Of a stretch of DNA of 64,000 bases, positions 1 to 64,000 are shown piece after piece. The notes under the pieces are model-generated. The model did not search any database and had not been told where the DNA came from. It saw nothing but the letters and a program-made list of their open reading frames with translations. The stretch comes from an uncultured Alphaproteobacteria bacterium (GTDB lineage: Bacteria > Pseudomonadota > Alphaproteobacteria > Sphingomonadales > Sphingomonadaceae). How positions within the stretch are numbered: the stretch's first letter is position 1; every line of letters starts with the position of its first letter. Both the position numbers and the translations under genes were made by a program. The DNA is taken from NCBI GenBank assembly GCA_963701615.1, contig OY969615.1, forward strand, positions 3,212,525 through 3,276,524, in the 5' to 3' direction.

Positions 1-849
1 GCCGGCGGCGTCGAACAATTGCGCCGTGACGTCGAAGCCGTCGGCATCGCCGGCATCGCCGCCATGCGACCAGACGACGACGAAGCCGGAGCCGAGCGCG
101 GTCATGCTTGGCGTCAACGGCGCGGATATGGCCGTCATGTTCACCTGCTGCTCGGCCCCGACCTTTGCGCCCAGGGCATCGAAGACCTGGCATTTCACCA
201 CATTGGGCCCAACCCAGGCGACCGCGAAGCCGCCCGAAGCCAAGGCAGTGACGGTTGAGGAGGTCTGGCTTCCGGCGGTGACCGTGTTGGCCAGCAGCTC
301 GCCGCCCACCTTGGCGCCGGCCTGGTCGAAAATCTGCAGCTTGACGCCGAGACCGGGGTCGCCCCCCATCCCGCTGAAATCGCTCCAGCTGACGACGAAG
401 CCGCCGCCGGCGAGCGCCGTGACGGCCGGCGCCAGCTGGATCTCGAAGGTCGCGCTGTTGATCAGGAACTCGCCGCCCGATTTGCTGCCGTCGGCGTTGA
501 AGACCTGCCCCTTGATACCGGAATCGGGGCCGTCGGCGTCATCGCCGTTGAGGTTGGTCCAGGTGACGACGAAACGCCCGCCGTCGAGCGCCGCGGCCTT
601 CGGCTGCCCCTGGAACCCGACCACCGCGGTGTTGACCAGGAATTCGCCGCCCACCTTGTTGCCGTCGGCGTCGAAGCGCTGCGCCTTGATCGCCCCTTCG
701 CTGTTGTCGGCGCTCAGCATGCTATCGTCGACCCAGGTGACGATGAAGCCGCCGGTGCTCAGCGCCGCGACAGAGTTCGAGCCCTGCGCGCCGCTGGTTT
801 CGGTGTTGACCAGGGTCTCCGCGCCCTTGCGCCGGTAAAGCTGCACCAT
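1..849 (-). CDS. 5' part of a large secreted repeat protein (hemolysin/RTX-associated GGEFLVN-type repeats); truncated by window edge
   Basis: My translation from ATG at 849 (after GGGGATAGG): MVQLYRRKGAETLVNTETSGAQG...; open to position 1. About 60-aa repeats of the form GGEFLVNT...ALDGGRFVVTW...GQ.F.ADG.K. Missing from the ORF track because there is no stop in the window. Confidence 0.75.
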   Translation of the reverse strand, partial: MVQLYRRKGAETLVNTETSGAQGSNSVAALSTGGFIVTWVDDSMLSADNSEGAIKAQRFDADGNKVGGEFLVNTAVVGFQGQPKAAALDGGRFVVTWTNLNGDDADGPDSGIKGQVFNADGSKSGGEFLINSATFEIQLAPAVTALAGGGFVVSWSDFSGMGGDPGLGVKLQIFDQAGAKVGGELLANTVTAGSQTSSTVTALASGGFAVAWVGPNVVKCQVFDALGAKVGAEQQVNMTAISAPLTPSMTALGSGFVVVWSHGGDAGDADGFDVTAQLFDAAG

Positions 850-1030
850 TGCCTATCCCCAATTCCTGCCACGCATCGGCGGCATCGCCCATCGCGAAAT
901 TCCGGGAAATCCGTCTTCCGCTGCTGCCCTTTCAGCGGAAATCGACGGAATCGCTATTTTTGTTCGAGCGGAACTTAGACTGTTGAGAATAAGCGTCAAT
1001 TCGGTTTCGACGCCGGCGTGGGACCGGCCG

Positions 1031-4000
1031 TCAGATCACGGTGAAGTCATTCGCCGTGAGGACGGTGCCGGCGCCGAGGCTGGCGAACTGCACCGCGGCC
1101 CCGCCGCCGCTGCCGTCGCCGTCATAATAAAGCGCGCCCGAGGCCTGGTCGTAGACGATCCGGTCGTCGGTTTCCTGGACGGAACCCAAAGCGAACGCGC
1201 CGGCGGCGAGCGCGCCGGGGGGAAGGTCGGCGAACGTCGCGGCGGCGAGCACGATCCGGTCGGTGCCCGACAGGAAATGGGCGATGGTATCGACATTGCC
1301 CGCACCGAGCGCGGTGGTGAAGGCGAAGCTGTCCGCCCCGCCGCCGCCGTCGAGATAATCGGCGCCGCCTTTGCCATCGAGGGTATTGGCGCCGGCATTG
1401 CCGAAGATGCCGTTGGCGATGGAATTGCCGGTGAGGTCGATCGCGCCGGTGCCGCCGAGCGCGGCCGCCGACAGGATCTCCACGTCGGTGTCCGGCGCGA
1501 GGGTGTAGCTCACATTGGTATAGGCGCTGTCGCGGCCTTGCCCGGCCTCCTCGGACAGGATCTCGCCGCCGCTCACGATATGATAGCTGTCGTCGCCGCC
1601 GCCGCCGATCAGGCTGTCGGCCCCGCCGCCGCCGTTGAGGACGTTCGCGCCGGCATTGCCCCACAAAATGTTGGCGAAGGCGTTGCCGGTGAGGTTGATC
1701 GGATCGGTGCCGCCGAGCGATGCCACCGACAGGGTTTCGACCTGGGCCCCGGCGGTAAGCGCATAGCTGACGCTCGCATAAGCGGTGTCGTTGCCGCCGC
1801 CCGCGGCCTCGGACAGGATCTCGCCGCCGCCGATTATGTAGTAAATGTCGTTGCCCAGCCCGCCGACCAAAGTGTCGATCCCGCCGCCGCCATAGAGGAT
1901 GTTGGCGCCGGCATTGCCGTAGATGAAGTTGTTGAGCTCGTTGCCGCCGAAGTTGAGCGCTTCGGTGCCGGTCAGCGAGATGGCGGAGAGGATCTCGACA
2001 TGGCTGCCGGCTGCCAGGCCGTGGCTGAGGCTGGTATAGATGATGTCGCGGCCCTGGCCGGCATTTTCGAAGATGATCTCGCGGCCGTCGGTGACATAAT
2101 AAATGTCGTTGCCGCCGCCGCCGAGCAGCAGGTCGGTGCCGCCGCCGCCCCTCAGGACGTTGGCGCCGGCATTGCCGTAAATCTCCTGGTCGAGCGCATT
2201 CCCCGAAAGCTGCAGCGCACCGGTGCCGCTCAATGAGATGGCGGAGAGAATCTCGACATGGGAGCCCGGGGTCAGGCCGTGGCTGACGCTGGCATAGACG
2301 ATGTCGCGGCCCTCATCGGCATATTCGAGGACGGTCTCCCCGCCGCCGGCGATGTAATAGATGTCGTTGCCGCCCCCGCCGAGCAGCAGGTCGACGCCGC
2401 CGCCGCCCCTCAGGACGTTGGCGCCGGCATTGCCGTAAATCTCGTTGTTGAGCGCGTTCCCCGAAAGCTGGAGCGGGTCGGTCGCGGAGAGCGAGATCGC
2501 CGAGAGGATTTCGACATGGCTGCCCGCGGCCAGGCCGTGGTTGACGCTGGCATAGACGAGGTCGCGGCCGCCGCCCGCCTGTTCGAACACGACTTCGCGG
2601 CCGTCGGTGACGTAATAGACGTCGTCGCCGCCGCCGCCGAACAGGCGGTCCACGCCGCCGCCCCCTCTCAGGATGTTGGCGCCGGCATTGCCGTAGAGGT
2701 CGTTGTCGAGCTCGTTGCCGGTCAGCTGCAGCGGATCGGTCGCGCCCAGCGACGCGGCCGACAGCGTTTCGAGGCCGGCGGTGAGCACGTAGCTGATGCT
2801 GGCATAGACGGTGTCGCGCCCGCCATTGGCGGCCTCGACGATCAGGGCCGCGAGATCGTCGACATAATAGATATCGTCGCCGCCGAAGCCGGTCAGGATG
2901 TCGACGCCGCCGCCGCCGCGGATGACGTTGTTGCCGTCATTGCCCCGGATTTCCTGCGCGAAGCCGTTGCCGACGAGGCTGATGGCGGCGGTGCCGTAGC
3001 GGTTCAGCGTTTCCAGCAGCTCCACTTCGGCATTGCCGAGCCCGTGGCTGGCCGACGCCCGGACGATGTCGTAGCCGCCGCCGACCGCCTCGACGACGAC
3101 GTCGCCGGCATCGTCGACGAGATAGAGGTCGTCGCCCGCCCCGCCGGCCATGACGTCGGCCCCGCCGCCGCCGTCGATCCGGTTGTCGAGATCGTTGCCG
3201 GTCAGCATCTGGGCCCCGGAATCGCCGCTCAGATTCTCGATGTCGGGGAGGCCGGCCAGGCTGAAGCCGGCGAGGCCGGTCCGCACCCAGTCGGTGCCGG
3301 CATCGGCATGCTCGGTGACGACGTCGCCCGCATCGTCGACGAAATAGGTGTCGTCGCCGAGGCCCCCGTCCATCAGGTCGGCGCCGGCGCCGCCCGCAAG
3401 CACATCGTCGCCCGCGCCGCCGAACAGCTGGTCGGTGCCGCCATTGCCGAACAAGCGGTCGTCGCCGCCGAGGCCGTCGAGGAAATCGTCGCCGTCGCCG
3501 CCCGCCAGGTTCTGGCCGGCCAGGGTTCCGGTCAGGCTGACGGTGCCGGCCGGGGTGAGGCCGTAGATGAGATAGGCGGCGCCTGCCGCGAAGCCGGCCT
3601 GATTGTCGCCGCGCGCGGCGACCAGGATCTCGTCCACGCCGTCGAAATTCACGTCCCCGGCCGAGGATACCTGCAGACCGGTCAGGTCGTCGTCCGATTC
3701 GCCCTCGATAATATAGCCGTCGGTCTCGGAGAAGGTGGTGAGGGTGATGGTGCCGAACCCGCCCGACTTGCCGTAGATCACATAGGCCCGTCCCGCCCCC
3801 GCCGGGCCGCCGAACGGCGCCCCCAGGAGAAGGTCGTCATAGCCGTCGCCGTTGACGTCGCCGGCGGACGACACGTCGTAACCGAGGTTCGCATCGCCCA
3901 CGGCGGCCTGGATCCTGAAGCCGTGGACGCCGGTCAGCGAGGCGAGGTCGACCGTCCCGAAGCCGCCCGACTTGCCGAACACCACATAAGCGTTGCCGCC

Positions 4001-4987
4001 CCCGCCCGCGGCGCCGACCAGGATATCCGAGAAGCCGTCGGCATTGACGTCGCCGGCGGCCGAGACGCTGTAGCCGAGCAGGCTGAATGCCGTCGCTCCC
4101 CGGATCACGAACCCGTCCGACGCGCCCAGCGCGCCGAGGTCGATCGTACCGAAGCCACCCGCCTTGCCGAAGATGACATAGGCCCTGCCGGATTCGTTGC
4201 CGTCCTCGCCGTTGACGAAGGCGCCGAGGATGAGGTCGTCATAGCCGTCGCCATTGATATCCTCGAGCCCGGACACCGCCTCGCCGACATGATCGTCCGG
4301 ATTGGCGCCGAGGATGGCGAAGCCGTCGGCGGGGGCCATGGTCTCGACGTTGATCGTGCCGAACCCGCCGGCCTTGCCGAAGATCACATAGGCCGCGCCG
4401 GCATCCTTGCCGGTCGTGTCGTCGCGGTGCGCGCCGACCAGGATATCGTCATATCCGTCGCGGTTGATGTCGCCGGCCGCGGCAATGCCGAGCCCGGCGA
4501 CGTCGTCGGCAAAGTTGCCGCGGATCGCGAAACCGTCGCCCGGCGCCAGATGGGCGAGGTCGACCGCGCCGTAGCCGTCGGTCCGGCCGAACAGCACATA
4601 GACCTGCCCGGCGAAAAAATGCTCGCGCGGCGAGCCGATGAGGAAATCGTCGAAACCGTCGCCATTGACGTCGCCGGCCGACGAGACCAACTCGCCGGCC
4701 ATCGCCCCGGTGTCAGGCCCCGGGATGACGAAGCCCTGCTCGGCGGTCAGGTTGGCGAGGTCGACGGCGCCGAAGGCATTGCCCGCCTGGCCGAAAAGCA
4801 GATAGGTCGCGCCGCTTGTGTCGTGGACGGCGTCGGTCCAGGCCGCGCCGATCAGGAAATCGCCGATGCCGTCGCCGTTGACGTCGCCGGCCAGCGACAC
4901 GTCCATGCCGAGATTGGCATAAGGAAAGGTGCCGCGATAGGCGACCCCCCGGCTGCCCAGGCTGGCAAGATAGACGAATGCCGCCAC
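1031..4987 (-). CDS. FG-GAP (integrin-alpha-like beta-propeller) repeat protein with RTX Ca-binding repeats; probable T1SS substrate/adhesin
   Basis: 1318-aa ORF; repeated AGDVNGDGxxDxxxGA units, GGxGxD nonapeptides, about 66-aa tandem modules, C-terminal YDxxxGALYYDxDG..F..L tail; GTG start after GGGGGATTC. Confidence 0.9.
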   Translation of the reverse strand: MAAFVYLASLGSRGVAYRGTFPYANLGMDVSLAGDVNGDGIGDFLIGAAWTDAVHDTSGATYLLFGQAGNAFGAVDLANLTAEQGFVIPGPDTGAMAGELVSSAGDVNGDGFDDFLIGSPREHFFAGQVYVLFGRTDGYGAVDLAHLAPGDGFAIRGNFADDVAGLGIAAAGDINRDGYDDILVGAHRDDTTGKDAGAAYVIFGKAGGFGTINVETMAPADGFAILGANPDDHVGEAVSGLEDINGDGYDDLILGAFVNGEDGNESGRAYVIFGKAGGFGTIDLGALGASDGFVIRGATAFSLLGYSVSAAGDVNADGFSDILVGAAGGGGNAYVVFGKSGGFGTVDLASLTGVHGFRIQAAVGDANLGYDVSSAGDVNGDGYDDLLLGAPFGGPAGAGRAYVIYGKSGGFGTITLTTFSETDGYIIEGESDDDLTGLQVSSAGDVNFDGVDEILVAARGDNQAGFAAGAAYLIYGLTPAGTVSLTGTLAGQNLAGGDGDDFLDGLGGDDRLFGNGGTDQLFGGAGDDVLAGGAGADLMDGGLGDDTYFVDDAGDVVTEHADAGTDWVRTGLAGFSLAGLPDIENLSGDSGAQMLTGNDLDNRIDGGGGADVMAGGAGDDLYLVDDAGDVVVEAVGGGYDIVRASASHGLGNAEVELLETLNRYGTAAISLVGNGFAQEIRGNDGNNVIRGGGGVDILTGFGGDDIYYVDDLAALIVEAANGGRDTVYASISYVLTAGLETLSAASLGATDPLQLTGNELDNDLYGNAGANILRGGGGVDRLFGGGGDDVYYVTDGREVVFEQAGGGRDLVYASVNHGLAAGSHVEILSAISLSATDPLQLSGNALNNEIYGNAGANVLRGGGGVDLLLGGGGNDIYYIAGGGETVLEYADEGRDIVYASVSHGLTPGSHVEILSAISLSGTGALQLSGNALDQEIYGNAGANVLRGGGGTDLLLGGGGNDIYYVTDGREIIFENAGQGRDIIYTSLSHGLAAGSHVEILSAISLTGTEALNFGGNELNNFIYGNAGANILYGGGGIDTLVGGLGNDIYYIIGGGEILSEAAGGGNDTAYASVSYALTAGAQVETLSVASLGGTDPINLTGNAFANILWGNAGANVLNGGGGADSLIGGGGDDSYHIVSGGEILSEEAGQGRDSAYTNVSYTLAPDTDVEILSAAALGGTGAIDLTGNSIANGIFGNAGANTLDGKGGADYLDGGGGADSFAFTTALGAGNVDTIAHFLSGTDRIVLAAATFADLPPGALAAGAFALGSVQETDDRIVYDQASGALYYDGDGSGGGAAVQFASLGAGTVLTANDFTVI

Positions 4988-5017
4988 GAATCCCCCCGCA
5001 GACGAAAGACAGGTCGT

Positions 5018-5034
5018 GGTAACAATTGCTTAGC
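5018..5034. promoter_or_regulatory. GGTAA-N7-TTAGC dyad (CtrA-like spacing) upstream of the FG-GAP/RTX gene
   Basis: GGTAA CAATTGC TTAGC; similar site at 52477-52493. Confidence 0.3.
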
Positions 5035-5186
5035 GGCCACGATAGCCAAAAAAGGGAGGTGATCAGCAGCCGGCGATGAAGATCCGGTGGCGGGCGGTCT
5101 CGCCGCTCATCGCGCTCTCCTTGCCGGAACAATCGCCGGGTTGCCGCGCTGTTCCAGGGACCAAGAACGCAGGAGCGGAGACGGAC

Positions 5187-5402
5187 ATGATCGGCAAGCT
5201 GATCGGCGCAGGCATCGGACGGCGGATCGCCGGACGCCAGGAGGGAATGAAGGGGATGCTGCTCGGCGCCGCCGCGCCCTGGCTGCTGCGCCGCGCCTTC
5301 ACCCCGCTGGGCGTCGCCGCGCTCGGCGCCTACGGCGCCAAGAAGTTGTGGGACCGCCGCCGCGCCCGGCGCGCGGCGCCGGAGCCGGCTGCCCAGATCT
5401 GA
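5187..5402 (+). CDS. small hypothetical membrane-associated protein (71 aa)
   Basis: MIGKLIGAGIGRRIAG...; GGAG upstream; GC3-rich codons. Confidence 0.7.
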   Translation: MIGKLIGAGIGRRIAGRQEGMKGMLLGAAAPWLLRRAFTPLGVAALGAYGAKKLWDRRRARRAAPEPAAQI

Positions 5403-5413
5403 AGCGTCGCGCC

Positions 5414-5496
5414 GTCATTCCGGCGAAAGCCGGAATCTCGCTTCTTTGGCGGCGGCTGTTCGGGAAAAACGGGCTTCCGGCTTTCGCTGGAATGAC
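5414..5496. repeat. REP-like palindromic element, family 1 (GTCATyCCGGCGAAAGCCGG...CCGGCTTTCGCyGGrATGAC)
   Basis: Terminal inverted arms visible; lies between convergent genes. Confidence 0.85.
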
Positions 5497-5534
5497 GGCG
5501 AATGGTGCCGCCGGAATGACGGAATTGGCGCTGC

Positions 5535-7490
5535 CTAGGTTTCCGGTTGCGGCTCCTCCTTGGGCGCGGTCGGCGGCGGCAGCACGACCTCCGGTATATC
5601 GGGATTTTCCGGCGCGCCGGGCGGCGGCTCGGCCGGGGGCGGCGGCTCGGCCGCCTGGGCGTTGTCGATAACGTTGGCGGGCTCCGGCTCGCGGTCGGCC
5701 TGGTAGAGCGGCACGGCGGCAACCGGCTGGGCGGCGGTGGTGCCGAGCGCCTCGGCCATGAAACGGTGCCAGACCCGGGCGGGCAGGCCGCCGCCGGCGG
5801 TGCCGGGCAGCGGGCTGTTGTCGTCATTGCCGATCCACACCCCGACGACGAGGTCGCCGGCGAAGCCGACGAACAGGGCGTCGCGATAGTCGGAGGTGGT
5901 GCCGGTCTTGCCGAAGGTCGGCACCGGCAGGGCGGCGGCGCGGCCGGTGCCGCTGTTGACCACCGCATAGAGGACGTCGCGCAGCATCGGGAAGGCGCGG
6001 TCGCGGTTGACCGGATGATCGCTTCCGCCCCAGCCGAACCAGCCGCCCCGCTCCGCCGGCAGGCCGTGCGGGCGGATCGGGTAGCGGCCGGAAGCGACCG
6101 CCGCATAAGCCGCGGTCAGCTCCAGGAGGGTGGTGTTGTTGACCCCCAGCGGCAGGCTCGGATCGGGGCGCAGCCTCGTCGTGATGCCCAGGTCGCGGGC
6201 GGCGCGGATGACGTTGTCGCGGCCGACCCGCTCGGAAATCTGCACCGCCACCGAATTGCTCGACCGGGCGACCGCTTCCCTTAGCGTCATCCGGCCGTGA
6301 TAGGAATCGCCGTAATTGCGCGGCTGCCAGTTGCCGAGCCGGATCGGCGTGTCGCTGACCGGCGTCTCCGGCGTCAGGCCGGCGCGGAAGGCGGCGAGAT
6401 AGACGAACAATTTGAACGCCGAGCCGGGCTGGCGGCGGGCCTGGACGGCGCGGTTGAACGGGCTCGTCGCATAATCCTTGCCGCCGACCATCGCCACCAC
6501 CCGGCCGTCGAGCCGCATCGCCACCAGCGCCGCCTGGGCGCGCCCCAAACCGGCGCGGCGGATGGTGCGGACGGCGAGGCGCTGGAGGTCGCCTTCCAGC
6601 GTGGTCTGGACGAGGCGCTGGCCGTAGCCGTCCTCGGCGAGCTCGCTGGCCTGGGGCAGCACCCAGTCGGCGAAATAGGTGCCCGTGGGCACGTCGTCGC
6701 CCGGGCCGCGGCGGACCCGGGCCGGCCGCGCCTCGGCCCGCTCCTCCTCGCTGATATAGCCGATCTCGGCCATCGCCCGCAGCACCAGCCGCGCCCGCGC
6801 CCGCGCGCCGTCGAGATTGGTGGTCGGCGCGAGCCGGCTGGGGGCGTTGACGACGCCCGCCAGCATCGCCGACTGGGCCAGCGTCAGATCCTCGGGATCG
6901 ACGTTGAAATAATGGCGGGCGGCGGCGCGCAGGCCGTAGACATTGTCGCCGAAATAGACGTTCGACAAATAACGGCTGAGGATCTCCTCCTTGGTCAGCC
7001 ACGCTTCCAGCCAGAGGGCGATCAGCGCCTCCTGCGCCTTGCGGATGGCGGTTCGGTCGGGGCTCAAAAAGCTGGTCTTGGCGAGCTGCTGGCTGATCGT
7101 GCTGCCGCCCTCGCGGACCCGGCCGGCGCGCAGGTTGCGCCACATCGCCCGGCCGATGCCCCAGGGGTCGATGCCGACATGGCGGAAGAAGCGCCGGTCT
7201 TCGATGGCGAGGAAGGCCTGGCCGACATGGGGCGGCAGGGCCATGACGTCGACCGGCTCGCCGATGATCGCGCCGCGCCGGGCGATCGGCTCGCCCTCGG
7301 CGGAAAGGATGGTGAGGCTGGGCGCCGCCACCGGCCCCAGCGAGCGCGACAAGGGCGCGGTGATCGTCAGCCACAGCACCGCGAGCACGAACAGCAAGGC
7401 GGCGATCTTGAGCGCGCGCCTGACCATCCGGACGCGGGACAGGGGCGGCTGGTCGGGGGCCGGGGCTGCGGCGGTCGCGTCGGCGGTCAT
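5535..7490 (-). CDS. class A penicillin-binding protein (transglycosylase/transpeptidase, PBP1A family)
   Basis: EDRRFF, GGSTISQQLAK, RKAQE, YLSNVYFG transglycosylase motifs; SAFK, SSN, KTGT transpeptidase motifs; N-terminal TM helix. Confidence 0.92.
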   Translation of the reverse strand: MTADATAAAPAPDQPPLSRVRMVRRALKIAALLFVLAVLWLTITAPLSRSLGPVAAPSLTILSAEGEPIARRGAIIGEPVDVMALPPHVGQAFLAIEDRRFFRHVGIDPWGIGRAMWRNLRAGRVREGGSTISQQLAKTSFLSPDRTAIRKAQEALIALWLEAWLTKEEILSRYLSNVYFGDNVYGLRAAARHYFNVDPEDLTLAQSAMLAGVVNAPSRLAPTTNLDGARARARLVLRAMAEIGYISEEERAEARPARVRRGPGDDVPTGTYFADWVLPQASELAEDGYGQRLVQTTLEGDLQRLAVRTIRRAGLGRAQAALVAMRLDGRVVAMVGGKDYATSPFNRAVQARRQPGSAFKLFVYLAAFRAGLTPETPVSDTPIRLGNWQPRNYGDSYHGRMTLREAVARSSNSVAVQISERVGRDNVIRAARDLGITTRLRPDPSLPLGVNNTTLLELTAAYAAVASGRYPIRPHGLPAERGGWFGWGGSDHPVNRDRAFPMLRDVLYAVVNSGTGRAAALPVPTFGKTGTTSDYRDALFVGFAGDLVVGVWIGNDDNSPLPGTAGGGLPARVWHRFMAEALGTTAAQPVAAVPLYQADREPEPANVIDNAQAAEPPPPAEPPPGAPENPDIPEVVLPPPTAPKEEPQPET

Positions 7491-7500
7491 GGCGCCTCTA

Positions 7501-7770
7501 GGGTCTGCACTCACAACTGGAGGTGGCCGTGATCGGCCGGGGAAGGCGGCTGGGCAGGAGAGCGCCGCCGGGCGGGCCGGGCAGCCCGTCCAAGGCGTTC
7601 GACGCCCCCAGCCGGCTTCCCCGGCCGACCGCGAAGCGGCGGATTGTCCTTTGCCGCCCGGACGGCGTCGCTCGATCGGTCACGATGAATCTTCATCGCT
7701 CCCTCCTCACTCCTTGCCGGACAACAAATGCCAACCCGTCACGACCGCCTCCAGTTGTGAGTGCAGACCC
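7501..7770. mobile_element. MITE-like element A (270 bp, 32-bp terminal inverted repeats, TA on both sides)
   Basis: Left GGGTCTGCACTCACAACTGGAGGTGGCCGTGA vs right TCACGACCGCCTCCAGTTGTGAGTGCAGACCC (2 mismatches); TA at 7499-7500 and 7771-7772. Confidence 0.75.
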
Positions 7771-7794
7771 TACCAGCATGTTGGTTCGCCATGA

Positions 7795-8910
7795 TCAAGC
7801 GCCGAGCAGCCGTTCCGGGCGAATTTGCGCCGGGTTCACGCCCGCCACCGGCCAGGCCTTGCCGAGGATCAGCGCCTCGGCGATCTCGGCCATGGCCGGC
7901 GCGGTCTGGAGGCCGTAGCCGCCCTGACCGGCGAGCCAGAAGAAGCCGGGCGCGCCGGGCGCGAAGCCCGCGGTCGGAACGCGGTCGGCGGCGAAGGTGC
8001 GAAGCCCGGCCCAGCGATGGGCGATACGGGCGACCTTGAGGCTGGTATAATGTTCCAGCCGGTCGGCGGCGAGGGCGACGTCATATTCGTCCGGCGCGGC
8101 GTCGCAGGGGTCGGCTCCGACCTCGTCGACCGGCGAAGCCAGGATCTGGCCCGCCTCCGGCAGCATGTAGAAATCGCCCGCCGCGCTGTGGGTGAAGGGC
8201 CAGCCGCGGGGGTCGATGCCGGCGGGCGGATCGACGACGATGATGGTGCGGCGCTTCGGCTCGAGGCCGAGCGGCGTCACGCCGGCGAGCGCCGCGATCG
8301 CATCCGCCCAGGCGCCCGCGGCATTGACGAGGATCGGCGCGGAAAAGGCTTCGCCCGAGCCGCCGCGCGCGATCCATTTCTCCTCCTTCCGCTCCAGTGA
8401 GGCGATGCGGCGGCCGGTGAGGATGCGGCCATCGGCGTCACGGACCGCGCGGGCGAAGGAGTGGAGCAGGGCGTCGGCGTCGAGCTTGAGGCCGGTCGGG
8501 TCGAGCAGCCCGCGCACGGCGCCGGTGAGGACCGGGCAGAGCGATGCCATTTCCGCCGGGCCGACCGGGCGGATGGCGTCGGTGAACGCCGCCATCGCGG
8601 CCTCGAGCGCGGCCAGCGCCGGCAACGCGTCCTCGGCGGCGAAGTAGAGCGAAGGCACGGTCCGCGCGATCGGGGTGGCGCAGAAGCCCTCGGGCTGGCT
8701 TTCGAAGAACGGCCGGCTGTGGGCGGTGAGGGCGCGGACGGCGGCGTTGCCGATGCCGTAATGGCTGAACGAGACGCTGCGGCCGGACGAATGGTAGCCG
8801 AGCGCGTCCTCGGCCTCGAGCACGATCACGCGCCCGTGCCGCGCCAGCCGGGCGGCCGCCGAAAGCCCGGCAATGCCGCCGCCGATGATCAGGAAGTCCG
8901 CGCCGTCCAC
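7795..8910 (-). CDS. FAD-dependent oxidoreductase (DAO / D-amino-acid dehydrogenase family)
   Basis: IIGGGIAG dinucleotide-binding motif, VNAAGAWAD, WAGLR, GQGGYGLQTAPA. Confidence 0.9.
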   Translation of the reverse strand: MDGADFLIIGGGIAGLSAAARLARHGRVIVLEAEDALGYHSSGRSVSFSHYGIGNAAVRALTAHSRPFFESQPEGFCATPIARTVPSLYFAAEDALPALAALEAAMAAFTDAIRPVGPAEMASLCPVLTGAVRGLLDPTGLKLDADALLHSFARAVRDADGRILTGRRIASLERKEEKWIARGGSGEAFSAPILVNAAGAWADAIAALAGVTPLGLEPKRRTIIVVDPPAGIDPRGWPFTHSAAGDFYMLPEAGQILASPVDEVGADPCDAAPDEYDVALAADRLEHYTSLKVARIAHRWAGLRTFAADRVPTAGFAPGAPGFFWLAGQGGYGLQTAPAMAEIAEALILGKAWPVAGVNPAQIRPERLLGA

Positions 8911-8915
8911 GACTA

Positions 8916-9103
8916 GGGCCTGCCCTCGGCCCCGGAGGCAGCCGTGATCGTTCCCCGGCCGACCGCGAAGCGGCGGGTTGGCATTTGCCGCCCAGCGTCG
9001 TCGTTCGATCGGTCACGATGAATCATCATCGCTCCCTCCTCTCTCCTGTCTGGACAACAAATGCCAACCCGTCTCGGCCGCCTCCGGGACCGAGGGCAGG
9101 CCC
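8916..9103. mobile_element. MITE-like element B (188 bp) sharing an about 120-bp core with element A
   Basis: Left GGGCCTGCCCTCGGCCCCGGAGGCAGCCGTGA vs right TCTCGGCCGCCTCCGGGACCGAGGGCAGGCCC (3 mismatches); core 8952-9071 matches 7617-7738. Confidence 0.7.
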
Positions 9104-9109
9104 TGCGCG

Positions 9110-10267
9110 CTAGCCCATTCGCTGCAGCCGCTCAATCCGCGGCCAGTCGCGCGCGAACTCCTCCACCGGGCGGCCGAGCAAGGCGGCGACGATTCGCTCG
9201 CTGGCGCGGCCGTCGCCGTAGATCTGGGACGGCCGGTTCGACGCCGGCGCGTCGAGCTGCGCTTCGGCGGCGCCCAGGATGCGCTCGGCATCGGTGCCGA
9301 CGAGGATCGCCGCGCCGGCGGCGACCCCCTCGGGCCGCTCGGTGACGTCGCGCATCACCAGCACCGGCTTGCCGAGCGCGGCCGCCTCCTCCTGGACCCC
9401 GCCCGAATCGGTGAGGATCAGGTGCGCGCGCTGCATCAGGCCGACGAAGCATGGCAGGTCGAGCGGCGGCAGCAGGTGGACGTGGTCGAGGCCGCCGAGC
9501 GCCGCTTCGGCCGGCGGGCGAAGCTCGGGATTGGGGTGGAGCGGGAACAGGATTTCGACGTCGGGGCGCTCCGCCAGCCGCGCCAGCGCACCGCAAATCG
9601 CGCCGAACGGGGCGCCGAAGCTCTCGCGGCGATGGGCGGTGACGGCGATCAGCTTCCGGCCTTCGGGAATTATCGGCAGCGCGGCGTCGACGCGCCACCA
9701 CAAAGCCGCATCGGCCTCGAGCCGGGCGAGCACCATGTCGAGCGCGTCCATGCCGCTATTGCCGGTGACGAACACGTCGCCGCGCAGCTGCTCGGCGACG
9801 AGATTGTCGCGCGCGGCGCGGGTCGGCGCGAAATGGAGGTCGGCGATCAGGCCGATCGCGCGCCGGTTATACTCCTCCGGGAAGGGCCGGTCGGCGCAAT
9901 AGGTCCTGAGGCCGGCCTCGACATGGGCGACGGGGATGCCGCGATGGAAGGCGGCGAGCGCGGCGGCCAGCGCCGAGCTGGTGTCGCCCTGGACGATCAC
10001 CCGGTCGGGCGCGGCTTCGGCGAGGACCGGATCGAGGCGCTCGACGAGGCGCGCCACCAGCGGGTTGAGCGCCTGGTCCGCGGCCATCAGGTCGAGATCG
10101 AAATCCGGCTCGATCGCGAAGAAATCGAGGACCCGGTCAAGCAAATCGCGGTGCTGGCCCGTTACGCACACCCGCACTTCAATAGCGGGCTCGCTTTTTA
10201 GGGTCCTGAGGATGGGGGCCAACTTGACAGCTTCGGGACGCGTACCAAAAACGAACAGCAGTTTCAT
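9110..10267 (-). CDS. wecB: UDP-N-acetylglucosamine 2-epimerase (non-hydrolysing)
   Basis: FGTRPEAVK, TGQH, VQGDT, HVEAGLR, HRRE, TDSGGVQEEA motifs. Confidence 0.95.
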   Translation of the reverse strand: MKLLFVFGTRPEAVKLAPILRTLKSEPAIEVRVCVTGQHRDLLDRVLDFFAIEPDFDLDLMAADQALNPLVARLVERLDPVLAEAAPDRVIVQGDTSSALAAALAAFHRGIPVAHVEAGLRTYCADRPFPEEYNRRAIGLIADLHFAPTRAARDNLVAEQLRGDVFVTGNSGMDALDMVLARLEADAALWWRVDAALPIIPEGRKLIAVTAHRRESFGAPFGAICGALARLAERPDVEILFPLHPNPELRPPAEAALGGLDHVHLLPPLDLPCFVGLMQRAHLILTDSGGVQEEAAALGKPVLVMRDVTERPEGVAAGAAILVGTDAERILGAAEAQLDAPASNRPSQIYGDGRASERIVAALLGRPVEEFARDWPRIERLQRMG

Positions 10268-10339
10268 GCCATGCTCCCTGCGCTTCATGCGCAGATAAGC
10301 ACAGGCCCTTTAATTCGTATAGCCCGAATATGGACGGAC

Positions 10340-10696
10340 TTAATAAGTTCCGCCCGAAGACCGCCGTGCGTCGGCCCGGCCCGCCAGATAGGCGGCGCAG
10401 CTCGAGCGCAGCGAGGCGCTGTCGTCGGCGCTCAGCGAATAAGCGGTGCTGAGCCGGCCGATGAAGCCCGCCGGATCCGCCTGGTTGCCCGCCGCGCGGC
10501 AGATGGTCGTGATCTGGGCGAAGTCGAGCGCGTTGCCGCCCGAGGCGCGGCGCGGCGCCGGCCGGCGGGCGGGCCGCGTGACGCTCGCACGGGGCTGGAG
10601 CGCCTCGGCGCGGGCCTGGAGCTCGAGCGTGTCGCGGTCGATCAGCGGCAGGACCTTGGAGCCCGCCAGAAGCGCCGCCGTCAGGATGATGACCAT
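10340..10696 (-). CDS. hypothetical protein (118 aa, hydrophobic N-terminus, two Cys)
   Basis: MVIILTAALLAGS...; last part of the 551-aa ORF with coding-like codon usage. Confidence 0.6.
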   Translation of the reverse strand: MVIILTAALLAGSKVLPLIDRDTLELQARAEALQPRASVTRPARRPAPRRASGGNALDFAQITTICRAAGNQADPAGFIGRLSTAYSLSADDSASLRSSCAAYLAGRADARRSSGGTY

Positions 10697-10798
10697 GTTT
10701 CGTCCCCCCGGGAAAATTACCCGTGGACAGGAGGGGTATACATTGATGGTAAAGAACGCGTTAACCGAGATTACCGGCGGGTGAGGAAGGACGAGGGC

Positions 10799-11527
10799 GT
10801 GACCGACGAGGATCTGGCCGCTCACCTGGCGGAGGAAGCCGGGCGCCTGCTGCTGGAGCAGCGCGGCAGCGCCCTGCTCGAGGGCGCGGCGCTCGGCCAC
10901 GTCGCCGATCAGGTCGCCAATGCCTTCATCCTCACCGGCCTCGCCGAATGGCGGCCGGGCGACGCGGTGCTTTCGGAGGAGAGCCCCGACGATCCGGCGC
11001 GGCTCGGCGCCAGCCGGGTGTGGATCATCGACCCGCTCGACGGCACCCGCGAATATTCGGAACGGCGGCCCGACTGGGCGGTGCATGTCGCGCTGGCGGT
11101 GGACGGGGTGCCGCGGCTCGGCGCGGTCGCCGTGCCCGCTTTGGGCCGGCTGTTCCGCTCGGACCGGGTCGCATCGCCGCCGGCCCGGCGCAAGCGCCCG
11201 ATCATGCTGGTCAGCCGGACCCGGCCGCCCGCGGAGGTGGAGGAGATCGCCGCTTTGCTGGGCGCGGAGCTGATCGCGATGGGCTCGGCCGGCGCCAAGG
11301 CGATGGCGATCGTGGCCGGCGAGGCGGACATCTATTACCATGCCGGCGGCCAGCACGAATGGGACAATTGCGCGCCGGCCGTGATCGCGCTGGCGGCGGG
11401 CCTGCACGCCAGCCGCCTCAGCGGGGCGCCGCTCGTCTACAACCGCGCCGACACGCGCATGCCCGATCTGGTCATCGCCCGGCCGGAATTCGCGGCGCGG
11501 ATCCTCGATGCCTGCGCTCAGAGATAG
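10799..11527 (+). CDS. cysQ: 3'(2'),5'-bisphosphate nucleotidase / inositol monophosphatase family
   Basis: LSEE, WIIDPLDGTREY, GSAGAK, WDNCAP motifs; GTG start after GAGGG. Confidence 0.85.
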   Translation: MTDEDLAAHLAEEAGRLLLEQRGSALLEGAALGHVADQVANAFILTGLAEWRPGDAVLSEESPDDPARLGASRVWIIDPLDGTREYSERRPDWAVHVALAVDGVPRLGAVAVPALGRLFRSDRVASPPARRKRPIMLVSRTRPPAEVEEIAALLGAELIAMGSAGAKAMAIVAGEADIYYHAGGQHEWDNCAPAVIALAAGLHASRLSGAPLVYNRADTRMPDLVIARPEFAARILDACAQR

Positions 11528-12003
11528 GCGCGCAGGCCGAGCCAGGCTTCGCGCTTCCTGTCGAAGGAGAGGCTGGCATAAGCGGGGCTGCTCGACGGCA
11601 GGTCGACAAGGGCGAGGCCGGGGACGCCCTGGAGCTGCCGGCGGCCGATGCGCGCCGACGTGCCGCCGTTGAAGGCGACCGCTTTCAGCTCGGGCAGCGC
11701 GGCGGCGAGCGCGGCGAGGTCGCTCGCCAAATGGAGGCGGATGTCGGCGTCGAGGCTGCCGTTGCGGGTGGCGGCGGCGACCGTGTCCCACAGGCCGACG
11801 CCCGCATCGAGCAGCGCCTGCAGGCGCGCCTCGTAAGCGAGCGGAACCAGGTCGCATTCGATCGCCGCGCCGATCAGCCGCCAGAACTGGTTCTGCGGAT
11901 GGGCATAATAGCGCCCCTGCGCCAGCGACACCGCCCCCGGCAGGCTGCCGAGGACGAGCAGCCGCGTGTCGGGCCGGATGACGGGCGGGAAGCAATGGTG
12001 CAT
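11518..12003 (-). CDS. uracil-DNA glycosylase superfamily (Mug-like / DNA-deoxyinosine glycosylase)
   Basis: LGSLPG...YYAHPQNQFW, AFNG, LPSSSPA motifs. Confidence 0.88.
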   Translation of the reverse strand: MHHCFPPVIRPDTRLLVLGSLPGAVSLAQGRYYAHPQNQFWRLIGAAIECDLVPLAYEARLQALLDAGVGLWDTVAAATRNGSLDADIRLHLASDLAALAAALPELKAVAFNGGTSARIGRRQLQGVPGLALVDLPSSSPAYASLSFDRKREAWLGLRAYL

Positions 12004-12014
12004 GAAGCGCGCTT

Positions 12015-12383
12015 ATGAAGATCGAAGGCGGATGTCACTGTGGCGCGGTGCGGTTCGAGGCGGCGGTTCCGCCGGCGGTCGAGGTCCTCGACTGCAATTG
12101 CTCGATCTGCGCGATGACGGGCTTTCGCCACCTGATCGTCGCCCACCAGGATTTCCGGCTCCTGTCCGGCGCCGAGGCATTGACCAGCTACCGGTTCGGG
12201 ACCGGCGCCGCCGACCACCTCTTCTGCGGCGTCTGCGGCGTCAAGAGCTTCTACCAGCCGCGCTCGCACCCGCAGGCGTGGAGCGTGAACCTGAACGCGC
12301 TCGACGACGTCTCGGGCCTCGCCATCGCGGCCGCTCCGTTCGACGGCCGCAACTGGGAGCAGGCGGCGGCGAGGCTCGGCTGA
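12015..12383 (+). CDS. GFA (CENP-V) family protein
   Basis: GGCHCG, CNCSIC, FCGVCG Zn-binding motifs. Confidence 0.9.
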   Translation: MKIEGGCHCGAVRFEAAVPPAVEVLDCNCSICAMTGFRHLIVAHQDFRLLSGAEALTSYRFGTGAADHLFCGVCGVKSFYQPRSHPQAWSVNLNALDDVSGLAIAAAPFDGRNWEQAAARLG

Positions 12384-12461
12384 GCGCCGCCTGGCTGTGG
12401 CGCAGCTTGCCGCTGCGTGGGTCCCGGCTTAGTCTGGCCGCTCAGGATGGGGGAGGCGCGG

Positions 12462-14075
12462 ATGAGCGAAGCGGTGCAGCCGGTGGCGGACGATTATGTC
12501 GTCGATCCCAAGCGCGATCGGCTGGTGATCGTCGCTTCGTCGCTCGGCACCGTGTTCGAATGGTATGATTTCTTCATCTACGGCACGCTGGCGCCGGTCA
12601 TCGCCGGCCATTTCTTCCCGACCGCCAATCCCACCGCCGCGCTCCTGCTCACCTTGGCCACCTTCGGCGCCGGCTTCGGCGTGCGGCCGATCGGGGCGAT
12701 CCTGTTCGGCATTCTCGGCGACAAGCTCGGGCGCAAATATACCTTCCTCATCACCATCACCCTGATGGGCTTCGCCACCGCCGCCGTCGGCGTGCTGCCG
12801 ACCTATGCCCAGATCGGCATCGCGGCGCCGGTGCTGCTCGTCATCTGCCGGCTGCTGCAGGGGCTGGCGCTCGGCGGCGAATATGGCGGCGCGGCGATCT
12901 ACGTCGCCGAGCATGCGCCGGCCAACAAACGGGGCCTCTACACCAGCTTCATCCAGGCGAGCGTGATCGGCGGGTTCCTGCTGAGCGTGGTGATGGTGCT
13001 CGCCACCAACGCCTTGGTCAGCGTCGAGGCGCGGGACGAATGGGCGTGGCGCATCCCGTTCCTCGTGTCGCTGCTGCTGCTCGCGGTCTCCTTGTGGGTC
13101 CGGCTGAAGCTGAAGGAGAGCCCGGTCTTCCAGGCGATGAAGGCGGCCGGGCGGACCGCGCGCAATCCGCTGAAGGAGAGCTTCGGCAGCCGGCAGCAGG
13201 TGAAGATGATCCTGGTCGCCTTGTTCGGCATCGCCGCCGGGCTCACCGTGATCTGGTACACCGCGCAGTTCCAGGCGCTCTACTTCCTCCAGAACGCCTT
13301 GCGGATCGACGACACCGCGGCGCGGCTGATGATCGGCATCGCCGCGATGTTCAGCATGTTCTGGTTCGTGCTGTTCGGCTGGCTGTCCGACAAGATCGGC
13401 CGCAAGGCGCCGATCGTCACCGGCTATGTGCTGACCATCCTCCTGATGTTTCCCTTGTTCCACTGGATGGCGTCGGCGGCCAATCCGGAGCTGGCGACGG
13501 CGATGCGGCGGAACCCGGTGACCGTGCAGGGGACGAACTGCACCTACAACCCGTTCGCCCAGGGCCCGCAGACCAGCCCCTGCGCGCGCGCGCTCGACAC
13601 GCTGACGCGCCGGGGCATCGCCTACACTTTGGTGCCGGCGCCCGGCTGGCGCGGCGATTCCTATCAGGTTCGGATCGGATCGCAGGTGGTGAACGCCGAG
13701 AATCCGGCGGCGCTCGAGCCGGCGCTGGCGGGGGCGGGCTACCGGCTCGAAAAGACCGCGCCGCCGTTCGGCCGCGCCGCCCAGGTCGTGCTGGCGATCA
13801 TCGTCATCGGCTTCCTGTCGGGGATGACCTACGGCCCGGTCGCGGCCCTCTTGGTGGAGATGTTCCCGGCCCGGGTCCGCTACACCTCGCTGTCGGTGCC
13901 CTACCATATCGGCACCGGCTATTTCGGCGGGTTTCTCCCCTTCATCAGCCAGTATATCGTGGCCCGCACCGGCGATCCCTTCTCCGGCCTGTGGTACACG
14001 ATCGGGGTGGTGACGATGGCATTGATCGTCACCTTGTTCTGGCTGCCGGAGACGGCCGGAAAGCGGTTGGACTGA
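12462..14075 (+). CDS. MFS transporter, metabolite:H+ symporter family
   Basis: GTVFEWYDF, GDKLGRK, GGEYGGA, SDKIGRK, PYHIGTG; multiple TM helices. Confidence 0.92.
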   Translation: MSEAVQPVADDYVVDPKRDRLVIVASSLGTVFEWYDFFIYGTLAPVIAGHFFPTANPTAALLLTLATFGAGFGVRPIGAILFGILGDKLGRKYTFLITITLMGFATAAVGVLPTYAQIGIAAPVLLVICRLLQGLALGGEYGGAAIYVAEHAPANKRGLYTSFIQASVIGGFLLSVVMVLATNALVSVEARDEWAWRIPFLVSLLLLAVSLWVRLKLKESPVFQAMKAAGRTARNPLKESFGSRQQVKMILVALFGIAAGLTVIWYTAQFQALYFLQNALRIDDTAARLMIGIAAMFSMFWFVLFGWLSDKIGRKAPIVTGYVLTILLMFPLFHWMASAANPELATAMRRNPVTVQGTNCTYNPFAQGPQTSPCARALDTLTRRGIAYTLVPAPGWRGDSYQVRIGSQVVNAENPAALEPALAGAGYRLEKTAPPFGRAAQVVLAIIVIGFLSGMTYGPVAALLVEMFPARVRYTSLSVPYHIGTGYFGGFLPFISQYIVARTGDPFSGLWYTIGVVTMALIVTLFWLPETAGKRLD

Positions 14076-14097
14076 GACCAGGGCGTCATCAATGGGA

Positions 14098-14242
14098 GTC
14101 ATCCCGGCGAAGGGGCACCCCGCAAAGCACTACTTTGCGGGGACCCCGGAGGCCGGGACCCATGAACAGCCGCCGGGGCGGAGACGCTCGGTCCTTTTCG
14201 CGCTATTCCCTGTTCATGGGCCCCGGCTTCCGCCGGGGTGAC
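14098..14242. repeat. REP-like element, family 1, with a nested CCCCGCAAAG-N5-CTTTGCGGGG palindrome
   Basis: GTCATCCCGGCGAAG...CCGCCGGGGTGAC arms; internal palindrome at about 14117-14142. Confidence 0.85.
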
Positions 14243-14271
14243 TTGGGGGGAGTGCCGCGCTACGCGGGCGC

Positions 14272-15306
14272 ATGGTCCACATCCCCCTCCGCCTGAGCCT
14301 CGACGGCGAGGCGCTGGTCTCCAACTGGCATTGGCTCGCCCACCGCGGCGGCGCCGCGGATTGCGGCGCGGCGGTGAAGGCGGACGGCTACGGGCTTGGG
14401 GCGCGCCAGGCGGTGAAACGGCTCCAGGCTGCCGGCTGCCGCCACTTCTTCGTCGCCACCTGGGCCGAAGCCAAGGCGCTGATGCCGTGGCCGAGCGACC
14501 TCGAACTGTCGGTGCTGCACGGCGTCCAGGCGCGCGACATGTTCACCGCCCGCAAGACCGCCGCGCGGCCGGTGCTGAACAGCCCCGAGCAGGTCGCCCG
14601 CTGGCGCGACACGGGCCGGCCCTGCGACGTGATGGTCGACACCGGCATCAACCGGCTCGGCCTGGCGCCGGCCGACGTCGCCGGCGGGCTGCTCGACGGG
14701 CTCCGGATCGAGACGCTGATGAGCCACCTCGCCTGCGCCGACGAGGACGGGCCGGACAACGAGCGGCAGCTTCGCGCCTTCACCGCGATCGCCGGCACGG
14801 TGAAGGCGAAGCGGCTGAGCCTGGCCAACAGCGCAGGCATCTGCCTGGGTCGGGATTATGCGTTCGGCCTTACGCGGCCGGGCCTTGCCCTTTATGGCGG
14901 CGTGCCGCGGCGCGAGGCGCTGGGCCATATCCGCCAGGTCGCTCATGTCGAGGCCGAGATCGTCCAGCGCCGCCGCGTCGCGGCCGGCGACAGCGTCGGC
15001 TATGGCGCCACCTTCACCGCCGATCGGCCGCGCGAGCTGGCGATCCTCAACATCGGCTATGCCGACGGCTATCTGCGCGGCTTTTCGGGCAGCGGACGGG
15101 CGCGGATCGGCACGGCGTTCGCGCCGGTGGTCGGCCGGGTGTCGATGGATCTGACGGCGATCTGCGTCGACGCCGCGCCGGACCTCAGGGAAGGCGACTG
15201 GATCGAGCTCGATTACGACCTGCCGGGCGCAGCCGCGCAATCCGGCCTCAGCCAGTACGAGCTGCTCACCACATTGGGATCGCGCTTCAAGCGCAGCTGG
15301 CGCTGA
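14272..15306 (+). CDS. alr: alanine racemase
   Basis: AAVKADGYGLG PLP-lysine motif, DTGINRLG, MSHLACAD, ANSAG, GYADG, GRVSMD, YELLT. Confidence 0.95.
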   Translation: MVHIPLRLSLDGEALVSNWHWLAHRGGAADCGAAVKADGYGLGARQAVKRLQAAGCRHFFVATWAEAKALMPWPSDLELSVLHGVQARDMFTARKTAARPVLNSPEQVARWRDTGRPCDVMVDTGINRLGLAPADVAGGLLDGLRIETLMSHLACADEDGPDNERQLRAFTAIAGTVKAKRLSLANSAGICLGRDYAFGLTRPGLALYGGVPRREALGHIRQVAHVEAEIVQRRRVAAGDSVGYGATFTADRPRELAILNIGYADGYLRGFSGSGRARIGTAFAPVVGRVSMDLTAICVDAAPDLREGDWIELDYDLPGAAAQSGLSQYELLTTLGSRFKRSWR

Positions 15307-15337
15307 ACCCATCGGCGCGGCGCTCGTTGGATGCCGC

Positions 15338-16177
15338 ATGGCCCGCATCGCCCATCTCTCCGACCTTCATTTCGGCGCCCACGACCCGGCGGTCGTGGCG
15401 GGCGCCGAGGCCTGGCTGACCGCCGAGCGGCCCGACCTGGTCGCGATCAGCGGCGACTTCACGCAAAGGGCGCGGACCGGCCAATATCGCGAAGCCGGCG
15501 CGTTCCTCGACCGGCTCGAGGCGGCGGGGCTGGCCACCCTGAGCGTGCCCGGCAATCACGACGTGCCGTTCTACGACCTGTTTCGGCGCTTCACCCGGCC
15601 GCTCCGGCGCTACCGCCGCCATATCGACGACGACCTCTGCCCCTGGTTCGAGACCGGGAAGCTCGCCGTGCTGGGGATCAACACCGCCCGCTCCCTGACC
15701 TTCAAGGACGGCCGGATCAGCCACGACCAGATGGACCTGATCCGCGAGCGCTTCCGCGGCGTCGACGACACCAGGACCCGGATCCTCGTCACCCACCACC
15801 CGCTCTTCGCCATGCCGATCGGCGATGAAGGCGAGGCGACGGAGGCTGTCGGGCGGGATGAGGATGCATTGCTGGCGGTGACGGATGCAGGCGTCCACCT
15901 GCTGCTCGCCGGCCATTTCCACCGCAGCTTCACCGCCTCGGCGCGCGAGATGGTCAAGAATGCCGGCCCGGCGCTGGTCATCCAGGCCGGCACCGCGACG
16001 TCGGTCCGCCTCCGCGCCGGCGAGCGGCAGAGCTTCAACCTCATCCACGCCCACCGCAACGACGCGGTGGACGTTCAGGTGATCGGCTGGGACGGGACCG
16101 CCTTCCGAGCCGGCAGCCGCGCCGGCTATGCGTTCGACGGCGAGAATTGGCAGCCGCGGCCGGCAGCCGTGGCCTGA
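15338..16177 (+). CDS. calcineurin-like metallophosphoesterase
   Basis: SDLHFG, SGDFT, PGNHD, HHP, GHFH motifs. Confidence 0.9.
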   Translation: MARIAHLSDLHFGAHDPAVVAGAEAWLTAERPDLVAISGDFTQRARTGQYREAGAFLDRLEAAGLATLSVPGNHDVPFYDLFRRFTRPLRRYRRHIDDDLCPWFETGKLAVLGINTARSLTFKDGRISHDQMDLIRERFRGVDDTRTRILVTHHPLFAMPIGDEGEATEAVGRDEDALLAVTDAGVHLLLAGHFHRSFTASAREMVKNAGPALVIQAGTATSVRLRAGERQSFNLIHAHRNDAVDVQVIGWDGTAFRAGSRAGYAFDGENWQPRPAAVA

Positions 16178-16180
16178 AAC

Positions 16181-16264
16181 GTCATCCGGCGAAGATAGAA
16201 TCATCCCGGCCTCCGGGGTCCCCGCAAAGTAGTACTTTGCGGGGTGCCCCTTCGCCGGGATGAC
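16181..16264. repeat. inverted partial copy of the nested REP at 14098
   Basis: 16201-16264 is nearly the reverse complement of 14098-14160. Confidence 0.85.
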
Positions 16265-16282
16265 TCCAATTGAGCACGGAGC

Positions 16283-16579
16283 TCAGCCGATCACCTCATA
16301 CTGGCCGAGGCGGTGCTCGCAGCTGGTCCAGCTTTCGGTGCTGCGGTCGAGCGCCTCGTAATCGGCCCCATGCTCGGCGAGGAAGGCGTCGAAATCGTCC
16401 TTCGAGCGCCACACGTCGAGCGTCAGATAGGAGCCGTCCTCGGCCTTGAACAATTCGGTGCCGCGATAGCCCTCGGCGCGGGCGAAGAGCTGCGCCCAGG
16501 CGCCGGTCGGGCCATAAGCCGCCTCGAACGCGGCCCGCGCCTCTTCGAGAACCTCATAGCGCCAGATCAAAGCGATCAT
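16283..16579 (-). CDS. antibiotic biosynthesis monooxygenase (ABM/Dabb) family protein
   Basis: 98 aa; F...YG..G.W..LF...GY.GTEL...YLT.D.W pattern. Confidence 0.75.
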   Translation of the reverse strand: MIALIWRYEVLEEARAAFEAAYGPTGAWAQLFARAEGYRGTELFKAEDGSYLTLDVWRSKDDFDAFLAEHGADYEALDRSTESWTSCEHRLGQYEVIG

Positions 16580-16659
16580 GCGCCTGCTTTTACGGGAGCG
16601 GGCGGCCTGCGTCCAAGCCGTCCGCGCCGGTCACCGTCCCGGATTGGGGCGGCGCCTGC

Positions 16660-17427
16660 CTATCGTGCCAGGGCCTCGGGCGCGGCGATGCGGCGGAAGC
16701 GCGCCTCGACCAGGCTGAACAGGCCGAACAGCAGCAGGCCGGCGGCGACGGCGATCTGCAGGGGACGGGGAAGCGAAGCAAGGGCCTCGTCGATCCCGCC
16801 GGCCTGAGCGGAGCTGTGCGCTTGCGCCGCGAAGAGGAAGAAGGATGCGGTGAGGCAGAACAGGATGCCCCGCGCGGCGAAGCCCAGCCGGCCGAGCCAG
16901 CCGATCCAGTCCCGGCTTGCGGCGCAATGCTCGAAATGGCGCAGGAACCTGCCGGTCCAGGCCTTCCGGAACTGCGCAAGGCCGGTGATGAGGAGCACGA
17001 GAGCGGCCAGATAGAGGAGGAGCGCCCCGCCCGGAAGATCCAGCGCCGTCGCGGCGGCGGTCCGGGAGGAATCGCCGCCCCCGCCGCCGCCGCCCAGCGC
17101 GAGCCGGGCAGCGAGGACGCCGAGGCCGAGATGGACGAGCCCGGAGGTTGCGCCCGCCAGCCGCACCGTCACGCCCTTCGCGTCGCCGCCATGATCTTGC
17201 GTGTCGATCCACGCCTCGAGCAGGCGCCAGACGCCATAGGCAAGGAAGCCCGCCGCCATCGCCGCGACGACGAGCCGGCCGGTCGTGCCGGCGAGATAGG
17301 CGAGGATGCCGCCCGGGTCCTCGGTGCGGCCGCTGCGCAGCGCGAGATAGCCGATCAGCGCGTACAGGAGGCCGCGTGCCCCGAAGCCGAGCCGCGTTAC
17401 CCATCGAAACGTCGCGGCCCCATCCAT
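16660..17427 (-). CDS. DUF1206-like membrane protein
   Basis: Repeated RLG..ARG..Y/F...G units with TM helices; start MDGAATF. Confidence 0.75.
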   Translation of the reverse strand: MDGAATFRWVTRLGFGARGLLYALIGYLALRSGRTEDPGGILAYLAGTTGRLVVAAMAAGFLAYGVWRLLEAWIDTQDHGGDAKGVTVRLAGATSGLVHLGLGVLAARLALGGGGGGGDSSRTAAATALDLPGGALLLYLAALVLLITGLAQFRKAWTGRFLRHFEHCAASRDWIGWLGRLGFAARGILFCLTASFFLFAAQAHSSAQAGGIDEALASLPRPLQIAVAAGLLLFGLFSLVEARFRRIAAPEALAR

Positions 17428-17513
17428 CGCCGGCTCCCTTCGGGTCCGAGAACCCTCGCGGAGGGGGAACCGTTCCGAGGCGGGAACGACCCGGGCTGCC
17501 CGCCGCCTTCGGC

Positions 17514-18689
<1,176 letters not shown>

Positions 18690-18747
18690 GGGCAAAGGGC
18701 TCCTTGAAAAAATCTCCCTCTCCCGCTTGCGGGAGAGGGGGTCGCCC

Positions 18748-19830
18748 CTAGCAGCTTGCTGCACTGCGGGAAAGCCAGCCCGCGAGCGGCGCCCACAGCA
18801 GGGCGGGAGCGCGCGAGCCGACCACCATGCCGACATGGCCGAGAGCGAGATCGATCCGCTCGCCGGCCCGGACCGAGGTCTCGGCCGGCACGATCCGGTC
18901 GGTGGTGGAGACGATGTTGAGGAGCGGGACGGCAAGCGAATCCGGGTCGATCGCCGCGCCGGCCACGGTCCACCGGCCCGAGCCGGGCAGGTCGTCGCGG
19001 AACAGGCCCTCGAACATCTCCCGGGCGGCGGCCTCGGAGAGGGGCGGGCCGTCATTGGCCCAGTCCTCGAGCATGACGAAGGTCCGCGCCTCGGCGCCTT
19101 CCATGGCGGCAAAGGCTTCGAACTTGGCGATCGTGCGGGCCGGATCGAGGTTCCAGAACGCGCATTGCAGCACCTCCATCGGCAGCACGCCCAAAGCGTG
19201 GACCGTCGGCAGGGCGCCGTCCCAGAGCCGGCCGAGCCCGGCACGCGCCGCGTCGGGGAAGCCGTCGAAATGCCAGGGGGCGGCGAGGGTGGCGACGCTC
19301 CGCGCCGCTCCGGGCCGGGCGGCGGCGAGCGCCATCGTGCCGCCGAGGCAATAGCCGACCAGGTCGAGGCGCTCGCCGATCTCGGCCATCAGCGGCAGCA
19401 GGATCCGCTCGACATGGCCGGCGACCGACATCTCCCGCCGGTCCGCGCCCGGCCAGCCCCAGTCGAGCAGCAGCACCCGCCGGCCCCGGCCGGCGAGCCA
19501 GCGCAGCAGCGACCGGCCTTCGCCCATGTCGAGCACGTTGGGCGGGTTGATCAGCGAGGGCACGAACAGCACCGGCGGGCCCTCGCCGCCATAGTCCCGG
19601 ATCGCGGCGCCGTGCGCGCCGGCGAGCACCGGCATCGGCGCGTCCGGGGCCGGCCGCTCGGCGTCCTGATACTTTCTGAGGCCGGCGAGCGCGGCCTGCA
19701 TCCGTTCCGGATTTGCTGCGGTTTCGCTGCGCAGCAATTCGAGGAACAGAGGGAGCGGCCGCGGCCGTTGTTGCGGTGCGGCAAACTTTGGTGCTAGAGC
19801 CGTCGCCTCAGCGTTCGGGGAGTTTTCCAT
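18748..19830 (-). CDS. PhaC-like alpha/beta hydrolase (class III PHA synthase-like); start uncertain
   Basis: VPSLIN..VLD, GYCLGG Cys nucleophile box, D in DRIVP, GHVGM; divergent from phaR. Confidence 0.8.
18756..18772. promoter_or_regulatory. putative PhaR box overlapping the phaA promoter region
   Basis: TTGCTGCACTGCGGGAA matches the TGC-N3-GCA / TGCTGC..TGC pattern known for PhaR. Confidence 0.5.
19769..19799 (+). promoter_or_regulatory. putative phaR promoter with overlapping PhaR box
   Basis: TGTTGCGGTGCGGCAA; TTGCGG-N17-CTAGAG about 30 nt before the phaR ATG. Confidence 0.5.
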
Positions 19831-20356
19831 GGCGGCATCCGGGTCCGGCGATGATGTGGTCATCATCAAGAAATATGCGAACCGGCGGCTCTACGATACC
19901 GAAAGCTCGAGCTACATCACATTGGAGCGGCTGGCCGAGATGGTCCGCCAGAAAAGGCAGTTCAAGGTGGTCGACGCCAAGTCCGGCGAGGACCTCACCC
20001 GCGGCGTGCTGACGCAGATCATCATGGACGAGGAATCGCGCGGGTCGACGACGATGCTGCCGGTCAACTTCCTGCGCCAGCTCATCTCGATGTACGGCGA
20101 CCAGATGCAGTCGGTGGTGCCGCAATATCTCGAGGCGTCGCTGGAGGCGCTGCAGCGCAACCAGAGCCAGTTCCGCGACGCGGTGGCGGGCGCGATCGCC
20201 GCCAACCCGTTCGCCGAGATCGCCCGCCGCAACCTGGAGGCGTTCAGCGCCGCGGGCGCCGCGAAGCCCGCCGCCGAGGACAACAAGGCCGAGCTCGCCG
20301 CGCTCCGCGCGCAGCTGTCGGACCTCCAGAAGAAGCTCGACAGCCTGGGCGGCTAA
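19829..20356 (+). CDS. phaR: polyhydroxyalkanoate synthesis repressor
   Basis: IIKKYANRRLYDT..S.YITL, DAKSGEDLTR.VL.QII, LP..FLRQLI. Confidence 0.95.
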   Translation: MAASGSGDDVVIIKKYANRRLYDTESSSYITLERLAEMVRQKRQFKVVDAKSGEDLTRGVLTQIIMDEESRGSTTMLPVNFLRQLISMYGDQMQSVVPQYLEASLEALQRNQSQFRDAVAGAIAANPFAEIARRNLEAFSAAGAAKPAAEDNKAELAALRAQLSDLQKKLDSLGG

Positions 20357-20365
20357 GTTCCTTTC

Positions 20366-20428
20366 GTCACCCCGGCGAAGGCCGGGGTCCCGGGACCAGA
20401 AGTCACGACGGGCCTCCGCCGGGACGAC
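20366..20428. repeat. REP-like element, family 1
   Basis: GTCACCCCGGCGAAGGCCGGGG...CCGCCGGGACGAC between convergent genes. Confidence 0.8.
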
Positions 20429-20430
20429 GC

Positions 20431-21258
20431 TTATCGGGGCTTCACGAACCTCAAGGTCATGCGGTCGCTTTCGCCGATGGCGAGGTAGCGGGCGCGGTCC
20501 GCCTCGCCGAGGCGGAGCGTCGGCGGCAGCGTCCACACGCCGCGCGGCCAGTCGGCGCTGTCGTTGGGATTGGCGTTGACCTCCGACGCGCCGGCGAAGC
20601 GGAAGCCGGCCGCCTCGGCGAGCCGGCGGACGGTGGAGACCTTGACGTAGCCGCTGGTCCGCTCGCGCTCCGCATCGGCGCTTTCGGGCAGGCGGTGGTC
20701 GACCACGCCCAGCGTGCCGCCGGGCCGCAGCATGGCGTAGATCTGGCGGAACGCCTCTTCGCTATAGTCCTGGCTCTGCCGCTGATAGCCCATCCGCCAG
20801 TTATGGACGTTGCGGAAGGTGAGGACGATGTCGGCGCTGCCGTCGGGCACGCGGGTTTCGCCCGGCTCGAAGGCGGGGAAGATGGCGGGGCGGATGGCGC
20901 CGTACAGCGCCGCGTCGCGCGCGCGGATGCGGCCGATCCCCTCCTGCATGCCGGGCAGGGCCGCGGCATAATAGGTGCCGCCGCCCCGGAGCACGTAGGG
21001 CGCCAGGATCTCGGTGTACCAGCCGCCGCCGGGCCAGATCTCGACCACGGTGTCGGACGGGCGGACGCCGAAGAAGGCGAGCGTCTCATAAGGGTGGCGG
21101 TAGCGGTCGCGGGCGATGTTGGCGGGCGTGCGGCTCGGCGCGGCGATGGCGGCCCTGAGCGCGTCGTGATGGGCGGCGGCGAGGCCCTGGTCCTGGTCCA
21201 TCGAGCAGGCGGCGCCGAAAGCGAGCGCCGCGAGCATGGCGAGAGTCTGGCGGATCAT
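20431..21258 (-). CDS. secreted/lipoprotein class I SAM-dependent methyltransferase
   Basis: Signal/lipobox-like N-terminus, RD.YRHP.ETL.FFG, VEIWPGGGWYTEIL, TFRNVHNW, LRPGG, GESDRM. Confidence 0.85.
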   Translation of the reverse strand: MIRQTLAMLAALAFGAACSMDQDQGLAAAHHDALRAAIAAPSRTPANIARDRYRHPYETLAFFGVRPSDTVVEIWPGGGWYTEILAPYVLRGGGTYYAAALPGMQEGIGRIRARDAALYGAIRPAIFPAFEPGETRVPDGSADIVLTFRNVHNWRMGYQRQSQDYSEEAFRQIYAMLRPGGTLGVVDHRLPESADAERERTSGYVKVSTVRRLAEAAGFRFAGASEVNANPNDSADWPRGVWTLPPTLRLGEADRARYLAIGESDRMTLRFVKPR

Positions 21259-21304
21259 CTTCTTCTCCCTAGATAGGCTTGGAATGGGCCATGACGGAGC
21301 GGGC

Positions 21305-21499
21305 ATGACGACGCAAGGATGGATGTGGGCCGCCGCCGGCGCGGCGCTGGCGCTGGCGGTGCTGGCCGGCGTCGCGGACCGGCGGCGGTCGCGCCGCCGC
21401 GCGCTCGACGCGCCCGGCTGGGTCCCCTGGCGCGGCATCCAGGTCGCCGCCTTCTTCGCGGTGCTGCTGTTCGCGGTGCTGGCGCTCAAGGCGGCATGA
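21305..21499 (+). CDS. small two-TM membrane protein, copy 1 (GWVPWRGIQV motif)
   Basis: MTTQGWMWAAAGAALALAVLAGVADRRR...; GGAG upstream. Confidence 0.75.
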   Translation: MTTQGWMWAAAGAALALAVLAGVADRRRSRRRALDAPGWVPWRGIQVAAFFAVLLFAVLALKAA

Positions 21500-21792
21500 A
21501 TCAGACCGGCTTTCGGTTTTTCGAACCGGTCGAGGAAGCATGCGCAAGTATCAGTCCAGAACATGCTTGACATAGCATCGCTCCAACAGAATCGTGTTTC
21601 AGTCCTGACTCAGAGGCGATTTCGTATTGAGCCGCAGAAAAGAAAGCCGTATTATTCTTGTCCGACATTCTGCTTCACGTAACTTGGCGAACCCGTCTGC
21701 TGGGCGCGAGCTGGAGAGGGGCGTCGCGACAGTCGCAGGCAGGAAGAGGCTGTGCTTCAGTGGATGAGTCGGCGGGAGAGAGAGGACCAGTC

Positions 21793-22044
21793 ATGGACGA
21801 TGAGGGGATGGATGCAAGAGCCAGGGAATCGGCGGCGCCGAGCCGCGCGGCGAGCGTCAGCCTGGCTGATTTCAGCGAAGCGATTTCAAGTGGCATACTT
21901 CGCGCCCTCGACGCGCGCGAACGGGAGGGCGGCCCGGCCACGCCTCGCCACTGGGTCCTGTTCGGCGGCTGGATCGGCGACGGCATGATCGCTCCGCCGG
22001 GTCCGCCCGGCACCCCGCCCGGTGGGCAGCAGAAGTCCGGTTAG
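21793..22044 (+). CDS. 83-aa peptide resembling a RiPP precursor (helical leader SLADFSEAISSGILRAL, core-like WVLFGGWIG)
   Basis: Strong RBS GGAGAGAGAGGA; stop 3 nt before the Cys-rich gene. The functional label is inference. Confidence 0.6.
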   Translation: MDDEGMDARARESAAPSRAASVSLADFSEAISSGILRALDAREREGGPATPRHWVLFGGWIGDGMIAPPGPPGTPPGGQQKSG

Positions 22045-22047
22045 GCA

Positions 22048-22524
22048 ATGCGCGGGCGCCGGCGGCGCGGGATCTCTGCAGCACCGTTAGCCGGCGAAGG
22101 ATGGAGCGCGGGTCCGCTCTGTCCAAGCGCGCCCACGCGCGGGGACGACCACGTCGTCTTCGGCGTGGTGCTCGGCGCGGACGAGGGCCCCCGTGTGGCC
22201 TATCTGACCGAGCCGGTGGCGGCAGCGCGGGAGCTGTTGGATCGGACGGCGCCGGCTTCGCCCCACGAGGTGCTGCGGGTTGCCGCACCTTGTGCCGAGG
22301 GCCGGTGTCGTCATTTCGATGGCAGTTCGTGCACGCTTGTCGGCCGGCTCGTCGACATGCTTCCGGTGGTCGTGGAGCGGCCGCCGCCATGCAGCATCAG
22401 ACCGAGCTGCCGCTGGTGGAAGCAGGAAGGCCGCGCCGCCTGCCTCCGCTGCCCGCAGGTGGTGACGGAGAGCTTCGCCGCCTCCACCGCTTTCCAGCGC
22501 GCCGCCGAACCACCCGCGCTCTGA
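22048..22524 (+). CDS. Cys-rich hypothetical protein (8 Cys), probable metal/Fe-S binding
   Basis: LCPSAP...APCAEGRCRHFDGSSC...PPCSIRPSCRWW.QEGRAACLRCPQVVT. Confidence 0.75.
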   Translation: MRGRRRRGISAAPLAGEGWSAGPLCPSAPTRGDDHVVFGVVLGADEGPRVAYLTEPVAAARELLDRTAPASPHEVLRVAAPCAEGRCRHFDGSSCTLVGRLVDMLPVVVERPPPCSIRPSCRWWKQEGRAACLRCPQVVTESFAASTAFQRAAEPPAL

Positions 22525-22541
22525 GGGGTCCGAACGGCGTC

Positions 22542-22727
22542 GTGACAGGATGGCTGGAGGCTGCGGGCGGCGCCGCGCTGGCGCTGGCGGTGCTGGCCGG
22601 CGTCGCGGACCGGCGCCGGTCGCGGCGGCGCGCGCTCGACGCGCCCGGCTGGGTGCCCTGGCGCGGCATCCAGGTCGCCGCCTTCTTCGCGGTGCTGCTG
22701 TTCGCGGTGCTGGCGCTCAAGACCTAG
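22542..22727 (+). CDS. small two-TM membrane protein, copy 2
   Basis: 22569-22721 repeats 21338-21490 with 5 synonymous differences by hand count. Confidence 0.65.
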   Translation: MTGWLEAAGGAALALAVLAGVADRRRSRRRALDAPGWVPWRGIQVAAFFAVLLFAVLALKT

Positions 22728-22752
22728 GGCGCACCGGCAGGCTACCGGCAGG

Positions 22753-23022
22753 CTAACGCTGCGGGCGGACCGCCTGGCCGGTGTTCTGGCCCTCGGTGAT
22801 CTGGGCCGAGATCGGCAGCCCGCTCTTCGCCTGATCCTCTTCCCGCCACTGCTCCGCGGTGCGGCAGCGCCGCGGCGTGCGGATATGGCTTCCCAGGCTC
22901 TTCGTCGCGCCCCGGCATATCGGGCGATCGTTCCGGGATTGGGCGGGCGGGTCGGCGGCGAGGGCGCCGACAGCCGACAAGGTCGCCGTGAGGGCGATCA
23001 GGATGACGGATTTGCCGGCCAT
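22753..23022 (-). CDS. small secreted protein (signal peptide; ICR...GS.I...R.C.T..QW motif)
   Basis: MAGKSVILIALTATLSAVGALA|ADPP...; GGAGGGAAG RBS. Confidence 0.75.
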   Translation of the reverse strand: MAGKSVILIALTATLSAVGALAADPPAQSRNDRPICRGATKSLGSHIRTPRRCRTAEQWREEDQAKSGLPISAQITEGQNTGQAVRPQR

Positions 23023-23095
23023 GCTTCCCTCCGCAAATTCTGGCGCAAAGGTGGGGCTCCTCCGCTGGGGAGTCAACTATCGGCGAGGACGGCGA

Positions 23096-23891
23096 TCAGA
23101 GGCAGGCCTCGAGAGAGGGCTGGTCGAAGCCGAACATCTTCGCCTTTTCCAGGGTATAGGGCCGAAGGCCCATGGAGCGATATTCGCCGATGATCTTGCC
23201 GTCGGGGGTCTCGTCCAGATATTCGAATTTGAACAATTCCTGGGTGACGATGACGTCGCCTTCCATGCCGATCACCTCGGTGATGTTGGTGCAGCGGCGC
23301 GAGCCGTCGCGGAGGCGCTTGACCTGGACGATGAGGTCGACCGAATCGGCGATCTGGCGCGAGATCGCCTCCTTGGGCACCTTGATATCCGACATCATCA
23401 CCATGTTCTCCATACGCGCCAGGCATTCGCGCGGGGAGTTGGAGTGCAGCGTCGCCATCGAGCCGTCATGGCCGGTGTTCATCGCGGCGAGCAGGTCGAA
23501 ACATTCCGCGCCGCGAATCTCGCCGAGGATGATGCGGTCGGGGCGCATGCGCAGCGCGTTGACGACGAGGTCGCGGATCGAGATCGCGCCCTGGCCCTCG
23601 AGGTTGGGCGGGCGGGTTTCGAGCGGCAGCCAGTGCGGCTGCTGCAGCCTCAATTCGGCCGCGTCCTCGATGGTGAGCACGCGCTCGCCCGGGTCGATCA
23701 GCTTGGAAAGGGCGTTGAGCATGGTCGTCTTGCCCGAGCCGGTGCCGCCCGAGATGATGATGTTCATCCGCGACGCACCGGCGATCTTGAGCACGGTCGC
23801 CATCTTCTCGGAGAGCGAGCCCCAGCCGCGCATCATGTCGACGGTGATCGGCTTTTCGGAGAATTTGCGGATCGAGATGGCGGTGCCGCGC
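23096..23891 (-). pseudogene. cpaF: duplicated 3' half of cpaF (no 5' end)
   Basis: Matches 24758-25553 at offset 1662; differences seen at the stop codon, at 23115 and near 23770. Confidence 0.9.
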
Positions 23892-24043
23892 CGGCGCTGG
23901 TGCTCGTCGCCGGGCTTGCCGAATCGCGCCGCAACCGCCGACGCAGCCTCAACTCGGCGGGGTGGGTGCCGTGGCGAGGGCTTCAGGTGGCGGGATTCTT
24001 CGGCCTGCTGGCGTTCACGATGATCGCGGTGAAGGCGCACTGA
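23892..24043 (+). pseudogene. 5'-truncated divergent allele of the small membrane gene (copy 3)
   Basis: Reads LVLVAGLAESRRNRRRSLNSAGWVPWRGLQVAGFFGLLAFTMIAVKAH*; a further fragment AGWMPWRGLQV at 24054-24085. Confidence 0.75.
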
Positions 24044-24128
24044 GCATCGCGTCGCCGGCTGGATGCCGTGGCGCGGGCTTCAGGTTTTCGAAGGTGATGA
24101 CGCCGCAACGGTGCGATCGTTCCGAAGG

Positions 24129-24572
24129 TCAGTAGGCTCCACCTCGGGGCGGCCTGCAGCCGCCGGGAAAATCGGGAAACTCGATACAGCGCACCCGATG
24201 GTTCGACACCCGGAAGATAACCGGGCCTGACCAATACCTCTCCGTATTGCGCGAATAATAACGGTATGTTCCACGAACTTCATAATAGCCCGAGCACACG
24301 TTTCCGTTTGTTACTATCAGTCCGACTAATGAATTTTGAACGTAAATATAGGCATCAACCCAATATTGGGCGTCGTTTTCAAGGACGGCTATAAAGTAAT
24401 TATTGCTTTGCGCCTGGCAATTTTGCATATTGGCAAAAATAATATTGCTGTTCTGATTATAAACAGCAGCAGATGAACGAATGTGCGTGTCGGGAGTGGG
24501 GATGCCTGCATAAATCACAGCTAGGGCAGGCAATATGCTGACACCGCTTGTCATAGTCATCAACTCCCCCAT
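24129..24572 (-). CDS. low-GC orphan protein (Tyr/Asn-rich, beta-rich, possible signal peptide)
   Basis: 147-aa ORF in a visibly AT-rich patch; GGGGGAG RBS-like sequence near the start. Confidence 0.6.
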   Translation of the reverse strand: MGELMTMTSGVSILPALAVIYAGIPTPDTHIRSSAAVYNQNSNIIFANMQNCQAQSNNYFIAVLENDAQYWVDAYIYVQNSLVGLIVTNGNVCSGYYEVRGTYRYYSRNTERYWSGPVIFRVSNHRVRCIEFPDFPGGCRPPRGGAY

Positions 24573-24757
24573 CCGGCTTATTGGGTTGATGCTGCCAAGC
24601 TGAAGCGCTGGCTGCCGACTCGGATTATTCTGAATTTAGATGAGGGGGCGTGTCGTCGCAACCATCTACGCAACATAGTGACCGATCGAGCGGGCCAACC
24701 ATGCGGTTGCCCGCGTCATCGCGGCTCTGACAGGTGCTTGGGCGCCGTCCGGACGGG

Positions 24758-26284
24758 CTAGAGGCAGGCCTCGAGATAGGGCTGGTCGAAGCCGAACATC
24801 TTCGCCTTTTCCAGGGTATAGGGCCGAAGGCCCATGGAGCGATATTCGCCGATGATCTTGCCGTCGGGGGTCTCGTCCAGATATTCGAATTTGAACAATT
24901 CCTGGGTGACGATGACGTCGCCTTCCATGCCGATCACCTCGGTGATGTTGGTGCAGCGGCGCGAGCCGTCGCGGAGGCGCTTGACCTGGACGATGAGGTC
25001 GACCGAATCGGCGATCTGGCGCGAGATCGCCTCCTTGGGCACCTTGATATCCGACATCATCACCATGTTCTCCATACGCGCCAGGCATTCGCGCGGGGAG
25101 TTGGAGTGCAGCGTCGCCATCGAGCCGTCATGGCCGGTGTTCATCGCGGCGAGCAGGTCGAAACATTCCGCGCCGCGAATCTCGCCGAGGATGATGCGGT
25201 CGGGGCGCATGCGCAGCGCGTTGACGACGAGGTCGCGGATCGAGATCGCGCCCTGGCCCTCGAGGTTGGGCGGGCGGGTTTCGAGCGGCAGCCAGTGCGG
25301 CTGCTGCAGCCTCAATTCGGCCGCGTCCTCGATGGTGAGCACGCGCTCGCCCGGGTCGATCAGCTTGGAAAGGGCGTTGAGCATGGTCGTCTTGCCCGAG
25401 CCGGTGCCGCCCGAGATGATGATGTTCATCCGGCTGGCGCCGGCGATCTTGAGCACGGTCGCCATCTTCTCGGAGAGCGAGCCCCAGCCGCGCATCATGT
25501 CGACGGTGATCGGCTTTTCGGAGAATTTGCGGATCGAGATGGCGGTGCCGCGCAGGGAGAGCGGCGGGATGATGACGTTGACGCGGCTGCCGTCGGGCAG
25601 GCGGGCGTCGGCCAGAGGCGTGGTCTGGTCGACGCGGCGGCCGACCTTGTTGACGATCCGCTGGGCGATCTGGAGCAGATGCTCCTCGTCGCGGAACTGG
25701 ATCTGGGCGATCTCGAGCTTGCCCTTCTTCTCGATGTAGGTCTGGTTGGGGCCGTTGACCATGATGTCGCTGACGTCGGGGTCGCCGAGCAATTCCTCGA
25801 GCGGGCCGAGGCCGAGCAGCTCGTCGACCAGCACCTTCTCGAGCGCGAACTGCTCGCGGCGGTTCAAGTTGATCTTCAGCTCGGCGAGCACCTCGCCGAT
25901 GATCGGACGGAACTCCTCGGCGAGCTCGTCCTTGGAAAGCGTCGCGGCGGCCTCGGGATCGACCCGCTCGAGCAGGCGCGGCAGCACCTGCTCCTTGATG
26001 CGATGGATCGAGGCCTCGAAACCCTCATTCTTCGACGAGCTTTGCTCGCCCGACTGCGCCTGACGGTCGGCGAGCCGCGCCATCGCGTCGCCGCGATCGA
26101 TCATTCCGCTGGATTCGATGCCGCCCTCGTCGACCCCGAGCGCGTCGGGCTCGATCGGCGGGAACTGGCTGCCGCCTTCGTTGGGGGCGACTGGCCCGGG
26201 CCCCTTCATCGGCTTGGCGACGCCGAAGCTGGGGCGGCCGCCGCCGGTTCCGTTCGCGCCGTTGCGTCGTCCAAATGCACTCAT
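24758..26284 (-). CDS. cpaF: Tad/Flp pilus assembly ATPase
   Basis: SGGTGSGKTT Walker A, TIEDAAEL, LRMRPDRIILGEIRG, MNTGHDGSMATLH; MSAFGRR start. Confidence 0.95.
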   Translation of the reverse strand: MSAFGRRNGANGTGGGRPSFGVAKPMKGPGPVAPNEGGSQFPPIEPDALGVDEGGIESSGMIDRGDAMARLADRQAQSGEQSSSKNEGFEASIHRIKEQVLPRLLERVDPEAAATLSKDELAEEFRPIIGEVLAELKINLNRREQFALEKVLVDELLGLGPLEELLGDPDVSDIMVNGPNQTYIEKKGKLEIAQIQFRDEEHLLQIAQRIVNKVGRRVDQTTPLADARLPDGSRVNVIIPPLSLRGTAISIRKFSEKPITVDMMRGWGSLSEKMATVLKIAGASRMNIIISGGTGSGKTTMLNALSKLIDPGERVLTIEDAAELRLQQPHWLPLETRPPNLEGQGAISIRDLVVNALRMRPDRIILGEIRGAECFDLLAAMNTGHDGSMATLHSNSPRECLARMENMVMMSDIKVPKEAISRQIADSVDLIVQVKRLRDGSRRCTNITEVIGMEGDVIVTQELFKFEYLDETPDGKIIGEYRSMGLRPYTLEKAKMFGFDQPYLEACL

Positions 26285-26376
26285 GACTTCGCGGACCTCG
26301 CCTGTCGTCTCAATGTGAATTCCCCGTCGAAGTGGTGAATAAGCGGGAAACTTTGACAATTGCCTAACCCCGGACG

Positions 26377-27303
26377 ATGGACCCCAGCGACGTGCCGAGC
26401 CACACCGTCCGATCCGCCCTTGTCCTCGCCATTTGCGGCTTCGCCTCGCTCTCCGTCGGTGATGCGGTGGTGAAGTCGATGGCCGGCGCCTGGCCGGGGA
26501 CGGGGGTGGCGGCGTTGCGCTACAGCTTCGGCGCGCTGGGGCTGGCGGCGGTGGTCGCGCTCCACCACGGGCGGCGCGGGTTCGGGGTGCCGCGGCCGGG
26601 GCTCCAGCTCGGGCGCGGGGCGGCGGTGGCGCTCGCCACCATCTGCTTCTTCATGGGCGTGATGGCGATGCCGCTGGCCGACGCCACCGCCATCCAGTTC
26701 ACCAGCCCGATGCTGACCGGGATCCTGTCCGCGGTCGTGCTCGGCGAGCGGGCGCCCAGGGCGGTTTGGGGGGCGACCGCTCTGGCCTTCGCCGGGGTGC
26801 TGATCGTGCTGAGGCCGAACCTGCTGGCGCTCGGCCCGGCGGCGTTCTGGCCGCTGGGAGCGGCATTCGGCATGGCCTGGCTGATGATCTTCAACCGCAA
26901 GGCGGCCGGCCTCGCGCCGGCGCTGGCGATGCAGTTCCTGCTGGCGATCGTCGCCGCGCCGCTGCTGGTGGCCACGGCGGCCTTGCTGCACCTCTCCGGC
27001 GCGCCGGAATTCCACATCCCGGCGCCCAGCCTGGAGGTCGTGCTCAAATGCCTCGCGGTCGCGTTGTTCGCGACGATCGGCCATTTGCTGATCTATTCGG
27101 CGACGGTGCGGGCGAGCGCCGCGCTGGTCGCGCCGATGACCTATTTCCAGCTGATCCTGGCGCTGATCCTGGGCTGGGCCTGGTTCGGCAACGCGCCCGA
27201 CGCGGCGATGCTCGGCGGCGCGGCCCTGATCATCGCCGGCGGGCTGTGGCTGTGGCGCTCGCAGAAGCCGGCCGCGGCGGTCGTCGCGGAGACCCCGGAT
27301 TAG
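26377..27303 (+). CDS. DMT (EamA) family transporter
   Basis: About 10 TM helices; [26 protein letters not shown]. Confidence 0.9.
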
Positions 27304-27559
27304 GCCTCGGCGGTTTCCGCCAGCACGGTAAGGCCGCGCTCGCTGACCTCCGCGAAGCCGCCCTGGACGGCGATCCGCTCGGGCTCGCCGCCGCCGCTGC
27401 GGTAAATGGCGAGCTCGCCGTCGCGCATCGTCGACATGTAGGGCGCGTGGCCGGCCATGACGCCGAAATCGCCCTCGGTGCCGGGGACGACCACCATGTG
27501 GACCTCCTCGGAGCGGAGCAGCTTCTCCGGCGTGACCAGCTCGAAATGGAGGCCGGCCA

Positions 27560-27560
<1 letters not shown>
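27300..27560 (-). CDS. atpC: ATP synthase F1 epsilon subunit (N-terminal domain only, 86 aa)
   Basis: [28 protein letters not shown]; last gene of the atp operon. Confidence 0.93.
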
Positions 27561-29975
<2,415 letters not shown>

Positions 29976-29988
29976 CTTGTTCCTTCTC

Positions 29989-30040
29989 GCGTCCCCGCGG
30001 AGGCGGGACCCAGATCGAGCTCCCGCCTCCGCGGGAGCGC
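29989..30040. repeat. REP-like hairpin between atpA and atpG
   Basis: CCCGCGGAGGCGGGA...TCCCGCCTCCGCGGG. Confidence 0.8.
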
Positions 30041-30047
30041 ATGCTAG

Positions 30048-32213
<2,166 letters not shown>

Positions 32214-32319
32214 CTAGCAGGGGCTTTGCTGCGATGCAAGGTGGGCGGCCCGGGACCGGGCACGCAATCATTGTCGCCGCGCGCGACTTTGCCTAGCGTG
32301 GCGGGGAAGGGAGCGGGCG

Positions 32320-33183
32320 ATGGCCATTCGCGACTGGTTCAGCCGAAGCGGGCCGGCGGACGCGCCGTCCGCGCCGGCGGCGTCCGGGCAGCGCTTTCAC
32401 CAGGACCGCGACCGGATGTTCGACATCGGCGAGACGGCGGCGCTCGCCGCTTTGTTCGAGGTGCCGCGCGAGCAACGGGATTCGGGCTGGGCCGATCGCT
32501 TTTTCGATGCCGCCTGGGTAGCGTCCGTGGAGATGGCCGAGCCGCAGACGTTCCTCGGGCCGGACGGATTCCCCTATCTGCGCCTCGACATCCCGCGCCC
32601 CGACAGCGCGTTCGACTCGCAATGCCTCGCCAATCTCGCCGCCAATTGCCTCGGCCACGGCGTCGGCGCGGCTTTCTTCGCCGGCCCCGACGATCCGCCG
32701 GACGCCGCCCGGCACGTCCTCTCGCTGGGGCTGATCGACAGCCTGGTGCGCTACGATTCGCCGGACGGCGACCCGGTCGACGCCGAGGAAGCGGCGCTGC
32801 CGCCGGACGAAGGCGCTTTTTCGATCGAGCGCCGCGGCGGCGGGCGGGCGATGACGGTCGAGGAGGACCATGAGGTGCTGGTCGGCACCCCCTCGGCCGA
32901 CTATCTGCCCCCGCACCTCGCCCATTCGCTCTACGTGCACCTGACCCAGGGCTGGGGCATGGTGGAACCGACCGTGCAGCTGATCGCCGACCTCAGGATG
33001 CGCCCGCATCGCAGCCTGGTGATCGGGCGCAGGCGCAGCGAATTCCCGCCCGACGCGCCGGTCGACGCGATGGCGCAGGCACTGACCTGGCATCTCGATC
33101 CGGGGCGGATGGTGATGCTGATGCCCGAGCATTGGTCGCCGGGCCGGATGACGCCCCTGAGGAGCCTGTTCGAAGGGCGCTGA
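32320..33183 (+). CDS. conserved hypothetical protein (GPDGFPY motif)
   Basis: 287 aa, GGGAG RBS, host-like codon usage. Confidence 0.75.
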   Translation: MAIRDWFSRSGPADAPSAPAASGQRFHQDRDRMFDIGETAALAALFEVPREQRDSGWADRFFDAAWVASVEMAEPQTFLGPDGFPYLRLDIPRPDSAFDSQCLANLAANCLGHGVGAAFFAGPDDPPDAARHVLSLGLIDSLVRYDSPDGDPVDAEEAALPPDEGAFSIERRGGGRAMTVEEDHEVLVGTPSADYLPPHLAHSLYVHLTQGWGMVEPTVQLIADLRMRPHRSLVIGRRRSEFPPDAPVDAMAQALTWHLDPGRMVMLMPEHWSPGRMTPLRSLFEGR

Positions 33184-33309
33184 GCGCGCCGTGGCAAATT
33201 TCCGCGCAATGGCGGGGCCCGGCTTGAAGTCCGACCGGCGCACTGGCTATGAGGAGCCGACCGCAAGTCTCGCGGGAGAGCGCCCTGCGCTTTCGAAAGC
33301 GGGGTAAAG

Positions 33310-33927
33310 TTGATGGCGCAAGAGCATGACGAGCTGCCGGGCGGACCGCGCGACGGAAGGCCTCCGGTCCGTCCGGCCTGGCCAATTCCGGTCGCCGTTA
33401 TCGCGATGATCGTCGCGATCGGCCTTGCGTTTGTCGTGGGCCGGACGACTGCGCCCGGGGCCGAGGGGAATGGCATCGAGGAGCGTGCGACAGGCGGGCC
33501 GCCTGGCGCGACGGCGCAAGGCGTCGCAGGCGGAGGCCCGGCCGAATCGTCGACGGATCAAATGCAGGAAGCGAACAAGGACGCCGCCGCCGGACCCAGG
33601 GCGATGAGCGCTGATTTTCTGATCACGGACCGCTTGCTGGCGGACCCGCCCAGCTATGAGGATCTTCAGGCCGAGGCCGTCACGACATCGGTTTGCTTCG
33701 GCGACCCGCTTCGGATCGCCAACGTCTCATCGCAGCGAGTGGGGCTGATCGATACGCCGGCGGAGAGCGACGCGAGCGCGCAGCTCGGCTTCGTCGATCC
33801 CGGCGCCGTCTTCACCATGGAGCCCCAGGAAGCCGGCACCTTCTTCATCTCCGCGGCCGGCGTCGACGGATTGCTCTTTCGCTATTCCGCCGCACCCTGT
33901 CCCCGCGGCCGCCCGGCCGCGCGGTAA
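33310..33927 (+). CDS. hypothetical membrane-anchored protein
   Basis: Single TM helix, low-complexity linker, beta-rich C-terminal domain with two Cys. Confidence 0.6.
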   Translation: MMAQEHDELPGGPRDGRPPVRPAWPIPVAVIAMIVAIGLAFVVGRTTAPGAEGNGIEERATGGPPGATAQGVAGGGPAESSTDQMQEANKDAAAGPRAMSADFLITDRLLADPPSYEDLQAEAVTTSVCFGDPLRIANVSSQRVGLIDTPAESDASAQLGFVDPGAVFTMEPQEAGTFFISAAGVDGLLFRYSAAPCPRGRPAAR

Positions 33928-34030
33928 CGCCCTGGTCCCGGGAACGACCGGCCCGCTTTGAAAGCAAGGACCGGGACGCAAGCTTTCCTCGAAGGCGGCA
34001 AAAGGGCCGCCTGTTCGAGGAGAAAAGACG

Positions 34031-34499
34031 ATGGCCTACAGGATCGAGGGACTGGCGCCGGACGAATTCGCCGGCTTGTTCGCAATGGACGGCGCGGCGC
34101 TCGCCGCCCGCAATGCCTTGCGGGTGACGGCGGATTCGCCGTCGGGCTTTCCGTGCCGCGTCACGCTGGAGGATGCCGCGCCGGGCGAGGAGCTGGTGCT
34201 CCTCAACTACGTCTCGCACGATGTGGCGGGGCCGTTCCGCACCGCCTACGGCATCTATGTCCGCAAAGGCGCGGACGCGGCGGCGCGCTATGTGGACGAG
34301 GCGCCGCCGCTGCTCGAACTCGCGGACGCTCGGCCTGCGCGGGTTCGACGCCCGGGGCATGCTGCGCGGCGCCCTGCTCGCCTTGCCGGGCGAGGCCGAC
34401 GCCCGCATCCGCGAGCTGTTCGCACGGCCCGACATCGCCACCATCCACGCGCACAATGCGGCCCATGGCTGCTTCCTGGCGCGAATCGAAAGGAATTGA
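34031..34499 (+). pseudogene. DUF1203 family gene with an apparent single frameshift near 34315
   Basis: Frame 1 gives PCRVTLEDA..GE...LLNY; the C-terminal half (LRGFDARGML...IHAHNAAHGCF) is in the 34173..34499 frame. Confidence 0.75.
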
Positions 34500-34501
34500 C
34501 C

Positions 34502-35611
34502 ATGGCAAGCCTTGCAACCGACCTTGACCGCGATAGACAGGCGGCCGTGAACGACCGCAGCCCGATTTCGGACGAAGCCGCCTGGGCGGCCGTGACGGCG
34601 CGCGACAAGGCCCATGACGGGCGCTTCGTCACCGGCGTGCTGACCACCGGCATCTATTGCCGGCCGTCCTGCGCGGCCCGGCATCCGAAGCGGGAGAATG
34701 TCCGCTTCTTCGCCACCGGCGCCGAGGCTCGGGCGGCGGGCCTCAGGGCCTGCCTGCGGTGCAAGCCCGACGAGGTCGGGCGGGACGCGGCCGCGCTCGA
34801 CCGGGCGTTCGCCTTGCTCGCCGCGGCCGAGGAGGCGCCGTCGCTCGACGCGGTCGCCGCGGCGGTGGGCTATTCGCCGCACCATTTCCACCGCCTGTTC
34901 AAGCGCGCGACCGGGGTGACGCCGGCCGCTTATTACCGCAGCCTCAGGGCACGGCGGGCGGAAACCGCGCTCGCCGAGAATGAGCGGATCACCGATGCCA
35001 TTTACGATGCCGGCTATTCCGGGCCGGCGCGCTTCTACGCCGACGCCAGGGGGCGGCTGGGGATGACCCCTTCCGCCTGGCGCGACGGCGGCCGCGGCGA
35101 GACGATCCGCTGGGCCACGGCCGAGACCGACCTCGGCACGATGCTGGTGGCGGCGACCGCCAGGGGCATTTGCCGGCTGTCGTTCGACGAGGACGATGCC
35201 GAGCTCAGGCGGCGCTTCCCCAACGCGGCGGTCGAGCGCGGCGGCGACGACATGGCCGAGCTGGTGCGGCGGACGGCGGCGGCGGTGAACGCGCCGGAAC
35301 GGCCGCACGATTTGCCGCTCGACGTCCAGGGCACCGCCTTCCAGGAAGCGGTGTGGCGCGAGCTCTCCCGCATCCCGCCGGGCGAGACGCTGAGCTATGC
35401 CGCGCTCGCCGCCCGGGCGGGGCGTCCCCATGCGGTGCGCGCGGCGGGCACCGCCTGCGGCGCCAACAATGTCGCGGTGCTGATCCCCTGCCACCGGGCC
35501 CGGCGCGGCGACGGCACGCCCGGCGGCTACGCCTACGGCCTCGATCGCAAGGCGCGGCTGCTCGAAAAGGAAGGCTGGGAGCCGCGCCGCCAGGGACGGA
35601 CGCTCGCCTAG
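34502..35611 (+). CDS. ada: bifunctional Ada transcriptional activator / O6-methylguanine-DNA methyltransferase
   Basis: TGIYCRPSC..R..K.ENV.F, AraC HTH, GT.FQ..VW, IPCHR active site. Confidence 0.93.
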   Translation: MASLATDLDRDRQAAVNDRSPISDEAAWAAVTARDKAHDGRFVTGVLTTGIYCRPSCAARHPKRENVRFFATGAEARAAGLRACLRCKPDEVGRDAAALDRAFALLAAAEEAPSLDAVAAAVGYSPHHFHRLFKRATGVTPAAYYRSLRARRAETALAENERITDAIYDAGYSGPARFYADARGRLGMTPSAWRDGGRGETIRWATAETDLGTMLVAATARGICRLSFDEDDAELRRRFPNAAVERGGDDMAELVRRTAAAVNAPERPHDLPLDVQGTAFQEAVWRELSRIPPGETLSYAALAARAGRPHAVRAAGTACGANNVAVLIPCHRARRGDGTPGGYAYGLDRKARLLEKEGWEPRRQGRTLA

Positions 35612-37233
35612 TTGCTCGGCGCCGGCTCCCGCGCCGCGGGGGTGGTGGCGGCCGGGGCCGCCGGCTGCTCGCGCAGCTTGGTCTCGAGCCGGGCGAACAT
35701 CTCGCGCGGAGTCTCGTGCCGCTCCCGGCCCGCCCGCCGCTCGCGATCCTCGCGCTGCTCGCGGCGCCGGCGCTCGCCGTCCGATTCGTTGCCGCGGTGC
35801 GGGGTCGAAAAGGCGTCGGGCCGGATGATGGCGATCGCCTCGCGGATCATGTTGCGCTGCTCGAAGTCGCGCGCCAGCTTGTAGCGCAGCTCCGAATCGC
35901 TCGGCGCCAGCTCCATCGCCGTATAGAGGGCGTTCTGCGCCCCCGACGGCGGCGTCACGCCCTGCGCCACATAGCTGTCGTAAAAGGCCTCCAGCACCAG
36001 CGGGTCGCTTTCGGCGACGCGGTGGGCGCGGACGAAGATCTGCCGCGCCGCGTTCCACGCCGCCTGGTCGGTCGAGTTGGCGGCGCGCAAGGCGGCGACC
36101 TGGACCCGCCCCCTCGTCACCATCGCCCGCGCGTTGTTCGGCTCGATCTGCAGCAGCCGGTCCGCCGCCGCCAGCGCCGCGGCATTGTTGCCGGCCAGCC
36201 ACTCGGCCTCCATCAGCACGCGCAGGGCGAACGGATCGTCGGGGAAGCGCCCGGCGATCGACCGCACGCTTTGCGCGAACTCCGCCGCCTCGCGCTGGGG
36301 ATAGCCCTGGCTGAGCTTGATCTCATGCTCGATCAGCGCCTCCTCGGCGGGGCGCAGCGTCCGCACCGCGACCTGGCCGACGTCGATCGTCCGGAACGGC
36401 AGCCGGACGACGTTGAACCGTCCCGTCCCGGCATAGCTGAACAGCTCCGAATTGAAGCGCTCGATGTCGGGGAAGGCCTGGCGCATCGCCTCCTCGTAGG
36501 TGGTGCCGGCGTTGATCAGGGTCAGATATTGCTGGAGCTGCCGCTGGCGCGCGGGATGCTCGAACGCGTAGCGCACGAGCAGCCAGCCTTCGGCGTAGAG
36601 CAGGAAGACGTTGGCGCCGCCGACCTCGCGGTAATTGTGCGCGGTGAGCAGCCGCTGCAGCGGCAGCCAGCCGAGCGCGTCGAAGGTCGAGAAGCGATGC
36701 TCGGCGGGAAGGCCGACCTCGACGACGTCGCCGGGCTGGAAGCGGACCGCGCCCCAGAATTCGGCGAAGCCCTCGCTGTACCAGGTGGGGTAGGTCGCGG
36801 GGAAATATTGATACATGAAATGGTGGGTATATTCGTGGAGCAGGATGCCCTCGGAATCGAGGTTGACCTCGCCGCGCGCCGACCGCGGGTCGCCATTGCC
36901 GCGCGAGGCGCGGGCGCGCGTGCCCACCATCATCAGCCCGCGCGCGTCGGAGATGTAATAGCCCGCGACGCTGCTGCTGTCGATCATGTCGCCGACCGCG
37001 CCGGCGCTGGACAGGAGGAAGACCCGCAGCCGGTTGGGCATCTGGGTGGTGGTGACCCGATGGAAGGTGCGGAGCACGAAATGGAATCGCTCGAGCTTGG
37101 CGGCGAAGTCGCGGGCGTCCTGCTCGCTCCCCTGGCTGTAGACCACGAAATTGGTCGACGTGGCCTCGTACCACTCGGCCTGCGCGGCCGTCGGCAGCAG
37201 CAAGGCAAGGGCGAACAAGAGCTTGCGAATCAT
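35608..37233 (-). CDS. secreted gluzincin-like (DUF1570-type) protein with TPR-like C-terminus
   Basis: Signal peptide; LLHEYTHH plus WYSEGFAEF; helical repeats. Confidence 0.8.
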   Translation of the reverse strand: MIRKLLFALALLLPTAAQAEWYEATSTNFVVYSQGSEQDARDFAAKLERFHFVLRTFHRVTTTQMPNRLRVFLLSSAGAVGDMIDSSSVAGYYISDARGLMMVGTRARASRGNGDPRSARGEVNLDSEGILLHEYTHHFMYQYFPATYPTWYSEGFAEFWGAVRFQPGDVVEVGLPAEHRFSTFDALGWLPLQRLLTAHNYREVGGANVFLLYAEGWLLVRYAFEHPARQRQLQQYLTLINAGTTYEEAMRQAFPDIERFNSELFSYAGTGRFNVVRLPFRTIDVGQVAVRTLRPAEEALIEHEIKLSQGYPQREAAEFAQSVRSIAGRFPDDPFALRVLMEAEWLAGNNAAALAAADRLLQIEPNNARAMVTRGRVQVAALRAANSTDQAAWNAARQIFVRAHRVAESDPLVLEAFYDSYVAQGVTPPSGAQNALYTAMELAPSDSELRYKLARDFEQRNMIREAIAIIRPDAFSTPHRGNESDGERRRREQREDRERRAGRERHETPREMFARLETKLREQPAAPAATTPAAREPAPSN

Positions 37234-37298
37234 GGATTATTTCCCCCTATCCAAGCGCCGCCCCATAACCAAAAGCGGGGCCGCGCGCAACCGGCCGA

Positions 37299-38819
37299 TC
37301 ATCGCGCCGCGGCCGGCGCCATATCCTGGTTCTCGCAGGCATAGACCAGCCTTTCGTTGGGCAGGCTCGGCAGCACCGCCCCGATCTCGCGCTGCTGGTG
37401 GGCGAGGACGGTGCGCGCCTCCTGGTCGGCGGTGCACGCCTTGACGTCGACGCCGCGCCTGAGCGCCCGCACCCGCGCCATCGCCTGGGCGTCGAGCAGG
37501 TAGCGGGTGACGACATATTCGCCGCTCGCCGGCCGGAACTGGAGGACGGCGACCGCCTGCTCGTCGCTGGGGACGAGGATGCGGGTCCAGACCTCGCCAT
37601 TCTGCGCATATTGGGTGCGCGCGTTGACGCAGCCGGTCTCGGTCCAGTCGAGCGGGACGTCGGCCGCGGACGATACCGTGACCCGGCTGCGCTCGGGCAC
37701 CAGCCGGCAATTGTTGCGGCCGGCGAAGCGGGCGGGCGCGGCCGGGGCGGCGGCATCGCCGGCGGCGGGGCGCGCGGCCTCGGCGTCGGCGAAGCTCGGC
37801 CGCGACAGGAAGGCGGCGACCGCGCACCCCAGCAGCACCAGGCCGCCGCCGCCGAGGATCATCGCCGGCCTGTGGCGGTCCTTGACCAGCATGATGCCGG
37901 CGCCGCCGCCGCCGACCAAAGCGAGCGCCAGCAGCAGCACGGCGAGCGCGAGCCGGGCCTCGCGGCGCTCCTGGATCTGCGCCAGCGCGCGCTCGCGCGT
38001 CTCGCGCGCCCTTGCCGCCTCGGCCGCCTGGCGGGCGCTTTCCTCGGCGGCGGTGCGGTCGCGGTCCTGGCGCAGGCGGTCGGCCATGCCGACGCATTCG
38101 GTGGCGACCGCCTGGAAGGGCTGGCGCGCCTGGCGGAGGAAGGCGGTGAGCTCGCGGTTGGCGACGGCGAAGGCGAACGGCGCGTCGCCATTCTCGTTGC
38201 GGGTGATGAGGGTGTTGACCCCGAGCACCCGGCCGCACTGGTCGAGCAAGGGCCCGCCGCTATGGCCGCGGGCGATGTTGGCGGTGTGGAGCAGGGTGGT
38301 GATGCCGTTGATCGGCCGGACGTTGGAGAAGATGCCGATCGAGCGGGTCGGCGGCAGCGGGGTGATATAGTCGCCGGCCGAGCGGGCGGTGGCGAGGTCG
38401 ACATTGCCGGGATAGCCCAGGGCCGCGACCGGCATGCCGTCCTCGATCGGGCCGACATAGAGCGGGATCGGGATCAGCCCGCCCTGCGGCACTTCGAGCA
38501 AAGCGAGGTCGCGCGCCGGATCGACGGCGAGGATGCGGGCGCCCGATTCGCGCGCCCCTTCCGACGGCACCACGCCGACGGCGACGGTCTTCGAGCCGTC
38601 GGCGGCCATGGCGACGACATGGGCGTTGGTGACCACCCGGTTGGGCGCGACCGCGAAGCCCGAGCCGTGGCCGAAGCCGGCGATCTCGCCGTCCTCGCCG
38701 AACGCGACCACCACCACCCGCACCACCGAGCGCCCGGCGACCGAGATGTCGTCGGCCCGCGCCGGCGCCGCGAGCGCGGCCAGCATCAGCAGGAGGAGAA
38801 GGAAAAATCGGCCCATCAT
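37299..38819 (-). CDS. trypsin-like serine protease (S1) with coiled coil and TM segments
   Basis: GSGF, TNAHVV (His), DLALL (Asp), GHSGGPL (Ser); signal peptide. Confidence 0.9.
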   Translation of the reverse strand: MMGRFFLLLLLMLAALAAPARADDISVAGRSVVRVVVVAFGEDGEIAGFGHGSGFAVAPNRVVTNAHVVAMAADGSKTVAVGVVPSEGARESGARILAVDPARDLALLEVPQGGLIPIPLYVGPIEDGMPVAALGYPGNVDLATARSAGDYITPLPPTRSIGIFSNVRPINGITTLLHTANIARGHSGGPLLDQCGRVLGVNTLITRNENGDAPFAFAVANRELTAFLRQARQPFQAVATECVGMADRLRQDRDRTAAEESARQAAEAARARETRERALAQIQERREARLALAVLLLALALVGGGGAGIMLVKDRHRPAMILGGGGLVLLGCAVAAFLSRPSFADAEAARPAAGDAAAPAAPARFAGRNNCRLVPERSRVTVSSAADVPLDWTETGCVNARTQYAQNGEVWTRILVPSDEQAVAVLQFRPASGEYVVTRYLLDAQAMARVRALRRGVDVKACTADQEARTVLAHQQREIGAVLPSLPNERLVYACENQDMAPAAAR

Positions 38820-39129
38820 GGTCCCAGCATCGTCGCCGCCTTTCTATGGGCGGGCGGGAGCGGCGGCAAGCGGGCGATGGCGGGGCGGGGCCGGCAGGGC
38901 GAGGGGACAAGCCGGCAAATAGTTCCGCAATGCAACTTACATTTTCTTCGCCCGGTGAAAGTCTCGCCCGAGTCCCGCGAAATCGTTCGTCGCCGTATCA
39001 ATGTCCAAATACCGTAAAATCACGAATTGACTCGGTTTCACATCCAATGATGAATTGCCCTCGCCTGTTGCACGCTTTGCAACGAGTCGGCGCCTTCTGT
39101 GCGGGGGCAAAGCGAAGAGGGGGAATGAC

Positions 39130-40186
39130 ATGACTTTCGAAACGTTCGACACCGTTTTGCTCGTGCCGTGCGAGAGCTTTCCGGCGACGCTGCTCGGGGC
39201 GGGCACGATGCCGGAGGGCGACGCGCCCGGGGCCGGGACGCTTGAGGCCGCGCTGCGCCAGGCCGGCGAGGCCGGGCGCGGGGCGGAGCTTCCGGCTCCG
39301 GGCGCGGATGATGTGCCGGGCCGCCGCGCGGCGCGGGCGGAGGCCTTGGTCCTCGATTTTGTGGATCGAGCCGAGCGGCGGTAATCTGCGCGCGTTCGAC
39401 GAAGCGGAGCAGGCGCGCTGGGTCGGAGGCGGCTGGCTGATCGAGCCGGAGGACGGCGCGGGCTGGAAGCTCGGGCCCGAAGCCGGTGCGACTGCGCAGG
39501 GCGCGAAACCAGCGACACCGGGCACGATCTTCGACGACGTGGACAACGACGGCGTGGAAGACGAGCCCATCCCGGTCAACGGCTGGCGGCCGAGGAGCAT
39601 GGATGATGATTCCAGCTGGGGCATCCCCAGCGGCGAACCCGACAACGGCCCTAGCGGAGCGGTGGGAGGCCCGAGCGGCGGCGGTGCGTCCAACCAGCAG
39701 AAGGAGGACGCGGACGACACGCCCTGCGTGGATCAAGTGCCCGCCGGTGCCGATCTCGACGAGATCAACGACCTGGCCAAATTCATGGGTACGAAGCTCG
39801 GCGGCTTTCAGGACGCCACTGGCTGGGAATGGGGCGCATTCATCTATCGGGCGGCTAATGGTCAGCTCTATCAATCGGATCCCTTTACGGCCCAACATCA
39901 TGACGATTTGATCGGAGCCTCTATCCATCTCCCGCCCGGCGCGCATATCGTAGGGTATATCCACACCCATCCGATCAACGACGAGGCCGACCAAAGAATG
40001 CTATCCGAGGAGGACCGCGACTTCATCAATGACCTGGTGGGTAGAACGGGCAGCGTCACAGCCGACACCAACCTGCTTGCTTACGTCACGACAAAGGACA
40101 AAGACTTAGGTTATTCCGATGCTTATTCGACTTTCGTGTATGATAAGTCGAACCGGGATGCCGTCACCAAGGGATGTGACCTGTGA
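39130..40186 (+). CDS. toxin-like protein with C-terminal JAB/MPN-type domain; 5' part split over two frames (39130-39384 and ...-40186)
   Basis: WEWGAFIY, GYIHTHP, LSEED = E...HxH...SxxD; Gly/Pro/Asp linker; strong RBS only before 39130. Confidence 0.65.
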
Positions 40187-40629
40187 TTGGAATTATTGCT
40201 GTTGCCCTGTCTTTGTTGTCTCAGCCCTCGGCGACCGTCTCGATCAGGGTTCACGGGCGGGAGATGATCGGGCTCCGCGACAGGGAGGACGTCATTCGGG
40301 GAACCTGTGACGGGCGGCCAGCATCGGCGACGATCACCAAGGCTTATCGCGGCCGGACGGGCCGATTGGTGCTTCGCTCGGGGCGGTGGGCCCGGGAAGT
40401 GCCGCCGGCATTCGTCAACGGGCAACTCCTTCAGCACAGTCTGAATGCTGCGGGACTTGCCTGCGATGGGCGAAGACTCCAGTTGCGGGCGTTGGTTGTT
40501 CGAGCGGACGAGCGGGGTGAGATCGTTATGGATATCCAGAACGTCACCATGGATCTTCGCACCGGCGCCGTTTCCCTGAGCGAGATGAGAACCCTGAGCC
40601 CCGGCGAGACAAGGTCTGAGCTTCGCTAG
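40183..40629 (+). CDS. secreted hypothetical protein, translationally coupled (candidate immunity/partner)
   Basis: GTGA overlap with the upstream stop; MIGIIAVALSLLSQPSA signal-like; two Cys. Confidence 0.7.
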   Translation: MIGIIAVALSLLSQPSATVSIRVHGREMIGLRDREDVIRGTCDGRPASATITKAYRGRTGRLVLRSGRWAREVPPAFVNGQLLQHSLNAAGLACDGRRLQLRALVVRADERGEIVMDIQNVTMDLRTGAVSLSEMRTLSPGETRSELR

Positions 40630-40688
40630 ATGGGAAGAACGGCGAGAGCCTGCCGGGCGGTGGTGAGAGGTTGTCGCGGATAAGCTGA

Positions 40689-40769
40689 CATGGGGACAGT
40701 TACTACTTATCGGTTCGGGGCCGGTTGGGGCTCGCTCGTGCGTGCCCGATAAATAATACTGTCCCCGTG
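40689..40769. repeat. AT-containing inverted repeat (GGGGACAGT...TATCGG / CCGATA...ACTGTCCCC), family 3
   Basis: About 24-bp imperfect arms at 40689-40713 and 40746-40769 directly after the priA stop. Confidence 0.75.
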
Positions 40770-40773
40770 CCCG

Positions 40774-42939
40774 CTACAGAAACGAATAGGGATCGACGTC
40801 GACGCTGACCCGGACGTTGCTCTTCCATTTGAGCCCCCCCAGCCATTCCCGGATGATGTCCTGCACCGGCACCGCGCGGGCGGCGTGGACCAGCAGGCGC
40901 AGCCGGTGGCGACCGCGCAGCATCGCCAGCGGGGCGGGGGCGGGGCCGAACACCGCCATATTGTCGACCCGCGGCGCGGCGCGGCCGATCATCCGGGCGG
41001 CGGCGGTCGCCTCGGCCTGGTCCTCCGAGGAGATTATGATCGCGGCGAGCCGGCCGAAGGGCGGCATCGCCGCCTCGCGCCGGGCGTCGGTCTCGGCGGC
41101 GTAGAAGCCCTCGGCGTCGCCCGCCACCAGCGCCTCGATCACCCGCGCCTTGGGGTCGTGGGTCTGGACGAGGACGCGGCCATGCTTGTCGCCGCGGCCG
41201 GCGCGGCCGGAGACCTGGCGGATCTGCTGGAAGCTGCGCTCGGCGGCGCGCAAATCGCCGCCCGCCAGGCCGAGATCGGCGTCGACCACGCCGACCAGGG
41301 TCAGATTGGGGAAATGATAGCCCTTGGTCACCAATTGCGTGCCGATGACGATGTCGATCTCGCCGGCGTCCATCCGGGCGACGAACTCGGCGGCCTTGGC
41401 TGGCGACCAGATCGTGTCGGAGGTGACGATCGCTGTGCTGGCCTCCGGGAACAGGGCGGCGACCTCGTCGGCGATCCGCTCGACGCCCGGGCCGCAGGCG
41501 ACCAGGCTGTCCTCCTCCTTGCATTCGGGGCAGGCGCGGGGCGCCGGCATGACGTGGCCGCAATGGTGGCAGGCGAGCCGGCGGGTGAAGCGGTGCTCGA
41601 CCATCCAGGCGGTGCAATTGGGGCATTGGAAGCGGTAGCCGCAATGGCGGCACAAGGTGAGCGGGGCGTAGCCGCGGCGGTTGAGGAAGAGCAAGGACTG
41701 CTCGCCGGCCTCGAGATTCTCCTCGAGCGCGCGGACCAGCTCGGGCGCCAGCCAGCGGCCGCGCGGGGGCGGGTCCCGGATGAGGTCCAATGCCGCCATG
41801 TCGGGCAGCCGCGCGCCGCCGAAGCGGTCGGGCAGGCGGACCTCCTTGTAGGTGCCGATCTCGGCCATGTGGCGGCTCTCGATGGCGGGGGTGGCGGAGG
41901 CGAGGATCACCGGCACCTCCTCCAGCTTGGCCCGCATCACCGCGACGTCGCGGGCATGATATTGGACGCCGTCCTCCTGCTTGAAGCTCGCCTCATGGGC
42001 CTCGTCGACGACGATCAGGCCGAGCTTCGGATAGGGCAGGAACAAAGCCGAGCGCGCGCCCACCGTGACCCGCGCCTCGCCGCCGGCGATCGCGCGCCAG
42101 GCGCGGCGGCGCTGCGACTGCCGGAGGCCCGAATGCCAGGCGACGGGCTCGCAGCCGAAGCGGGCGGCGAAGCGCTTGAGGAACGGCTCGGTGAGCGCGA
42201 TCTCGGGGAGGAGGACGAGAATCTGCCTGCCCTGGCGCAGCGCTTCGGCGATCGCCTCGAAATAGACCTCGGTCTTGCCCGAGCCGGTGACGCCGTCGAG
42301 GAGGACGGGGGCGAAGGCGCCGGCATCGACCGCGCTCCGCAATCCGGCCGCCGCCTCGGCCTGGGCCGGCTCCAAAGCGGGCGGGTCGTGGTCCGGATCG
42401 GGGGCGGGGAAGGGGTCGTCGATCCTGATCTCGACCGCCTCGATCGCGCCGGCCTTGACCAGGCCGCGGATCACCCCGTCGGAGACGCCGCCGATGATCG
42501 CCAGCTCGCGGATCAGGCCCATTCGCTCGCCGATCCGCTCGAGCGCCTGGGCGCGCTGCGGGGTCAGCCGGTCGGGCACCATCGCGGTGGCGCGATATTC
42601 GATCACGGTGCGCGCCCCGTCGAGCGCGCTCGACGACGGCAAGGCCATGCGCAGCACCGCGCCCAGGGGGGCGAGATAATAATCCGCCGTCCATTCGATC
42701 AGCCGGCGCAGGGGGGCGCCGAGCGGCGGCACATCATAGGCATGGAGCAGGGGCCGCAACCGGTTGTCGCCGACCTCCTCGGCGGGCAGCCGCTCCGGCT
42801 CCCACACCACGCCGGCCAGCTGCCGCGGCCCCAAAGGCGCGACCACGATCGAGCCCGGCTCGACCTGCATGCCGTGCGGCACCCGATAGTCGAGCGGGCC
42901 CAGAGCGGCGTTGAGGAGGATGACGCGGGCGCGGGACAT
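40774..42939 (-). CDS. priA: primosomal protein N' (helicase)
   Basis: GVTGSGKTEVY, VDEAHEASFKQ, CRHCG/CPNC/CHHCG/CPEC Zn motifs, GTQLVTKG. Confidence 0.97.
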   Translation of the reverse strand: MSRARVILLNAALGPLDYRVPHGMQVEPGSIVVAPLGPRQLAGVVWEPERLPAEEVGDNRLRPLLHAYDVPPLGAPLRRLIEWTADYYLAPLGAVLRMALPSSSALDGARTVIEYRATAMVPDRLTPQRAQALERIGERMGLIRELAIIGGVSDGVIRGLVKAGAIEAVEIRIDDPFPAPDPDHDPPALEPAQAEAAAGLRSAVDAGAFAPVLLDGVTGSGKTEVYFEAIAEALRQGRQILVLLPEIALTEPFLKRFAARFGCEPVAWHSGLRQSQRRRAWRAIAGGEARVTVGARSALFLPYPKLGLIVVDEAHEASFKQEDGVQYHARDVAVMRAKLEEVPVILASATPAIESRHMAEIGTYKEVRLPDRFGGARLPDMAALDLIRDPPPRGRWLAPELVRALEENLEAGEQSLLFLNRRGYAPLTLCRHCGYRFQCPNCTAWMVEHRFTRRLACHHCGHVMPAPRACPECKEEDSLVACGPGVERIADEVAALFPEASTAIVTSDTIWSPAKAAEFVARMDAGEIDIVIGTQLVTKGYHFPNLTLVGVVDADLGLAGGDLRAAERSFQQIRQVSGRAGRGDKHGRVLVQTHDPKARVIEALVAGDAEGFYAAETDARREAAMPPFGRLAAIIISSEDQAEATAAARMIGRAAPRVDNMAVFGPAPAPLAMLRGRHRLRLLVHAARAVPVQDIIREWLGGLKWKSNVRVSVDVDPYSFL

Positions 42940-43018
42940 GCACCGCCTAGATCGAGTCTCCCGGGGCGAAACGCAACAGCGGCGGGAAATTGTGCTAGGA
43001 TACCGACCGGGAGACGGG

Positions 43019-43477
43019 ATGGACGCCCAGGCCGAGCTCGACGGCTTTATCGACAAGTTCACGCCCGAAGTGGCGGCGCTGACCCGCGCGCTGTTCGACC
43101 GGATGAAGGCGCGCATCCCGGGCGCGACGATCCTCGTCTACGACAATTACAATGCGCTCGCGATCGGCTTCGGACCGGGCGACAAGGCCGGCGAGGCGAT
43201 ATTGTCGCTGGCGGTGATGCCGCGCTGGGTGACCTTGTGCTTCCTGTGGGGCGTGCATCTGCCCGACCCGCACAAGCTGTTGAAGGGCGACGGCAGCCGC
43301 GTCCGCCACGTCCGGCTGCACACGCCCGAGGCGCTCGACGACCCGCGCATCGACGCGCTGGTCGGGGAGGCGCTGGAGAAGGCCGGGGTTCCAATCGATC
43401 CGACCTCGCCGCAGCGCCTGATCATCAAGTCCGTTTCCGCCAGACAAAGGCCGCGGCGGCCGAAGGGTGCGCCATAG
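43019..43477 (+). CDS. DUF1801-like protein
   Basis: VYDNYNAL.IGF, W..L.F..G..LPDP..LL.G.G..VRH pattern. Confidence 0.75.
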   Translation: MDAQAELDGFIDKFTPEVAALTRALFDRMKARIPGATILVYDNYNALAIGFGPGDKAGEAILSLAVMPRWVTLCFLWGVHLPDPHKLLKGDGSRVRHVRLHTPEALDDPRIDALVGEALEKAGVPIDPTSPQRLIIKSVSARQRPRRPKGAP

Positions 43478-43530
43478 GGATGGGCCATAAGGATGTGCAA
43501 TAAGGGTGTGCAAAGGATGTGCAATAAGGA
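43472..43530. repeat. short tandem repeat, about 13-nt unit (CAATAAGGATGTG) x about 4.5
   Basis: ccatagggatggg ccataaggatgtg caataagggtgtg caaaggatgtg caataagga. Confidence 0.7.
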
Positions 43531-43645
43531 GTCATCCCGGCGAAAGCCGGGACCCATGAACATGAGAGTCGGAGAAAGGGGTGACGGCGTCTTCGATGTA
43601 TTTCCGAGGCGGGTGTGCATGGGTCCCGGCTTTCGCCGGGATGAC
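43531..43645. repeat. REP-like element, family 1 (near-perfect arms)
   Basis: GTCATCCCGGCGAAAGCCGGGACCCATG...CATGGGTCCCGGCTTTCGCCGGGATGAC. Confidence 0.9.
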
Positions 43646-43723
43646 TGCGGCCGGCCGGTGCAAACGCCGTCCGAGCCGCTATAGGGGAGGGCGATTCGCC
43701 CAAACGCCGCAGGACCCGCACCC

Positions 43724-44377
43724 ATGAAATTCTTCGTCGACACCGCCGACACCGCCGAGATAAGCGACCTGGCCGAAACCGGCCTCCTGGACGGCGTCAC
43801 CACCAATCCCTCGCTGGTCCACAAGTCGGGCCGCGACTTCCTCGAGGTGGTGAAGGAGATTTGCGGGCTCGTCGACGGGCCGGTCTCGGCCGAGGTGGTC
43901 GCGCTCGACCATGACGGGATGATGCGCGAGGCCGAGATATTGCGCAGGATCGCCGACAATATCGCGGTCAAGGTGCCGCTGACGGTCGACGGGCTGAAGA
44001 CCTGCAGGAAGCTCACCTCCGACGGCACGATGGTCAACGTCACGCTCTGCTTCTCGGCCAACCAGGCCCTGCTCGCCGCCAAGGCCGGGGCGACCTTCGT
44101 CTCGCCGTTCGTCGGCCGCCACGACGATGTCGGCTATCCCGGCATGGAGCTGATCGCCGACATCCGGCTGATCTACGACAATTACGATTTCCGCACCGAG
44201 ATCCTGGTCGCCAGCGTCAGGAGCCCGATCCACGTCCACGACGCCGCCAAATTGGGCGCCGACGTGATGACCGCCCCGCCCGCGGTGATCCGGCAATTGT
44301 TCAGCCATCCGCTGACCGACAAGGGCGTCGCCGCGTTCCTCGCCGACTGGGAAAAGACCGGACAGAAGATCGGGTGA
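43724..44377 (+). CDS. fsa: transaldolase / fructose-6-phosphate aldolase (FSA/TalC-type)
   Basis: [19 protein letters not shown] Schiff-base Lys, NVTLCFS, SPFVGR, ASVR. Confidence 0.92.
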
Positions 44378-44511
44378 CCCGGCCGCCTCGACGCCTTCCG
44401 TAGCAGGAGGATGGCTGCCTCAATAAGCCGCGTCGCCGTAGTTACGGCGGGATAATGGGTGGGGCGCCGGGAAGCTATTGCCCTGGGTGCGCGCGTCGCC
44501 GGCTAACCGCC

Positions 44512-44988
44512 TTACCCGTTAATTTGGTTTGGGTCGCCCGAGATGATCCGGTAGGTGACGGGATCGCGGCAAGCCGTGTCGTCCGCGCGATTGGTCCAAT
44601 GGATACACAATATGCGGTTCGGGTCGTCCCAGTAAAAATAAATGTCCGCATATTGTCGGCGCGACAGTGCCCCCCTGGTAGGGTCAAAAATTTCATTGCT
44701 CCTGTTGACTGGCGCTCCGAGCGGCTCGTTTGTGTAGTCGTGATAGACTTTGAATGCCTTCGCGTGCACCTCTCTCCCCGACGACAGGGTGAGGTACCCC
44801 TCTCCCATGCGCTGCACAATCCTGAAACCTTCCGGCAGCAGCCTGCTGCCTGGCCTGTGACGTGGGAACAGCATCGTAAAAGTCCGCTGCATAAGCTGAT
44901 ATTCGGCGGAGGATTGAGCCAATGCCGGCGGTGAGAACGCGGATGCCGTCAGAAGCAAAAACGCAATCAATCGATGGTGTAGTTTCAT
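44512..44988 (-). CDS. low-GC secreted orphan protein
   Basis: MKLHHRLIAFLLLTASAFSPPALA|QSS signal peptide; GGGGAGG RBS; Cys pair at the C-terminus. Confidence 0.75.
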   Translation of the reverse strand: MKLHHRLIAFLLLTASAFSPPALAQSSAEYQLMQRTFTMLFPRHRPGSRLLPEGFRIVQRMGEGYLTLSSGREVHAKAFKVYHDYTNEPLGAPVNRSNEIFDPTRGALSRRQYADIYFYWDDPNRILCIHWTNRADDTACRDPVTYRIISGDPNQING

Positions 44989-45225
44989 CACTGCCTCCCC
45001 GGTAGACCAATGCCGAAAGGTGCGGCGCCGCTCAATACCTACGATCTCAAATGATACCACGCGGCCCAAGCTGGGCTCAACTCTCCGCGACGTATTTACC
45101 ATCGAGCGGGGACCGGGGCCAGTGGCGCATGCGCCGAATTACGGTGCCAGGTAACTGATCACCAATGACTTGCTCGGCTTGGGCCCGCGTTTCCGGGGCG
45201 CCGAGGCGCGATCGGTTCGCGCTTC

Positions 45226-45315
45226 GATCGGCCAGCTCTTCAAGCGTCCCTTGACCGACAGGGCATCGCCGCCTTCCTCGCCGACTGGGAGAAGATCGGG
45301 CAGAGCATCGGCTGA
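45226..45315 (+). pseudogene. displaced, diverged copy of the transaldolase 3' end
   Basis: Aligns to 44287-44377 ([23 protein letters not shown]) with a 1-nt deletion. Confidence 0.8.
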
Positions 45316-45319
45316 TCCA

Positions 45320-45452
45320 TTCCTCCCCTCGATTTCGAGGGGAGGGGGACCGTGAAACGCGGTGGAGGGGCAGCCTTTCGACCCGCGAACCGAAAATTGC
45401 CCCTCCACCAGCCTTCGGCTGGTCCCCCTCCCCGGCAAATGCCGGGGAGGAA
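45320..45452. repeat. palindromic element, family 2 (CCTCCCC...GGGGAGG), inverted relative to 63834
   Basis: Its reverse complement matches the 63834-63958 element. Confidence 0.85.
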
Positions 45453-45501
45453 TGGGAAAATGCCATCGCTTCTTAACCATATCCGGGTTAGTCTCGCCGC
45501 C

Positions 45502-46062
45502 ATGGGACGGGTGATCAATTTCGAGGACCGGGCGGTGGCCACCCTGCGGGCGCGGGTGGCGGCGGCGGAGGAGGCCAACCAGGACCTCATCGCCTTCGCC
45601 CGCGGCCATTCGGGCGCGGTCGCCTCGATCCACGCCGCCGTGCTCGCCGCGATCGAGGCGGAAGGGCTCGACCACCTGATCCACGTCGTCACCCAGGAAT
45701 GGCCGCAGATCCTCGGCCTCGATGCGGTCGCGGTCGCCTTGTGGGCGGGCGAGATGGGCGTGCGCGCCGACGCCTCGGGCCTCCAGTTCGTCGACCCGCG
45801 GCTGATCGAGCGCTCGGTCCGGGACTTTGACGGCGTGCTGCTGCGCGGCGTCGACCGCGGCCATCCTTTGTTCGGCCCCGCCTGCGACCTGATCCGCGCC
45901 GAGGCGCTGATCCGCCTCGTCAGCGAGCCGCCGCTGCCGAGCGGCCTGCTCGCGCTCGGCCAGCGCAACCGCCAGAGCTTCGACACCCGCCACGGCTCCG
46001 AGCTTCTCATCTTCCTCGGGCGGGTGCTGACCCGCAGCATGGGCCGGTGGCTGATCCCCTGA
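45502..46062 (+). CDS. DUF484 (YigA-like) protein
   Basis: Coiled coil, LLAL.G...F....G..LL.FL; directly upstream of xerC. Confidence 0.85.
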   Translation: MGRVINFEDRAVATLRARVAAAEEANQDLIAFARGHSGAVASIHAAVLAAIEAEGLDHLIHVVTQEWPQILGLDAVAVALWAGEMGVRADASGLQFVDPRLIERSVRDFDGVLLRGVDRGHPLFGPACDLIRAEALIRLVSEPPLPSGLLALGQRNRQSFDTRHGSELLIFLGRVLTRSMGRWLIP

Positions 46063-46970
46063 GCGACCATCCTGCGCGGGCTCTCGCCGCGCGCTGGCAC
46101 GACCATCTCGCCCGCGAGCGCCGCCGGTCCGGGCATACGGTCCGCGCTTATGCCGCCACCGCGCACCGGCTGATCGACTTCCTCGCGCGCCATCTCGGCG
46201 ACGCCGTCGACGGCGCCGCCCTGGCCGCGCTCCAGCCGGCGGACCTGCGCGCCTTCCTCACCGTGCGGCGCGCCGAGGGGCTCGGCAACGCTTCGGCGGC
46301 GCGCGAGCTGTCGGCGGTCCGCGGCTTCCTCGCCTTCGCCGCCGCGGAAGCGGGAAGCAACGCCCCGCCCCCGCGCCTCAAGGGGCCGAAAAGGCCGCGC
46401 AGCGTGCCGCGGCCGGTCTCGCCCGACGAGGCGGTGGCGCTGGCCGAGGAGGCGGGCGGGGAGGCGGCGGCGCCGTGGATCGCGGCGCGCGACTATGCGG
46501 TGCTGGTGCTGCTCTACGGCTCGGGCCTGCGGGTCGCCGAGGCGCTCGGCCTGACCGGCGCCGCGCTGCCGCTCGGCGAAACGCTGAGCGTCACCGGCAA
46601 GCGCAACAAGACCCGGATCGTGCCGCTGCTCGCGCCGGTCAGGGAGGCGATCGAGCGCTACCTCGCGCTTTGCCCCTGGCCGGCGGGAAAGGACGAGCCC
46701 CTGTTCCGCGGCGCGCGCGGCGGGCCCTTGCGGGGCGAGATCGTCCGGCGCGCAATGGCCAGGGCGCGGCGGGCCCTGGGCCTTTCCGAGCGGGCGACGC
46801 CGCACGCTTTGCGCCACAGCTTCGCCACCCACCTGCTCGGCCGCGGCGCGGACTTGAGGTCGCTGCAGGAGCTGCTCGGCCATGCCAGCCTCAGCTCGAC
46901 CCAGATCTACACCGCCGTCGACGCCGCCCATTTGATGGACGTCTACCGCAACGCCCATCCGAGGGCGTGA
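46047..46970 (+). CDS. xerC: chromosomal tyrosine recombinase XerC
   Basis: LYGSGLRVAE, GKRNKTR, HALRHSFATH, LGH, TQIY catalytic residues; DUF484-xerC synteny. Confidence 0.9.
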   Translation: MADPLSDHPARALAARWHDHLARERRRSGHTVRAYAATAHRLIDFLARHLGDAVDGAALAALQPADLRAFLTVRRAEGLGNASAARELSAVRGFLAFAAAEAGSNAPPPRLKGPKRPRSVPRPVSPDEAVALAEEAGGEAAAPWIAARDYAVLVLLYGSGLRVAEALGLTGAALPLGETLSVTGKRNKTRIVPLLAPVREAIERYLALCPWPAGKDEPLFRGARGGPLRGEIVRRAMARARRALGLSERATPHALRHSFATHLLGRGADLRSLQELLGHASLSSTQIYTAVDAAHLMDVYRNAHPRA

Positions 46971-47003
46971 CGATGCCGGTCCCGCTCGACCATGGCATCG
47001 AGC

Positions 47004-47648
47004 TCAATCCGGTTCGGGACCGGCTTGCGGACGGCCTGCCCGCCGGCTGGGGTGGCGGCGGTTCCAGGTGAGCTGGCGCCACAGGTACCAGAGGACGATT
47101 CCGAAGATCACCGCCGACGAGATCGGCCCGGCAATCTCCTCGATCCGGTGGAACCGGCTGCCGGCGGCATAGCCCGCGCCGGCGAGGGCCGCCGCGAAAC
47201 CGCCAGTGCCGATCGTCGACCAGATCAGGTAGCGGGGCAGGCCCATGCGGACGATTCCGGCGGGGATCGAGATGAAGGTGCGGATGGTCGGCAGCATCCG
47301 GCCGAAAAAGACCATGCCGGTGCCGTACCGGTCGAACAGGGCCTGCATCCTGTCGACGTCGTACCAGTCGAGGGTCAGCCAGCGCCCGTAGCGGTCGATG
47401 AAGGCGTGGAAGCGCTTGAGCCCGATCGAGCGCGCGGCGAGGTACCACAGCGTGTTGCCGACCATCGTCCCCAGGGTCGAGGCCAGGATCACGCCGGGCA
47501 GGCCGAGCGGCCCGTTGGCGGCGCGCATGCCGGCGAGCGGCAGCACGACTTCCGACGGGATCGGCGGGAACACCGTCTCCAGCAGCATCAGCAGGAAGAC
47601 GCCGGCATAGCCTCCCCAGTCGATCAGGCGGATCACCCAGTCGCTCAT
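47004..47648 (-). CDS. DedA family membrane protein
   Basis: LETVFPPIPSE, FFGRMLP.IRT.ISIPAG. Confidence 0.92.
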   Translation of the reverse strand: MSDWVIRLIDWGGYAGVFLLMLLETVFPPIPSEVVLPLAGMRAANGPLGLPGVILASTLGTMVGNTLWYLAARSIGLKRFHAFIDRYGRWLTLDWYDVDRMQALFDRYGTGMVFFGRMLPTIRTFISIPAGIVRMGLPRYLIWSTIGTGGFAAALAGAGYAAGSRFHRIEEIAGPISSAVIFGIVLWYLWRQLTWNRRHPSRRAGRPQAGPEPD

Positions 47649-47685
47649 GATCGTCCGTTTCCCGCCCGGGCAGGGTCGCGCATGG

Positions 47686-48633
47686 CTATTGGAGCTTCGC
47701 TTCGATCGCATCCCAGATGCGCGCCGGCGTGTCGGTGCCGTTGAACCGGTCGATGGCGACGATGCCGGTGGGCGAGGTGACGTTGATCTCGGTCAGCCAT
47801 TCGCCGCCGATCACGTCGATGCCGACGAACAGCAGGCCGCGGGCCTTGAGCTCGGGGCCGATCGCGGCGCAGATCTCCTCTTCGCGCGCGGTCAGCCCGG
47901 TCTTCGCGGCCTTGCCGCCGACCGCGAGGTTCGAGCGGATCTCGCCTTCGCCGGGGATGCGGTTGACCGCCCCGACCACCTCGCCGTCGACCAGGACGAT
48001 GCGCTTGTCGCCCTCCGCCACGCCGGGGAGGAAGGCCTGCAGCATGTGCGGCTCGCGATAGGCGGTGTTGAACAGCTCGATCAGGGAGGCGAGGTTGGCG
48101 CCGTCGCGGCCGACCTTGAACACCGCCTTGCCGCCATTGCCGTGGAGCGGCTTGACCACGATCTCCTTGTGCTCGGCGAGGAACTTGCGCGCCAGGCCGA
48201 GCGAGCGGGTGATCGCGGTCGGCGGCATGAAGCGGGCATAATCGAGCACCCAGACCTTCTCCGGCGCGTTGCGGACGCTGGCCGGGTCGTTGACCACCAG
48301 CGTCTCTCCCTGGATGCGCTCGAGCAAATGGGTGGCGGTGATATAGCCGAGGTCGAACGGCGGGTCCTGGCGCATCAGCACGACGTCGACGTCGCGGCCG
48401 AGGTCGAGGATCGCCGGCTCGCCCAGCGTGTAATGATCGCCCGCGACCGGCCGGACGGTGACCGGATAGGCCATGGTCCAAAGCCGCCCCTCCGCCCAGC
48501 TCAGCGCCTCGGCGGCATAATGATGGAGCCGGTGCCCCCGCGCCTGCGCGCCAAGCATGATGGCGAAGGTCGAATCGCCGGAGATGCTGATGCTCTCCAG
48601 CGGATCCATCTGGACGGCGACGTTGAGGCTCAT
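47686..48633 (-). CDS. gshB: glutathione synthetase
   Basis: DSTF, MRQDPPFD..YI, EK, KPL.G.GG, GDKR, RSN...GG, EINVTSPTG. Confidence 0.96.
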   Translation of the reverse strand: MSLNVAVQMDPLESISISGDSTFAIMLGAQARGHRLHHYAAEALSWAEGRLWTMAYPVTVRPVAGDHYTLGEPAILDLGRDVDVVLMRQDPPFDLGYITATHLLERIQGETLVVNDPASVRNAPEKVWVLDYARFMPPTAITRSLGLARKFLAEHKEIVVKPLHGNGGKAVFKVGRDGANLASLIELFNTAYREPHMLQAFLPGVAEGDKRIVLVDGEVVGAVNRIPGEGEIRSNLAVGGKAAKTGLTAREEEICAAIGPELKARGLLFVGIDVIGGEWLTEINVTSPTGIVAIDRFNGTDTPARIWDAIEAKLQ

Positions 48634-48712
48634 GCCGCTGTCTTAGGCGAGTAGCACAGCCTTGTCACCCCGGCCAAAAGCTCCGGCCGGGGACGAATCC
48701 CCGGCCGCCGTC

Positions 48713-51700
48713 TCAGCCTATGAAGCTGAAATCATAGGTGGTGACGATCTCGAAATCGGACCCGTGGACCTGGCCGGTCGCATAGATGGTGACGAACTCG
48801 ATCGAGCCGTTGTCGTTGATCTGATAGAGGTTGCTGCCGCCGCCGCCGACACGGGTGAAGGTCGTGCCGGCGCCATAGCCGACCAGCACGATCGAATCGC
48901 CGTCCGCATTGCCCCGGCCGAAGAAGTCGGTGATCACGTCGCCGTTCGCTTCGCCCTTGCGCAGCACGAACACGTCGTTGCCGTCGCCGCCGGTCATCGT
49001 GTCGGCGCCGGCGCCGCCGTCGAGCGTGTCGCTGCCGGTGCCGCCGATCAGCGTGTCGGCGCCGCCGCCGCCCTTGAGGCTGTCATTGCCCCCGGCGCCG
49101 TTCAGCACGTCGGACTCCGCGCCGCCCCAGAACACGTTGTCGCGGCCGTCGCCGAGCACGTTCTCGCCGAGCACGTCGACGACGTCGACGTCGACGTCGA
49201 AGTCGGCGAACGCGCCCTGATCGTCGGTGACCCGCACCGTGATGGTGTGGCTCGCGGCCTGCTCGTAATCGAGCAGCAGGCCGTCGGCGACGGTGACGTT
49301 GCCGCTGCTGTCCATGTCGAACCGGCCGCCGGCATCGTCGAGCAGGATGAAGCTGTGCGTGCCGCCGTCCGGATCCTGCGCGGTCAGCGTGCCGGCCGCG
49401 CTGCCGTTGGTCGCGTCCTCCGGCGCGGCGAGCGTTCCGGTGACGCCGGTCGGAGCGTCGTTGACGGCGTCGACCTGCTGGCCGAGCGTGACCGTATCGG
49501 TGCTGTACCGGGTGGTGCCGCCGGTCGCCGTCAGGTCGGCCAGCGCGCCCGAGACGATCGCGCCCGCGGACGCGTCGACCAGGTGCACGGTCAGCGTCGG
49601 CGCGCCGCCGGTGAAGCCGGGCGCCGGGTTGAAGCGGACCGAGGTGCCGGCGTCGAGCAGGACGGCCGCGCCGGTCGAGGCCGCGCCGATGTTCACCCAG
49701 GTGACGCCGTTATGATATTGCCACTGGCCGGTCGCGCCGCTCGAGCCGTTGGCGGTCACCGCGACGCCGGCGAAGGCGTCGGCGGAGGATCCCCCGGCGA
49801 CCTGGTCGGTCGCGTCGGAATATTGGCCGCCGAACAGGTCGGCCACGGTCTGGCCGGTCGCGCTCGGCATGTCCTCCTCGATCGGGTCGGCGTCCTCGGT
49901 GCCGTCGCCGGCGACGGTGGGCGCGTCGTTGACCGCGGCGACGCCGATCGCGACCATGTCCACATCCTGGTCGGTGCCGTCGTCGCTGGTCATGGTCAGC
50001 GTATCGGGGCCGTTGACGTTGGCGGTCGGCGTGTAGGTGACGCCGTTCACGGCCGCGAGGGTGGTGTTGATCTCCGCCTGGGTGCCGGTGAGCTGCACCG
50101 AGGCGGTGCCGCTGTTGCTGACCGCGGCTCCCCCCGGGACGGTGGCGACGGCGAGGGTGCCGCGCCCGACCGCCAGGGTGACGGTGAGCGCGCCCGAATC
50201 GACGTCGCTGACCGACAGGCCGGTGACGGCGACCGCCGCCGCGTCCTCGCTGGTGGCGACGGCGCCGCCGGTGGTGTTGACCGGCGCGTCGTTGGTGGCG
50301 GTGACCGCGACGGTGGCATAGGCCGGATCGCTGTTGATCAGGCCGTCGGTGACGGTGAAGGCGATGGTGCGGGTGGCGGTGCTGGGAGTGTCGCCGGGGG
50401 TGGTGAAGCCGACCGAATCGAGCACCGTCTGATATTGCGCGAAGCTGGCATTGCCGGTGAGGGTGAGCACGCCGGTCGCCGCATTGTAGCTGCCGCTGAT
50501 GCCGCCGCCGGGGGTGAAGGTCAGCGTGTCGCCGGCGGCGAAGCCGCCGGTGATCGCCACCGTCGCGCCCTGGATCACCGCCTGGTCGGCGTCGCTCACG
50601 GTGACGGTGCTGGCGACGTCCGCGGGCGGGCCGGCGCCGGACGGCGAGCCCGCCGTTTCGCTATAGCCCATTCCGGCGCTGCTCAGCGTCAGCACCGGCG
50701 CATAGTCGATCTCCATGCCGAACGGGGCGCCGTTGGCGGTCGGCTCGAAGGCGGTGGCGAAGACGGTCGGGGCGGTGCCGGGCGCGGCGGTCAGGCTGCC
50801 CGAGAAGATCCGCGATCCGCCCTCGTCGGTGGCGGTGCCGTCATGGCCGATGGCGGTGTCGGTGCTGTTGAGGGTGGTGACGTAATAGCGGCCGCCGATC
50901 GTGTCGACCTCGATATATTGCATCTGGGTGGTCGGGAACGGCTGCAGCGTGTTGAAGGAATTGTTGGACGGCTGCTGCCAGATCTCGGTGTAGATGCCGG
51001 TCGTGAGGTCGAGCTTGAAGATGCCGCCGGTGCCGTCGGCGCCGAGCCGCTGGGTGACGAAATAGAGCGTCTGGTTGGCGATATCGATGTCGATGCCGGC
51101 AAGCGAGCCCTCGGAGTCCGGGAAATGGTTGTCGGGGTTGCCGCCGGGCCCGTCGGGATCGTCGCTGCCGGCGATCGCCACCACCGAATAGCCGCCGCCG
51201 GGATCGGCGAGGCTGTTGACCCTGACGATATAGTTGATCGCCGCGTTGGGCGGCCCGAAGAAGGTGTCGACCAGGGTGTAGGTCAAATAGGCGGTGTCGT
51301 GGGCGACATCGAGGGTGAAGTCGAAGACGCCGCCGGCGAGGAAGCCGAACGACGAATCCACCGCCAGGGCGACCGGGCCGTAATCGGTGACGGCGCCGCC
51401 GCCATAGCCGACCGACTTCAGGCTGTGGCCGGCGAAAATGTCGCCCTCGGTAAAGTAGACGCGGTTGCCCGCGGTATCGATCTCGATGCCGCCGATGAAC
51501 TGGTCGGGCGTCGCGTCGCTGAAGATCACCGTCAGCGTCGGGCTGCTGGTGCCGCTGGCCAGGTCGGCGATATTGCCCTTGAGGATGCGGGTGTTGGTCC
51601 CGTCGGAATCGACGACGAAGAAGACGCCGTCCTCGATGTCGAAGGTGAGGTCGGTGAGGCGGTTGAACGCCGGGTTGTCGCGGAACAGGCGGGCGAGGTT

Positions 51701-52396
51701 GGTGGCGGTGTTCACCGCCTCGTCATTGTCCATGCGCAGCACGGCGTCGGACTGGCCGCCGCCGGCCATGACCGCGAACAATTGCATGTCGGGGTTGTCG
51801 AGCGGGCCGCTCAGCGAGACGTCGGCGCGGTCGTCGTAGATCGTGCCGAGATTGTCGTTGGTGTCGCTGCCGTGCCACTGCGCGGCGGTGCTGATATTGA
51901 CGGTCTGGGTCTGCGGGATCTCGGTGCTCGGGCCGGCATAGGAGGCCTGGTCGAAGCCGATTGCGACGGCGTTGGTGCCGACGGTGAGGCCGGTATTGGC
52001 CAGTGAGCCGTCGAAGGTCGCGTTGCCGTCGGCGATGTCGGCCGCATGGAGGAAAGTGCTCGGGCTGTCGGCGTCGCTGCCCTGGTAGACGTAGACCGTG
52101 TCGCCGGTGAGGTCGGAGAGGTTCATGCCAGCGGCGGCGAGCTCGGCGGAGGTGATGGTGATCACGGTGCCGGCCGGAAGGTCGGCGCCGGCGGTGTAGG
52201 CGAAGGTGCCGTCCCCGGCCGCGTTGGTGAACGCGCTGCCGTTCCACGCCCGGTCGGTGAAGAAGATCTGGGTTCCCATTCCGATCGGCCTCAAGAGGAC
52301 GAAGCGGATGATATCGTCGTCGTCGGTGCCGCCGACCGCATCGGTGGCGTAGGAAACGACGGCGACGTCGCCGGCAGCGAGAATGGAAGCGACCAT
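48713..52396 (-). CDS. large secreted protein: N-terminal lamin-tail-like region, beta-propeller-like region, cadherin-like repeats, RTX tail
   Basis: NDAP linkers, D.D.G...F..., DYE...H.ITV.VTD cadherin pattern, GGxGxD repeats; no signal peptide. Confidence 0.85.
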   Translation of the reverse strand: MVASILAAGDVAVVSYATDAVGGTDDDDIIRFVLLRPIGMGTQIFFTDRAWNGSAFTNAAGDGTFAYTAGADLPAGTVITITSAELAAAGMNLSDLTGDTVYVYQGSDADSPSTFLHAADIADGNATFDGSLANTGLTVGTNAVAIGFDQASYAGPSTEIPQTQTVNISTAAQWHGSDTNDNLGTIYDDRADVSLSGPLDNPDMQLFAVMAGGGQSDAVLRMDNDEAVNTATNLARLFRDNPAFNRLTDLTFDIEDGVFFVVDSDGTNTRILKGNIADLASGTSSPTLTVIFSDATPDQFIGGIEIDTAGNRVYFTEGDIFAGHSLKSVGYGGGAVTDYGPVALAVDSSFGFLAGGVFDFTLDVAHDTAYLTYTLVDTFFGPPNAAINYIVRVNSLADPGGGYSVVAIAGSDDPDGPGGNPDNHFPDSEGSLAGIDIDIANQTLYFVTQRLGADGTGGIFKLDLTTGIYTEIWQQPSNNSFNTLQPFPTTQMQYIEVDTIGGRYYVTTLNSTDTAIGHDGTATDEGGSRIFSGSLTAAPGTAPTVFATAFEPTANGAPFGMEIDYAPVLTLSSAGMGYSETAGSPSGAGPPADVASTVTVSDADQAVIQGATVAITGGFAAGDTLTFTPGGGISGSYNAATGVLTLTGNASFAQYQTVLDSVGFTTPGDTPSTATRTIAFTVTDGLINSDPAYATVAVTATNDAPVNTTGGAVATSEDAAAVAVTGLSVSDVDSGALTVTLAVGRGTLAVATVPGGAAVSNSGTASVQLTGTQAEINTTLAAVNGVTYTPTANVNGPDTLTMTSDDGTDQDVDMVAIGVAAVNDAPTVAGDGTEDADPIEEDMPSATGQTVADLFGGQYSDATDQVAGGSSADAFAGVAVTANGSSGATGQWQYHNGVTWVNIGAASTGAAVLLDAGTSVRFNPAPGFTGGAPTLTVHLVDASAGAIVSGALADLTATGGTTRYSTDTVTLGQQVDAVNDAPTGVTGTLAAPEDATNGSAAGTLTAQDPDGGTHSFILLDDAGGRFDMDSSGNVTVADGLLLDYEQAASHTITVRVTDDQGAFADFDVDVDVVDVLGENVLGDGRDNVFWGGAESDVLNGAGGNDSLKGGGGADTLIGGTGSDTLDGGAGADTMTGGDGNDVFVLRKGEANGDVITDFFGRGNADGDSIVLVGYGAGTTFTRVGGGGSNLYQINDNGSIEFVTIYATGQVHGSDFEIVTTYDFSFIG

Positions 52397-52476
52397 GTGC
52401 AAATTCCCCGATGACCCGTCCCGCGCCCCGCGCGCGAATCCCCCGGGCTCTGCCGATCATGCCACCAAAATGGACG

Positions 52477-52493
52477 GGTAAGAAGGCGTTACC
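52477..52493. promoter_or_regulatory. perfect dyad GGTAA-N7-TTACC upstream of the cadherin/RTX gene
   Basis: GGTAA GAAGGCG TTACC. Confidence 0.35.
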
Positions 52494-52536
52494 ACTCCAA
52501 AATGGAGGCAGTGCGATTACGGTATGAAGTCGCCGT

Positions 52537-52887
52537 TCATCCCCGCCAGACATCGGCGAGGTGGCGCGGCCATCGCCAGGGGATGATGAGCATCGCGTCG
52601 ATCCGAACGTCGTTCCCGGGCCGTGCGTAACGGTGGGCGAGCGCTTCGGCGGCCGCGGCCACCCGGCGCAGCCGGTAATCGTCGAGCGCGAGGTCCGCTT
52701 GCGCCGCGCTGGCGCGGGCCTTGACCTCGACGAAGGCGACGGTGCGGCCCCGCCGGGCGACCAGGTCGATCTCGCCGACCGGGGTGCGCACGCGGCGCGC
52801 GAGGATCGTCCAGCCTTTCAGCCTGAGCCACCAGGCGGCGAGGGCTTCGGCCCGGCGTCCGCCGCGTTCCGCGCGCCGGCGCCTCAT
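52537..52887 (-). CDS. yraN: YraN family endonuclease-like protein
   Basis: G..AE..A...L..KG..IL, GEIDLVA, FVEVKAR; coupled to the rsmI stop. Confidence 0.9.
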   Translation of the reverse strand: MRRRRAERGGRRAEALAAWWLRLKGWTILARRVRTPVGEIDLVARRGRTVAFVEVKARASAAQADLALDDYRLRRVAAAAEALAHRYARPGNDVRIDAMLIIPWRWPRHLADVWRG

Positions 52888-53729
52888 TTGAGCCGCTGCG
52901 CCCGCTCGTAGACCGCGCGGCGGGGCAGGCCGAGCCGTTGCGCCACCTCGGCGGCGGCGCGCGACGGGGAGAGGCGGGCCATGGCGTCGCGCAGGGCGGC
53001 GTCGACCTCCTCGTCGCCGGCGGGCTCCGCCTCCCCGGGCGGGCCGACGACGATGACGATCTCGCCTTTGGGCGGCGCGTCGCGATAGCGTTGGGCGAGC
53101 GCGGCGAGGGTGCCGGTGACGGTTTCCTCGAACCTCTTGCTGATCTCGCGCGCGACCGCGGCGTCGCGGTCGCCCAGGCCGTCGCGGAGGGCGGCGAGGG
53201 TCGCGGCGAGCCGCGGCCCGCTTTCGTAGAAAGCGAGCGTGCCCCTGAACGCGCCCGCCTCGGCGATCGCCGCCTTCTTGGCCGAGGCCTTTGGGGGCAG
53301 GAAGCCGAAGAAGGCGAAACGGTCGGTCGGCAGCCCCGCCAGGGTCAGCGCCGCGATCACCGCGCTCGGGCCGGGGACGGTGACCACTTTGACGCCGGCC
53401 GCGCGGGCGTCGCGGACGAGCTTGTAGCCCGGGTCGGAGATGAGCGGCGTGCCGGCGTCGGAAACCAGCGCCACCGCCTCGCCGCGCATCCGCTCGATCA
53501 GGCCGGGCCGGACGCGGTCGGCATTGTGGTCGTGATAGGCGATCATCGGCCGCCGGGCGCCGATATGGTTGAGCAGCTTGGCGGTGACCCGGCTGTCCTC
53601 GACCGCGATCAGGCCGGCTTTGGCCAAGATTTCCGCCGCGCGGGGGCTCAGATCGGAAAGATTGCCGATCGGGGTGGCGACGATATAGAGGCCGGGTTCG
53701 AGAGCATCGTCCATCGGGAGCATCGTCAT
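52884..53729 (-). CDS. rsmI: 16S rRNA (C1402) 2'-O-methyltransferase
   Basis: LYIVATPIGNL.D, EDSR, SDAGTP.ISDPG, FYES, REISK.FE. Confidence 0.95.
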   Translation of the reverse strand: MTMLPMDDALEPGLYIVATPIGNLSDLSPRAAEILAKAGLIAVEDSRVTAKLLNHIGARRPMIAYHDHNADRVRPGLIERMRGEAVALVSDAGTPLISDPGYKLVRDARAAGVKVVTVPGPSAVIAALTLAGLPTDRFAFFGFLPPKASAKKAAIAEAGAFRGTLAFYESGPRLAATLAALRDGLGDRDAAVAREISKRFEETVTGTLAALAQRYRDAPPKGEIVIVVGPPGEAEPAGDEEVDAALRDAMARLSPSRAAAEVAQRLGLPRRAVYERAQRLK

Positions 53730-54939
53730 GGCATCTGAGCCCCATCGCCCGCAAGCATGTCCCGGGCGCGGCCGGGGGGCCGGCCGCGCGCTGCCGCGGC
53801 TCGCCGCGCTGGCCATGCTCGCGGTTGCGATCGCCGGCTGCGTCCCGCGCTCGCGGCCCGCGCCGCCGCCGCCGCCGGTGGAGCCGGTCGTCGAGCCCGA
53901 GCGCCCGCCGCCGCCGAGCCGGCTTCCGGCCGACGAGACCCGCAACCGGGTGGCGGTGCTGGTGCCGCTCACCGGCGGCAACGCCGCTTTGGGCCAGTCG
54001 ATCCTGAACGCCGCCAACCTCGCTTTGCTCGACACCGGCGGCCAGCGCATCCGGATCACCGCCTACGACACCGCCCCCGGCGCGGTGCCGGCGGTCAACG
54101 AGGCGCTTGCCGAGGGCAACGGCCTGATCCTCGGGCCGCTGCTCGCCGAGGACGTCCGCGCGGTGGCCGCGGTTGCGCGCCGGGCCGACGTGCCGGTGGT
54201 CGCTTTCTCCAACGATGTCAGCGTCGCCGGCGAGGGCGTCTATGTGATGGGCATCACCCCCCGCCAGTCGATCGGCCGGGTGGTCGCCTTCGCCCGGTCG
54301 CGCGGCGCCGCCCGCTTCGGCGCTCTGGTGCCGATGAACGTCTACGGCCAGCGCGCCGGCCAGGCGATGACCGCCGCCGTCGAAGGCGCCGGCGGGCGGC
54401 TGGTCGCCGTCCAGGCGTTCGACCGCGGCCCGGGGAATCCGGCGGCCGCCGCCGCGCGCCTGAACGGCCAGGGCCCGTATGACGCGGTGCTGATCGCGGA
54501 TGGGTCCCGGATCGCGCTGCAGGCGGCGCCGGTGGTGCGCCAGGCGTCGCCGCAGCCGCGCATCCTCGCCACCGAATTGTGGGCGACCGAGGCCAATATC
54601 GGCGCCAATGTCGGCTTGCGCGGCGCCTGGTTCGCGGCGCCGTCGGACGGCCTGTTCAACCAGTTCCGCACCCGCTACCGCGCCCGATACAACAACAATC
54701 CGTTCCGGTTGGCGAGCCTCGGCTACGATGCGGTGCTGCTCGCCGTGCGGGTCGCGGCCAACTGGCCGGTCGGTCGGCCGTTCCCGGAACGGGCGCTGCT
54801 CGACGCGACCGGCTTCAGCGGCGTCGACGGCGCTTTCCGCTTCGGCCGCGACGGCCTCGCCGACCGCGCGCTCGAGGTGCGCGAAGTGACCGCGACCGGA
54901 ACGAGCGTGGTTTCGCCCGCGCCGCGCGGCTTCAACTGA
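53728..54939 (+). CDS. penicillin-binding protein activator (LpoA/LppC-like lipoprotein); start uncertain
   Basis: Lipobox AIAGC, VAVLVPLTG, LILGPLLA, LGYDA, FSGVDG.FRF; divergent from rsmI. Confidence 0.85.
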   Translation: MASEPHRPQACPGRGRGAGRALPRLAALAMLAVAIAGCVPRSRPAPPPPPVEPVVEPERPPPPSRLPADETRNRVAVLVPLTGGNAALGQSILNAANLALLDTGGQRIRITAYDTAPGAVPAVNEALAEGNGLILGPLLAEDVRAVAAVARRADVPVVAFSNDVSVAGEGVYVMGITPRQSIGRVVAFARSRGAARFGALVPMNVYGQRAGQAMTAAVEGAGGRLVAVQAFDRGPGNPAAAAARLNGQGPYDAVLIADGSRIALQAAPVVRQASPQPRILATELWATEANIGANVGLRGAWFAAPSDGLFNQFRTRYRARYNNNPFRLASLGYDAVLLAVRVAANWPVGRPFPERALLDATGFSGVDGAFRFGRDGLADRALEVREVTATGTSVVSPAPRGFN

Positions 54940-54960
54940 CGAAGGCGCAACCGCGCCTTC

Positions 54961-54997
54961 GTCACCCCGGCGCAGGCCGGGGTCCAGTCCGGATGAC
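54961..54997. repeat. short REP-like element, family 1
   Basis: GTCACCCCGGCGCAGGCCGGGGTCC...GGATGAC. Confidence 0.7.
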
Positions 54998-54999
54998 GA

Positions 55000-56277
55000 T
55001 CAGCTGTTCACGATCTCGGCGAGGATCGCATCGAGGAGGAGCCGGCCGCCGGCGGTGACGTGGAGGCGCTCGCCGCTTCGCTCGACCAGGCCGAGAGCGG
55101 AGAGCCGGCCGAACGCCTGCCAGTCGATCAGCGCCGCGGCGTCGCGCCCGGCGAGCGTCGCGATGCGGGAAAGGTCGACGCCTTCGGCCAGCCGGAGGCC
55201 CATCAGCAGCGCCTCGACGCCGCGGTCGGCGGGCGCGATCTCGATCTCCTCGGCGATGCCGTGGCGGTTGCGGCCGAGCGCCGCCAGCCAGTTCTCCGGC
55301 TTCTTGTGGCGCCGGGTGGCGCGGCCGTTCCGCCGGCCGTGGGCGCCGGGGCCGATGCCGGCATAAGGCGCGTAGCGCCAGTAAGCGAGATTGTGGCGGC
55401 TCTCCTCGCCGGGAAAGGCGTGGTTGGAGATTTCGTAGGCGGGGAGCCCGCGCATGGCGGTGATCTCCTGCGTCGTCTCCCACAGCGCCGCGCTGTCCTC
55501 GGGGTCGGCGGGGACGAGATCGCCCCTGGCCGCCATCGCGGCGAAGCGCGTGCCGGGCTCGATGGTGAGCTGGTAGAGCGACATGTGGGTCGTGCCGAAC
55601 GAAAGCGCCTGCCGCAATTCGGCCTGCCATTCGTCCCGGCTCTGGCCGGGCAGCGCGTAGATGAGGTCGAAGCTGACCCGGCGGAACACCGACTGGGCGG
55701 TGCCCAGGGCCATCAGGCCCTCGTCGACATCGTGGGCGCGGCCGAGGAAACGCAATGCCTCGTCGTCGAGCGCCTGGAGGCCGAGCGACACCCGGTTGAC
55801 GCCGGCGGCGGCGAGGTCGGCGAAGCGGGCCGCCTCGACCGAGGACGGGTTCGCTTCCAGCGTGATCTCGATGCCCGGCGCGAAGCCCCAATGCGCCTCG
55901 GCCGCCTCGATCAAGGCCGCGACCGTCGCCGCCGGCATCAGCGAGGGCGTGCCGCCGCCGAAGAAGATCGAGCCCAGCCGCCGGCCGGGCGTTTCCCGCG
56001 CCTCGTGCGCGAGATCGGCGAGCAGCGCCGCGCGCCACCTTTCCTGGTCGACGGTCTCGCGGACATGGCTGTTGAAGTCGCAATAGGGGCATTTCGAGAC
56101 GCAGAACGGCCAGTGGATATACAGGGCCAGTCCCCCCTCCCCTTCAGGAGTTCGGGAGCCCTTTGCCCTGTCCGGGGGACAGGGCTGCTCCCGAACTGGG
56201 CCGGGGGTGGGGGAGTCGTGGGAGGCCTGCTCGGCCCCACCCCAAACCCCTCCCCTGAAGGGGAGGGGCTTAGTCAC
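55000..56277 (-). CDS. hemW: radical SAM heme chaperone HemW with repeat-derived N-terminal extension
   Basis: [34 protein letters not shown]; GTG at 56277 overlaps the rdgB TGA. Confidence 0.92.
56134..56268. repeat. 135-bp palindromic element (family 2) in frame within the hemW 5' end
   Basis: Perfect 15-bp arms CCCCTCCCCTTCAGG / CCTGAAGGGGAGGGG; nested AGTTCGGGAGC/GCTCCCGAACT pair. Confidence 0.8.
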
Positions 56278-56921
56278 TGGATCAACGCCGCCACCAGCTT
56301 GCGGAACGCGTCGGCGCGGTGGCTGATGGCGTGCTTTTCGGCCGGGTCCATCTCGCCGAAGGTGAGCTCGCGGCCGGCGGGGACGAAGATCGGATCGTAG
56401 CCGAAGCCTTTGTCCCCGCGCGGCGGCCAGACGAGAATGCCGTCGACCCGGCCCTCGAACCATTCGCTGTGGCCGTCGGGCCAGCACAGCGCGAGCGCGC
56501 AGACGAAATGGGCGTTGCGGCTCGCCTCGGGGCCGAGCGCCGCCAGCTCGTCCTCGACCCTGGCCATGGCGAGGCCGAAGTCGCGGGCGCCCTGCAGCTC
56601 GCCGGGGCCGGCGTCGGGCGGCACGTGCGGGTCGGCGAGCGCCCAGCGCGCCGAGAAGATGCCGGGCCGGTCGCCGAGCGCCTCGACGCAAAGCCCGCTG
56701 TCGTCGGCGAGGGCAGGGAGGCCGGAAAGGTCCGCCGCCGCCCGCGCCTTGAGGTCGGCATTGTCGATGAAGGTCGTGCCGATCTCGTCGGGCTCGGGCA
56801 GGCCGAGCTCGGCCGCGGACACCGGGTCGATGCCGTAGGGCCCGAGCAGCTCCCGGATCTCGCGCACCTTGCCCGCATTGTGGCTGGCGAGGACCAGCCT
56901 TCCCGCCTCGAGCTTCCTCAC
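56274..56921 (-). CDS. rdgB: dITP/XTP pyrophosphatase
   Basis: [36 protein letters not shown]. Confidence 0.95.
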
Positions 56922-57634
56922 CGGCCGGTCGCTTTGTCCTGCGCCGCGAAAATCTCCGCGCAGCCGATGCGGGCGAGGCGGAGCAGCCTCAAGAGGCCTT
57001 CCTCGTCGAAGCACTCGCCCTCGGCGGTGATCTGCGCCTCGACCAGCTTGCCGTCGTCGGTCAGCACGAAATTGCCGTCGCAGCCGGCCGAGCTGTCCTC
57101 GGCATAATCGAGGTCGAGCACGGCATCGCCGGCATGGATGCCGCAGCTCACCGCCGCGACCCGCTGCCGGATCGGGTCGGCCTCGATCGCCTTCTTCTTG
57201 ATCAGGCCGTCGACCGCCAGCCGCAAGGCGACCCAGGCGCCGGATATGGCCGCGGTGCGGGTGCCGCCGTCGGCCTGGATGACGTCGCAGTCCAGAGTGA
57301 CCTGGCGCTCGCCGAGCTTTTCCATGTCGACCACGGCGCGCAGCGACCGCCCGATCAGCCGCTGGATCTCCTGGGTCCGGCCCGATTGCTTGCCGCCCGC
57401 CGCCTCGCGCCGCCCGCGCGTATGGGTCGCGCGCGGCAGCATGCCATATTCGGCGGTCACCCAGCCGCGTCCCTTGCCGCGCAGCCAGGCGGGGAGATTG
57501 GTCTCGACCGAGGCGGTGCACAGCACCCGCGTGTCGCCGAAGCCGACCAGGCAGCTGCCTTCGGCGTGGCGGGTGAAGCCGGGCTCCATGTCGATGGTGC
57601 GCATCTGGTCTGGCGCACGGCCTGAAGGACGCAT
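56918..57634 (-). CDS. rph: ribonuclease PH
   Basis: [44 protein letters not shown]. Confidence 0.97.
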
Positions 57635-57733
57635 AGAAACTCCTGGATGTCGGGGGCGGGCTTTAGCCAATGCGGTGCGGCCATGCCAGCCTCTTGCCGC
57701 CGGGACCCGCATCGCGTTCGCAAGGGGGTGCAT

Positions 57734-57937
57734 ATGACCATCATCAGGCTGCTGCTGACGCTCGCCGGCATCCTCGCCGTGCTGGTCGGGCTGCTCTGGG
57801 TGGGGCAGGGGACGGGCCTGGTCCGCTGGCCGGCCGAGAGCTTCATGATCGGCCTTTCCGACTGGACGCTGCGCGGCGCCCTCCTCGCCCTCGTCGGCCT
57901 GGCGCTGATCTGGCTCGGCCGCCGCCGCCGGCCGTGA
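57734..57937 (+). CDS. small membrane protein
   Basis: G.LW.GQG.G....P..SFMI pattern; two TM helices. Confidence 0.75.
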
Positions 57938-57953
57938 GCGCTCCAGACCGCGG

Positions 57954-57981
57954 TTGAGCGGGCCTCCCGGCGCGCCTACAT
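57954..57981 (+). promoter_or_regulatory. RpoH (sigma32)-type promoter of hrcA-grpE
   Basis: TTGAG-N16-CCTACAT, ending 8 nt before the hrcA ATG; resembles the alphaproteobacterial CTTG/CCTAYAT consensus. Confidence 0.55.
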
Positions 57982-57989
57982 CCGGGTGC

Positions 57990-59030
57990 ATGACGACCAG
58001 CATCGGCGAGATGAGCGACCGTGCCCGGGACGTGTTCCGGATGGTGGTCGAGGCCTATCTGGAGAGCGGCCATCCGATCGGCTCGCGCACCATCTCGCGC
58101 ATTTCGGGCCTCAACCTGTCGCCGGCGTCGATCCGCAACGTCATGCAGGATCTCGAGGAATCGGGCCTGCTCGCGGCGCCGCACACCTCCGCCGGGCGGG
58201 TGCCGACCGACACCGGCCTCAGGCTGTTCGTCGACGGGATCATGCAGGTCGCCGAGCCGCGCGCCGAGGACCGGGCGGCGATCGAGGCGCTGATCGACCG
58301 GAGCGGGCCGATCGAGGAGGCGATCAGCGCCGCCACCGCCGCTCTGTCGGGCCTCTCCGCCTGCGCCGGCATCGTGCTGGTGCCCAAGGAGGAGCCGGCG
58401 CTGCGCCAGCTCGCCTTCGTGCCCCTGTCGGCGGGCCAGGCGGTGGCGGTGGTGGTCGGCAGCGACGGCAGCGTCGAGAACCGCGTCGTCGACCTTCCCG
58501 CCGGCGTCACCGCCTCGACCCTCGCCGAGGTCGGCAATTACGTCAGCGCCCGGCTGTCCGGCCTGACCCTCAGGGAGGCGCAGGCGCGGCTCGGCGAGGA
58601 GATCAATGCCGGCCAGGCGGCGCTCGGCCGGGCCGCGCAGGAGCTGGTCGCGCGGGGCCTCGCCATCTGGTCGGAGGACGGGACGCGCCGGCCGGTGCTG
58701 ATCGTGCGCGGCCAGGCCAACCTCATCGACGAGAATGCGGCCGCCGACCTCGAGCGCGTCCGCCAGCTGCTCGACGAGCTCGAAGGCAAGGAAGAGATCG
58801 CCCGCCTGCTCGATCAGGCGCGGGCCGGCGCGGCGATGAAGATTTTCATCGGATCGGAGAACGCCTTGTTTGCGTTGTCCGGCTCGTCGGTTATTGCCGC
58901 CCCCTATCGCGGCGGCGACGGCAAGGTGGTCGGCGTCGTCGGCGTCATCGGCCCCACCCGGTTGAACTATGCGCGGGTGGTGCCCATGGTTGATTTCACC
59001 GCGAAGGCATTATCGAGATTGCTCAGATGA
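57990..59030 (+). CDS. hrcA: heat-inducible transcription repressor
   Basis: [41 protein letters not shown]. Confidence 0.96.
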
Positions 59031-59554
59031 ACGAAGACGAACAGAAGATCGACGAGGGCGAGATCGACCTCGATGGCGAGCTCAACCTCGACCGGCTGGG
59101 CGAGCTCGAGAAGGAGCTGGAGGAGGTGCGCCAGCACGTCCTCTACGCCCAGGCCGAGACCCAGAACGTCCGCCGCCGGCTCGAGCAGGAGAAGGTCAAC
59201 GCGGCCCAATATGCCGCCACCGCCTTCGCCCGCGACATGCTGTCGGTGAAGGACAATCTCGAACGCGCCCTGGCGGCGGTCCCCGAGGACCTGCGCGAGG
59301 ACGAACGGATGAAGGGCCTGGTCGCCGGCATCGAAGCGACCGGGCGCGAGCTCGACAGCGCCTTCCAGCGCCACGGCATCGTCCGGATCGAGGCGATGGG
59401 CGAGAAGCTCGACCCGAACCGCCACCAGGCGATGCTCGAAGTCCCCAGCGCCGAGGCCGAAGCGGGCACCATCGTCCAGGAGATGCAGTCCGGCTACACG
59501 ATCAAGGACCGGCTGCTGCGGCCGGCCTTGGTGGGGGTGGCGAAAAAGGGCTGA
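59027..59554 (+). CDS. grpE: nucleotide exchange factor GrpE
   Basis: AE.QN.RRR, DNLERAL, DPN.HQAM, GY.I.DRLLRPA.V.V. Confidence 0.96.
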   Translation: MNEDEQKIDEGEIDLDGELNLDRLGELEKELEEVRQHVLYAQAETQNVRRRLEQEKVNAAQYAATAFARDMLSVKDNLERALAAVPEDLREDERMKGLVAGIEATGRELDSAFQRHGIVRIEAMGEKLDPNRHQAMLEVPSAEAEAGTIVQEMQSGYTIKDRLLRPALVGVAKKG

Positions 59555-59596
59555 GCGGCGGCTCGGCCAGACCCGAAGAGGCCAGCGGGCGCGAGC

Positions 59597-60247
59597 ATGT
59601 GGAGGAATCTCGCCAGGCGGCTGCTCGACCGCGTCCGGGCCTTCCGCTCGTCCCGCTACTGGGAGCGCCGCTACCGCGCCGGCGGCAATTCGGGCGCCGG
59701 CTCTTATGGCCGGCTGGCCGCGTTCAAGGCCGAGATCCTCAACCGCTTCGTCGAGGAGCGGGGCATCCGCACCGTCATCGAGCTCGGCTGCGGCGATGGC
59801 GCCCAGCTCGCCCTCGCGCATTATCCCTCTTATCTCGGCGTCGACGTGTCGCCCGCGGCAATCGCCTTGTGCCGGGACCGGTTCGGCGGCGATCCGACCA
59901 GGCGCTTCGCCGTCGCTCCGCCCGGCGGAAAGCGGTTCGACCTCGCCCTGTCGCTCGACGTCGTCTACCATCTGGTCGAGGACGAGGTCTTCCACGCTTA
60001 TATGGAGCGGCTGTTCGACAGCGCTTCGGCCTGGGTGGTGGTCTATGCCAGCAACATGACGCAGGCGGAGTTCCGCGGCCCGGGCGCGCGTCATGTGCGG
60101 CACCGCCGCTTCACCGACTGGGTGGCCCGGTTCCGGCCGGATTGGGCGCTGGCCGAAACGGTGCCCAACCGTTTCCCCTACGACGCCGCCGATCCCGACC
60201 ACAGCTCGTTTGCGGATTTCTACATCTTCCGCAACAACGCCGGTTGA
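59597..60247 (+). CDS. class I SAM-dependent methyltransferase
   Basis: YW..RY..GGNSG.GS, ELGCGDG, GVDVS, SLDVVYHLVED. Confidence 0.85.
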   Translation: MWRNLARRLLDRVRAFRSSRYWERRYRAGGNSGAGSYGRLAAFKAEILNRFVEERGIRTVIELGCGDGAQLALAHYPSYLGVDVSPAAIALCRDRFGGDPTRRFAVAPPGGKRFDLALSLDVVYHLVEDEVFHAYMERLFDSASAWVVVYASNMTQAEFRGPGARHVRHRRFTDWVARFRPDWALAETVPNRFPYDAADPDHSSFADFYIFRNNAG

Positions 60248-61107
60248 TGGATTTCGGGCTGAAGCGGGCAGGTTCCTGGGCGAGGACGGCGGTCGGCGCC
60301 GTGCGGGCGCGCGCGGCCCTGCGCCGCGCCTATCGGGCGATCGCCTCCTTTCCGCGCCACCGCGGCGCGCGCCACGATCTGCCGGCGGAGCTGGTCGTCT
60401 CGCTGACCTCCTTCCCGCCGCGCTATCCGACGCTGGCGCTGACGCTCAAAAGCCTCCTCGACCAGAATGTGGCGCCGGACCGCGTCGTGCTGTGGATCGC
60501 CGAGGCCGACATGGCGGCGCTCCCCGCCGGCGTCCTCGCCCTGCGCGCGCACGGGCTGGAGATCCGCGGCTGCGCCGACCACGGCAGCTACGACAAGATC
60601 ATCCACGCGCTGGAGCACTGGCCCCGCGCCTTCATCGTCACGGCGGACGACGACGTCTATTACGGGCCGAGCTGGCTCGAGACGTTGGTGCGGGGATTCG
60701 ATCCGGGGCGGCCGGCGATCGTCTGCCGCCGCGCCTACCGGCCGCGCCGCGACGCGCGCGGCGCCATGCTGCCCTATCATAGCTGGCGGCGCTGCGCCGG
60801 ATCGGCCGGCGCGCCTTCGGCGACCGAGATTTTCCCGACCGGCGTCGGCGGCGTGCTCTATCCGCCGGGGCTGCTGGCGGACGAGGTGACGGACCGCACG
60901 CTGTTTACGAAGCTGTGCCCCCATGGCGACGATCTGTGGCTCTACTGGATGGGCCGGCGGGCGGGGGCGACCTACCTGCAGGTCGGGCCGAGATTCCTGG
61001 AGATCGTGTGGCCCGGCAGCCAGGAGCGATCCCTGTTCGCCGAGAACGTGAAAGGGCGGAACGACCGCCAGATCCGGGCGCTCGAGGGCCATTTCGGGCC
61101 GGTTTGA
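60247..61107 (+). CDS. glycosyltransferase family A-like protein
   Basis: VSLTSFPPR, SYDKI, TADDDVYY, GVGGVLYPP, DDLW; ATG overlaps the upstream TGA. Confidence 0.8.
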   Translation: MDFGLKRAGSWARTAVGAVRARAALRRAYRAIASFPRHRGARHDLPAELVVSLTSFPPRYPTLALTLKSLLDQNVAPDRVVLWIAEADMAALPAGVLALRAHGLEIRGCADHGSYDKIIHALEHWPRAFIVTADDDVYYGPSWLETLVRGFDPGRPAIVCRRAYRPRRDARGAMLPYHSWRRCAGSAGAPSATEIFPTGVGGVLYPPGLLADEVTDRTLFTKLCPHGDDLWLYWMGRRAGATYLQVGPRFLEIVWPGSQERSLFAENVKGRNDRQIRALEGHFGPV

Positions 61108-61166
61108 CCGCGGGCGGGGGAAAAGAAAAAGCTGGATTCCCGCCTTCGCGGGCATGACGATGGGCA

Positions 61167-62348
61167 ATGGCCCGCTTTCTCCTCCTCTGCCTGCTGCTCA
61201 CCGGCTGCGCGACCGGCGCCGGGCGGCAGGCGGCGCCCGCTTATGCCTGGGCGACGTTCGACCGCACGGGCATCACCGCAGCCGGTTCATCGGGCCTTGC
61301 CGACCGCGCGCGCGGTCGCCGGCTGACGATCGACGACCCGGTGCGGATCGCGTCGATCACCAAGCTGGTGGTGGCGCTCGGCGTGATGCGGCTGGTGGAA
61401 GAGGGGAAGCTCGATCTCGACCGCGATGTCTCCGACGCTCTCGGCTGGAGCCTGCGCAACCCGGCCTTTCCCGACCGGCCGATCACCTTGCGGCTGCTGC
61501 TGTCGCACCGGTCGTCGCTGAAGGACGATATCGACTATGCGATCCCGCTCGGCACGACCCTGCGCGCCGCGCTCGCCGATCCGCGGGCGTTCGACCCGGC
61601 CCATCCGCCCGGCGCCTGGTTCCGCTATGCCAATCTCGGCTTCCCGGTCGTCGCCGCGGTGATGGAGCGCGCTTCGGGCGAGCGCTTCGACCGGCTGATG
61701 GAACGGCTTGTGCTGCAGCCGCTGGGGCTCGACGCCTGCTTCAACTGGACCACCTGCAGCCAGGACGATCTGGCGCGGGCGGTGGTGCTCTACGATGGCG
61801 AAGGCCGCGCCATCCGCGACGATCTCGGCGGGCGGCCGCCCGCCTGCCCGGTGCTGGCGCCGGAGGGCGTCGCCTGCGATCTCGCATCCTACGAGCTGGG
61901 CAGCAACGGCGCGCTCTTCTCGCCGCAGGGCGGATTGCGCATTTCCGCGCGCGACCTCGCGGCGGTGGGCCGGTTGCTGCTCAACGAGGGACGCCATCGG
62001 GGTGCCCGCTTCCTCAGCGCGGACAGCATCCGCGAAATCGTCACCGCGGCCTGGCGGTTTGGCGGCGGCAATGGCGAGACCGACAGCGGCTTCTACTGCG
62101 CCTACGGCCTCGCCGTGCAGAGCCTGCCGGTCGCCGCGCCGGGCTGCCGCGACGATTTGTTCGGCGACGGCCGGGCGGTGTCCGGCCATGCCGGCGACGC
62201 CTACGGCGTCCGCTCGGGCCTCTGGATCGACGCCGGGCGCGGCGTCGGCATCGCCTATTTCGCCACCGGCAATGGCGAGGATCCGCCGCGCGGCCGCTCG
62301 GCCTATCGCGCGATCGAGGAGAGGCTGGCCGGGCGGCTCGGCCGCTAG
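61167..62348 (+). CDS. serine hydrolase (beta-lactamase/PBP-like) lipoprotein
   Basis: LLTGC lipobox, ASITK (SxxK), RYAN (YxN), GHAGD. Confidence 0.88.
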   Translation: MARFLLLCLLLTGCATGAGRQAAPAYAWATFDRTGITAAGSSGLADRARGRRLTIDDPVRIASITKLVVALGVMRLVEEGKLDLDRDVSDALGWSLRNPAFPDRPITLRLLLSHRSSLKDDIDYAIPLGTTLRAALADPRAFDPAHPPGAWFRYANLGFPVVAAVMERASGERFDRLMERLVLQPLGLDACFNWTTCSQDDLARAVVLYDGEGRAIRDDLGGRPPACPVLAPEGVACDLASYELGSNGALFSPQGGLRISARDLAAVGRLLLNEGRHRGARFLSADSIREIVTAAWRFGGGNGETDSGFYCAYGLAVQSLPVAAPGCRDDLFGDGRAVSGHAGDAYGVRSGLWIDAGRGVGIAYFATGNGEDPPRGRSAYRAIEERLAGRLGR

Positions 62349-62519
62349 GGTGTATCGGCATTCAGGTTCGTCGGACGGAAAAGCCCTCTTCCCGCCGGGG
62401 AGAGGGGCTGCTGCCGGCGCCTCGAACGAATGCCGATACGGCCAGCGCCCGACGCCGCGATTGCAATCTCCGCCGCCGGGCCTATCCCGGGAGCCCGATC
62501 TCCGGGCGGAAGGATCGCC

Positions 62520-62861
62520 ATGATCAACCGTATCCTGCTGGCGGCTCTGGCCGCCGCGATCTTCCTCGGCGCGGGGGCCTATACGCTCGGCCTGCTGAAC
62601 GAGCGGAGCCTGAGGCTCGCCGAAGTGACCACGGACGTCTGCTATTCGCGCCACGGCATCGGCCTCGTCGCCGCGCCGTCGGTGCCCGAGGCGATCCGGC
62701 GCGAGTGCGCGCAGCCGATGCGGGATTATGCTTCGGCCCAGCCCTGGCGCTACGTGTTCGCCGCGGCCACCGGCGCCACCGCTGCGCTGCTCGTCGTCGG
62801 CGGCATCGTCATCCTCGTTCGCCGGCGGCGGCGGCAACCGGCCGTCCCTTTGGGGCGTTGA
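62520..62861 (+). CDS. hypothetical two-TM protein
   Basis: MINRILLAALAAA...; two hydrophobic segments with a Cys pair between them. Confidence 0.65.
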   Translation: MINRILLAALAAAIFLGAGAYTLGLLNERSLRLAEVTTDVCYSRHGIGLVAAPSVPEAIRRECAQPMRDYASAQPWRYVFAAATGATAALLVVGGIVILVRRRRRQPAVPLGR

Positions 62862-62901
62862 CGCCTTGACACAGAGGAAATCCCGACCGATCAGGAACGC
62901 A

Positions 62902-62961
62902 ATGCGCAGCGCAATCGCCTCGACCTATTATTATCGGCTCGCCCGGGCGGGACCGATCTGA
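62902..62961 (+). CDS. Tyr-rich attenuator leader peptide MRSAIASTYYYRLARAGPI
   Basis: AGGAA RBS at 62893-62897; TAT TAT TAT at 62926-62934; TGA at 62959-62961. Confidence 0.8.
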   Translation: MRSAIASTYYYRLARAGPI

Positions 62962-62995
62962 CGCGCGCTTAACCAGCCTCGAAGCTCAGAATCGC

Positions 62996-63030
62996 ACCCC
63001 GTCCGGACTTCCGGGCGGGGTTTTTCTTTT
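62996..63030 (+). terminator. intrinsic terminator (attenuator) in the phhA leader
   Basis: ACCCCGTCCGG-ACTT-CCGGGCGGGGT 11-bp stem followed by TTTTCTTTT, 12 nt before the phhA ATG. Confidence 0.88.
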
Positions 63031-63042
63031 CAGGAGAAACCC

Positions 63043-63828
63043 ATGCTGACCGAAACCATCATCGAAGCGAAGAACGCGGACTGGACGATCCCGCAGCATT
63101 GGGAGCGATTCACGCCGGCCGAGCACGCCGTCTGGGACCTGCTGTTCGCCCGCCAGCAGGAGGCGCTGAGGGGCCGCGCGGTGAGCGACTTCTTCCGCGG
63201 CCTCGACGTGCTGCGTCTGTCGAGGCCGGGCATCCCCGACCTGGACGAGCTGAACGAGCGGCTGTTCGCCCGCACCGGCTGGACGATCGTGTCGGTGCCC
63301 GGGCTGGTGCCCGACGACATCTTCTTCGATCATCTGAGCCGGCGCCGCTTCCCCGCCGGCAACTTCATCCGCTCCGCCGACTCGCTCGATTATCTGGAAG
63401 AGCCCGACATGTTCCACGACGTGTTCGGCCATGTGCCGCTGCTCGCCCAGCCGGCGGTCGCCGATTTCATGCAGGAAATGGGCGCGGCGGGGCTGGCGGC
63501 GCTCGAGGCGGGCGCGCTCCACCGGCTGGCGCGGCTCTACTGGTACAGCGTCGAGTTCGGCCTGGCGCGGGAGGAGGGCGAGACCCGCATCTACGGCGCC
63601 GGCCTGCTGTCGAGCTTCGGCGAGAGCCGCTACGCGCTCGACAGCGCCGTCCCCGGCCGGTCGCGCTTCGACCTCGCCCGCGTGCTCCGCACCCGCTATT
63701 GCTCCAGACGCCTTCCAGAAGCCTATTTCGTCATCGACAGCTTCGCCGAGCTGCTGCGGCTGATGCACGAGGCGGATTTGGCCGGGCTCTACGGGCAATT
63801 GGCGAGCACGCCGGACCTTGAGCCCTAA
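63043..63828 (+). CDS. phhA: phenylalanine 4-monooxygenase
   Basis: VPGLVPD..FF.HL..R.FP, YLEEPD.FHDVFGHVP (Fe His ligands), WYSVEFGL (Fe Glu), YGAGLLSS.GE. Confidence 0.93.
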   Translation: MLTETIIEAKNADWTIPQHWERFTPAEHAVWDLLFARQQEALRGRAVSDFFRGLDVLRLSRPGIPDLDELNERLFARTGWTIVSVPGLVPDDIFFDHLSRRRFPAGNFIRSADSLDYLEEPDMFHDVFGHVPLLAQPAVADFMQEMGAAGLAALEAGALHRLARLYWYSVEFGLAREEGETRIYGAGLLSSFGESRYALDSAVPGRSRFDLARVLRTRYCSRRLPEAYFVIDSFAELLRLMHEADLAGLYGQLASTPDLEP

Positions 63829-63833
63829 TTCCT

Positions 63834-63958
63834 CCCCGGCTTTTGCCGGGGAGGGGGACCACCCGAAGGGTGGTGGAGGGGTAAATGGCCCAGGCCTGTG
63901 CCTTCTACCCCTCCACCAGGCTTCGCATGCTCCCCTCCCCACGAAATCGTGGGGAGGA
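63834..63958. repeat. palindromic element, family 2, downstream of phhA
   Basis: TTCCTCCCCGGC..GCCGGGGAGGGGGACC...CCCCTCCCCACG..CGTGGGGAGGAA. Confidence 0.85.
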
Positions 63959-63959
63959 A

Positions 63960-64000
63960 CTAGATGTCCTCGTGGACCATGTCGATCTCGCGGACGCGGC
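63960..64000 (-). CDS. 3' end of an unidentified gene (...RVREIDMVHEDI*)
   Basis: GC3-rich codons ending in TAG; only 13 codons visible. Confidence 0.4.
   Translation of the reverse strand, partial: RVREIDMVHEDI

Follow-up and report, generated by a model that had tools for sequence, protein, structure and literature searches.

Two adjacent genes for a precursor-like peptide and an eight-cysteine protein, a putative RiPP-like pair recurring across bacterial phyla

Introduction

The locus described here raises the question of whether two small adjacent genes, enclosed by long direct repeats, constitute a functional unit, and if so, of what kind. It lies in a stretch of 64,000 nucleotides (hereafter, the window) of an uncultured alphaproteobacterium of the Sphingomonadaceae. 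An initial annotation, made from the letters alone, had described the two genes as an orphan cassette, in which a peptide with a leader and a core is followed by a cysteine-rich metal-binding partner or maturase. The features on which the following analysis draws are listed first, with the evidence for each in parentheses.

21305-21499, plus strand: 2-TM gene, copy 1, 64 aa, with a GWVPWRGIQV motif; holds repeat copy 1, 21316-21490 (ORF, repeat D1)
21500-21792, plus strand: leader of lower GC with promoter-like sites and the Shine-Dalgarno-like run GGAGAGAGAGGA ahead of the ATG (GC, sequence, promoter scan)
21793-22044, plus strand: precursor-like peptide gene, 83 aa (ORF list; alternative ATG at 21808)
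21838-21921, plus strand: conserved N-terminal helix motif of the peptide (PSRAASVSLADFSEAISSGILRALDARE), a proposed recognition element (HMM, fusion model)
21949-21978, plus strand: hydrophobic Gly-centred core motif HWVLFGGWIG (motif recurrence, alignment with fusions)
22048-22524, plus strand: 8-Cys protein gene, 158 aa (ORF list, family alignment, model, profile searches)
22542-22727, plus strand: 2-TM gene, copy 2, GTG start at 22542, 61 aa; holds repeat copy 2, 22547-22721 (sequence, repeat alignment)
23087-23894, minus strand: duplicate of the 3' part of cpaF, about 808 nt, adjoining 2-TM copy 3 (repeat search, alignment)
23860-24085, plus strand: 2-TM gene, copy 3, N-terminally truncated and diverged (to 24043), plus a 32-nt fragment (families D1 and D4, ORF translation)

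Results and Discussion

The two genes and their leader

Both reading frames were found as first described. The 83-residue peptide contains SLADFSEAISSGILRAL, WVLFGGWIG and a Pro/Gly tail, and the gene of the second protein starts 3 nt past the TAG of the peptide gene, in the same frame. This second protein has exactly eight cysteines in the spacing originally noted, namely C25 (in CPSA), C82-x4-C87-x7-C95, C115-x5-C121 and C132-x2-C135. The AT-richer leader was likewise confirmed, as the GC fraction of positions 21500-21699 is 0.49 vs 0.70-0.78 on either side, and the TTGACA reported near 21567 is located at 21567-21572. A promoter consensus scan of the leader, which returned one site against 0.2 expected, chose TTGAGC-17-TATTAT at 21627-21655 instead of this hexamer. 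The leader DNA had no similarity to the regions upstream of the two closest cassettes, those of contigs L068 and L069.

A large family of eight-cysteine proteins

Homologues of the 8-Cys protein were retrieved in large numbers, as a word-indexed search gave 360 matches and a profile search gave 1,230 clusters of 50% identity at E ≤ 1e-3 and 929 at E ≤ 1e-10. One weak match, in genome G032 (E 5e-4), was rejected as spurious, since its frame overlaps other long ORFs in GC-rich DNA. Alignment of 50 sequences revealed that seven cysteines are invariant and that C25 is at least 90% conserved, within about 135 conserved residues that also include the polar residues R77, H89-F-D-G92, R118, R122-W123 and Q126-E127. 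Identity across phyla is 45-55%.

Scans of the pair against Pfam, NCBIfam, PADLOC and PHROGs returned no match, and those against Pfam and NCBIfam included 50 members of the Cys family. No known Fe-S or zinc-finger family matched the 8-Cys protein, and a profile search of PDB sequences with it retrieved no relative. The possibility, raised beforehand, that it belongs to a characterised family unrelated to peptide modification was thus not borne out by the Pfam, NCBIfam and PDB profile searches. A literature search found no paper on the family; for the name 'nitrogen fixation protein', borne by two cyanobacterial GenBank records, neither a model nor a paper was found as its source. Judged from its sequences, this is a large, strongly conserved and uncharacterised family outside Pfam and NCBIfam, and its eight cysteines probably form two metal sites, of either Zn or Fe-S.

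The AlphaFold2 model of the window protein is confident (pLDDT 83.7, pTM 0.76), and a Foldseek comparison of it with the PDB gave no match (best E 2.4). No known catalytic fold, cofactor motif, SAM site, ATP site or RRE was found in the protein, nor was a PqqD-like fold found by the fold search. The protein is predicted to be cytoplasmic, with a modelled fold that has no relative in the PDB.

The peptide gene accompanies the Cys gene across lineages

A word-indexed homology search with the window peptide found no match but itself. Relatives of the peptide were recovered by their position upstream of Cys homologues, and were confirmed with a profile HMM from which the clade of the tested peptide had been left out. 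A small ORF of the same strand was found directly upstream of the Cys gene in 27 of 29 loci, representing nine phyla or classes; the loci were drawn from Cyanobacteriota, Acidobacteriota, Gemmatimonadota, Verrucomicrobiota, Alpha- and Betaproteobacteria, Actinomycetota and metagenome contigs. These upstream ORFs have in common a conserved helix motif near the N-terminus, together with one or two Gly-centred motifs of hydrophobic character; in L068 and L069, the closest Cys homologues are preceded by close homologues of the window peptide. When an HMM built from peptides of other phyla was applied to all 732 six-frame ORFs in the window, the window peptide ranked first, with an E-value of 0.0048, the next best being 1.7; the match covers only the helix part of the peptide. 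Co-location of peptide homologues with the Cys family, the absence of which had been set in advance as a ground for rejection, is thus widespread. The label 'orphan' must be withdrawn, as relatives of both genes are numerous elsewhere.

Several further observations bear on the coupling. The peptide and Cys genes are in the same frame in 13 of the 27 loci, and in some cyanobacteria the peptide and the Cys domain are one polypeptide, joined by a long low-complexity linker. The tree of the Cys proteins groups by peptide type rather than by taxonomy, requiring six label changes vs a mean of 15.7 after shuffling, a value equalled or bettered in none of 200 shuffles. Overall, these comparisons support a functional coupling of the two genes. 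We take the two ORFs for a self-contained module that moves between lineages.

A conserved helix and a fast-evolving core

The consensus of the amphipathic peptide helix is ..S-[IV]-S-h-x-[DE]-[FL]..A[VI]xRALxAR, within a conserved region of about 28 amino acids. Codon comparison of the window peptide with that of L068 divided it into two parts: of the N-terminal 44 codons, 21 are identical, 7 synonymous and 16 non-synonymous, whereas 33 of the last 39 are non-synonymous. The leader/core layout first proposed for this peptide, with a conserved helix and a fast-evolving C-terminal part, is supported by this conserved N-terminal and diverged C-terminal half. Of 31 partner peptides, 25 contain the hydrophobic Gly-centred motif, whereas shuffles gave a mean of 2.1; the pattern used for this count was set after the data had been seen. 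Some single peptides carry the motif twice. In the alignment of the pair, which was built from in-frame read-through fusions together with the natural ones, the core motif of the window peptide aligns with YEFGGW of the natural fusion proteins.

A structural view of the pair was obtained by modelling the window peptide and the Cys protein as a read-through fusion. The helix (residues 24-44) was modelled with a block-mean pLDDT of 82-89 vs 41-49 for the core motif, and the latter values mean that no docked substrate is predicted.

These results can be read in two ways. Both the natural fusions and the shared frame at 13 of 27 loci agree equally well with a permanent two-subunit protein and with a peptide plus its modifying partner. 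The pair, or the fused single chain, would then be a stable metalloprotein for redox or metal sensing or regulation inside the cell, its helix packed on the Cys domain, with nothing modified or exported in most lineages. This is a rather unlikely explanation, though one with several observations to its credit: the low-complexity linker of the fusions, the confidently modelled helix, the strong conservation of the family at 45-55% identity across phyla, and the lack of a linked exporter, protease or second enzyme at most loci. Against it, the C-terminal half evolves very fast and its motifs can duplicate, which is unusual in a structural subunit; the core motif is undocked in the model; and in at least three lineages, double-Gly-type leaders and adjoining C39-ABC genes point to cleavage and export.

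Export-linked relatives and other neighbouring genes

The neighbouring genes were examined for functions that could complement the pair. A C39-ABC gene adjoins it in L057, L054 and L066, accompanied by an HlyD gene in L057; one more C39-ABC gene was found in the L060-L067 batch, and L044 carries an HlyD gene. The exporter-linked pairs belong to Nitrosomonas (with HlyD), Comamonadaceae and Acetobacteraceae, and in all three the peptide has a double-glycine-type leader. Motifs of the ELSEEQTAEVVGG or ELSxEExxxVxGG type were seen in cyanobacterial, Nitrosomonas, Pseudorhodoferax and Acetobacteraceae peptides; these double-Gly motifs were called by eye and fall short of curated cut-offs. Two peptides match lanthipeptide-leader models weakly, at E 0.015, which is below the curated cut-offs as well. 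Because a leader of this type coincides with an adjoining C39-ABC exporter, and in Nitrosomonas with HlyD, the peptide of the exporter-linked lineages is probably an exported product.

The window copy differs in this respect. Its peptide, with the sequence ..LDAREREGG.. and thus an Arg at -4, fails the double-Gly leader pattern (GG/GA/GS; hydrophobic residues at -4, -7 and -12; an acidic residue near -8). No C39-ABC gene lies near the window pair, both C39 ORFs of the genome being more than 1.8 Mb away, and at most loci, the window included, no protease, exporter or second enzyme is linked to the pair. Since this genome has neither the cleavage motif nor a linked exporter, the product may stay inside the cell.

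In several cyanobacteria, APH-kinase and HopA1 genes and radical-SAM genes adjoin the pair. Across the scanned neighbourhoods, no radical-SAM enzyme is consistently linked to it. Neither nitroreductase/SagB nor YcaO was present among the families listed (the best 25 per scan) that are common to at least two of 201 neighbouring ORFs from 23 loci. The initial annotation had mentioned a link of such Cys-rich proteins to SagB-type dehydrogenases in other bacteria; with no SagB among the families listed for these ORFs, that link found no support.

The exporter-linked loci also bring in a different explanation, in that the order of peptide, small gene, ABC and HlyD is also the classical layout of a bacteriocin with its immunity gene. 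The peptide would then be an active bacteriocin or toxin, and the Cys protein an immunity protein or antitoxin that shields the producer. Class II bacteriocin or microcin operons have the order peptide, small gene, (HlyD), C39-ABC, as do L057, L065 and L066. Products of 83 and 158 aa, genes spaced by 3 nt, a patchy distribution and a location in a variable hot spot would all suit such a system. Nevertheless, this explanation is improbable. Immunity proteins normally co-vary with their bacteriocin, whereas here a cytoplasmic partner that is highly conserved between phyla accompanies hypervariable peptide cores. In addition, an unmodified bacteriocin has no use for the extra conserved helix ahead of the double-Gly leader, peptide-partner fusions make no sense for an exported toxin, and the hydrophobic stretch is not long enough to form a membrane helix. 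Neither PADLOC nor the toxin-antitoxin families of Pfam gave a match, and as regards a type II toxin-antitoxin system in particular, the roughly 28 conserved residues could not accommodate a ribbon-helix-helix domain.

A minimal RiPP-like pair and its closest known counterparts

The explanation that we prefer, tentatively and with a little less than even confidence, is that the genes encode a minimal RiPP-like pair, with a Cys protein that binds metal, reads the helix and targets the Gly motif. In the first step, the Cys protein would bind the conserved helix as a leader-like recognition element; in the second, it would either modify the Gly-centred motif or keep it ready for a subsequent reaction. 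Peptides of this family in other lineages carry a double-glycine-type leader between the helix and the core. Of the properties expected of such a pair, a precursor gene beside its partner gene across taxa was found, as was a conserved leader with a variable core, while the Pfam, NCBIfam and PDB searches placed the partner in no recognised modifying family and detected no RRE.

Comparison with known systems places the proposed RiPP-like pair as follows. RiPP precursors of the NHLP and Nif11 types have extended leaders, double-glycine cleavage sites and export by C39-peptidase ABC transporters. The present peptides resemble them in being small precursors with, in many relatives, a structured and conserved N-terminus before a GG-type motif, in having a variable and at times repeated core, and in the C39-ABC and HlyD genes beside the pair in several lineages. 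Unlike them, the present pair has a candidate maturase with no likeness to any known RiPP enzyme or recognition element, and the window copy has neither a GG motif nor a linked exporter. Class II bacteriocin and microcin operons, such as that of microcin V, comprise a structural gene, an immunity gene, an ABC exporter and an accessory protein, and loci of the Nitrosomonas type are similarly ordered as peptide, small gene, HlyD-type protein and C39-ABC. They differ in that the second gene encodes a soluble 8-Cys protein with 45-55% identity across phyla, the peptide has an additional conserved helix, and some cyanobacteria have both genes joined into one.

The borosin-type OphMA is a RiPP system with precursor and enzyme fused, as the peptide and its partner are in some cyanobacteria, and the cores here are likewise hydrophobic and Gly-rich; in contrast to OphMA, the peptide is N-terminal, and the partner is no methyltransferase and has no known catalytic fold. 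Finally, PqqA/PqqD/PqqE and MftA/MftB/MftC constitute pathways to peptide-derived cofactors. The likeness to them lies in a small peptide with a dedicated binding partner and a Gly-aromatic motif, and in a product that would be kept in the cell with no need of an exporter; the differences are that no radical-SAM enzyme is consistently linked and that no PqqD-like fold was found.

A bolder proposal, which we regard as a real but doubtful possibility, is that the 8-Cys protein founds a new RiPP class, as a metalloenzyme with some 135 residues and a fold not represented in the PDB, which would read a helical leader and chemically change a hydrophobic Gly-centred motif. Its family would comprise more than 1,000 clusters in at least seven phyla, some wired to C39-ABC export and others yielding a self-modified fusion or a product kept in the cell. 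Were the Cys protein indeed a maturase, it would represent a novel, very small enzyme family and a novel class of ribosomal peptides, with more than 1,000 members that could be mined in cyanobacteria, soil Acidobacteriota, nitrifiers and plant-associated bacteria. Should it be a mere binding partner, it would still belong to a large conserved family with an obligatory small partner and natural fusions, and hence be a good target for structural and functional study.

The flanking repeats are copies of a 2-TM gene at a variable site

The direct repeats that had been reported to bracket the unit are present, and extend over 175 nt (21316-21490 vs 22547-22721; 11 mismatches, 94% identity), the 153 nt first given being their nearly perfect core. 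The repeat recurs in diverged form at 23860-24034 (63%), its third copy, and as a 32-nt fragment, the fourth, at 24054-24085. Between copies 1 and 2, four central mismatches can be read from the alignment, all of them synonymous. The gene that contains the repeat encodes a 2-TM protein of no Pfam or NCBIfam family, and is conserved beside a methyltransferase gene in 21 of 24 genomes of the same genus, usually in single copy. By their sequences, then, the repeats are a genus-specific 2-TM gene present as two complete paralogues at a site that varies throughout the genus, and do not mark where a cassette or mobile element ends. Transposon or IS ends were also considered and rejected, as ORFs and domain scans revealed no integrase, transposase or recombinase in or beside the unit, the repeat search revealed no terminal inverted repeats around it, and the 3.48-Mb genome holds no other close copies, the remaining matches being 30-90 nt long with 72-91% identity.

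The variable site is a hot spot between the 2-TM gene and cpaF, empty in some relatives and occupied by other cargo in others. In G010 and G008, the order is methyltransferase, 2-TM gene, cpaF, with nothing between the last two; in G019 and G015, other cargo is found there. Contig L069 has the order methyltransferase, 2-TM gene, peptide, Cys gene, and the same cassette occupies two different points of the hot spot in L068 and L069. The second 2-TM copy most likely arrived with the cassette, through recombination with DNA of a relative that bore the cassette at this site.

It could be proposed instead that the 175-nt repeats are integron-like or att recombination sites of a cassette system, the two genes being its cargo. 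The alternation of three to four copies of one segment of the gene with unrelated cargo over 21305-24085 would agree with such a system, as would the two insertion points in L068 and L069. We assign a small probability to this proposal, since the unit has no integrase, transposase or recombinase ORF in or beside it and no terminal inverted repeats, and the 3.48-Mb genome has no other close repeat copies. Moreover, the repeats are whole genes with synonymous central differences, and are single-copy in most relatives. The cpaF duplicate of about 808 nt is nearly identical to 24751-25556, and a duplication of this kind suggests homologous or illegitimate recombination at the locus generally. The locus illustrates how a small host gene can be duplicated repeatedly while cargo accumulates at one hot spot.

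The gene pair and its leader

The unit consists of two small genes:

21793-22044, + strand: peptide ORF, 83 aa, TAG stop; possible alternative start at 21808
22048-22524, + strand: Cys-protein ORF, 158 aa, beginning 3 nt past the peptide stop in the same frame

The eight Cys residues of the second product are C25 (in LCPSAP), C82-x4-C87-x7-C95, C115-x5-C121 and C132-x2-C135. The 290 nt ahead of the peptide gene have a GC content of 0.49, against 0.70-0.78 in the flanks; TTGACA is located at 21567-21572 ahead of this gene, although a consensus scan chose a different promoter-like site (21627-21655). Reading of the sequence thus bore out the initial annotation, which had described two small ORFs, eight Cys, a low-GC leader, TTGACA and flanking repeats.

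The Cys-protein family

Pfam, NCBIfam, PADLOC and PHROGs returned nothing for the window Cys protein, and a Pfam scan of 50 family members produced no credible match in any of them. By word-indexed search, 360 relatives were retrieved, and the 120 matches listed show 45-74% identity. When 1.84 billion cluster representatives were searched with a profile, 1,230 clusters passed E<=1e-3, of which 929 also passed E<=1e-10; the best 150 of the 1,230 range from 117 to 259 aa in length. In an alignment of 50 sequences, seven of the Cys never vary, and C25 is present in at least 90%; R77, R118, W123, Q126 and G128 are also invariant, and H89-F-D-G92, R122 and E127 are kept in at least 90%. AlphaFold2 confidently predicted a three-stranded sheet with short helices (pLDDT 83.7, pTM 0.76), to which Foldseek found nothing alike in the PDB (best E 2.4); PDB sequences searched with a profile of the family likewise contained no relative. 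The family and its predicted fold are described in no database, and no paper on the family or the peptide pair was found in the literature. GenBank labels two cyanobacterial members, MBD3886017.1 and HEY9608887.1, 'nitrogen fixation protein', a name with no NCBIfam or Pfam model behind it.

Carriers include cyanobacteria, Acidobacteriota, Gemmatimonadota, Verrucomicrobiota, Acetobacteraceae, Comamonadaceae, Nitrosomonas, Paraburkholderia, Ralstonia and Spirosoma, and some members are borne on plasmids of Agrobacterium vitis and Streptomyces. Since only 2 of the 25 genomes of the window's own genus carry it, the Cys gene is an accessory gene.

A conserved peptide partner

A word-indexed search with the window peptide matched only itself. 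At 27 of the 29 loci, the Cys gene is directly preceded on the same strand by a small ATG-start ORF, and these peptides have in common an N-terminal motif, ..S-I/V-S-h-x-D/E-F/L-x6-A-V/I-x-R-A-L-x-A-R, followed by a variable stretch and then by one or two short hydrophobic Gly-centred motifs (e.g., VLFGGW, IIAGGI, ILCGII, IVIGII, MILGFQ, ILCGFY). The Gly-motif pattern, which was written after the data had been seen, is present in 25 of the 31 peptides, compared with 2.1 on average in shuffles. As an independent test, an HMM trained on peptides of other phyla only was run on the 732 six-frame ORFs of the window; the window peptide ranked first (E 0.0048; runner-up 1.7), and the match spanned the helix motif. 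The metagenome contigs L068 and L069, which carry the cassettes closest to that of the window, encode clear homologues of the peptide; these are conserved in the N-terminal half, and of the C-terminal half only W-I-W-A-G-W-[WI]-I-G has escaped divergence. The pairing of the genes is conserved, and the peptide combines a conserved helix with a core that varies; the original proposal of a leader/core peptide coupled to a Cys-rich partner holds up.

In a Trichodesmium locus (L042), the core motif PIILGFRPWPP is tandemly duplicated, and two diverged core motifs are present in the sister genome (L043), a pattern resembling that of multi-core precursors.

Coupling of the two proteins

Some cyanobacteria encode peptide and Cys domain as a single polypeptide, in the order ..QRAIAVRKKA..SSGYEFGGWKSLL.., a linker of ~40 residues, and LCPS... 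The Cys-protein tree is sorted by peptide type and not by taxonomy (6 label changes, where shuffling gave a mean of 15.7), with Alphaproteobacteria scattered over at least four separate places; therefore, the pair travels and evolves as a unit, and the two genes are shown to co-evolve. When the window ORFs were joined across the TAG, in the manner of a natural fusion, and modelled with paired rows, the helix (residues 24-44) reached a block-mean pLDDT of 82-89, and the Gly motif 41-49.

We tentatively favor a RiPP-like reading, at somewhat short of even chances, in which the Cys protein would bind metal, recognize the peptide helix and act on the Gly-centred motif. The main rival, a permanent two-subunit metalloprotein, is equally compatible with the natural fusions and with the majority of loci, which have no linked exporter; we consider it less likely. 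A bacteriocin-immunity or toxin-antitoxin pair is improbable: its gene order fits, but the second protein is strongly conserved while the cores are hypervariable, and neither the extra leader helix nor the fusions agree with it. Under the RiPP-like reading, the two genes are candidates for a new variety of peptide-maturation system.

It is to be noted that in 13 of 27 loci the two ORFs are in the same frame with only stop codons between them, the chance expectation being one third. Together with the natural fusions, these loci raise the idea that the stop codon may occasionally be read through.

Neighborhoods in other lineages

Among 201 neighboring ORFs of 23 loci, no third gene was common to all, and the commonest neighbor families reached just 2-4 loci. 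Peptides of cyanobacteria, Nitrosomonas, Pseudorhodoferax and two Acetobacteraceae have a motif of the ELSxEExxxVxGG type separating helix from core; these double-Gly leader motifs were judged by eye and are sub-threshold against curated models (E 0.015). The Nitrosomonas locus reads peptide, Cys gene, HlyD, C39-peptidase ABC transporter, and a C39-ABC gene is also found downstream of the pair in Pseudorhodoferax and one Acetobacteraceae locus. In three cyanobacteria, Okeania (L044), Tolypothrix (L047) and Roholtiella (L050), the pair is adjoined by an APH-type kinase and a HopA1-type protein, which constitute the dehydration pair of class V lanthipeptide systems; a radical-SAM gene is also present at two loci. 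This suggests that the pair belongs to, or is recruited to, lanthipeptide-like clusters in these three. From the GG-type motifs and the C39-ABC/HlyD and APH/HopA1 neighbors, the peptide is judged to be an exported product in part of the family, encoded inside or beside natural-product clusters. In the window itself there is no canonical double-Gly site, and the two C39 ORFs of the genome are >1.8 Mb distant from the pair. The association with SagB-type dehydrogenases, put forward in the initial annotation, was not upheld by the neighbor families listed for the 23 loci.

The three cyanobacterial arrangements all differ, and in L050 small ORFs separate the pair from the radical-SAM gene. Nif11 matches also appeared in the neighbor census as a whole.

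The repeats and the hot spot

The direct repeats around the unit (21316-21490 and 22547-22721) are 175 nt long with 11 mismatches, and belong to a region of repeated gene copies:

21305-21499, + strand: 2-TM (small membrane-protein) gene copy 1, ~62 aa, complete, holding repeat copy 1
22542-22727, + strand: 2-TM gene copy 2, ~62 aa, complete, GTG start, holding repeat copy 2
22753-23022, - strand: small lipoprotein-like gene, ~89 aa, signal-like N-terminus, conserved Cys pair; within the hot spot
23087-23894: nearly identical duplicate (808 nt) of the 3' part of cpaF at 24751-25556
23860-24043, + strand: 2-TM gene copy 3, truncated
24054-24085, + strand: fourth 2-TM gene fragment
24129-24572, - strand: 147-aa ORF in an AT-rich island (GC 0.40-0.47) between the 2-TM fragments and cpaF
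24758-26359: full cpaF, the Tad-pilus ATPase gene

Each repeat is a complete copy of the 2-TM gene, and the four mid-repeat differences are all synonymous; the repeats were thus rejected as cassette ends, contrary to the earlier view that they delimit the unit. The 2-TM gene is genus-specific and usually single-copy, located between a methyltransferase gene and cpaF. In two genomes of the genus (G010 and G008) nothing lies between it and cpaF, whereas two others (G019 and G015) have other cargo there. The order in L069 is methyltransferase, 2-TM gene, peptide, Cys gene, so its cassette occupies the same site as that of the window; the L068 cassette adjoins a small lipoprotein-like gene instead. 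The repeat-flanked unit showed no recombinase ORFs or terminal inverted repeats, and elsewhere in the genome the repeat has no further close copy. Most simply, recombination would have occurred repeatedly at this hot spot, with DNA from relatives carrying in an anchor-gene copy of its own; a dedicated recombination system acting at the repeats seems unlikely.

The 147-aa ORF had no Pfam or PADLOC match and a marginal PHROG tail-fibre match (E 0.099), and is probably foreign cargo. The upstream cpaF duplicate is truncated and joined, in antisense orientation, to 2-TM gene copy 3. Lastly, the lipoprotein-like gene adjoins cpaF in G019 and G015, and the peptide/Cys cassette in L068.

Follow-up and report, generated by a model that had tools for sequence, protein, structure and literature searches.

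What kind of system is encoded by the two overlapping genes at positions 39130-40629 of the DNA analyzed here, a stretch of 64,000 nucleotides that we call the window, and by what route might its products leave the cell? A first-pass annotation had proposed a JAB-type toxin with a swapped C-terminal tip, coupled to a secreted immunity partner. Our preferred reading, to which we give a probability of about 65%, is that the two genes form an orphan polymorphic-toxin cassette, made up of a secreted JAB toxin and an exported immunity partner, and that its relatives use bacteriocin-type export. The motifs that the annotation had quoted, together with the acidic segment, the linker, the GTGA overlap and the 148-aa ORF, are all present, and the locus is laid out as follows:

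39116-39124, forward strand: Shine-Dalgarno-like AGAGGGGGA, read from the sequence, 5 nt before ATG 39130
39130-39357, forward strand: N-terminal domain of the type MTFEGFDA…TLDAALR…(DLW), frame 1, reading MTFETFD…GTLEAALRQ…AARAEALVLD; a leader-type, pre-leader domain
39357-39360, forward strand: run of four T, one of them extra, from DNA alignment with homologous loci L028 and L010 and three-frame translations
39359-39688, forward strand: middle region, frame 2, with LWIEPSGG…, the acidic loop, IPVNGWRP and the Gly/Ser/Pro linker
39533-39565, forward strand: DxDxDG-like acidic loop DDVDNDGVEDE, read from the sequence
39629-39688, forward strand: Gly/Ser/Pro linker, read from the sequence
39689-40186, forward strand: Tox-JAB-2/DUF4329-like JAB domain, 165 aa (residues 111-275 of the frame-2 product) plus stop, from Pfam, AF2, Foldseek and profile comparison
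39716-39730, forward strand: DTPCV, containing Cys123
39824-39835, forward strand: WEWG with E157, JAB metal-site motif
39962-39973, forward strand: HTHP, with H202 and H204 at 39962-39970
40004-40015, forward strand: SEED with S216 and D219, JAB metal-site motif
within 40172-40183, forward strand: Cys273, the C-terminal cysteine of the tip
40183-40629, forward strand: partner (immunity-like) gene, 148 aa, GTG start, AAGGGA 8 nt upstream
40306 and 40462, forward strand: partner Cys42 and Cys94, conserved in homologues

The interrupted toxin gene

The toxin had been described as one gene read through from 39130 to 40186. Its motifs are there, but a frameshift interrupts the single ORF. The frame that begins at ATG 39130 (MTFETFD…ALVLDFVDRAERR*) stops at TAA 39382-39384. 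The JAB domain lies in a frame shifted by +1, which appears in the ORF list as 39242-40186 and contains a TTG at 39359. Alignment of the DNA with the two closest homologues, L010 and L028, placed exactly one extra T in GATTTTGTGG (39357-39360), where the window has ctcgaTTTTgtgg and the homologues have ctcga-TTTgtgg. With that T removed, the window reads …ALVLD-LWIE…, like both of them. The Shine-Dalgarno-like AGAGGGGGA just ahead of ATG 39130 supports this ATG as the place where the toxin gene originally started. The original first gene would have encoded about 350 aa, consisting of a roughly 75-aa N-domain, the acidic loop, the linker and a 150-aa JAB domain. Its stop and the start of the partner gene share the GTGA at 40183-40186, through which the second gene would be translationally coupled. 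A scan for promoters and terminators found nothing that exceeded shuffle expectation.

Could the extra T be read through by a programmed +1 ribosomal frameshift? A T-run within a coding region, with GGAGG 13 nt upstream, is the kind of site that invites this idea, but in both nearest homologues the run is TTT and the frame continues unbroken there, and their own breaks lie elsewhere. The site itself has neither a stop nor a rare codon, and the intact family members P0001, P0002, P0004, P0008, P0028 and P0029 need no shift. We consider programmed frameshifting highly improbable and rejected it on the TTT and unbroken frame of L010 and L028. The extra T may instead be a recent inactivation or an assembly indel; the break in the window copy would then be either real, leaving a pseudogene, or a product of the assembly. 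When metagenome contigs were scanned for exact matches to the T3/T4 junction, none turned up.

It is quite possible, though we think the odds are against it, that the window toxin gene is a genuine pseudogene and that the partner alone is functional, as an orphan immunity protein against the toxins of relatives; this would concern the state of this copy and not the nature of the family. The split caused by the extra T is the obvious point in favor, and L010 and L028 have N-domains that are also broken, at other positions than the window's, beside partner genes that are intact. Lack of a canonical double-glycine (GG) leader and of a nearby exporter, described below, fits as well. Against inactivation, the window copy has kept every catalytic and structural residue of its tip, and dN/dS relative to L010 is 0.07 for the tip and 0.33 for the N-domain (it is 0.22 for the partner). 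Moreover, the window assembly looks indel-prone: although the contig is closed, the completeness score of the genome is only 91%, a neighboring conserved DUF1203 gene is also frameshifted, virB4-like ORFs are in three pieces and one immunity-like duplicate is split. The assembly from which L010 comes likewise contains many split genes. The lesson of the window itself is a more modest one, that of an orphan and possibly decaying cassette in an assembly with several frameshifts.

A JAB tip and its partner

About 107 small proteins make up the family to which the C-terminal 165 residues belong, and they share an invariant E…HxHP…S..D and two cysteines. E157, H202-T-H204-P, S216 and D219 do not vary in an alignment of 28 sequences, and each is invariant or at least 90% conserved in a larger one of 99 sequences; on this conservation, the metal-site motif is more than chance would produce. 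It is identical to the published Tox-JAB-2 signature of E, H[ST]H, S and D (PMC3482391). The window tip matched Pfam DUF4329 (PF14220) at 18.7 and 20.3 bits (the latter at E=5.4e-4), under the cut-off of 28.6. Across 99 family members, DUF4329 was matched by 40 (at E<=0.01; best 4.6e-8), Prok-JAB by seven and Toxin-JAB1 by two. Direct NCBIfam and PDB sequence searches with the window proteins gave no match, but the best PDB sequence match of the family profile was AfJAMM, aligned over HsHP…pSe.D.

The AF2 model of the tip has a pLDDT of 95.7, and its top PDB match in Foldseek was a bacterial JAB deubiquitinase (8tyx_B), other top matches being cytidine deaminases, BRCC36, STAMBPL1 and a 26S proteasome chain. 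These matches, and those in BFVD, are weak, with E>=0.0035 throughout, none at E<=0.001, and TM-scores of 0.3-0.5. Among the named top-ranked BFVD matches, JAB/RadC/MPN proteins predominate, with viral ones reaching probabilities up to 1.0. Motif, sub-threshold Pfam matches, Foldseek and the AfJAMM profile match together bear out the earlier assignment of the C-terminal domain to the JAB superfamily, of the Tox-JAB-2/DUF4329 kind; by sequence, the tip family is a divergent sister branch of Tox-JAB-2/DUF4329 and not a core member. The domain would be a metal-dependent hydrolase with E157, H202, H204 and D219 as ligands, and a Cys123-Cys273 disulfide probably staples the tip.

The partner is closely tied to this tip. 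The 148-aa protein accompanies the JAB tip in every locus with a readable downstream gene; it lies directly 3' of the toxin in L010, L011, L014, L015, L017, L029, L031 and L033, mostly with a 4-nt overlap. Its 27 homologues, of 122-164 aa, all lack a Pfam domain. The AF2 model is beta-rich, with a pLDDT of 84, and found no significant match in the PDB (the best was avidin-like, at E about 0.02 and TM 0.27). No structural match ties the partner to Imm-NTF2-2, which has the NTF2 fold. The signal peptide that had been ascribed to the partner survives in part: the N-terminus has a hydrophobic segment of about 12 residues which, together with two Cys residues, is conserved across an alignment of 30 partner homologues, but a basic n-region is absent; export is plausible. 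We read the partner as the cognate immunity protein of the tip.

Where would such an enzyme act? The conserved Cys pair of the tip, and partner families with hydrophobic N-termini and Cys pairs, point outside the cytoplasm. In our preferred reading, the enzyme would attack the envelope or periplasm of competing cells, a peptidase or isopeptidase being the likeliest activity, and the exported partner would block it outside the cytoplasm. Toxin JAB clades have been argued to lack the Ubl-tail tunnel and to be possible nucleases rather than peptidases (Zhang et al., 2012; PMC3482391). On that view, the toxin would enter the target cell and its JAB domain would work there, in the cytoplasm, as a RadC-like nuclease; RadC-like proteins are indeed among the structural neighbors of the tip. 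Nevertheless, we regard this as distinctly unlikely here: the partner families have export-type N-termini, the terminal Cys pair suits an oxidizing compartment, and the protein is small, with no recognizable translocation domain. In the literature that we found, the activity of JAB tips (RNase or nuclease) is predicted by bioinformatics alone, and no substrate or site of action is reported.

Tip exchange on a shared N-terminal domain

The N-domain has no Pfam or NCBIfam family match. An HMM built from the N-domains of 12 homologues matched the window ORF (E=6e-10; also 8.4e-22), and it is, by sequence, a new N-terminal domain common to different tips. Run against 400 other Sphingomonadaceae genomes, the HMM gave no convincing match and two marginal ones (E about 1e-3). 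A word-index search with the N-domain of a paralogue in the window's own genome recovered only itself, and a tight-alignment search for related loci found only two Allosphingosinicella MAG loci. The window's genome is probably an Allosphingosinicella (Sphingomonadaceae).

The suggestion that the tip had been swapped was supported by its own proposed check, since homologues of the N-terminal region with other C-termini were found. The clearest case is P0116 (locus L028), which occupies the same trypsin-flanked site as the window copy and has an N-region about 70% identical to it, but its tip is a JAB variant that looks unrelated, and its partner differs too. Partner A occurs with tip A in nine loci, and partner B with tip B in L028. 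L011, which is syntenic with the site of the window copy, extending from a trypsin-like protease to PriA (trypsin-like protease … PriA … transaldolase in L011), carries the toxin and partner A plus an orphan homologue of partner B. The N-domain and LRELSLAEKKLVAGG of the window protein recur in the paralogue from its own genome (C1:869364-870551), which has an unrelated, non-JAB tip; the N-region of the paralogue is 50% identical to that of P0028, and the tips of these two are unrelated. L035, at the same AsnC-Fic-Ku site as the paralogue, has a JAB tip. Tandem partner-like duplicates lie downstream of the paralogue.

The lower GC that had been noticed in the C-terminal domain was confirmed: GC is 0.726 over 39130-39688 and 0.56 over 39689-40186, in a genome of 0.689. 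A matching fall occurs in the seven homologous loci that have the long N-domain, and a comparable fall is absent from both of the operon-form loci L014 and L017. A constant N-terminal part, alternative tips, a downstream tip-specific partner and orphan partners are what defines a polymorphic toxin system, and to judge from the sequences this locus is one. Of the toxin-immunity pair that had been proposed, the pairing (partner beside the tip in all readable loci) and the tip exchange (P0116/L028 and the paralogue) are what stand.

A peaceful function would put a different construction on these data. The protein might be a secreted or periplasmic housekeeping JAB peptidase, serving for example in envelope remodeling or peptide maturation, with the partner as its periplasmic inhibitor or chaperone. 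The chromosomal position between housekeeping genes is conserved in at least three genomes, and the bacteriocin-type exporter (PCAT) of the window's own genome adjoins a RiPP-like peptide and a JmjC enzyme. We nevertheless think such a role unlikely, as the tip is carried by only one of 60 relatives and the N-domain is so sparsely found in Sphingomonadaceae, tip and partner have been replaced jointly at one site, partner genes are found as orphans and as tandem duplicates, and GC is low relative to the genome. Patchiness, joint replacement, orphan or duplicate partners and low GC are hallmarks of conflict systems (PMC3482391).

Export and comparison with known systems

How would the toxin leave the cell? 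About a quarter of the family (26 members) start with M-R-x-L-T-x-x-E-L-x-L-V-A-G-G. A C39-peptidase ABC exporter and a membrane-fusion protein (MFP) are linked in L014, L015, L017 and L030, and the order MFP, Fic, toxin, partner, Peptidase_C39-ABC is found in L014, L015 and L017, and partially in L002 and L030. Export of the family would run through a type I system of the bacteriocin kind (PCAT plus MFP), which would remove the leader, with the cut expected after …VAGG. Because GG-leader operons, a shared N-domain with other tips, and swaps of tip and partner at one site all occur, we link this polymorphic toxin-immunity module to type I secretion.

Several proteins combine both kinds of N-terminus. 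The N-domain precedes a GG cleavage site in the own-genome paralogue, P0008, P0028, P0058 and P0068, and a leader PSSM built from the 26 family leaders scored the first at 33 bits, P0008 at 43, P0028 at 25 and P0068 at 21. The internal leader of P0008 weakly matched the CTB bacteriocin leader model. A GG site is missing from half of the N-domain proteins, including the window's; for N-domain forms, the conserved [GA][GA]-K ahead of the DxDxDG loop is a candidate cleavage site. In the window protein, the PSSM found no significant double-glycine leader, its best score being 1.3 bits at LRAFDEAEQARWVGG, which 25% of shuffles reach; the idea that LRAFDEAEQARWVGG serves as a hidden GG leader, with translation starting at TTG 39359, was rejected on this score, and L010 has AESG there. 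A GG leader is also absent from the closest relatives, P0109, P0116, P0002 and P0003.

No C39-peptidase ABC exporter or MFP was found in the 64-kb window. The sole strong C39 PCAT in the genome (C1:1381794-1383929, with an MFP alongside) lies about 1.87 Mb from the locus and is 47% identical to the operon PCAT. The available flanks of the 10 N-domain loci also contained no PCAT (0/10), and the type I route is therefore extrapolated for the window's subclade. The window copy is atypical in that its GG motif is not detectable, the only bacteriocin-type PCAT of the genome is 1.87 Mb away and its gene is split by the extra T.

The first-pass annotation had recognized no RHS, CDI or T6SS carrier. 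The N-terminal region is without a Pfam match, and T6SS delivery was discarded on finding no VipB/TssC (sheath) match in the genome. Its further suggestion that the delivery route may be uncharacterised does not entirely hold for the family, whose relatives have GG leaders and C39-peptidase ABC/MFP operons, but still does for the window's subclade, with neither GG motif nor nearby exporter. More tentatively, and somewhat short of even odds, we propose an undescribed class of polymorphic toxin in sphingomonads and mainly metagenomic relatives. It would use a bacteriocin-type type I exporter; carry either a GG leader or a roughly 75-130-aa 'MTFEGFDA…TLDAALR…DLW' trafficking or pro-domain; bear exchangeable tips, including periplasm-acting JAB hydrolases; and have exported, disulfide-bonded immunity proteins with Fic as a constant accessory. 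In the GG-less subclade, to which the window copy belongs, the N-domain would serve another export or activation step.

This arrangement resembles several known systems without coinciding with any. It shares the metal-site motif, and probably the core fold, with the JAMM/MPN+ isopeptidases (AfJAMM, Rpn11, BRCC36 and the bacterial Bil-system DUB), which are its best profile and structure neighbors, at weak match levels (E about 0.02, TM 0.3-0.4). Unlike them, the window-family protein is putatively secreted, has a predicted disulfide and has no Ubl partner in the locus. Haft is said to have described, in 2010, NHLP and Nif11-type precursors as PCAT substrates with long leaders; a sizeable conserved N-domain before the GG site is common to these and to the five N-domain proteins named above, but an NCBIfam search found no sequence similarity, and what the leader carries here is an enzyme tip instead of a modified peptide.

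The GG-leader operons recall the double-glycine-leader bacteriocins and class II microcins, which leave the cell through C39-peptidase ABC transporters acting together with an MFP, of the ColV/CvaAB and ComA type. The leader consensus M-R-x-L-x-x-x-E-L-x-x-V-x-G-G of about 26 family members and an operon in which PCAT and MFP accompany an immunity-like gene are common to both. In the JAB family, however, a folded enzyme domain of 150 aa takes the place of the small pore-forming or receptor-binding peptide, the operons constantly include a Fic gene, and the window copy has neither GG motif nor linked exporter. An archaeal GG-leader island (PMC6393860) is a loose precedent only.

The closest likeness is to the Tox-JAB-2/DUF4329 tips of Rhs, T6SS and T7SS toxins (PMC3482391), which are widespread on Rhs and T6SS effectors and have the same signature. 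Both occupy the C-terminal place in a modular protein, with the tip-specific partner gene directly after it and exchange of tips on a constant N-part, and a deaminase/JAB-like alpha+beta fold is probably common to them. The window family differs in falling under the Pfam cut-off and in its extra conserved Cys pair. Its carrier is a 15-aa double-glycine leader or the new roughly 75-130-aa N-domain, not RHS, PAAR, LXG or WXG, the whole protein has only 200-345 aa, and the putatively exported, beta-rich partner has no significant solved-structure match. A type I/PCAT route is not listed for Tox-JAB-2/DUF4329 in the 2012 survey (PMC3482391). Our literature searches found nothing relevant for double-glycine, polymorphic toxin and type I secretion combined, and no paper describing PCAT type I export of enzyme-tipped toxins. 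A small stand-alone tip of ~150 aa, with a high-confidence model, a putatively exported partner and a simple bacteriocin-like export signal, offers an easy system in which to find the substrates of JAB toxins, and the comparison suggests that modular polymorphic toxins extend to the PCAT type I pathway.

The toxin gene and its frameshift

The window spans C1:3212525-3276524 of a genome assembled as a single contig of 3.48 Mb and 68.9% GC. Two genes are at issue:

39130-40186: toxin gene with a JAB-type C-terminal tip
40183-40629: partner gene, immunity-like, 148 aa

Every sequence string quoted in the first-pass annotation was found in its place. The toxin gene, which it had read as one open reading frame, proved to have been translated across a frameshift: the frame opened by the ATG at 39130, preceded by AGAGGGGGA, reads MTFETFDTVLLVPCESFP…GTLEAALRQAGEAG…AARAEALVLDFVDRAERR and stops at 39382-39384, and the JAB-bearing sequence, …ILWIEPSGGNLRAF…GCDL, runs in the next frame and ends at 40186. 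The nearest homologue, P0109 from locus L010 (74% identical), is continuous in one frame at this point (…AARADALVLDLWVE…), and when the window is aligned at the DNA level with L010 and a further homologous locus, L028, one surplus T appears in the window run GATTTTGTGG at 39357-39360. Because the homologues are unbroken there, a programmed frameshift is very unlikely.

Several observations point to an assembly error. The completeness score is just 91% despite the closed contig; one of the 11 other genes common to the window and the syntenic short-read contig L011 is also frameshifted (DUF1203, 34031-34496); and the same genome has virB4-like ORFs in three pieces and one split immunity-like duplicate. 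The DUF1203 frameshift and the completeness of the closed contig suggest that the assembly is indel-prone. Set against its L011 orthologue, the DUF1203-family gene encodes residues 1-93 in a first frame and 95-153 in the one after it; the switch is near 34315-34320, outside any homopolymer. The window copy is an orphan and possibly a defective one. Its frameshift may instead be real decay: the N-terminal region (N-domain, MTFEGFDA…TLDAALR…DLW) is also broken, at other positions, by one shift in L010 and by two in L028, and both loci keep intact partner genes despite these broken N-domains. Whether assembly error or decay, the break is recent. Against L010, the N-domain and the middle region of the window copy have dN/dS values of 0.33 and 0.36, the tip 0.07 and the partner 0.22. 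Across 39130-40629 dS itself is mosaic: the tip and partner stand at 1.4-1.8, the N-domain and middle region at about 0.48. Cassette exchange, giving the parts separate histories, would account for this, as would a strong GC3 constraint on the GC-rich part.

Exchange of tips at two chromosomal sites

The swapped tip suspected in the first-pass annotation is borne out by the comparison proposed there: homologous N-terminal regions carry different tips, with tip and partner differing together at L028 and an unrelated tip on a paralogue in the same genome. L011 has the window's neighbours (ATP synthase genes, a trypsin-like protease, PriA and transaldolase) and encodes a toxin, partner A (the family of the window's partner) and then a 165-aa gene, P0118. 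At L028 a protease gene lies upstream of the toxin, as in the window, and the toxin is ~70% identical to the window's across the first ~110 residues of the frame-2 product; past these, identity collapses into a different JAB variant, and the 160-aa partner is homologous to P0118. The changed tip and the P0118-type partner therefore indicate that the two were exchanged together. P0118 is the orphan partner B (the family of the L028 partner) retained at L011. An additional 158-aa gene, absent in the window, lies between protease and toxin at L011 (9310-9786), whose PriA-transaldolase interval also contains a pair of jacalin-domain genes plus other small ORFs, none matched in the window.

An N-domain HMM found a second such gene in the genome, at C1:869364-870551 (395 aa):

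G000:C1:869364-874565 (L018 3365-8566), outside the window: second polymorphic-toxin locus, with N-domain, GG leader, Fic and Ku

This paralogue reads MSIEGLDAALPIE…TLDDALK…DLWIE…ILRELSLAEKKLVAGG, followed by a tip that is unrelated to the window's and has no Pfam match. It carries a canonical double-glycine (GG) leader, LRELSLAEKKLVAGG, and LHDLAHV within the tip. Small signal-like ORFs lie on its 3' side, encoding 241 and 211 aa; the 211-aa gene has a frameshifted duplicate, and beyond these are Fic, Ku and LigD. The neighbours of L035 match these (aminotransferase, AsnC, …, Fic, Ku, LigD), and its N-domain, 50% identical to the paralogue's, comes with a GG leader and a JAB tip accompanied by other small Cys-pair partners. 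The paralogue locus is syntenic with both L035 and L036, each with a JAB-type tip. From the tip differences at the window and paralogue sites, we therefore conclude that recombination brings different tips onto the constant part at two fixed loci. The N-domain has no match in Pfam or NCBIfam.

The toxin genes have a near-constant neighbour, a Fic-domain protein whose HPFxDGNGRTAR motif is intact and which is sometimes joined by DUF6932; it may act as an accessory or a regulator, or form a toxin-antitoxin module of its own. Its genes lie at:

L014 9132-10001: Fic gene
L017: Fic gene
L029 1682-2488: Fic gene
L030: Fic gene, three copies
L035 5738-6547: Fic gene
C1:872793-873686, the window's own genome: Fic gene

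N-terminal classes and export

Of the family N-termini, about 26 are plain GG leaders (MRxLTxxELxLVAGG) and some 15 bear the MTFEGFDA domain; MCGDLxDPNNP and MSDWMFDDGSA mark two further classes. Short-leader genes at L014, L015 and L017 lie in operons of membrane-fusion protein (MFP), Fic, toxin, partner and Peptidase_C39-ABC exporter (PCAT), of which L002 and L030 hold partial versions. The PCAT is present in all longer short-leader loci, and in the available flanks of N-domain loci in 0 of 10. A PSSM built from the 26 family GG leaders, with significance judged against shuffles, revealed strong internal leaders behind the N-domain in the paralogue (33 bits), P0008 (43), P0028 (25), P0068 (21) and P0058 (19). 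The best score in the window protein was 1.3 bits, reached by 25% of shuffles, and nothing significant was found in P0109, P0116, P0002, P0003, P0005 or P0079. In GG-less N-domain proteins the leader position holds …[GA][GA]K…AFDD(V/I)DGDGxEDxPIxVxGxRP, a DxDxDG-type acidic loop. D[VI]DGDGxED, preceded by the conserved [GA][GA]K, is kept only in N-domain proteins without a GG leader; DDVDNDGVEDE (window 39533-39565) fits the DxDxDG calcium-loop pattern.

At 1.38 Mb the genome encodes, beside an MFP, one bacteriocin-type PCAT (C39 E=1.9e-34), which shares 47% identity with the operon PCAT. The genome also has a HlyB-like transporter adjoining an RTX protein; no T6SS sheath gene was found in it. 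On the operons, the leaders and this PCAT, type I export is a well-supported prediction for the toxin family; for the paralogue it could plausibly work in trans, and for the window copy it is no more than an extrapolation.

G000:C1:1380195-1385086 (L019 6196-11087): bacteriocin-type PCAT, MFP, 47-aa ORF, JmjC/cupin protein

The 47-aa ORF, 3' of the PCAT and MFP, has a GG-type leader (…LLPEQALERVAGG|ASDYVMPRPDDP) and precedes the 422-aa JmjC/cupin protein; the set looks like a small RiPP-like cluster. T4SS genes, including the virB4-like ORFs in three pieces, adjoin it.

Tip, partner and proposed mechanism

An exhaustive HMMER search gave 107 representative relatives, nearly all of 200-345 aa. 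E157, G168, H202, H204, P205, S216, D219 and Y242 (frame-2 numbering) are invariant in a 28-sequence alignment, and across 99 sequences conservation of the metal-site residues and of the Cys of DTPC is complete or at least 90%; a second Cys lies four residues before the C-terminus (PGC.L). Pfam gave DUF4329 alone, sub-threshold, for the window protein, and among the 99 members DUF4329 for 40, Prok-JAB for 7 and Toxin-JAB1 for 2. With the confident AlphaFold tip model (pLDDT 95.7, pTM 0.91) as query, a bacterial JAB deubiquitinase, cytidine deaminases, BRCC36, STAMBPL1 and a 26S proteasome chain came out nearest in the PDB (best E=0.017). Among the best viral matches are proteins carrying the names JAB, RadC, MPN, metalloprotease or deubiquitinase (probability up to 1.0, best E=0.0035). 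AfJAMM is the top PDB sequence match of the family profile, aligned over lP.G..v.G.vHsHP…pSe.D. Because three weak but independent lines agree, we call the tip a JAB-superfamily domain, a divergent sister group of Tox-JAB-2/DUF4329.

The GTG start of the partner overlaps the toxin TGA, with AAGGGA 8 nt upstream. None of its 27 homologues (122-164 aa), several on the same contigs as toxin homologues, has a Pfam domain. The partner lies directly 3' of the toxin, mostly with a 4-nt overlap, at L010, L011, L014, L015, L017, L029, L031 and L033; at L011 there is no gene call, yet partner A is present at 10987-11439. Every homologue opens with a stretch of about 12 hydrophobic residues, then Q-P, and retains two Cys (GTCDG, L.CDG); periplasmic export is plausible. 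The partner model is beta-rich (pLDDT 84), and no significant structural match to it was found.

The comparisons establish that the tip carries the metal-site signature, that tip and partner are linked, that the modules are exchanged and that the genes occur in the operons described. In the proposed mechanism, the toxin would be a bacteriocin-like secreted hydrolase that acts within competitors' envelope or periplasm, where the presumably exported partner would block it. This reading is favored because the tip has a terminal Cys pair, all partner families have export-type N-termini and Cys pairs, and no translocation domain is present. Our preferred guess is that it cleaves envelope links as a peptidase or isopeptidase; the main alternative is a nuclease, as proposed for toxin JAB domains by Zhang et al. 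(2012, PMC3482391).

JAB tips and polymorphic toxins are already known. The window tip shares the metal-site signature 'E, H[ST]H, S, D' that defines Tox-JAB-2 (=DUF4329; Zhang et al., 2012, PMC3482391), but as a divergent sister group rather than a core member. The literature searched gave no description of a double-glycine/PCAT context for an enzyme tip, of the N-domain, of the presumably exported partner family or of the near-constant Fic neighbour, and these appear to be new.

Follow-up and report, generated by a model that had tools for sequence, protein, structure and literature searches.

What controls phhA at a locus where a short open reading frame (ORF) carrying a run of tyrosine codons, followed by a terminator, stands directly in front of the gene? 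phhA is usually regarded as catabolic and activator-controlled. However, no regulator gene adjoins it within the window, by which we mean the whole 64,000-nucleotide stretch of DNA that was analysed. The gene (63043-63828, + strand) encodes a phenylalanine 4-monooxygenase of 261 amino acids and is preceded by a Shine-Dalgarno sequence, AGGAG, which can be read directly at 63032-63036 (+). Its identity as the enzyme that converts Phe to Tyr, proposed in an earlier note on this DNA, is borne out by a match to the NCBIfam equivalog TIGR01267 (phenylalanine 4-monooxygenase; 281 bits, cut-off 264.75), to the Chromobacterium PAH structure 1LTU (E 8e-79) and to Pfam Biopterin_H (1e-43). The iron ligands can be seen in FHDVFGHVP and SVEFGL, which contain the His/His/Glu iron-binding motifs established for PAH, HDVFGH and VEFG.

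The leader ORF (62902-62961, +) begins with ATG at 62902 and comprises 19 codons, MRSAIASTYYYRLARAGPI, before a TGA stop at 62959-62961. It contains, as the earlier note had described, three consecutive TAT codons (Tyr x3; 62926-62934, +), which we propose as the site at which a ribosome would stall. This is the one TAYTAYTAY run in the window, where shuffled sequences give an expectation of 0.03. Furthermore, in the whole 3.48-Mb genome, where Tyr accounts for 1.9% of codons, it is the sole such run in a short ORF with a terminator behind it. A second short-frame YYY site, on the minus strand at about 2,909,640, is not a leader and lies in an AT-rich promoter-like stretch ahead of another gene.

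In order to follow the element through related bacteria we compared 30 phhA loci of the same genus (Allosphingosinicella/Sphingosinicella) out of 61 related genomes. A Tyr-run leader together with a terminator precedes phhA at 28 of the 30, and the same arrangement was found in 11 more named Allosphingosinicella/Sphingosinicella or closely related genomes and in two further Sphingomonadaceae genera, g79 and g44. The genus leader ORFs (28/30 loci) range from 19 to 45 codons and are variable in their N-terminal parts; common to all is the Tyr run and then the ending ..ARAGP(I/D/E/G) before the stop. The start codon and the reading frame are kept across loci, although leader length and N-terminal sequence drift. 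In each of the 28 leaders that were aligned, two to four Tyr codons fall within positions -14 to -9, counted in codons from the stop (three or four in every leader but L017), and the distance from the last Tyr codon to the stop is eight codons in 27 of them. The Tyr codons are 73 TAT and 24 TAC, changes that are synonymous and hence preserve the identity of the amino acid.

In 37 of the 38 related loci compared, the sequence TTGAC occurs upstream of the leader, 35-38 nt 5′ of its start codon. It is this conservation that makes TTGACA at 62866-62871 (+), 36 nt 5′ of the leader ATG, a candidate −35 hexamer. A scan for the sigma-70 consensus turned up no complete promoter at the leader; GATCAG at 62889-62894 (+) is a candidate weak −10 hexamer that would set the transcription start at or adjoining the leader ATG. 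Before that ATG, A is enriched at −12 (20/38) and T at −8 (22/38), and no purine-rich Shine-Dalgarno sequence is conserved across the 38 loci. The AGGA at 62892-62895, which the earlier note had read as the ribosome-binding site of the leader, is not conserved in relatives. Given the conserved TTGACA 36 nt upstream and no conserved ribosome-binding site, the pattern of bases suggests that the ORF is probably a leaderless mini-gene rather than one driven by such a site.

Between the leader and phhA lies an intrinsic terminator (62996-63030, +) whose stem (62996-63021) has 11 pairs, nine of them G-C, and a loop ACTT; TTTTTCTTTT follows directly, the T-run extends over 63021-63030, and the terminator ends 13 nt 5′ of phhA. 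The 3′ end of the leader ORF provides a competing strand. This segment 2 (62943-62961, +) overlaps the final six leader codons and the stop, and consists of a core CCGGGCGGG (62943-62951), an exact copy of the terminator 3′ arm at 63011-63019, and an extension CGATCTGA (62954-62961). Segment 3 (62986-63006, +), made up of the extension TCAGAATCG (62986-62994) and CCCGTCCGG (62998-63006), serves in the antiterminator as well as in the terminator 5′ arm. When 62890-63045 is folded, the antiterminator comes out as the minimum-energy structure: 62943-51 pairs with 62998-63006 and the helix continues through CGAU/AUCG and CUGA/UCAG. The antiterminator is put at −28.7 kcal/mol, against −22.9 kcal/mol for the terminator. 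The terminator, the repeated 9-mer and the extension of the antiterminator are thus all as the earlier note had placed them. The core 9-mer by itself is not rare in the GC-rich window (11 copies, 6.8 expected), so its weight comes from position and conservation rather than rarity.

Across the 28 loci the RNAalifold consensus structure is the terminator, and an antiterminator is formed in all 28, with energies of −21 to −35 kcal/mol compared with −19 to −26 for the terminators. The core helix of nine pairs is nearly invariant and 95% paired across the 28 sequences, while the sequence of the inner helix differs by locus (CGAUC/GAUCG, GGAU/AUCC, CGGA/UCCG, UUGAUU/AAUCGA). The conservation that the earlier note had asked about therefore holds for the Tyr run and for the stems, a result in favour of that note. 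Column-based pair counting on a MAFFT alignment gave no significant covarying pairs. This can be explained by a core helix that hardly varies and an inner helix that is not column-homologous in that alignment. We therefore used an alignment-free test alongside the per-locus folds, in which the extension strands paired better with their cognate partners than with non-cognate ones (−6.80 versus −5.62 kcal/mol; permutation p = 0.00035).

The geometry of the ribosome was then modelled by folding the nascent RNA with a ribosome footprint masked, which is a model and not a measurement. With the footprint on the first Tyr codon, segment 3 is predicted to be held by segment 2 in 28/28 loci, and with the footprint on the last Tyr codon in 27/28. 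With the footprint on the stop codon it is predicted to be free in 23/28 and weakly paired elsewhere in the remaining five. The masking check put forward in the earlier note thus comes out in the direction it had foreseen, as far as such folding can model it. If the ribosome were to halt at the third Tyr codon, its footprint would extend over the first 2-3 nt of segment 2. Equilibrium folding of the complete leader gives the terminator in nearly every ribosome-mask state; because the decision is co-transcriptional we judged these folds uninformative and replaced them by nascent-RNA folding, and the argument for attenuation hence rests on a kinetic, co-transcriptional picture.

Unmasked nascent RNA, with no ribosome present, folds into the antiterminator in 27/28 loci, and nascent-RNA folding of the 28 loci found no segment 1:2 hairpin that could act as a pause site or anti-antiterminator. 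There is accordingly no default-off 1:2 hairpin as in trp, and the element appears to be a three-segment device. The trp/his/phe architecture named in the earlier note is therefore matched in its leader ORF, terminator and antiterminator, but not in this hairpin, which is typical of the trp/his arrangement and not of every attenuator.

Taken together, the anatomy, its conservation across loci, the two competing folds and the genes present make it very likely, in our view, that phhA is controlled by a ribosome-mediated transcription attenuator responsive to charged tRNA-Tyr. We infer the transcription start, the stalling of the ribosome and the Tyr-dependent readthrough as follows. Transcription would begin about 36 nt 3′ of the conserved TTGACA, with the leader ATG itself as the probable start, and the leaderless mRNA would likely be translated. 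When Tyr-tRNA is plentiful the ribosome would proceed to the TGA at 62959 and cover segment 2, so that the terminator arms could pair and polymerase would halt at the T-run, still 13 nt short of phhA. Under a shortage of Tyr-tRNA the ribosome would instead stall on the TAT codons and leave segment 2 exposed. Segment 2 would then capture the emerging terminator 5′ arm, as favoured by the two fold energies, and phhA would be transcribed; PhhA would then convert phenylalanine to tyrosine.

The element belongs to phhA and not to its surroundings, as the upstream neighbours are unrelated from locus to locus: they come from at least 19 unrelated families across the 28 loci, and nine are divergently oriented. 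We rejected the idea that the hairpin merely terminates an upstream gene, because these genes differ, nine of them are divergent and the conserved TTGACA intervenes. No further copies of the element were found in the source genome, and none in genus members that lack phhA. A covariance-model search of 201 family genomes returned mostly bare terminators behind unrelated genes, e.g. that of the H+-pyrophosphatase, and the only true copies among its hits were those adjoining phhA. In the Bacteroidota, Tyr-run mini-genes precede phhA at 22 of 49 loci and at 0 of 49 controls, with nucleotide sequence and peptide tails unrelated to the Sphingomonadaceae version. Antiterminator pairing is individually significant in 3 of these 22 leaders, in what is a weak test, and about half of the Bacteroidota genomes examined have TyrA.

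The gene content also bears on why phhA might be controlled by tyrosine. TyrA, as judged by the one Pfam model PF02153, was undetected in the source genome and in 33 of the 37 genomes of the genus; each of the 14 control genomes gave a hit. Elsewhere, prephenate dehydrogenases of diverged sequence have been described (PMC13759103). TyrA is likewise absent from all seven further leader-bearing Sphingomonadaceae genomes and present in all eight leader-less ones (Sphingopyxis, Sphingobium, Erythrobacter). A TyrA-positive genome, G001, has two phhA copies, of which the less distant, L020, was examined and lacks the leader, and TyrA and the leader co-occur in two genus genomes, G025 and G031. The pterin-recycling enzyme PhhB is present, and in relatives phhA often adjoins aroG, aroB, aroE or pheA. 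Genetic work on Dyella has documented that bacteria lacking TyrA can make tyrosine by way of PAH, and GapMind counts PAH as a tyrosine route (PMC7311316). With no detectable prephenate/arogenate dehydrogenase, PhhA is probably the only tyrosine route in the source genome and most of the genus, and its regulation by tyrosine would amount to end-product control of a biosynthetic step. This logic, already suggested in the earlier note, is strengthened by the missing TyrA. Homogentisate dioxygenase is present, so PhhA may also feed catabolism.

Other explanations of the same features have to be weighed against attenuation by a translating ribosome. The terminator/antiterminator switch might be real and be set by an RNA-binding protein, a small ligand or some other factor than the ribosome, the Tyr-rich ORF being incidental. 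The near-invariant core helices are what a protein or ligand site might look like, and translation of the mini-gene is a prediction that no conserved Shine-Dalgarno sequence accompanies. However, evolution has kept the start codon, the frame, the Tyr identity and the eight-codon distance to the stop, and has let the remainder of the peptide and its length drift, which is hard to explain without translation. The Bacteroidota mini-genes have a Tyr run before phhA in unrelated nucleotides, and none of the riboswitch or protein-binding leader families in Rfam gives a match, so that we regard such a switch as very unlikely. A related possibility is that the mini-gene does work through translation and that its output is something other than intrinsic termination, e.g. 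Rho-dependent polarity or control of phhA translation. In the antiterminated fold the freed T-run pairs with the phhA Shine-Dalgarno sequence, within AGGAGAAACCC just 5′ of the phhA ATG, and the terminator is merely 13 nt from the gene, both of which would suit this idea. Such pairing is, however, expected for any U-run beside a purine-rich Shine-Dalgarno sequence, and it would reduce expression in the very state that is meant to raise it. Moreover, a hairpin followed by a T-run is the textbook form of an intrinsic terminator and is conserved at 28/28 loci. We hence hold an output of this kind to be highly improbable.

The small ORF could also encode a functional micropeptide with the tail ARAGPI, the hairpin then being a leaky terminator or an mRNA-stabilising structure, and the C-terminal ..ARAGP(I/D/E) is indeed well conserved in the genus. 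That tail is, however, the translation of the very stretch that is repeated in the terminator 3′ arm (GCCCGGGCGGGACC), and it shifts with the local terminator in other genera, reading RRRAVFD in g79, AGTD in g44 and GIGNG in Marivirga, while the N-terminal two-thirds of the peptide are wholly unconserved. Of the explanations considered here we give this one the least credence, and the ribosome-mediated attenuator is the reading that we carry forward.

The closest known systems are the enterobacterial attenuators (trpL-trpEDCBA, pheL-pheA, hisL, thrL; the Yanofsky model, PMC11802643). They likewise have a run of regulatory codons within a short ORF, an intrinsic terminator just 5′ of the structural gene, an antiterminator that excludes the terminator by pairing its 5′ arm with the 3′-terminal stretch of the leader ORF, and a target gene that supplies the sensed amino acid. 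The element described here differs in that tyrosine would be sensed, the target is phhA, no 1:2 hairpin was found, the mini-gene is probably leaderless and there is no Rfam match. The Rfam leader families (Trp_leader, Phe_leader, His_leader, Thr_leader, Leu_leader and others) gave no hit in 62300-63400 up to E = 10, and the Bacteroidota counterparts reached only sub-threshold scores with Thr_leader (28-31 bits, threshold 55). From its sequence the element would thus be a variant of the classical attenuator that no Rfam family describes. The aroR leader peptide before aroF in Corynebacterium glutamicum (Neshat et al. 2014, as summarised in PMC11802643) is also an aromatic attenuator with a Tyr codon; according to that summary its codons are Phe-Tyr-Phe, it responds to Phe and its target is DAHP synthase, whereas the run in the leaders described here consists of Tyr codons only (YYY to YYYY) and the target is phhA.

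In Pseudomonas and other proteobacteria the same gene is under PhhR (a sigma-54 activator) or Lrp/AsnC-type control, in which the substrate induces phhA for Phe/Tyr catabolism via DNA-binding proteins (PMC1173090). In contrast, the device proposed here would turn phhA on at a shortage of Tyr, through RNA and the ribosome. The Tyr-specific T-box leaders of Firmicutes (tyrS and related genes; PMC1262725) also exert terminator/antiterminator control at the RNA level by the charging of tRNA-Tyr, but a T-box works without a translated leader, by direct binding of uncharged tRNA, and no T-box model matched here. Our search of the openly accessible literature found no description of a Tyr leader or of a phhA attenuator.

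Collectively, we think it somewhat probable that there is an uncatalogued class of attenuators, built on Tyr-codon leader peptides and dedicated to phhA in several phyla. The Sphingomonadaceae version would be compact, probably leaderless and of three segments, and would mark lineages that lack TyrA, often also lack a canonical prephenate dehydratase, and make Tyr only from Phe. To our knowledge no leader-peptide attenuator has been known to sense tyrosine, whose recognised control at the RNA level is the T-box, and the element would fill this gap with a clear and testable example. The compact, apparently leaderless, three-segment layout may also be a convenient model for the minimal requirements of attenuation. 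If the proposal is correct, the element could serve as a genomic indicator of a biosynthetic rather than a catabolic PhhA, and the leader combined with the absence of TyrA would be a simple marker of that role. PhhA would then be recast, in lineages without TyrA, from the textbook catabolic, activator-induced enzyme to a product-repressed biosynthetic one, a reading that would aid metabolic reconstruction and the prediction of auxotrophy.

The interval between a small membrane-protein ORF without a family match (62520-62861) and phhA (63043-63828), positions 62866-63045, contains a 19-codon ORF, MRSAIASTYYYRLARAGPI, with its ATG at 62902, three TAT codons at 62926-62934 and a TGA at 62959-62961. 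A terminator hairpin at 62996-63021 (11 pairs, 9 of them G-C) follows, running into TTTTTCTTTT, and two same-strand copies of the 9-mer CCGGGCGGG lie at 62943-62951 and 63011-63019. All of these elements lie where the earlier note had placed them, and the antiterminator that it drew, 62943-51 with 62998-63006 plus the CGAU/AUCG and CUGA/UCAG extensions, is the minimum-energy fold of 62890-63045. The Tyr run does stand out as had been claimed: TAYTAYTAY occurs only here in the 64-kb window (0.03 expected from dinucleotide shuffles), and across the whole source genome (3.48 Mb, 68.9% G+C, Tyr 1.9% of codons) no other occurrence combines a short ORF with a terminator behind it. As a sequence the 9-mer is not unusual for such GC-rich DNA (11 copies in the window vs 6.8 expected); its placement alone counts.

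The phhA product scores 281 bits against TIGR01267 (cut-off 264.75) and matches PDB 1LTU (E 8e-79) and Pfam Biopterin_H (1e-43); by homology it is a genuine phenylalanine 4-monooxygenase of the monomeric type. The spacer 3' of the gene (63829-63962) is full of GC-rich hairpins, for example CCTCCCCGGCTTTTGCCGGGGAGGG and CCACCCGAAGGGTGGTGG, whose motifs recur genome-wide (CCCCTCCACCA 42 times, GGGGAGGGG 156 times) and resemble a repeat family of the REP or MITE type.

Of 61 related genomes searched, 40 had phhA, and the upstream regions of 30 loci were compared. A Tyr-run mini-gene and terminator precede phhA in 28 of these, sharing the run (YYY, YYYY or YxYYY), a tail ..ARAGP(I/D/E/G) ending at the stop, and a terminator directly 5' of phhA. 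The leader is missing from the other two, of which one is a phhA copy in a TyrA-positive genome (L020 in G001) and one belongs to a different family. Scanning named genomes placed the genus as Allosphingosinicella/Sphingosinicella and added 11 loci with the same leader, e.g. MRSVNASTYYYRLARAGPI, and a covariance model trained on the 28 leaders and run against Sphingomonadaceae genomes found full-length copies adjoining phhA in two more genera, with the tails ..SSYYYY(Y)RRRAVFD and ..RYYRVWWTCALAGTD before the stop; every remaining match was a bare terminator. In one genome of the genus (G024:C1:459757-460541) a full-scoring leader (117 bits) precedes a phhA with an in-frame TGA or frameshift; either recent loss of the gene's function or a fault in the assembly could account for this.

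Leader lengths in the 28 loci span 19-45 codons and the N-terminal sequence drifts, yet start codon, reading frame and Tyr identity are preserved, with 73 TAT and 24 TAC codons swapping synonymously, and the gap from last Tyr codon to stop is 8 codons in 27 of 28. This pattern points to translation of the leader. The upstream genes belong to at least 19 unrelated families and 9 are divergently oriented, which on gene order places the element with phhA and not with the upstream gene; no copy of it was found in genus members without phhA.

In 37 of 38 loci, TTGAC stands 35-38 nt upstream of the first codon of the leader, and there is an excess of A at -12 and of T at -8. Assuming normal promoter spacing, transcription would start at or beside the ATG, and hence the mini-gene is probably leaderless. 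No purine-rich Shine-Dalgarno before the leader is conserved among the 38 loci, and the ribosome-binding site proposed earlier, AGGA at 62892, is not conserved in relatives. Two overlapping TTGAC motifs, 44 and 36 nt before the ATG, are seen at 62858-62871 (TTGACGCCTTGACA), and locus L004 has the same doublet.

The RNAalifold consensus of the aligned leaders is the terminator. We then folded the nascent RNA of each locus, running from just past the Tyr codons through the terminator 5' arm, as it would exist when polymerase completes segment 3 (62986-63006). In all 28 loci this RNA folds into the antiterminator between segment 2 (62943-62961) and segment 3, at -21 to -35 kcal/mol vs -19 to -26 for the terminators. 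The inner helix differs in sequence by locus but retains complementarity (CGAUC/GAUCG, GGAU/AUCC, CGGA/UCCG, CGG/CCG, UUGAUU/AAUCGA). As to the covarying stems that had been suggested as a check, an alignment-free test found cognate strands to pair more strongly than non-cognate ones (-6.80 vs -5.62 kcal/mol; permutation p = 0.00035). A column-based count on the MAFFT alignment was not significant. Since the 9-pair core helix (95% paired) shows almost no variation and that alignment does not bring homologous inner-helix positions into shared columns, covariation support is moderate, not strong.

Ribosomes were then modelled as a mask of -15 to +12 about the A-site codon. With the mask at the first Tyr codon segment 2 holds segment 3 in 28/28 loci, and at the last Tyr in 27/28; at the stop codon segment 3 is free in 23 loci and weakly paired elsewhere in 5. 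These folds bear out the proposed geometry, in which a Tyr stall would expose segment 2 and a ribosome at the stop would cover it. Without a mask the antiterminator forms regardless in 27/28 loci, and no trp-like 1:2 hairpin was found in these folds. As modelled, three segments make up the device. Folding of the full-length leader at equilibrium was uninformative. In the fold with the antiterminator formed, the terminator 3' arm and T-run are released and pair with the Shine-Dalgarno region of phhA (63017-63042; GGGUUUUUCUU with AGGAGAAACCC), and similar pairing looks possible in relatives; it could simply follow from a U-run lying beside a purine-rich site, or be a second control layer.

Collectively, we consider a functional Tyr-sensing attenuator before phhA quite likely. 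Our results support the earlier interpretation, subject to three corrections: a probably leaderless mini-gene, a device of three segments, and covariation support that is only moderate. It would work like classical leader-peptide attenuators and shows their defining features, except for the 1:2 hairpin. The leader matches no Rfam family. We found no publication on a tyrosine-specific leader peptide or RNA-level phhA control; older subscription-journal comparative genomics lay outside the search, so an earlier prediction is possible. The nearest published case, the C. glutamicum aroR leader, has Phe-Tyr-Phe rather than a Tyr run and is reported to be unresponsive to Tyr (PMC11802643). The known regulators of phhA are proteins, PhhR or those of Lrp/AsnC type (PMC1173090), and known RNA-level tyrosine control is by T-box (PMC1262725); a published list names 'putative attenuators' preceding tyrA operons on structure only, without leader-peptide analysis.

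In Bacteroidota (phhA loci L094-L143), 22 of 49 loci likewise have a Tyr-run mini-gene and, behind it, a strong terminator before phhA (0/49 in reverse-complement controls). They come from Roseivirga, Marivirga, Hymenobacter, Cytophagales, Chitinophagales and Flavobacteriales (example MNFTHNTYYYYYQVPTGIGNGSVMHIM), with runs including YYYYY and YHYHYY (e.g. L136, L126). In some of these leaders a stretch is complementary to the 5' arm of the terminator (GGAAUCGG with CCGAUUCC); a general antiterminator test was weak, with 3/22 significant. About half of these genomes have TyrA, and at L132, from a Roseivirga genome, a TyrA-family gene is found ~1.2 kb upstream on the same strand.

TyrA (PF02153) was undetectable in the source genome and in 33 of 37 genus genomes; it was detected in most genomes of the order's other families and in 14/14 controls. 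It is absent from 7/7 further leader-bearing Sphingomonadaceae genomes and present in 8/8 leader-less Sphingopyxis, Sphingobium and Erythrobacter genomes. Six genomes of the genus (G004, G015, G029, G030, G033, G036) have no phhA, no clear TyrA and no leader copy. The hydroxylase is a genetically shown tyrosine route in Dyella, without TyrA, and a contributor in Echinicola (PMC7311316). At seven loci (L005, L006, L003, L010, L017, L013, L014) leader-phhA adjoins genes for DAHP synthase, chorismate mutase, shikimate dehydrogenase, dehydroquinate synthase or prephenate dehydratase, assigned by eye from sequence motifs, with dehydroquinate synthase (aroB) and prephenate dehydratase agreeing with tblastn and Pfam; this neighbourhood fits a biosynthetic role of phhA. 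PhhB (pterin-4a-carbinolamine dehydratase) is present in the source genome, as is homogentisate dioxygenase, so PhhA could feed catabolism as well.

Canonical prephenate dehydratase (PF00800) was undetectable in the source genome; of 41 genus genomes only 14 have it, often within a few kb of phhA. Diverged dehydrogenases and dehydratases are known in other lineages, a caveat on such absence calls (PMC13759103), and many genus members may be phenylalanine auxotrophs or users of a diverged enzyme. With both canonical prephenate dehydratase and TyrA missing, many members of the genus may take up Phe and turn part of it into Tyr on demand.
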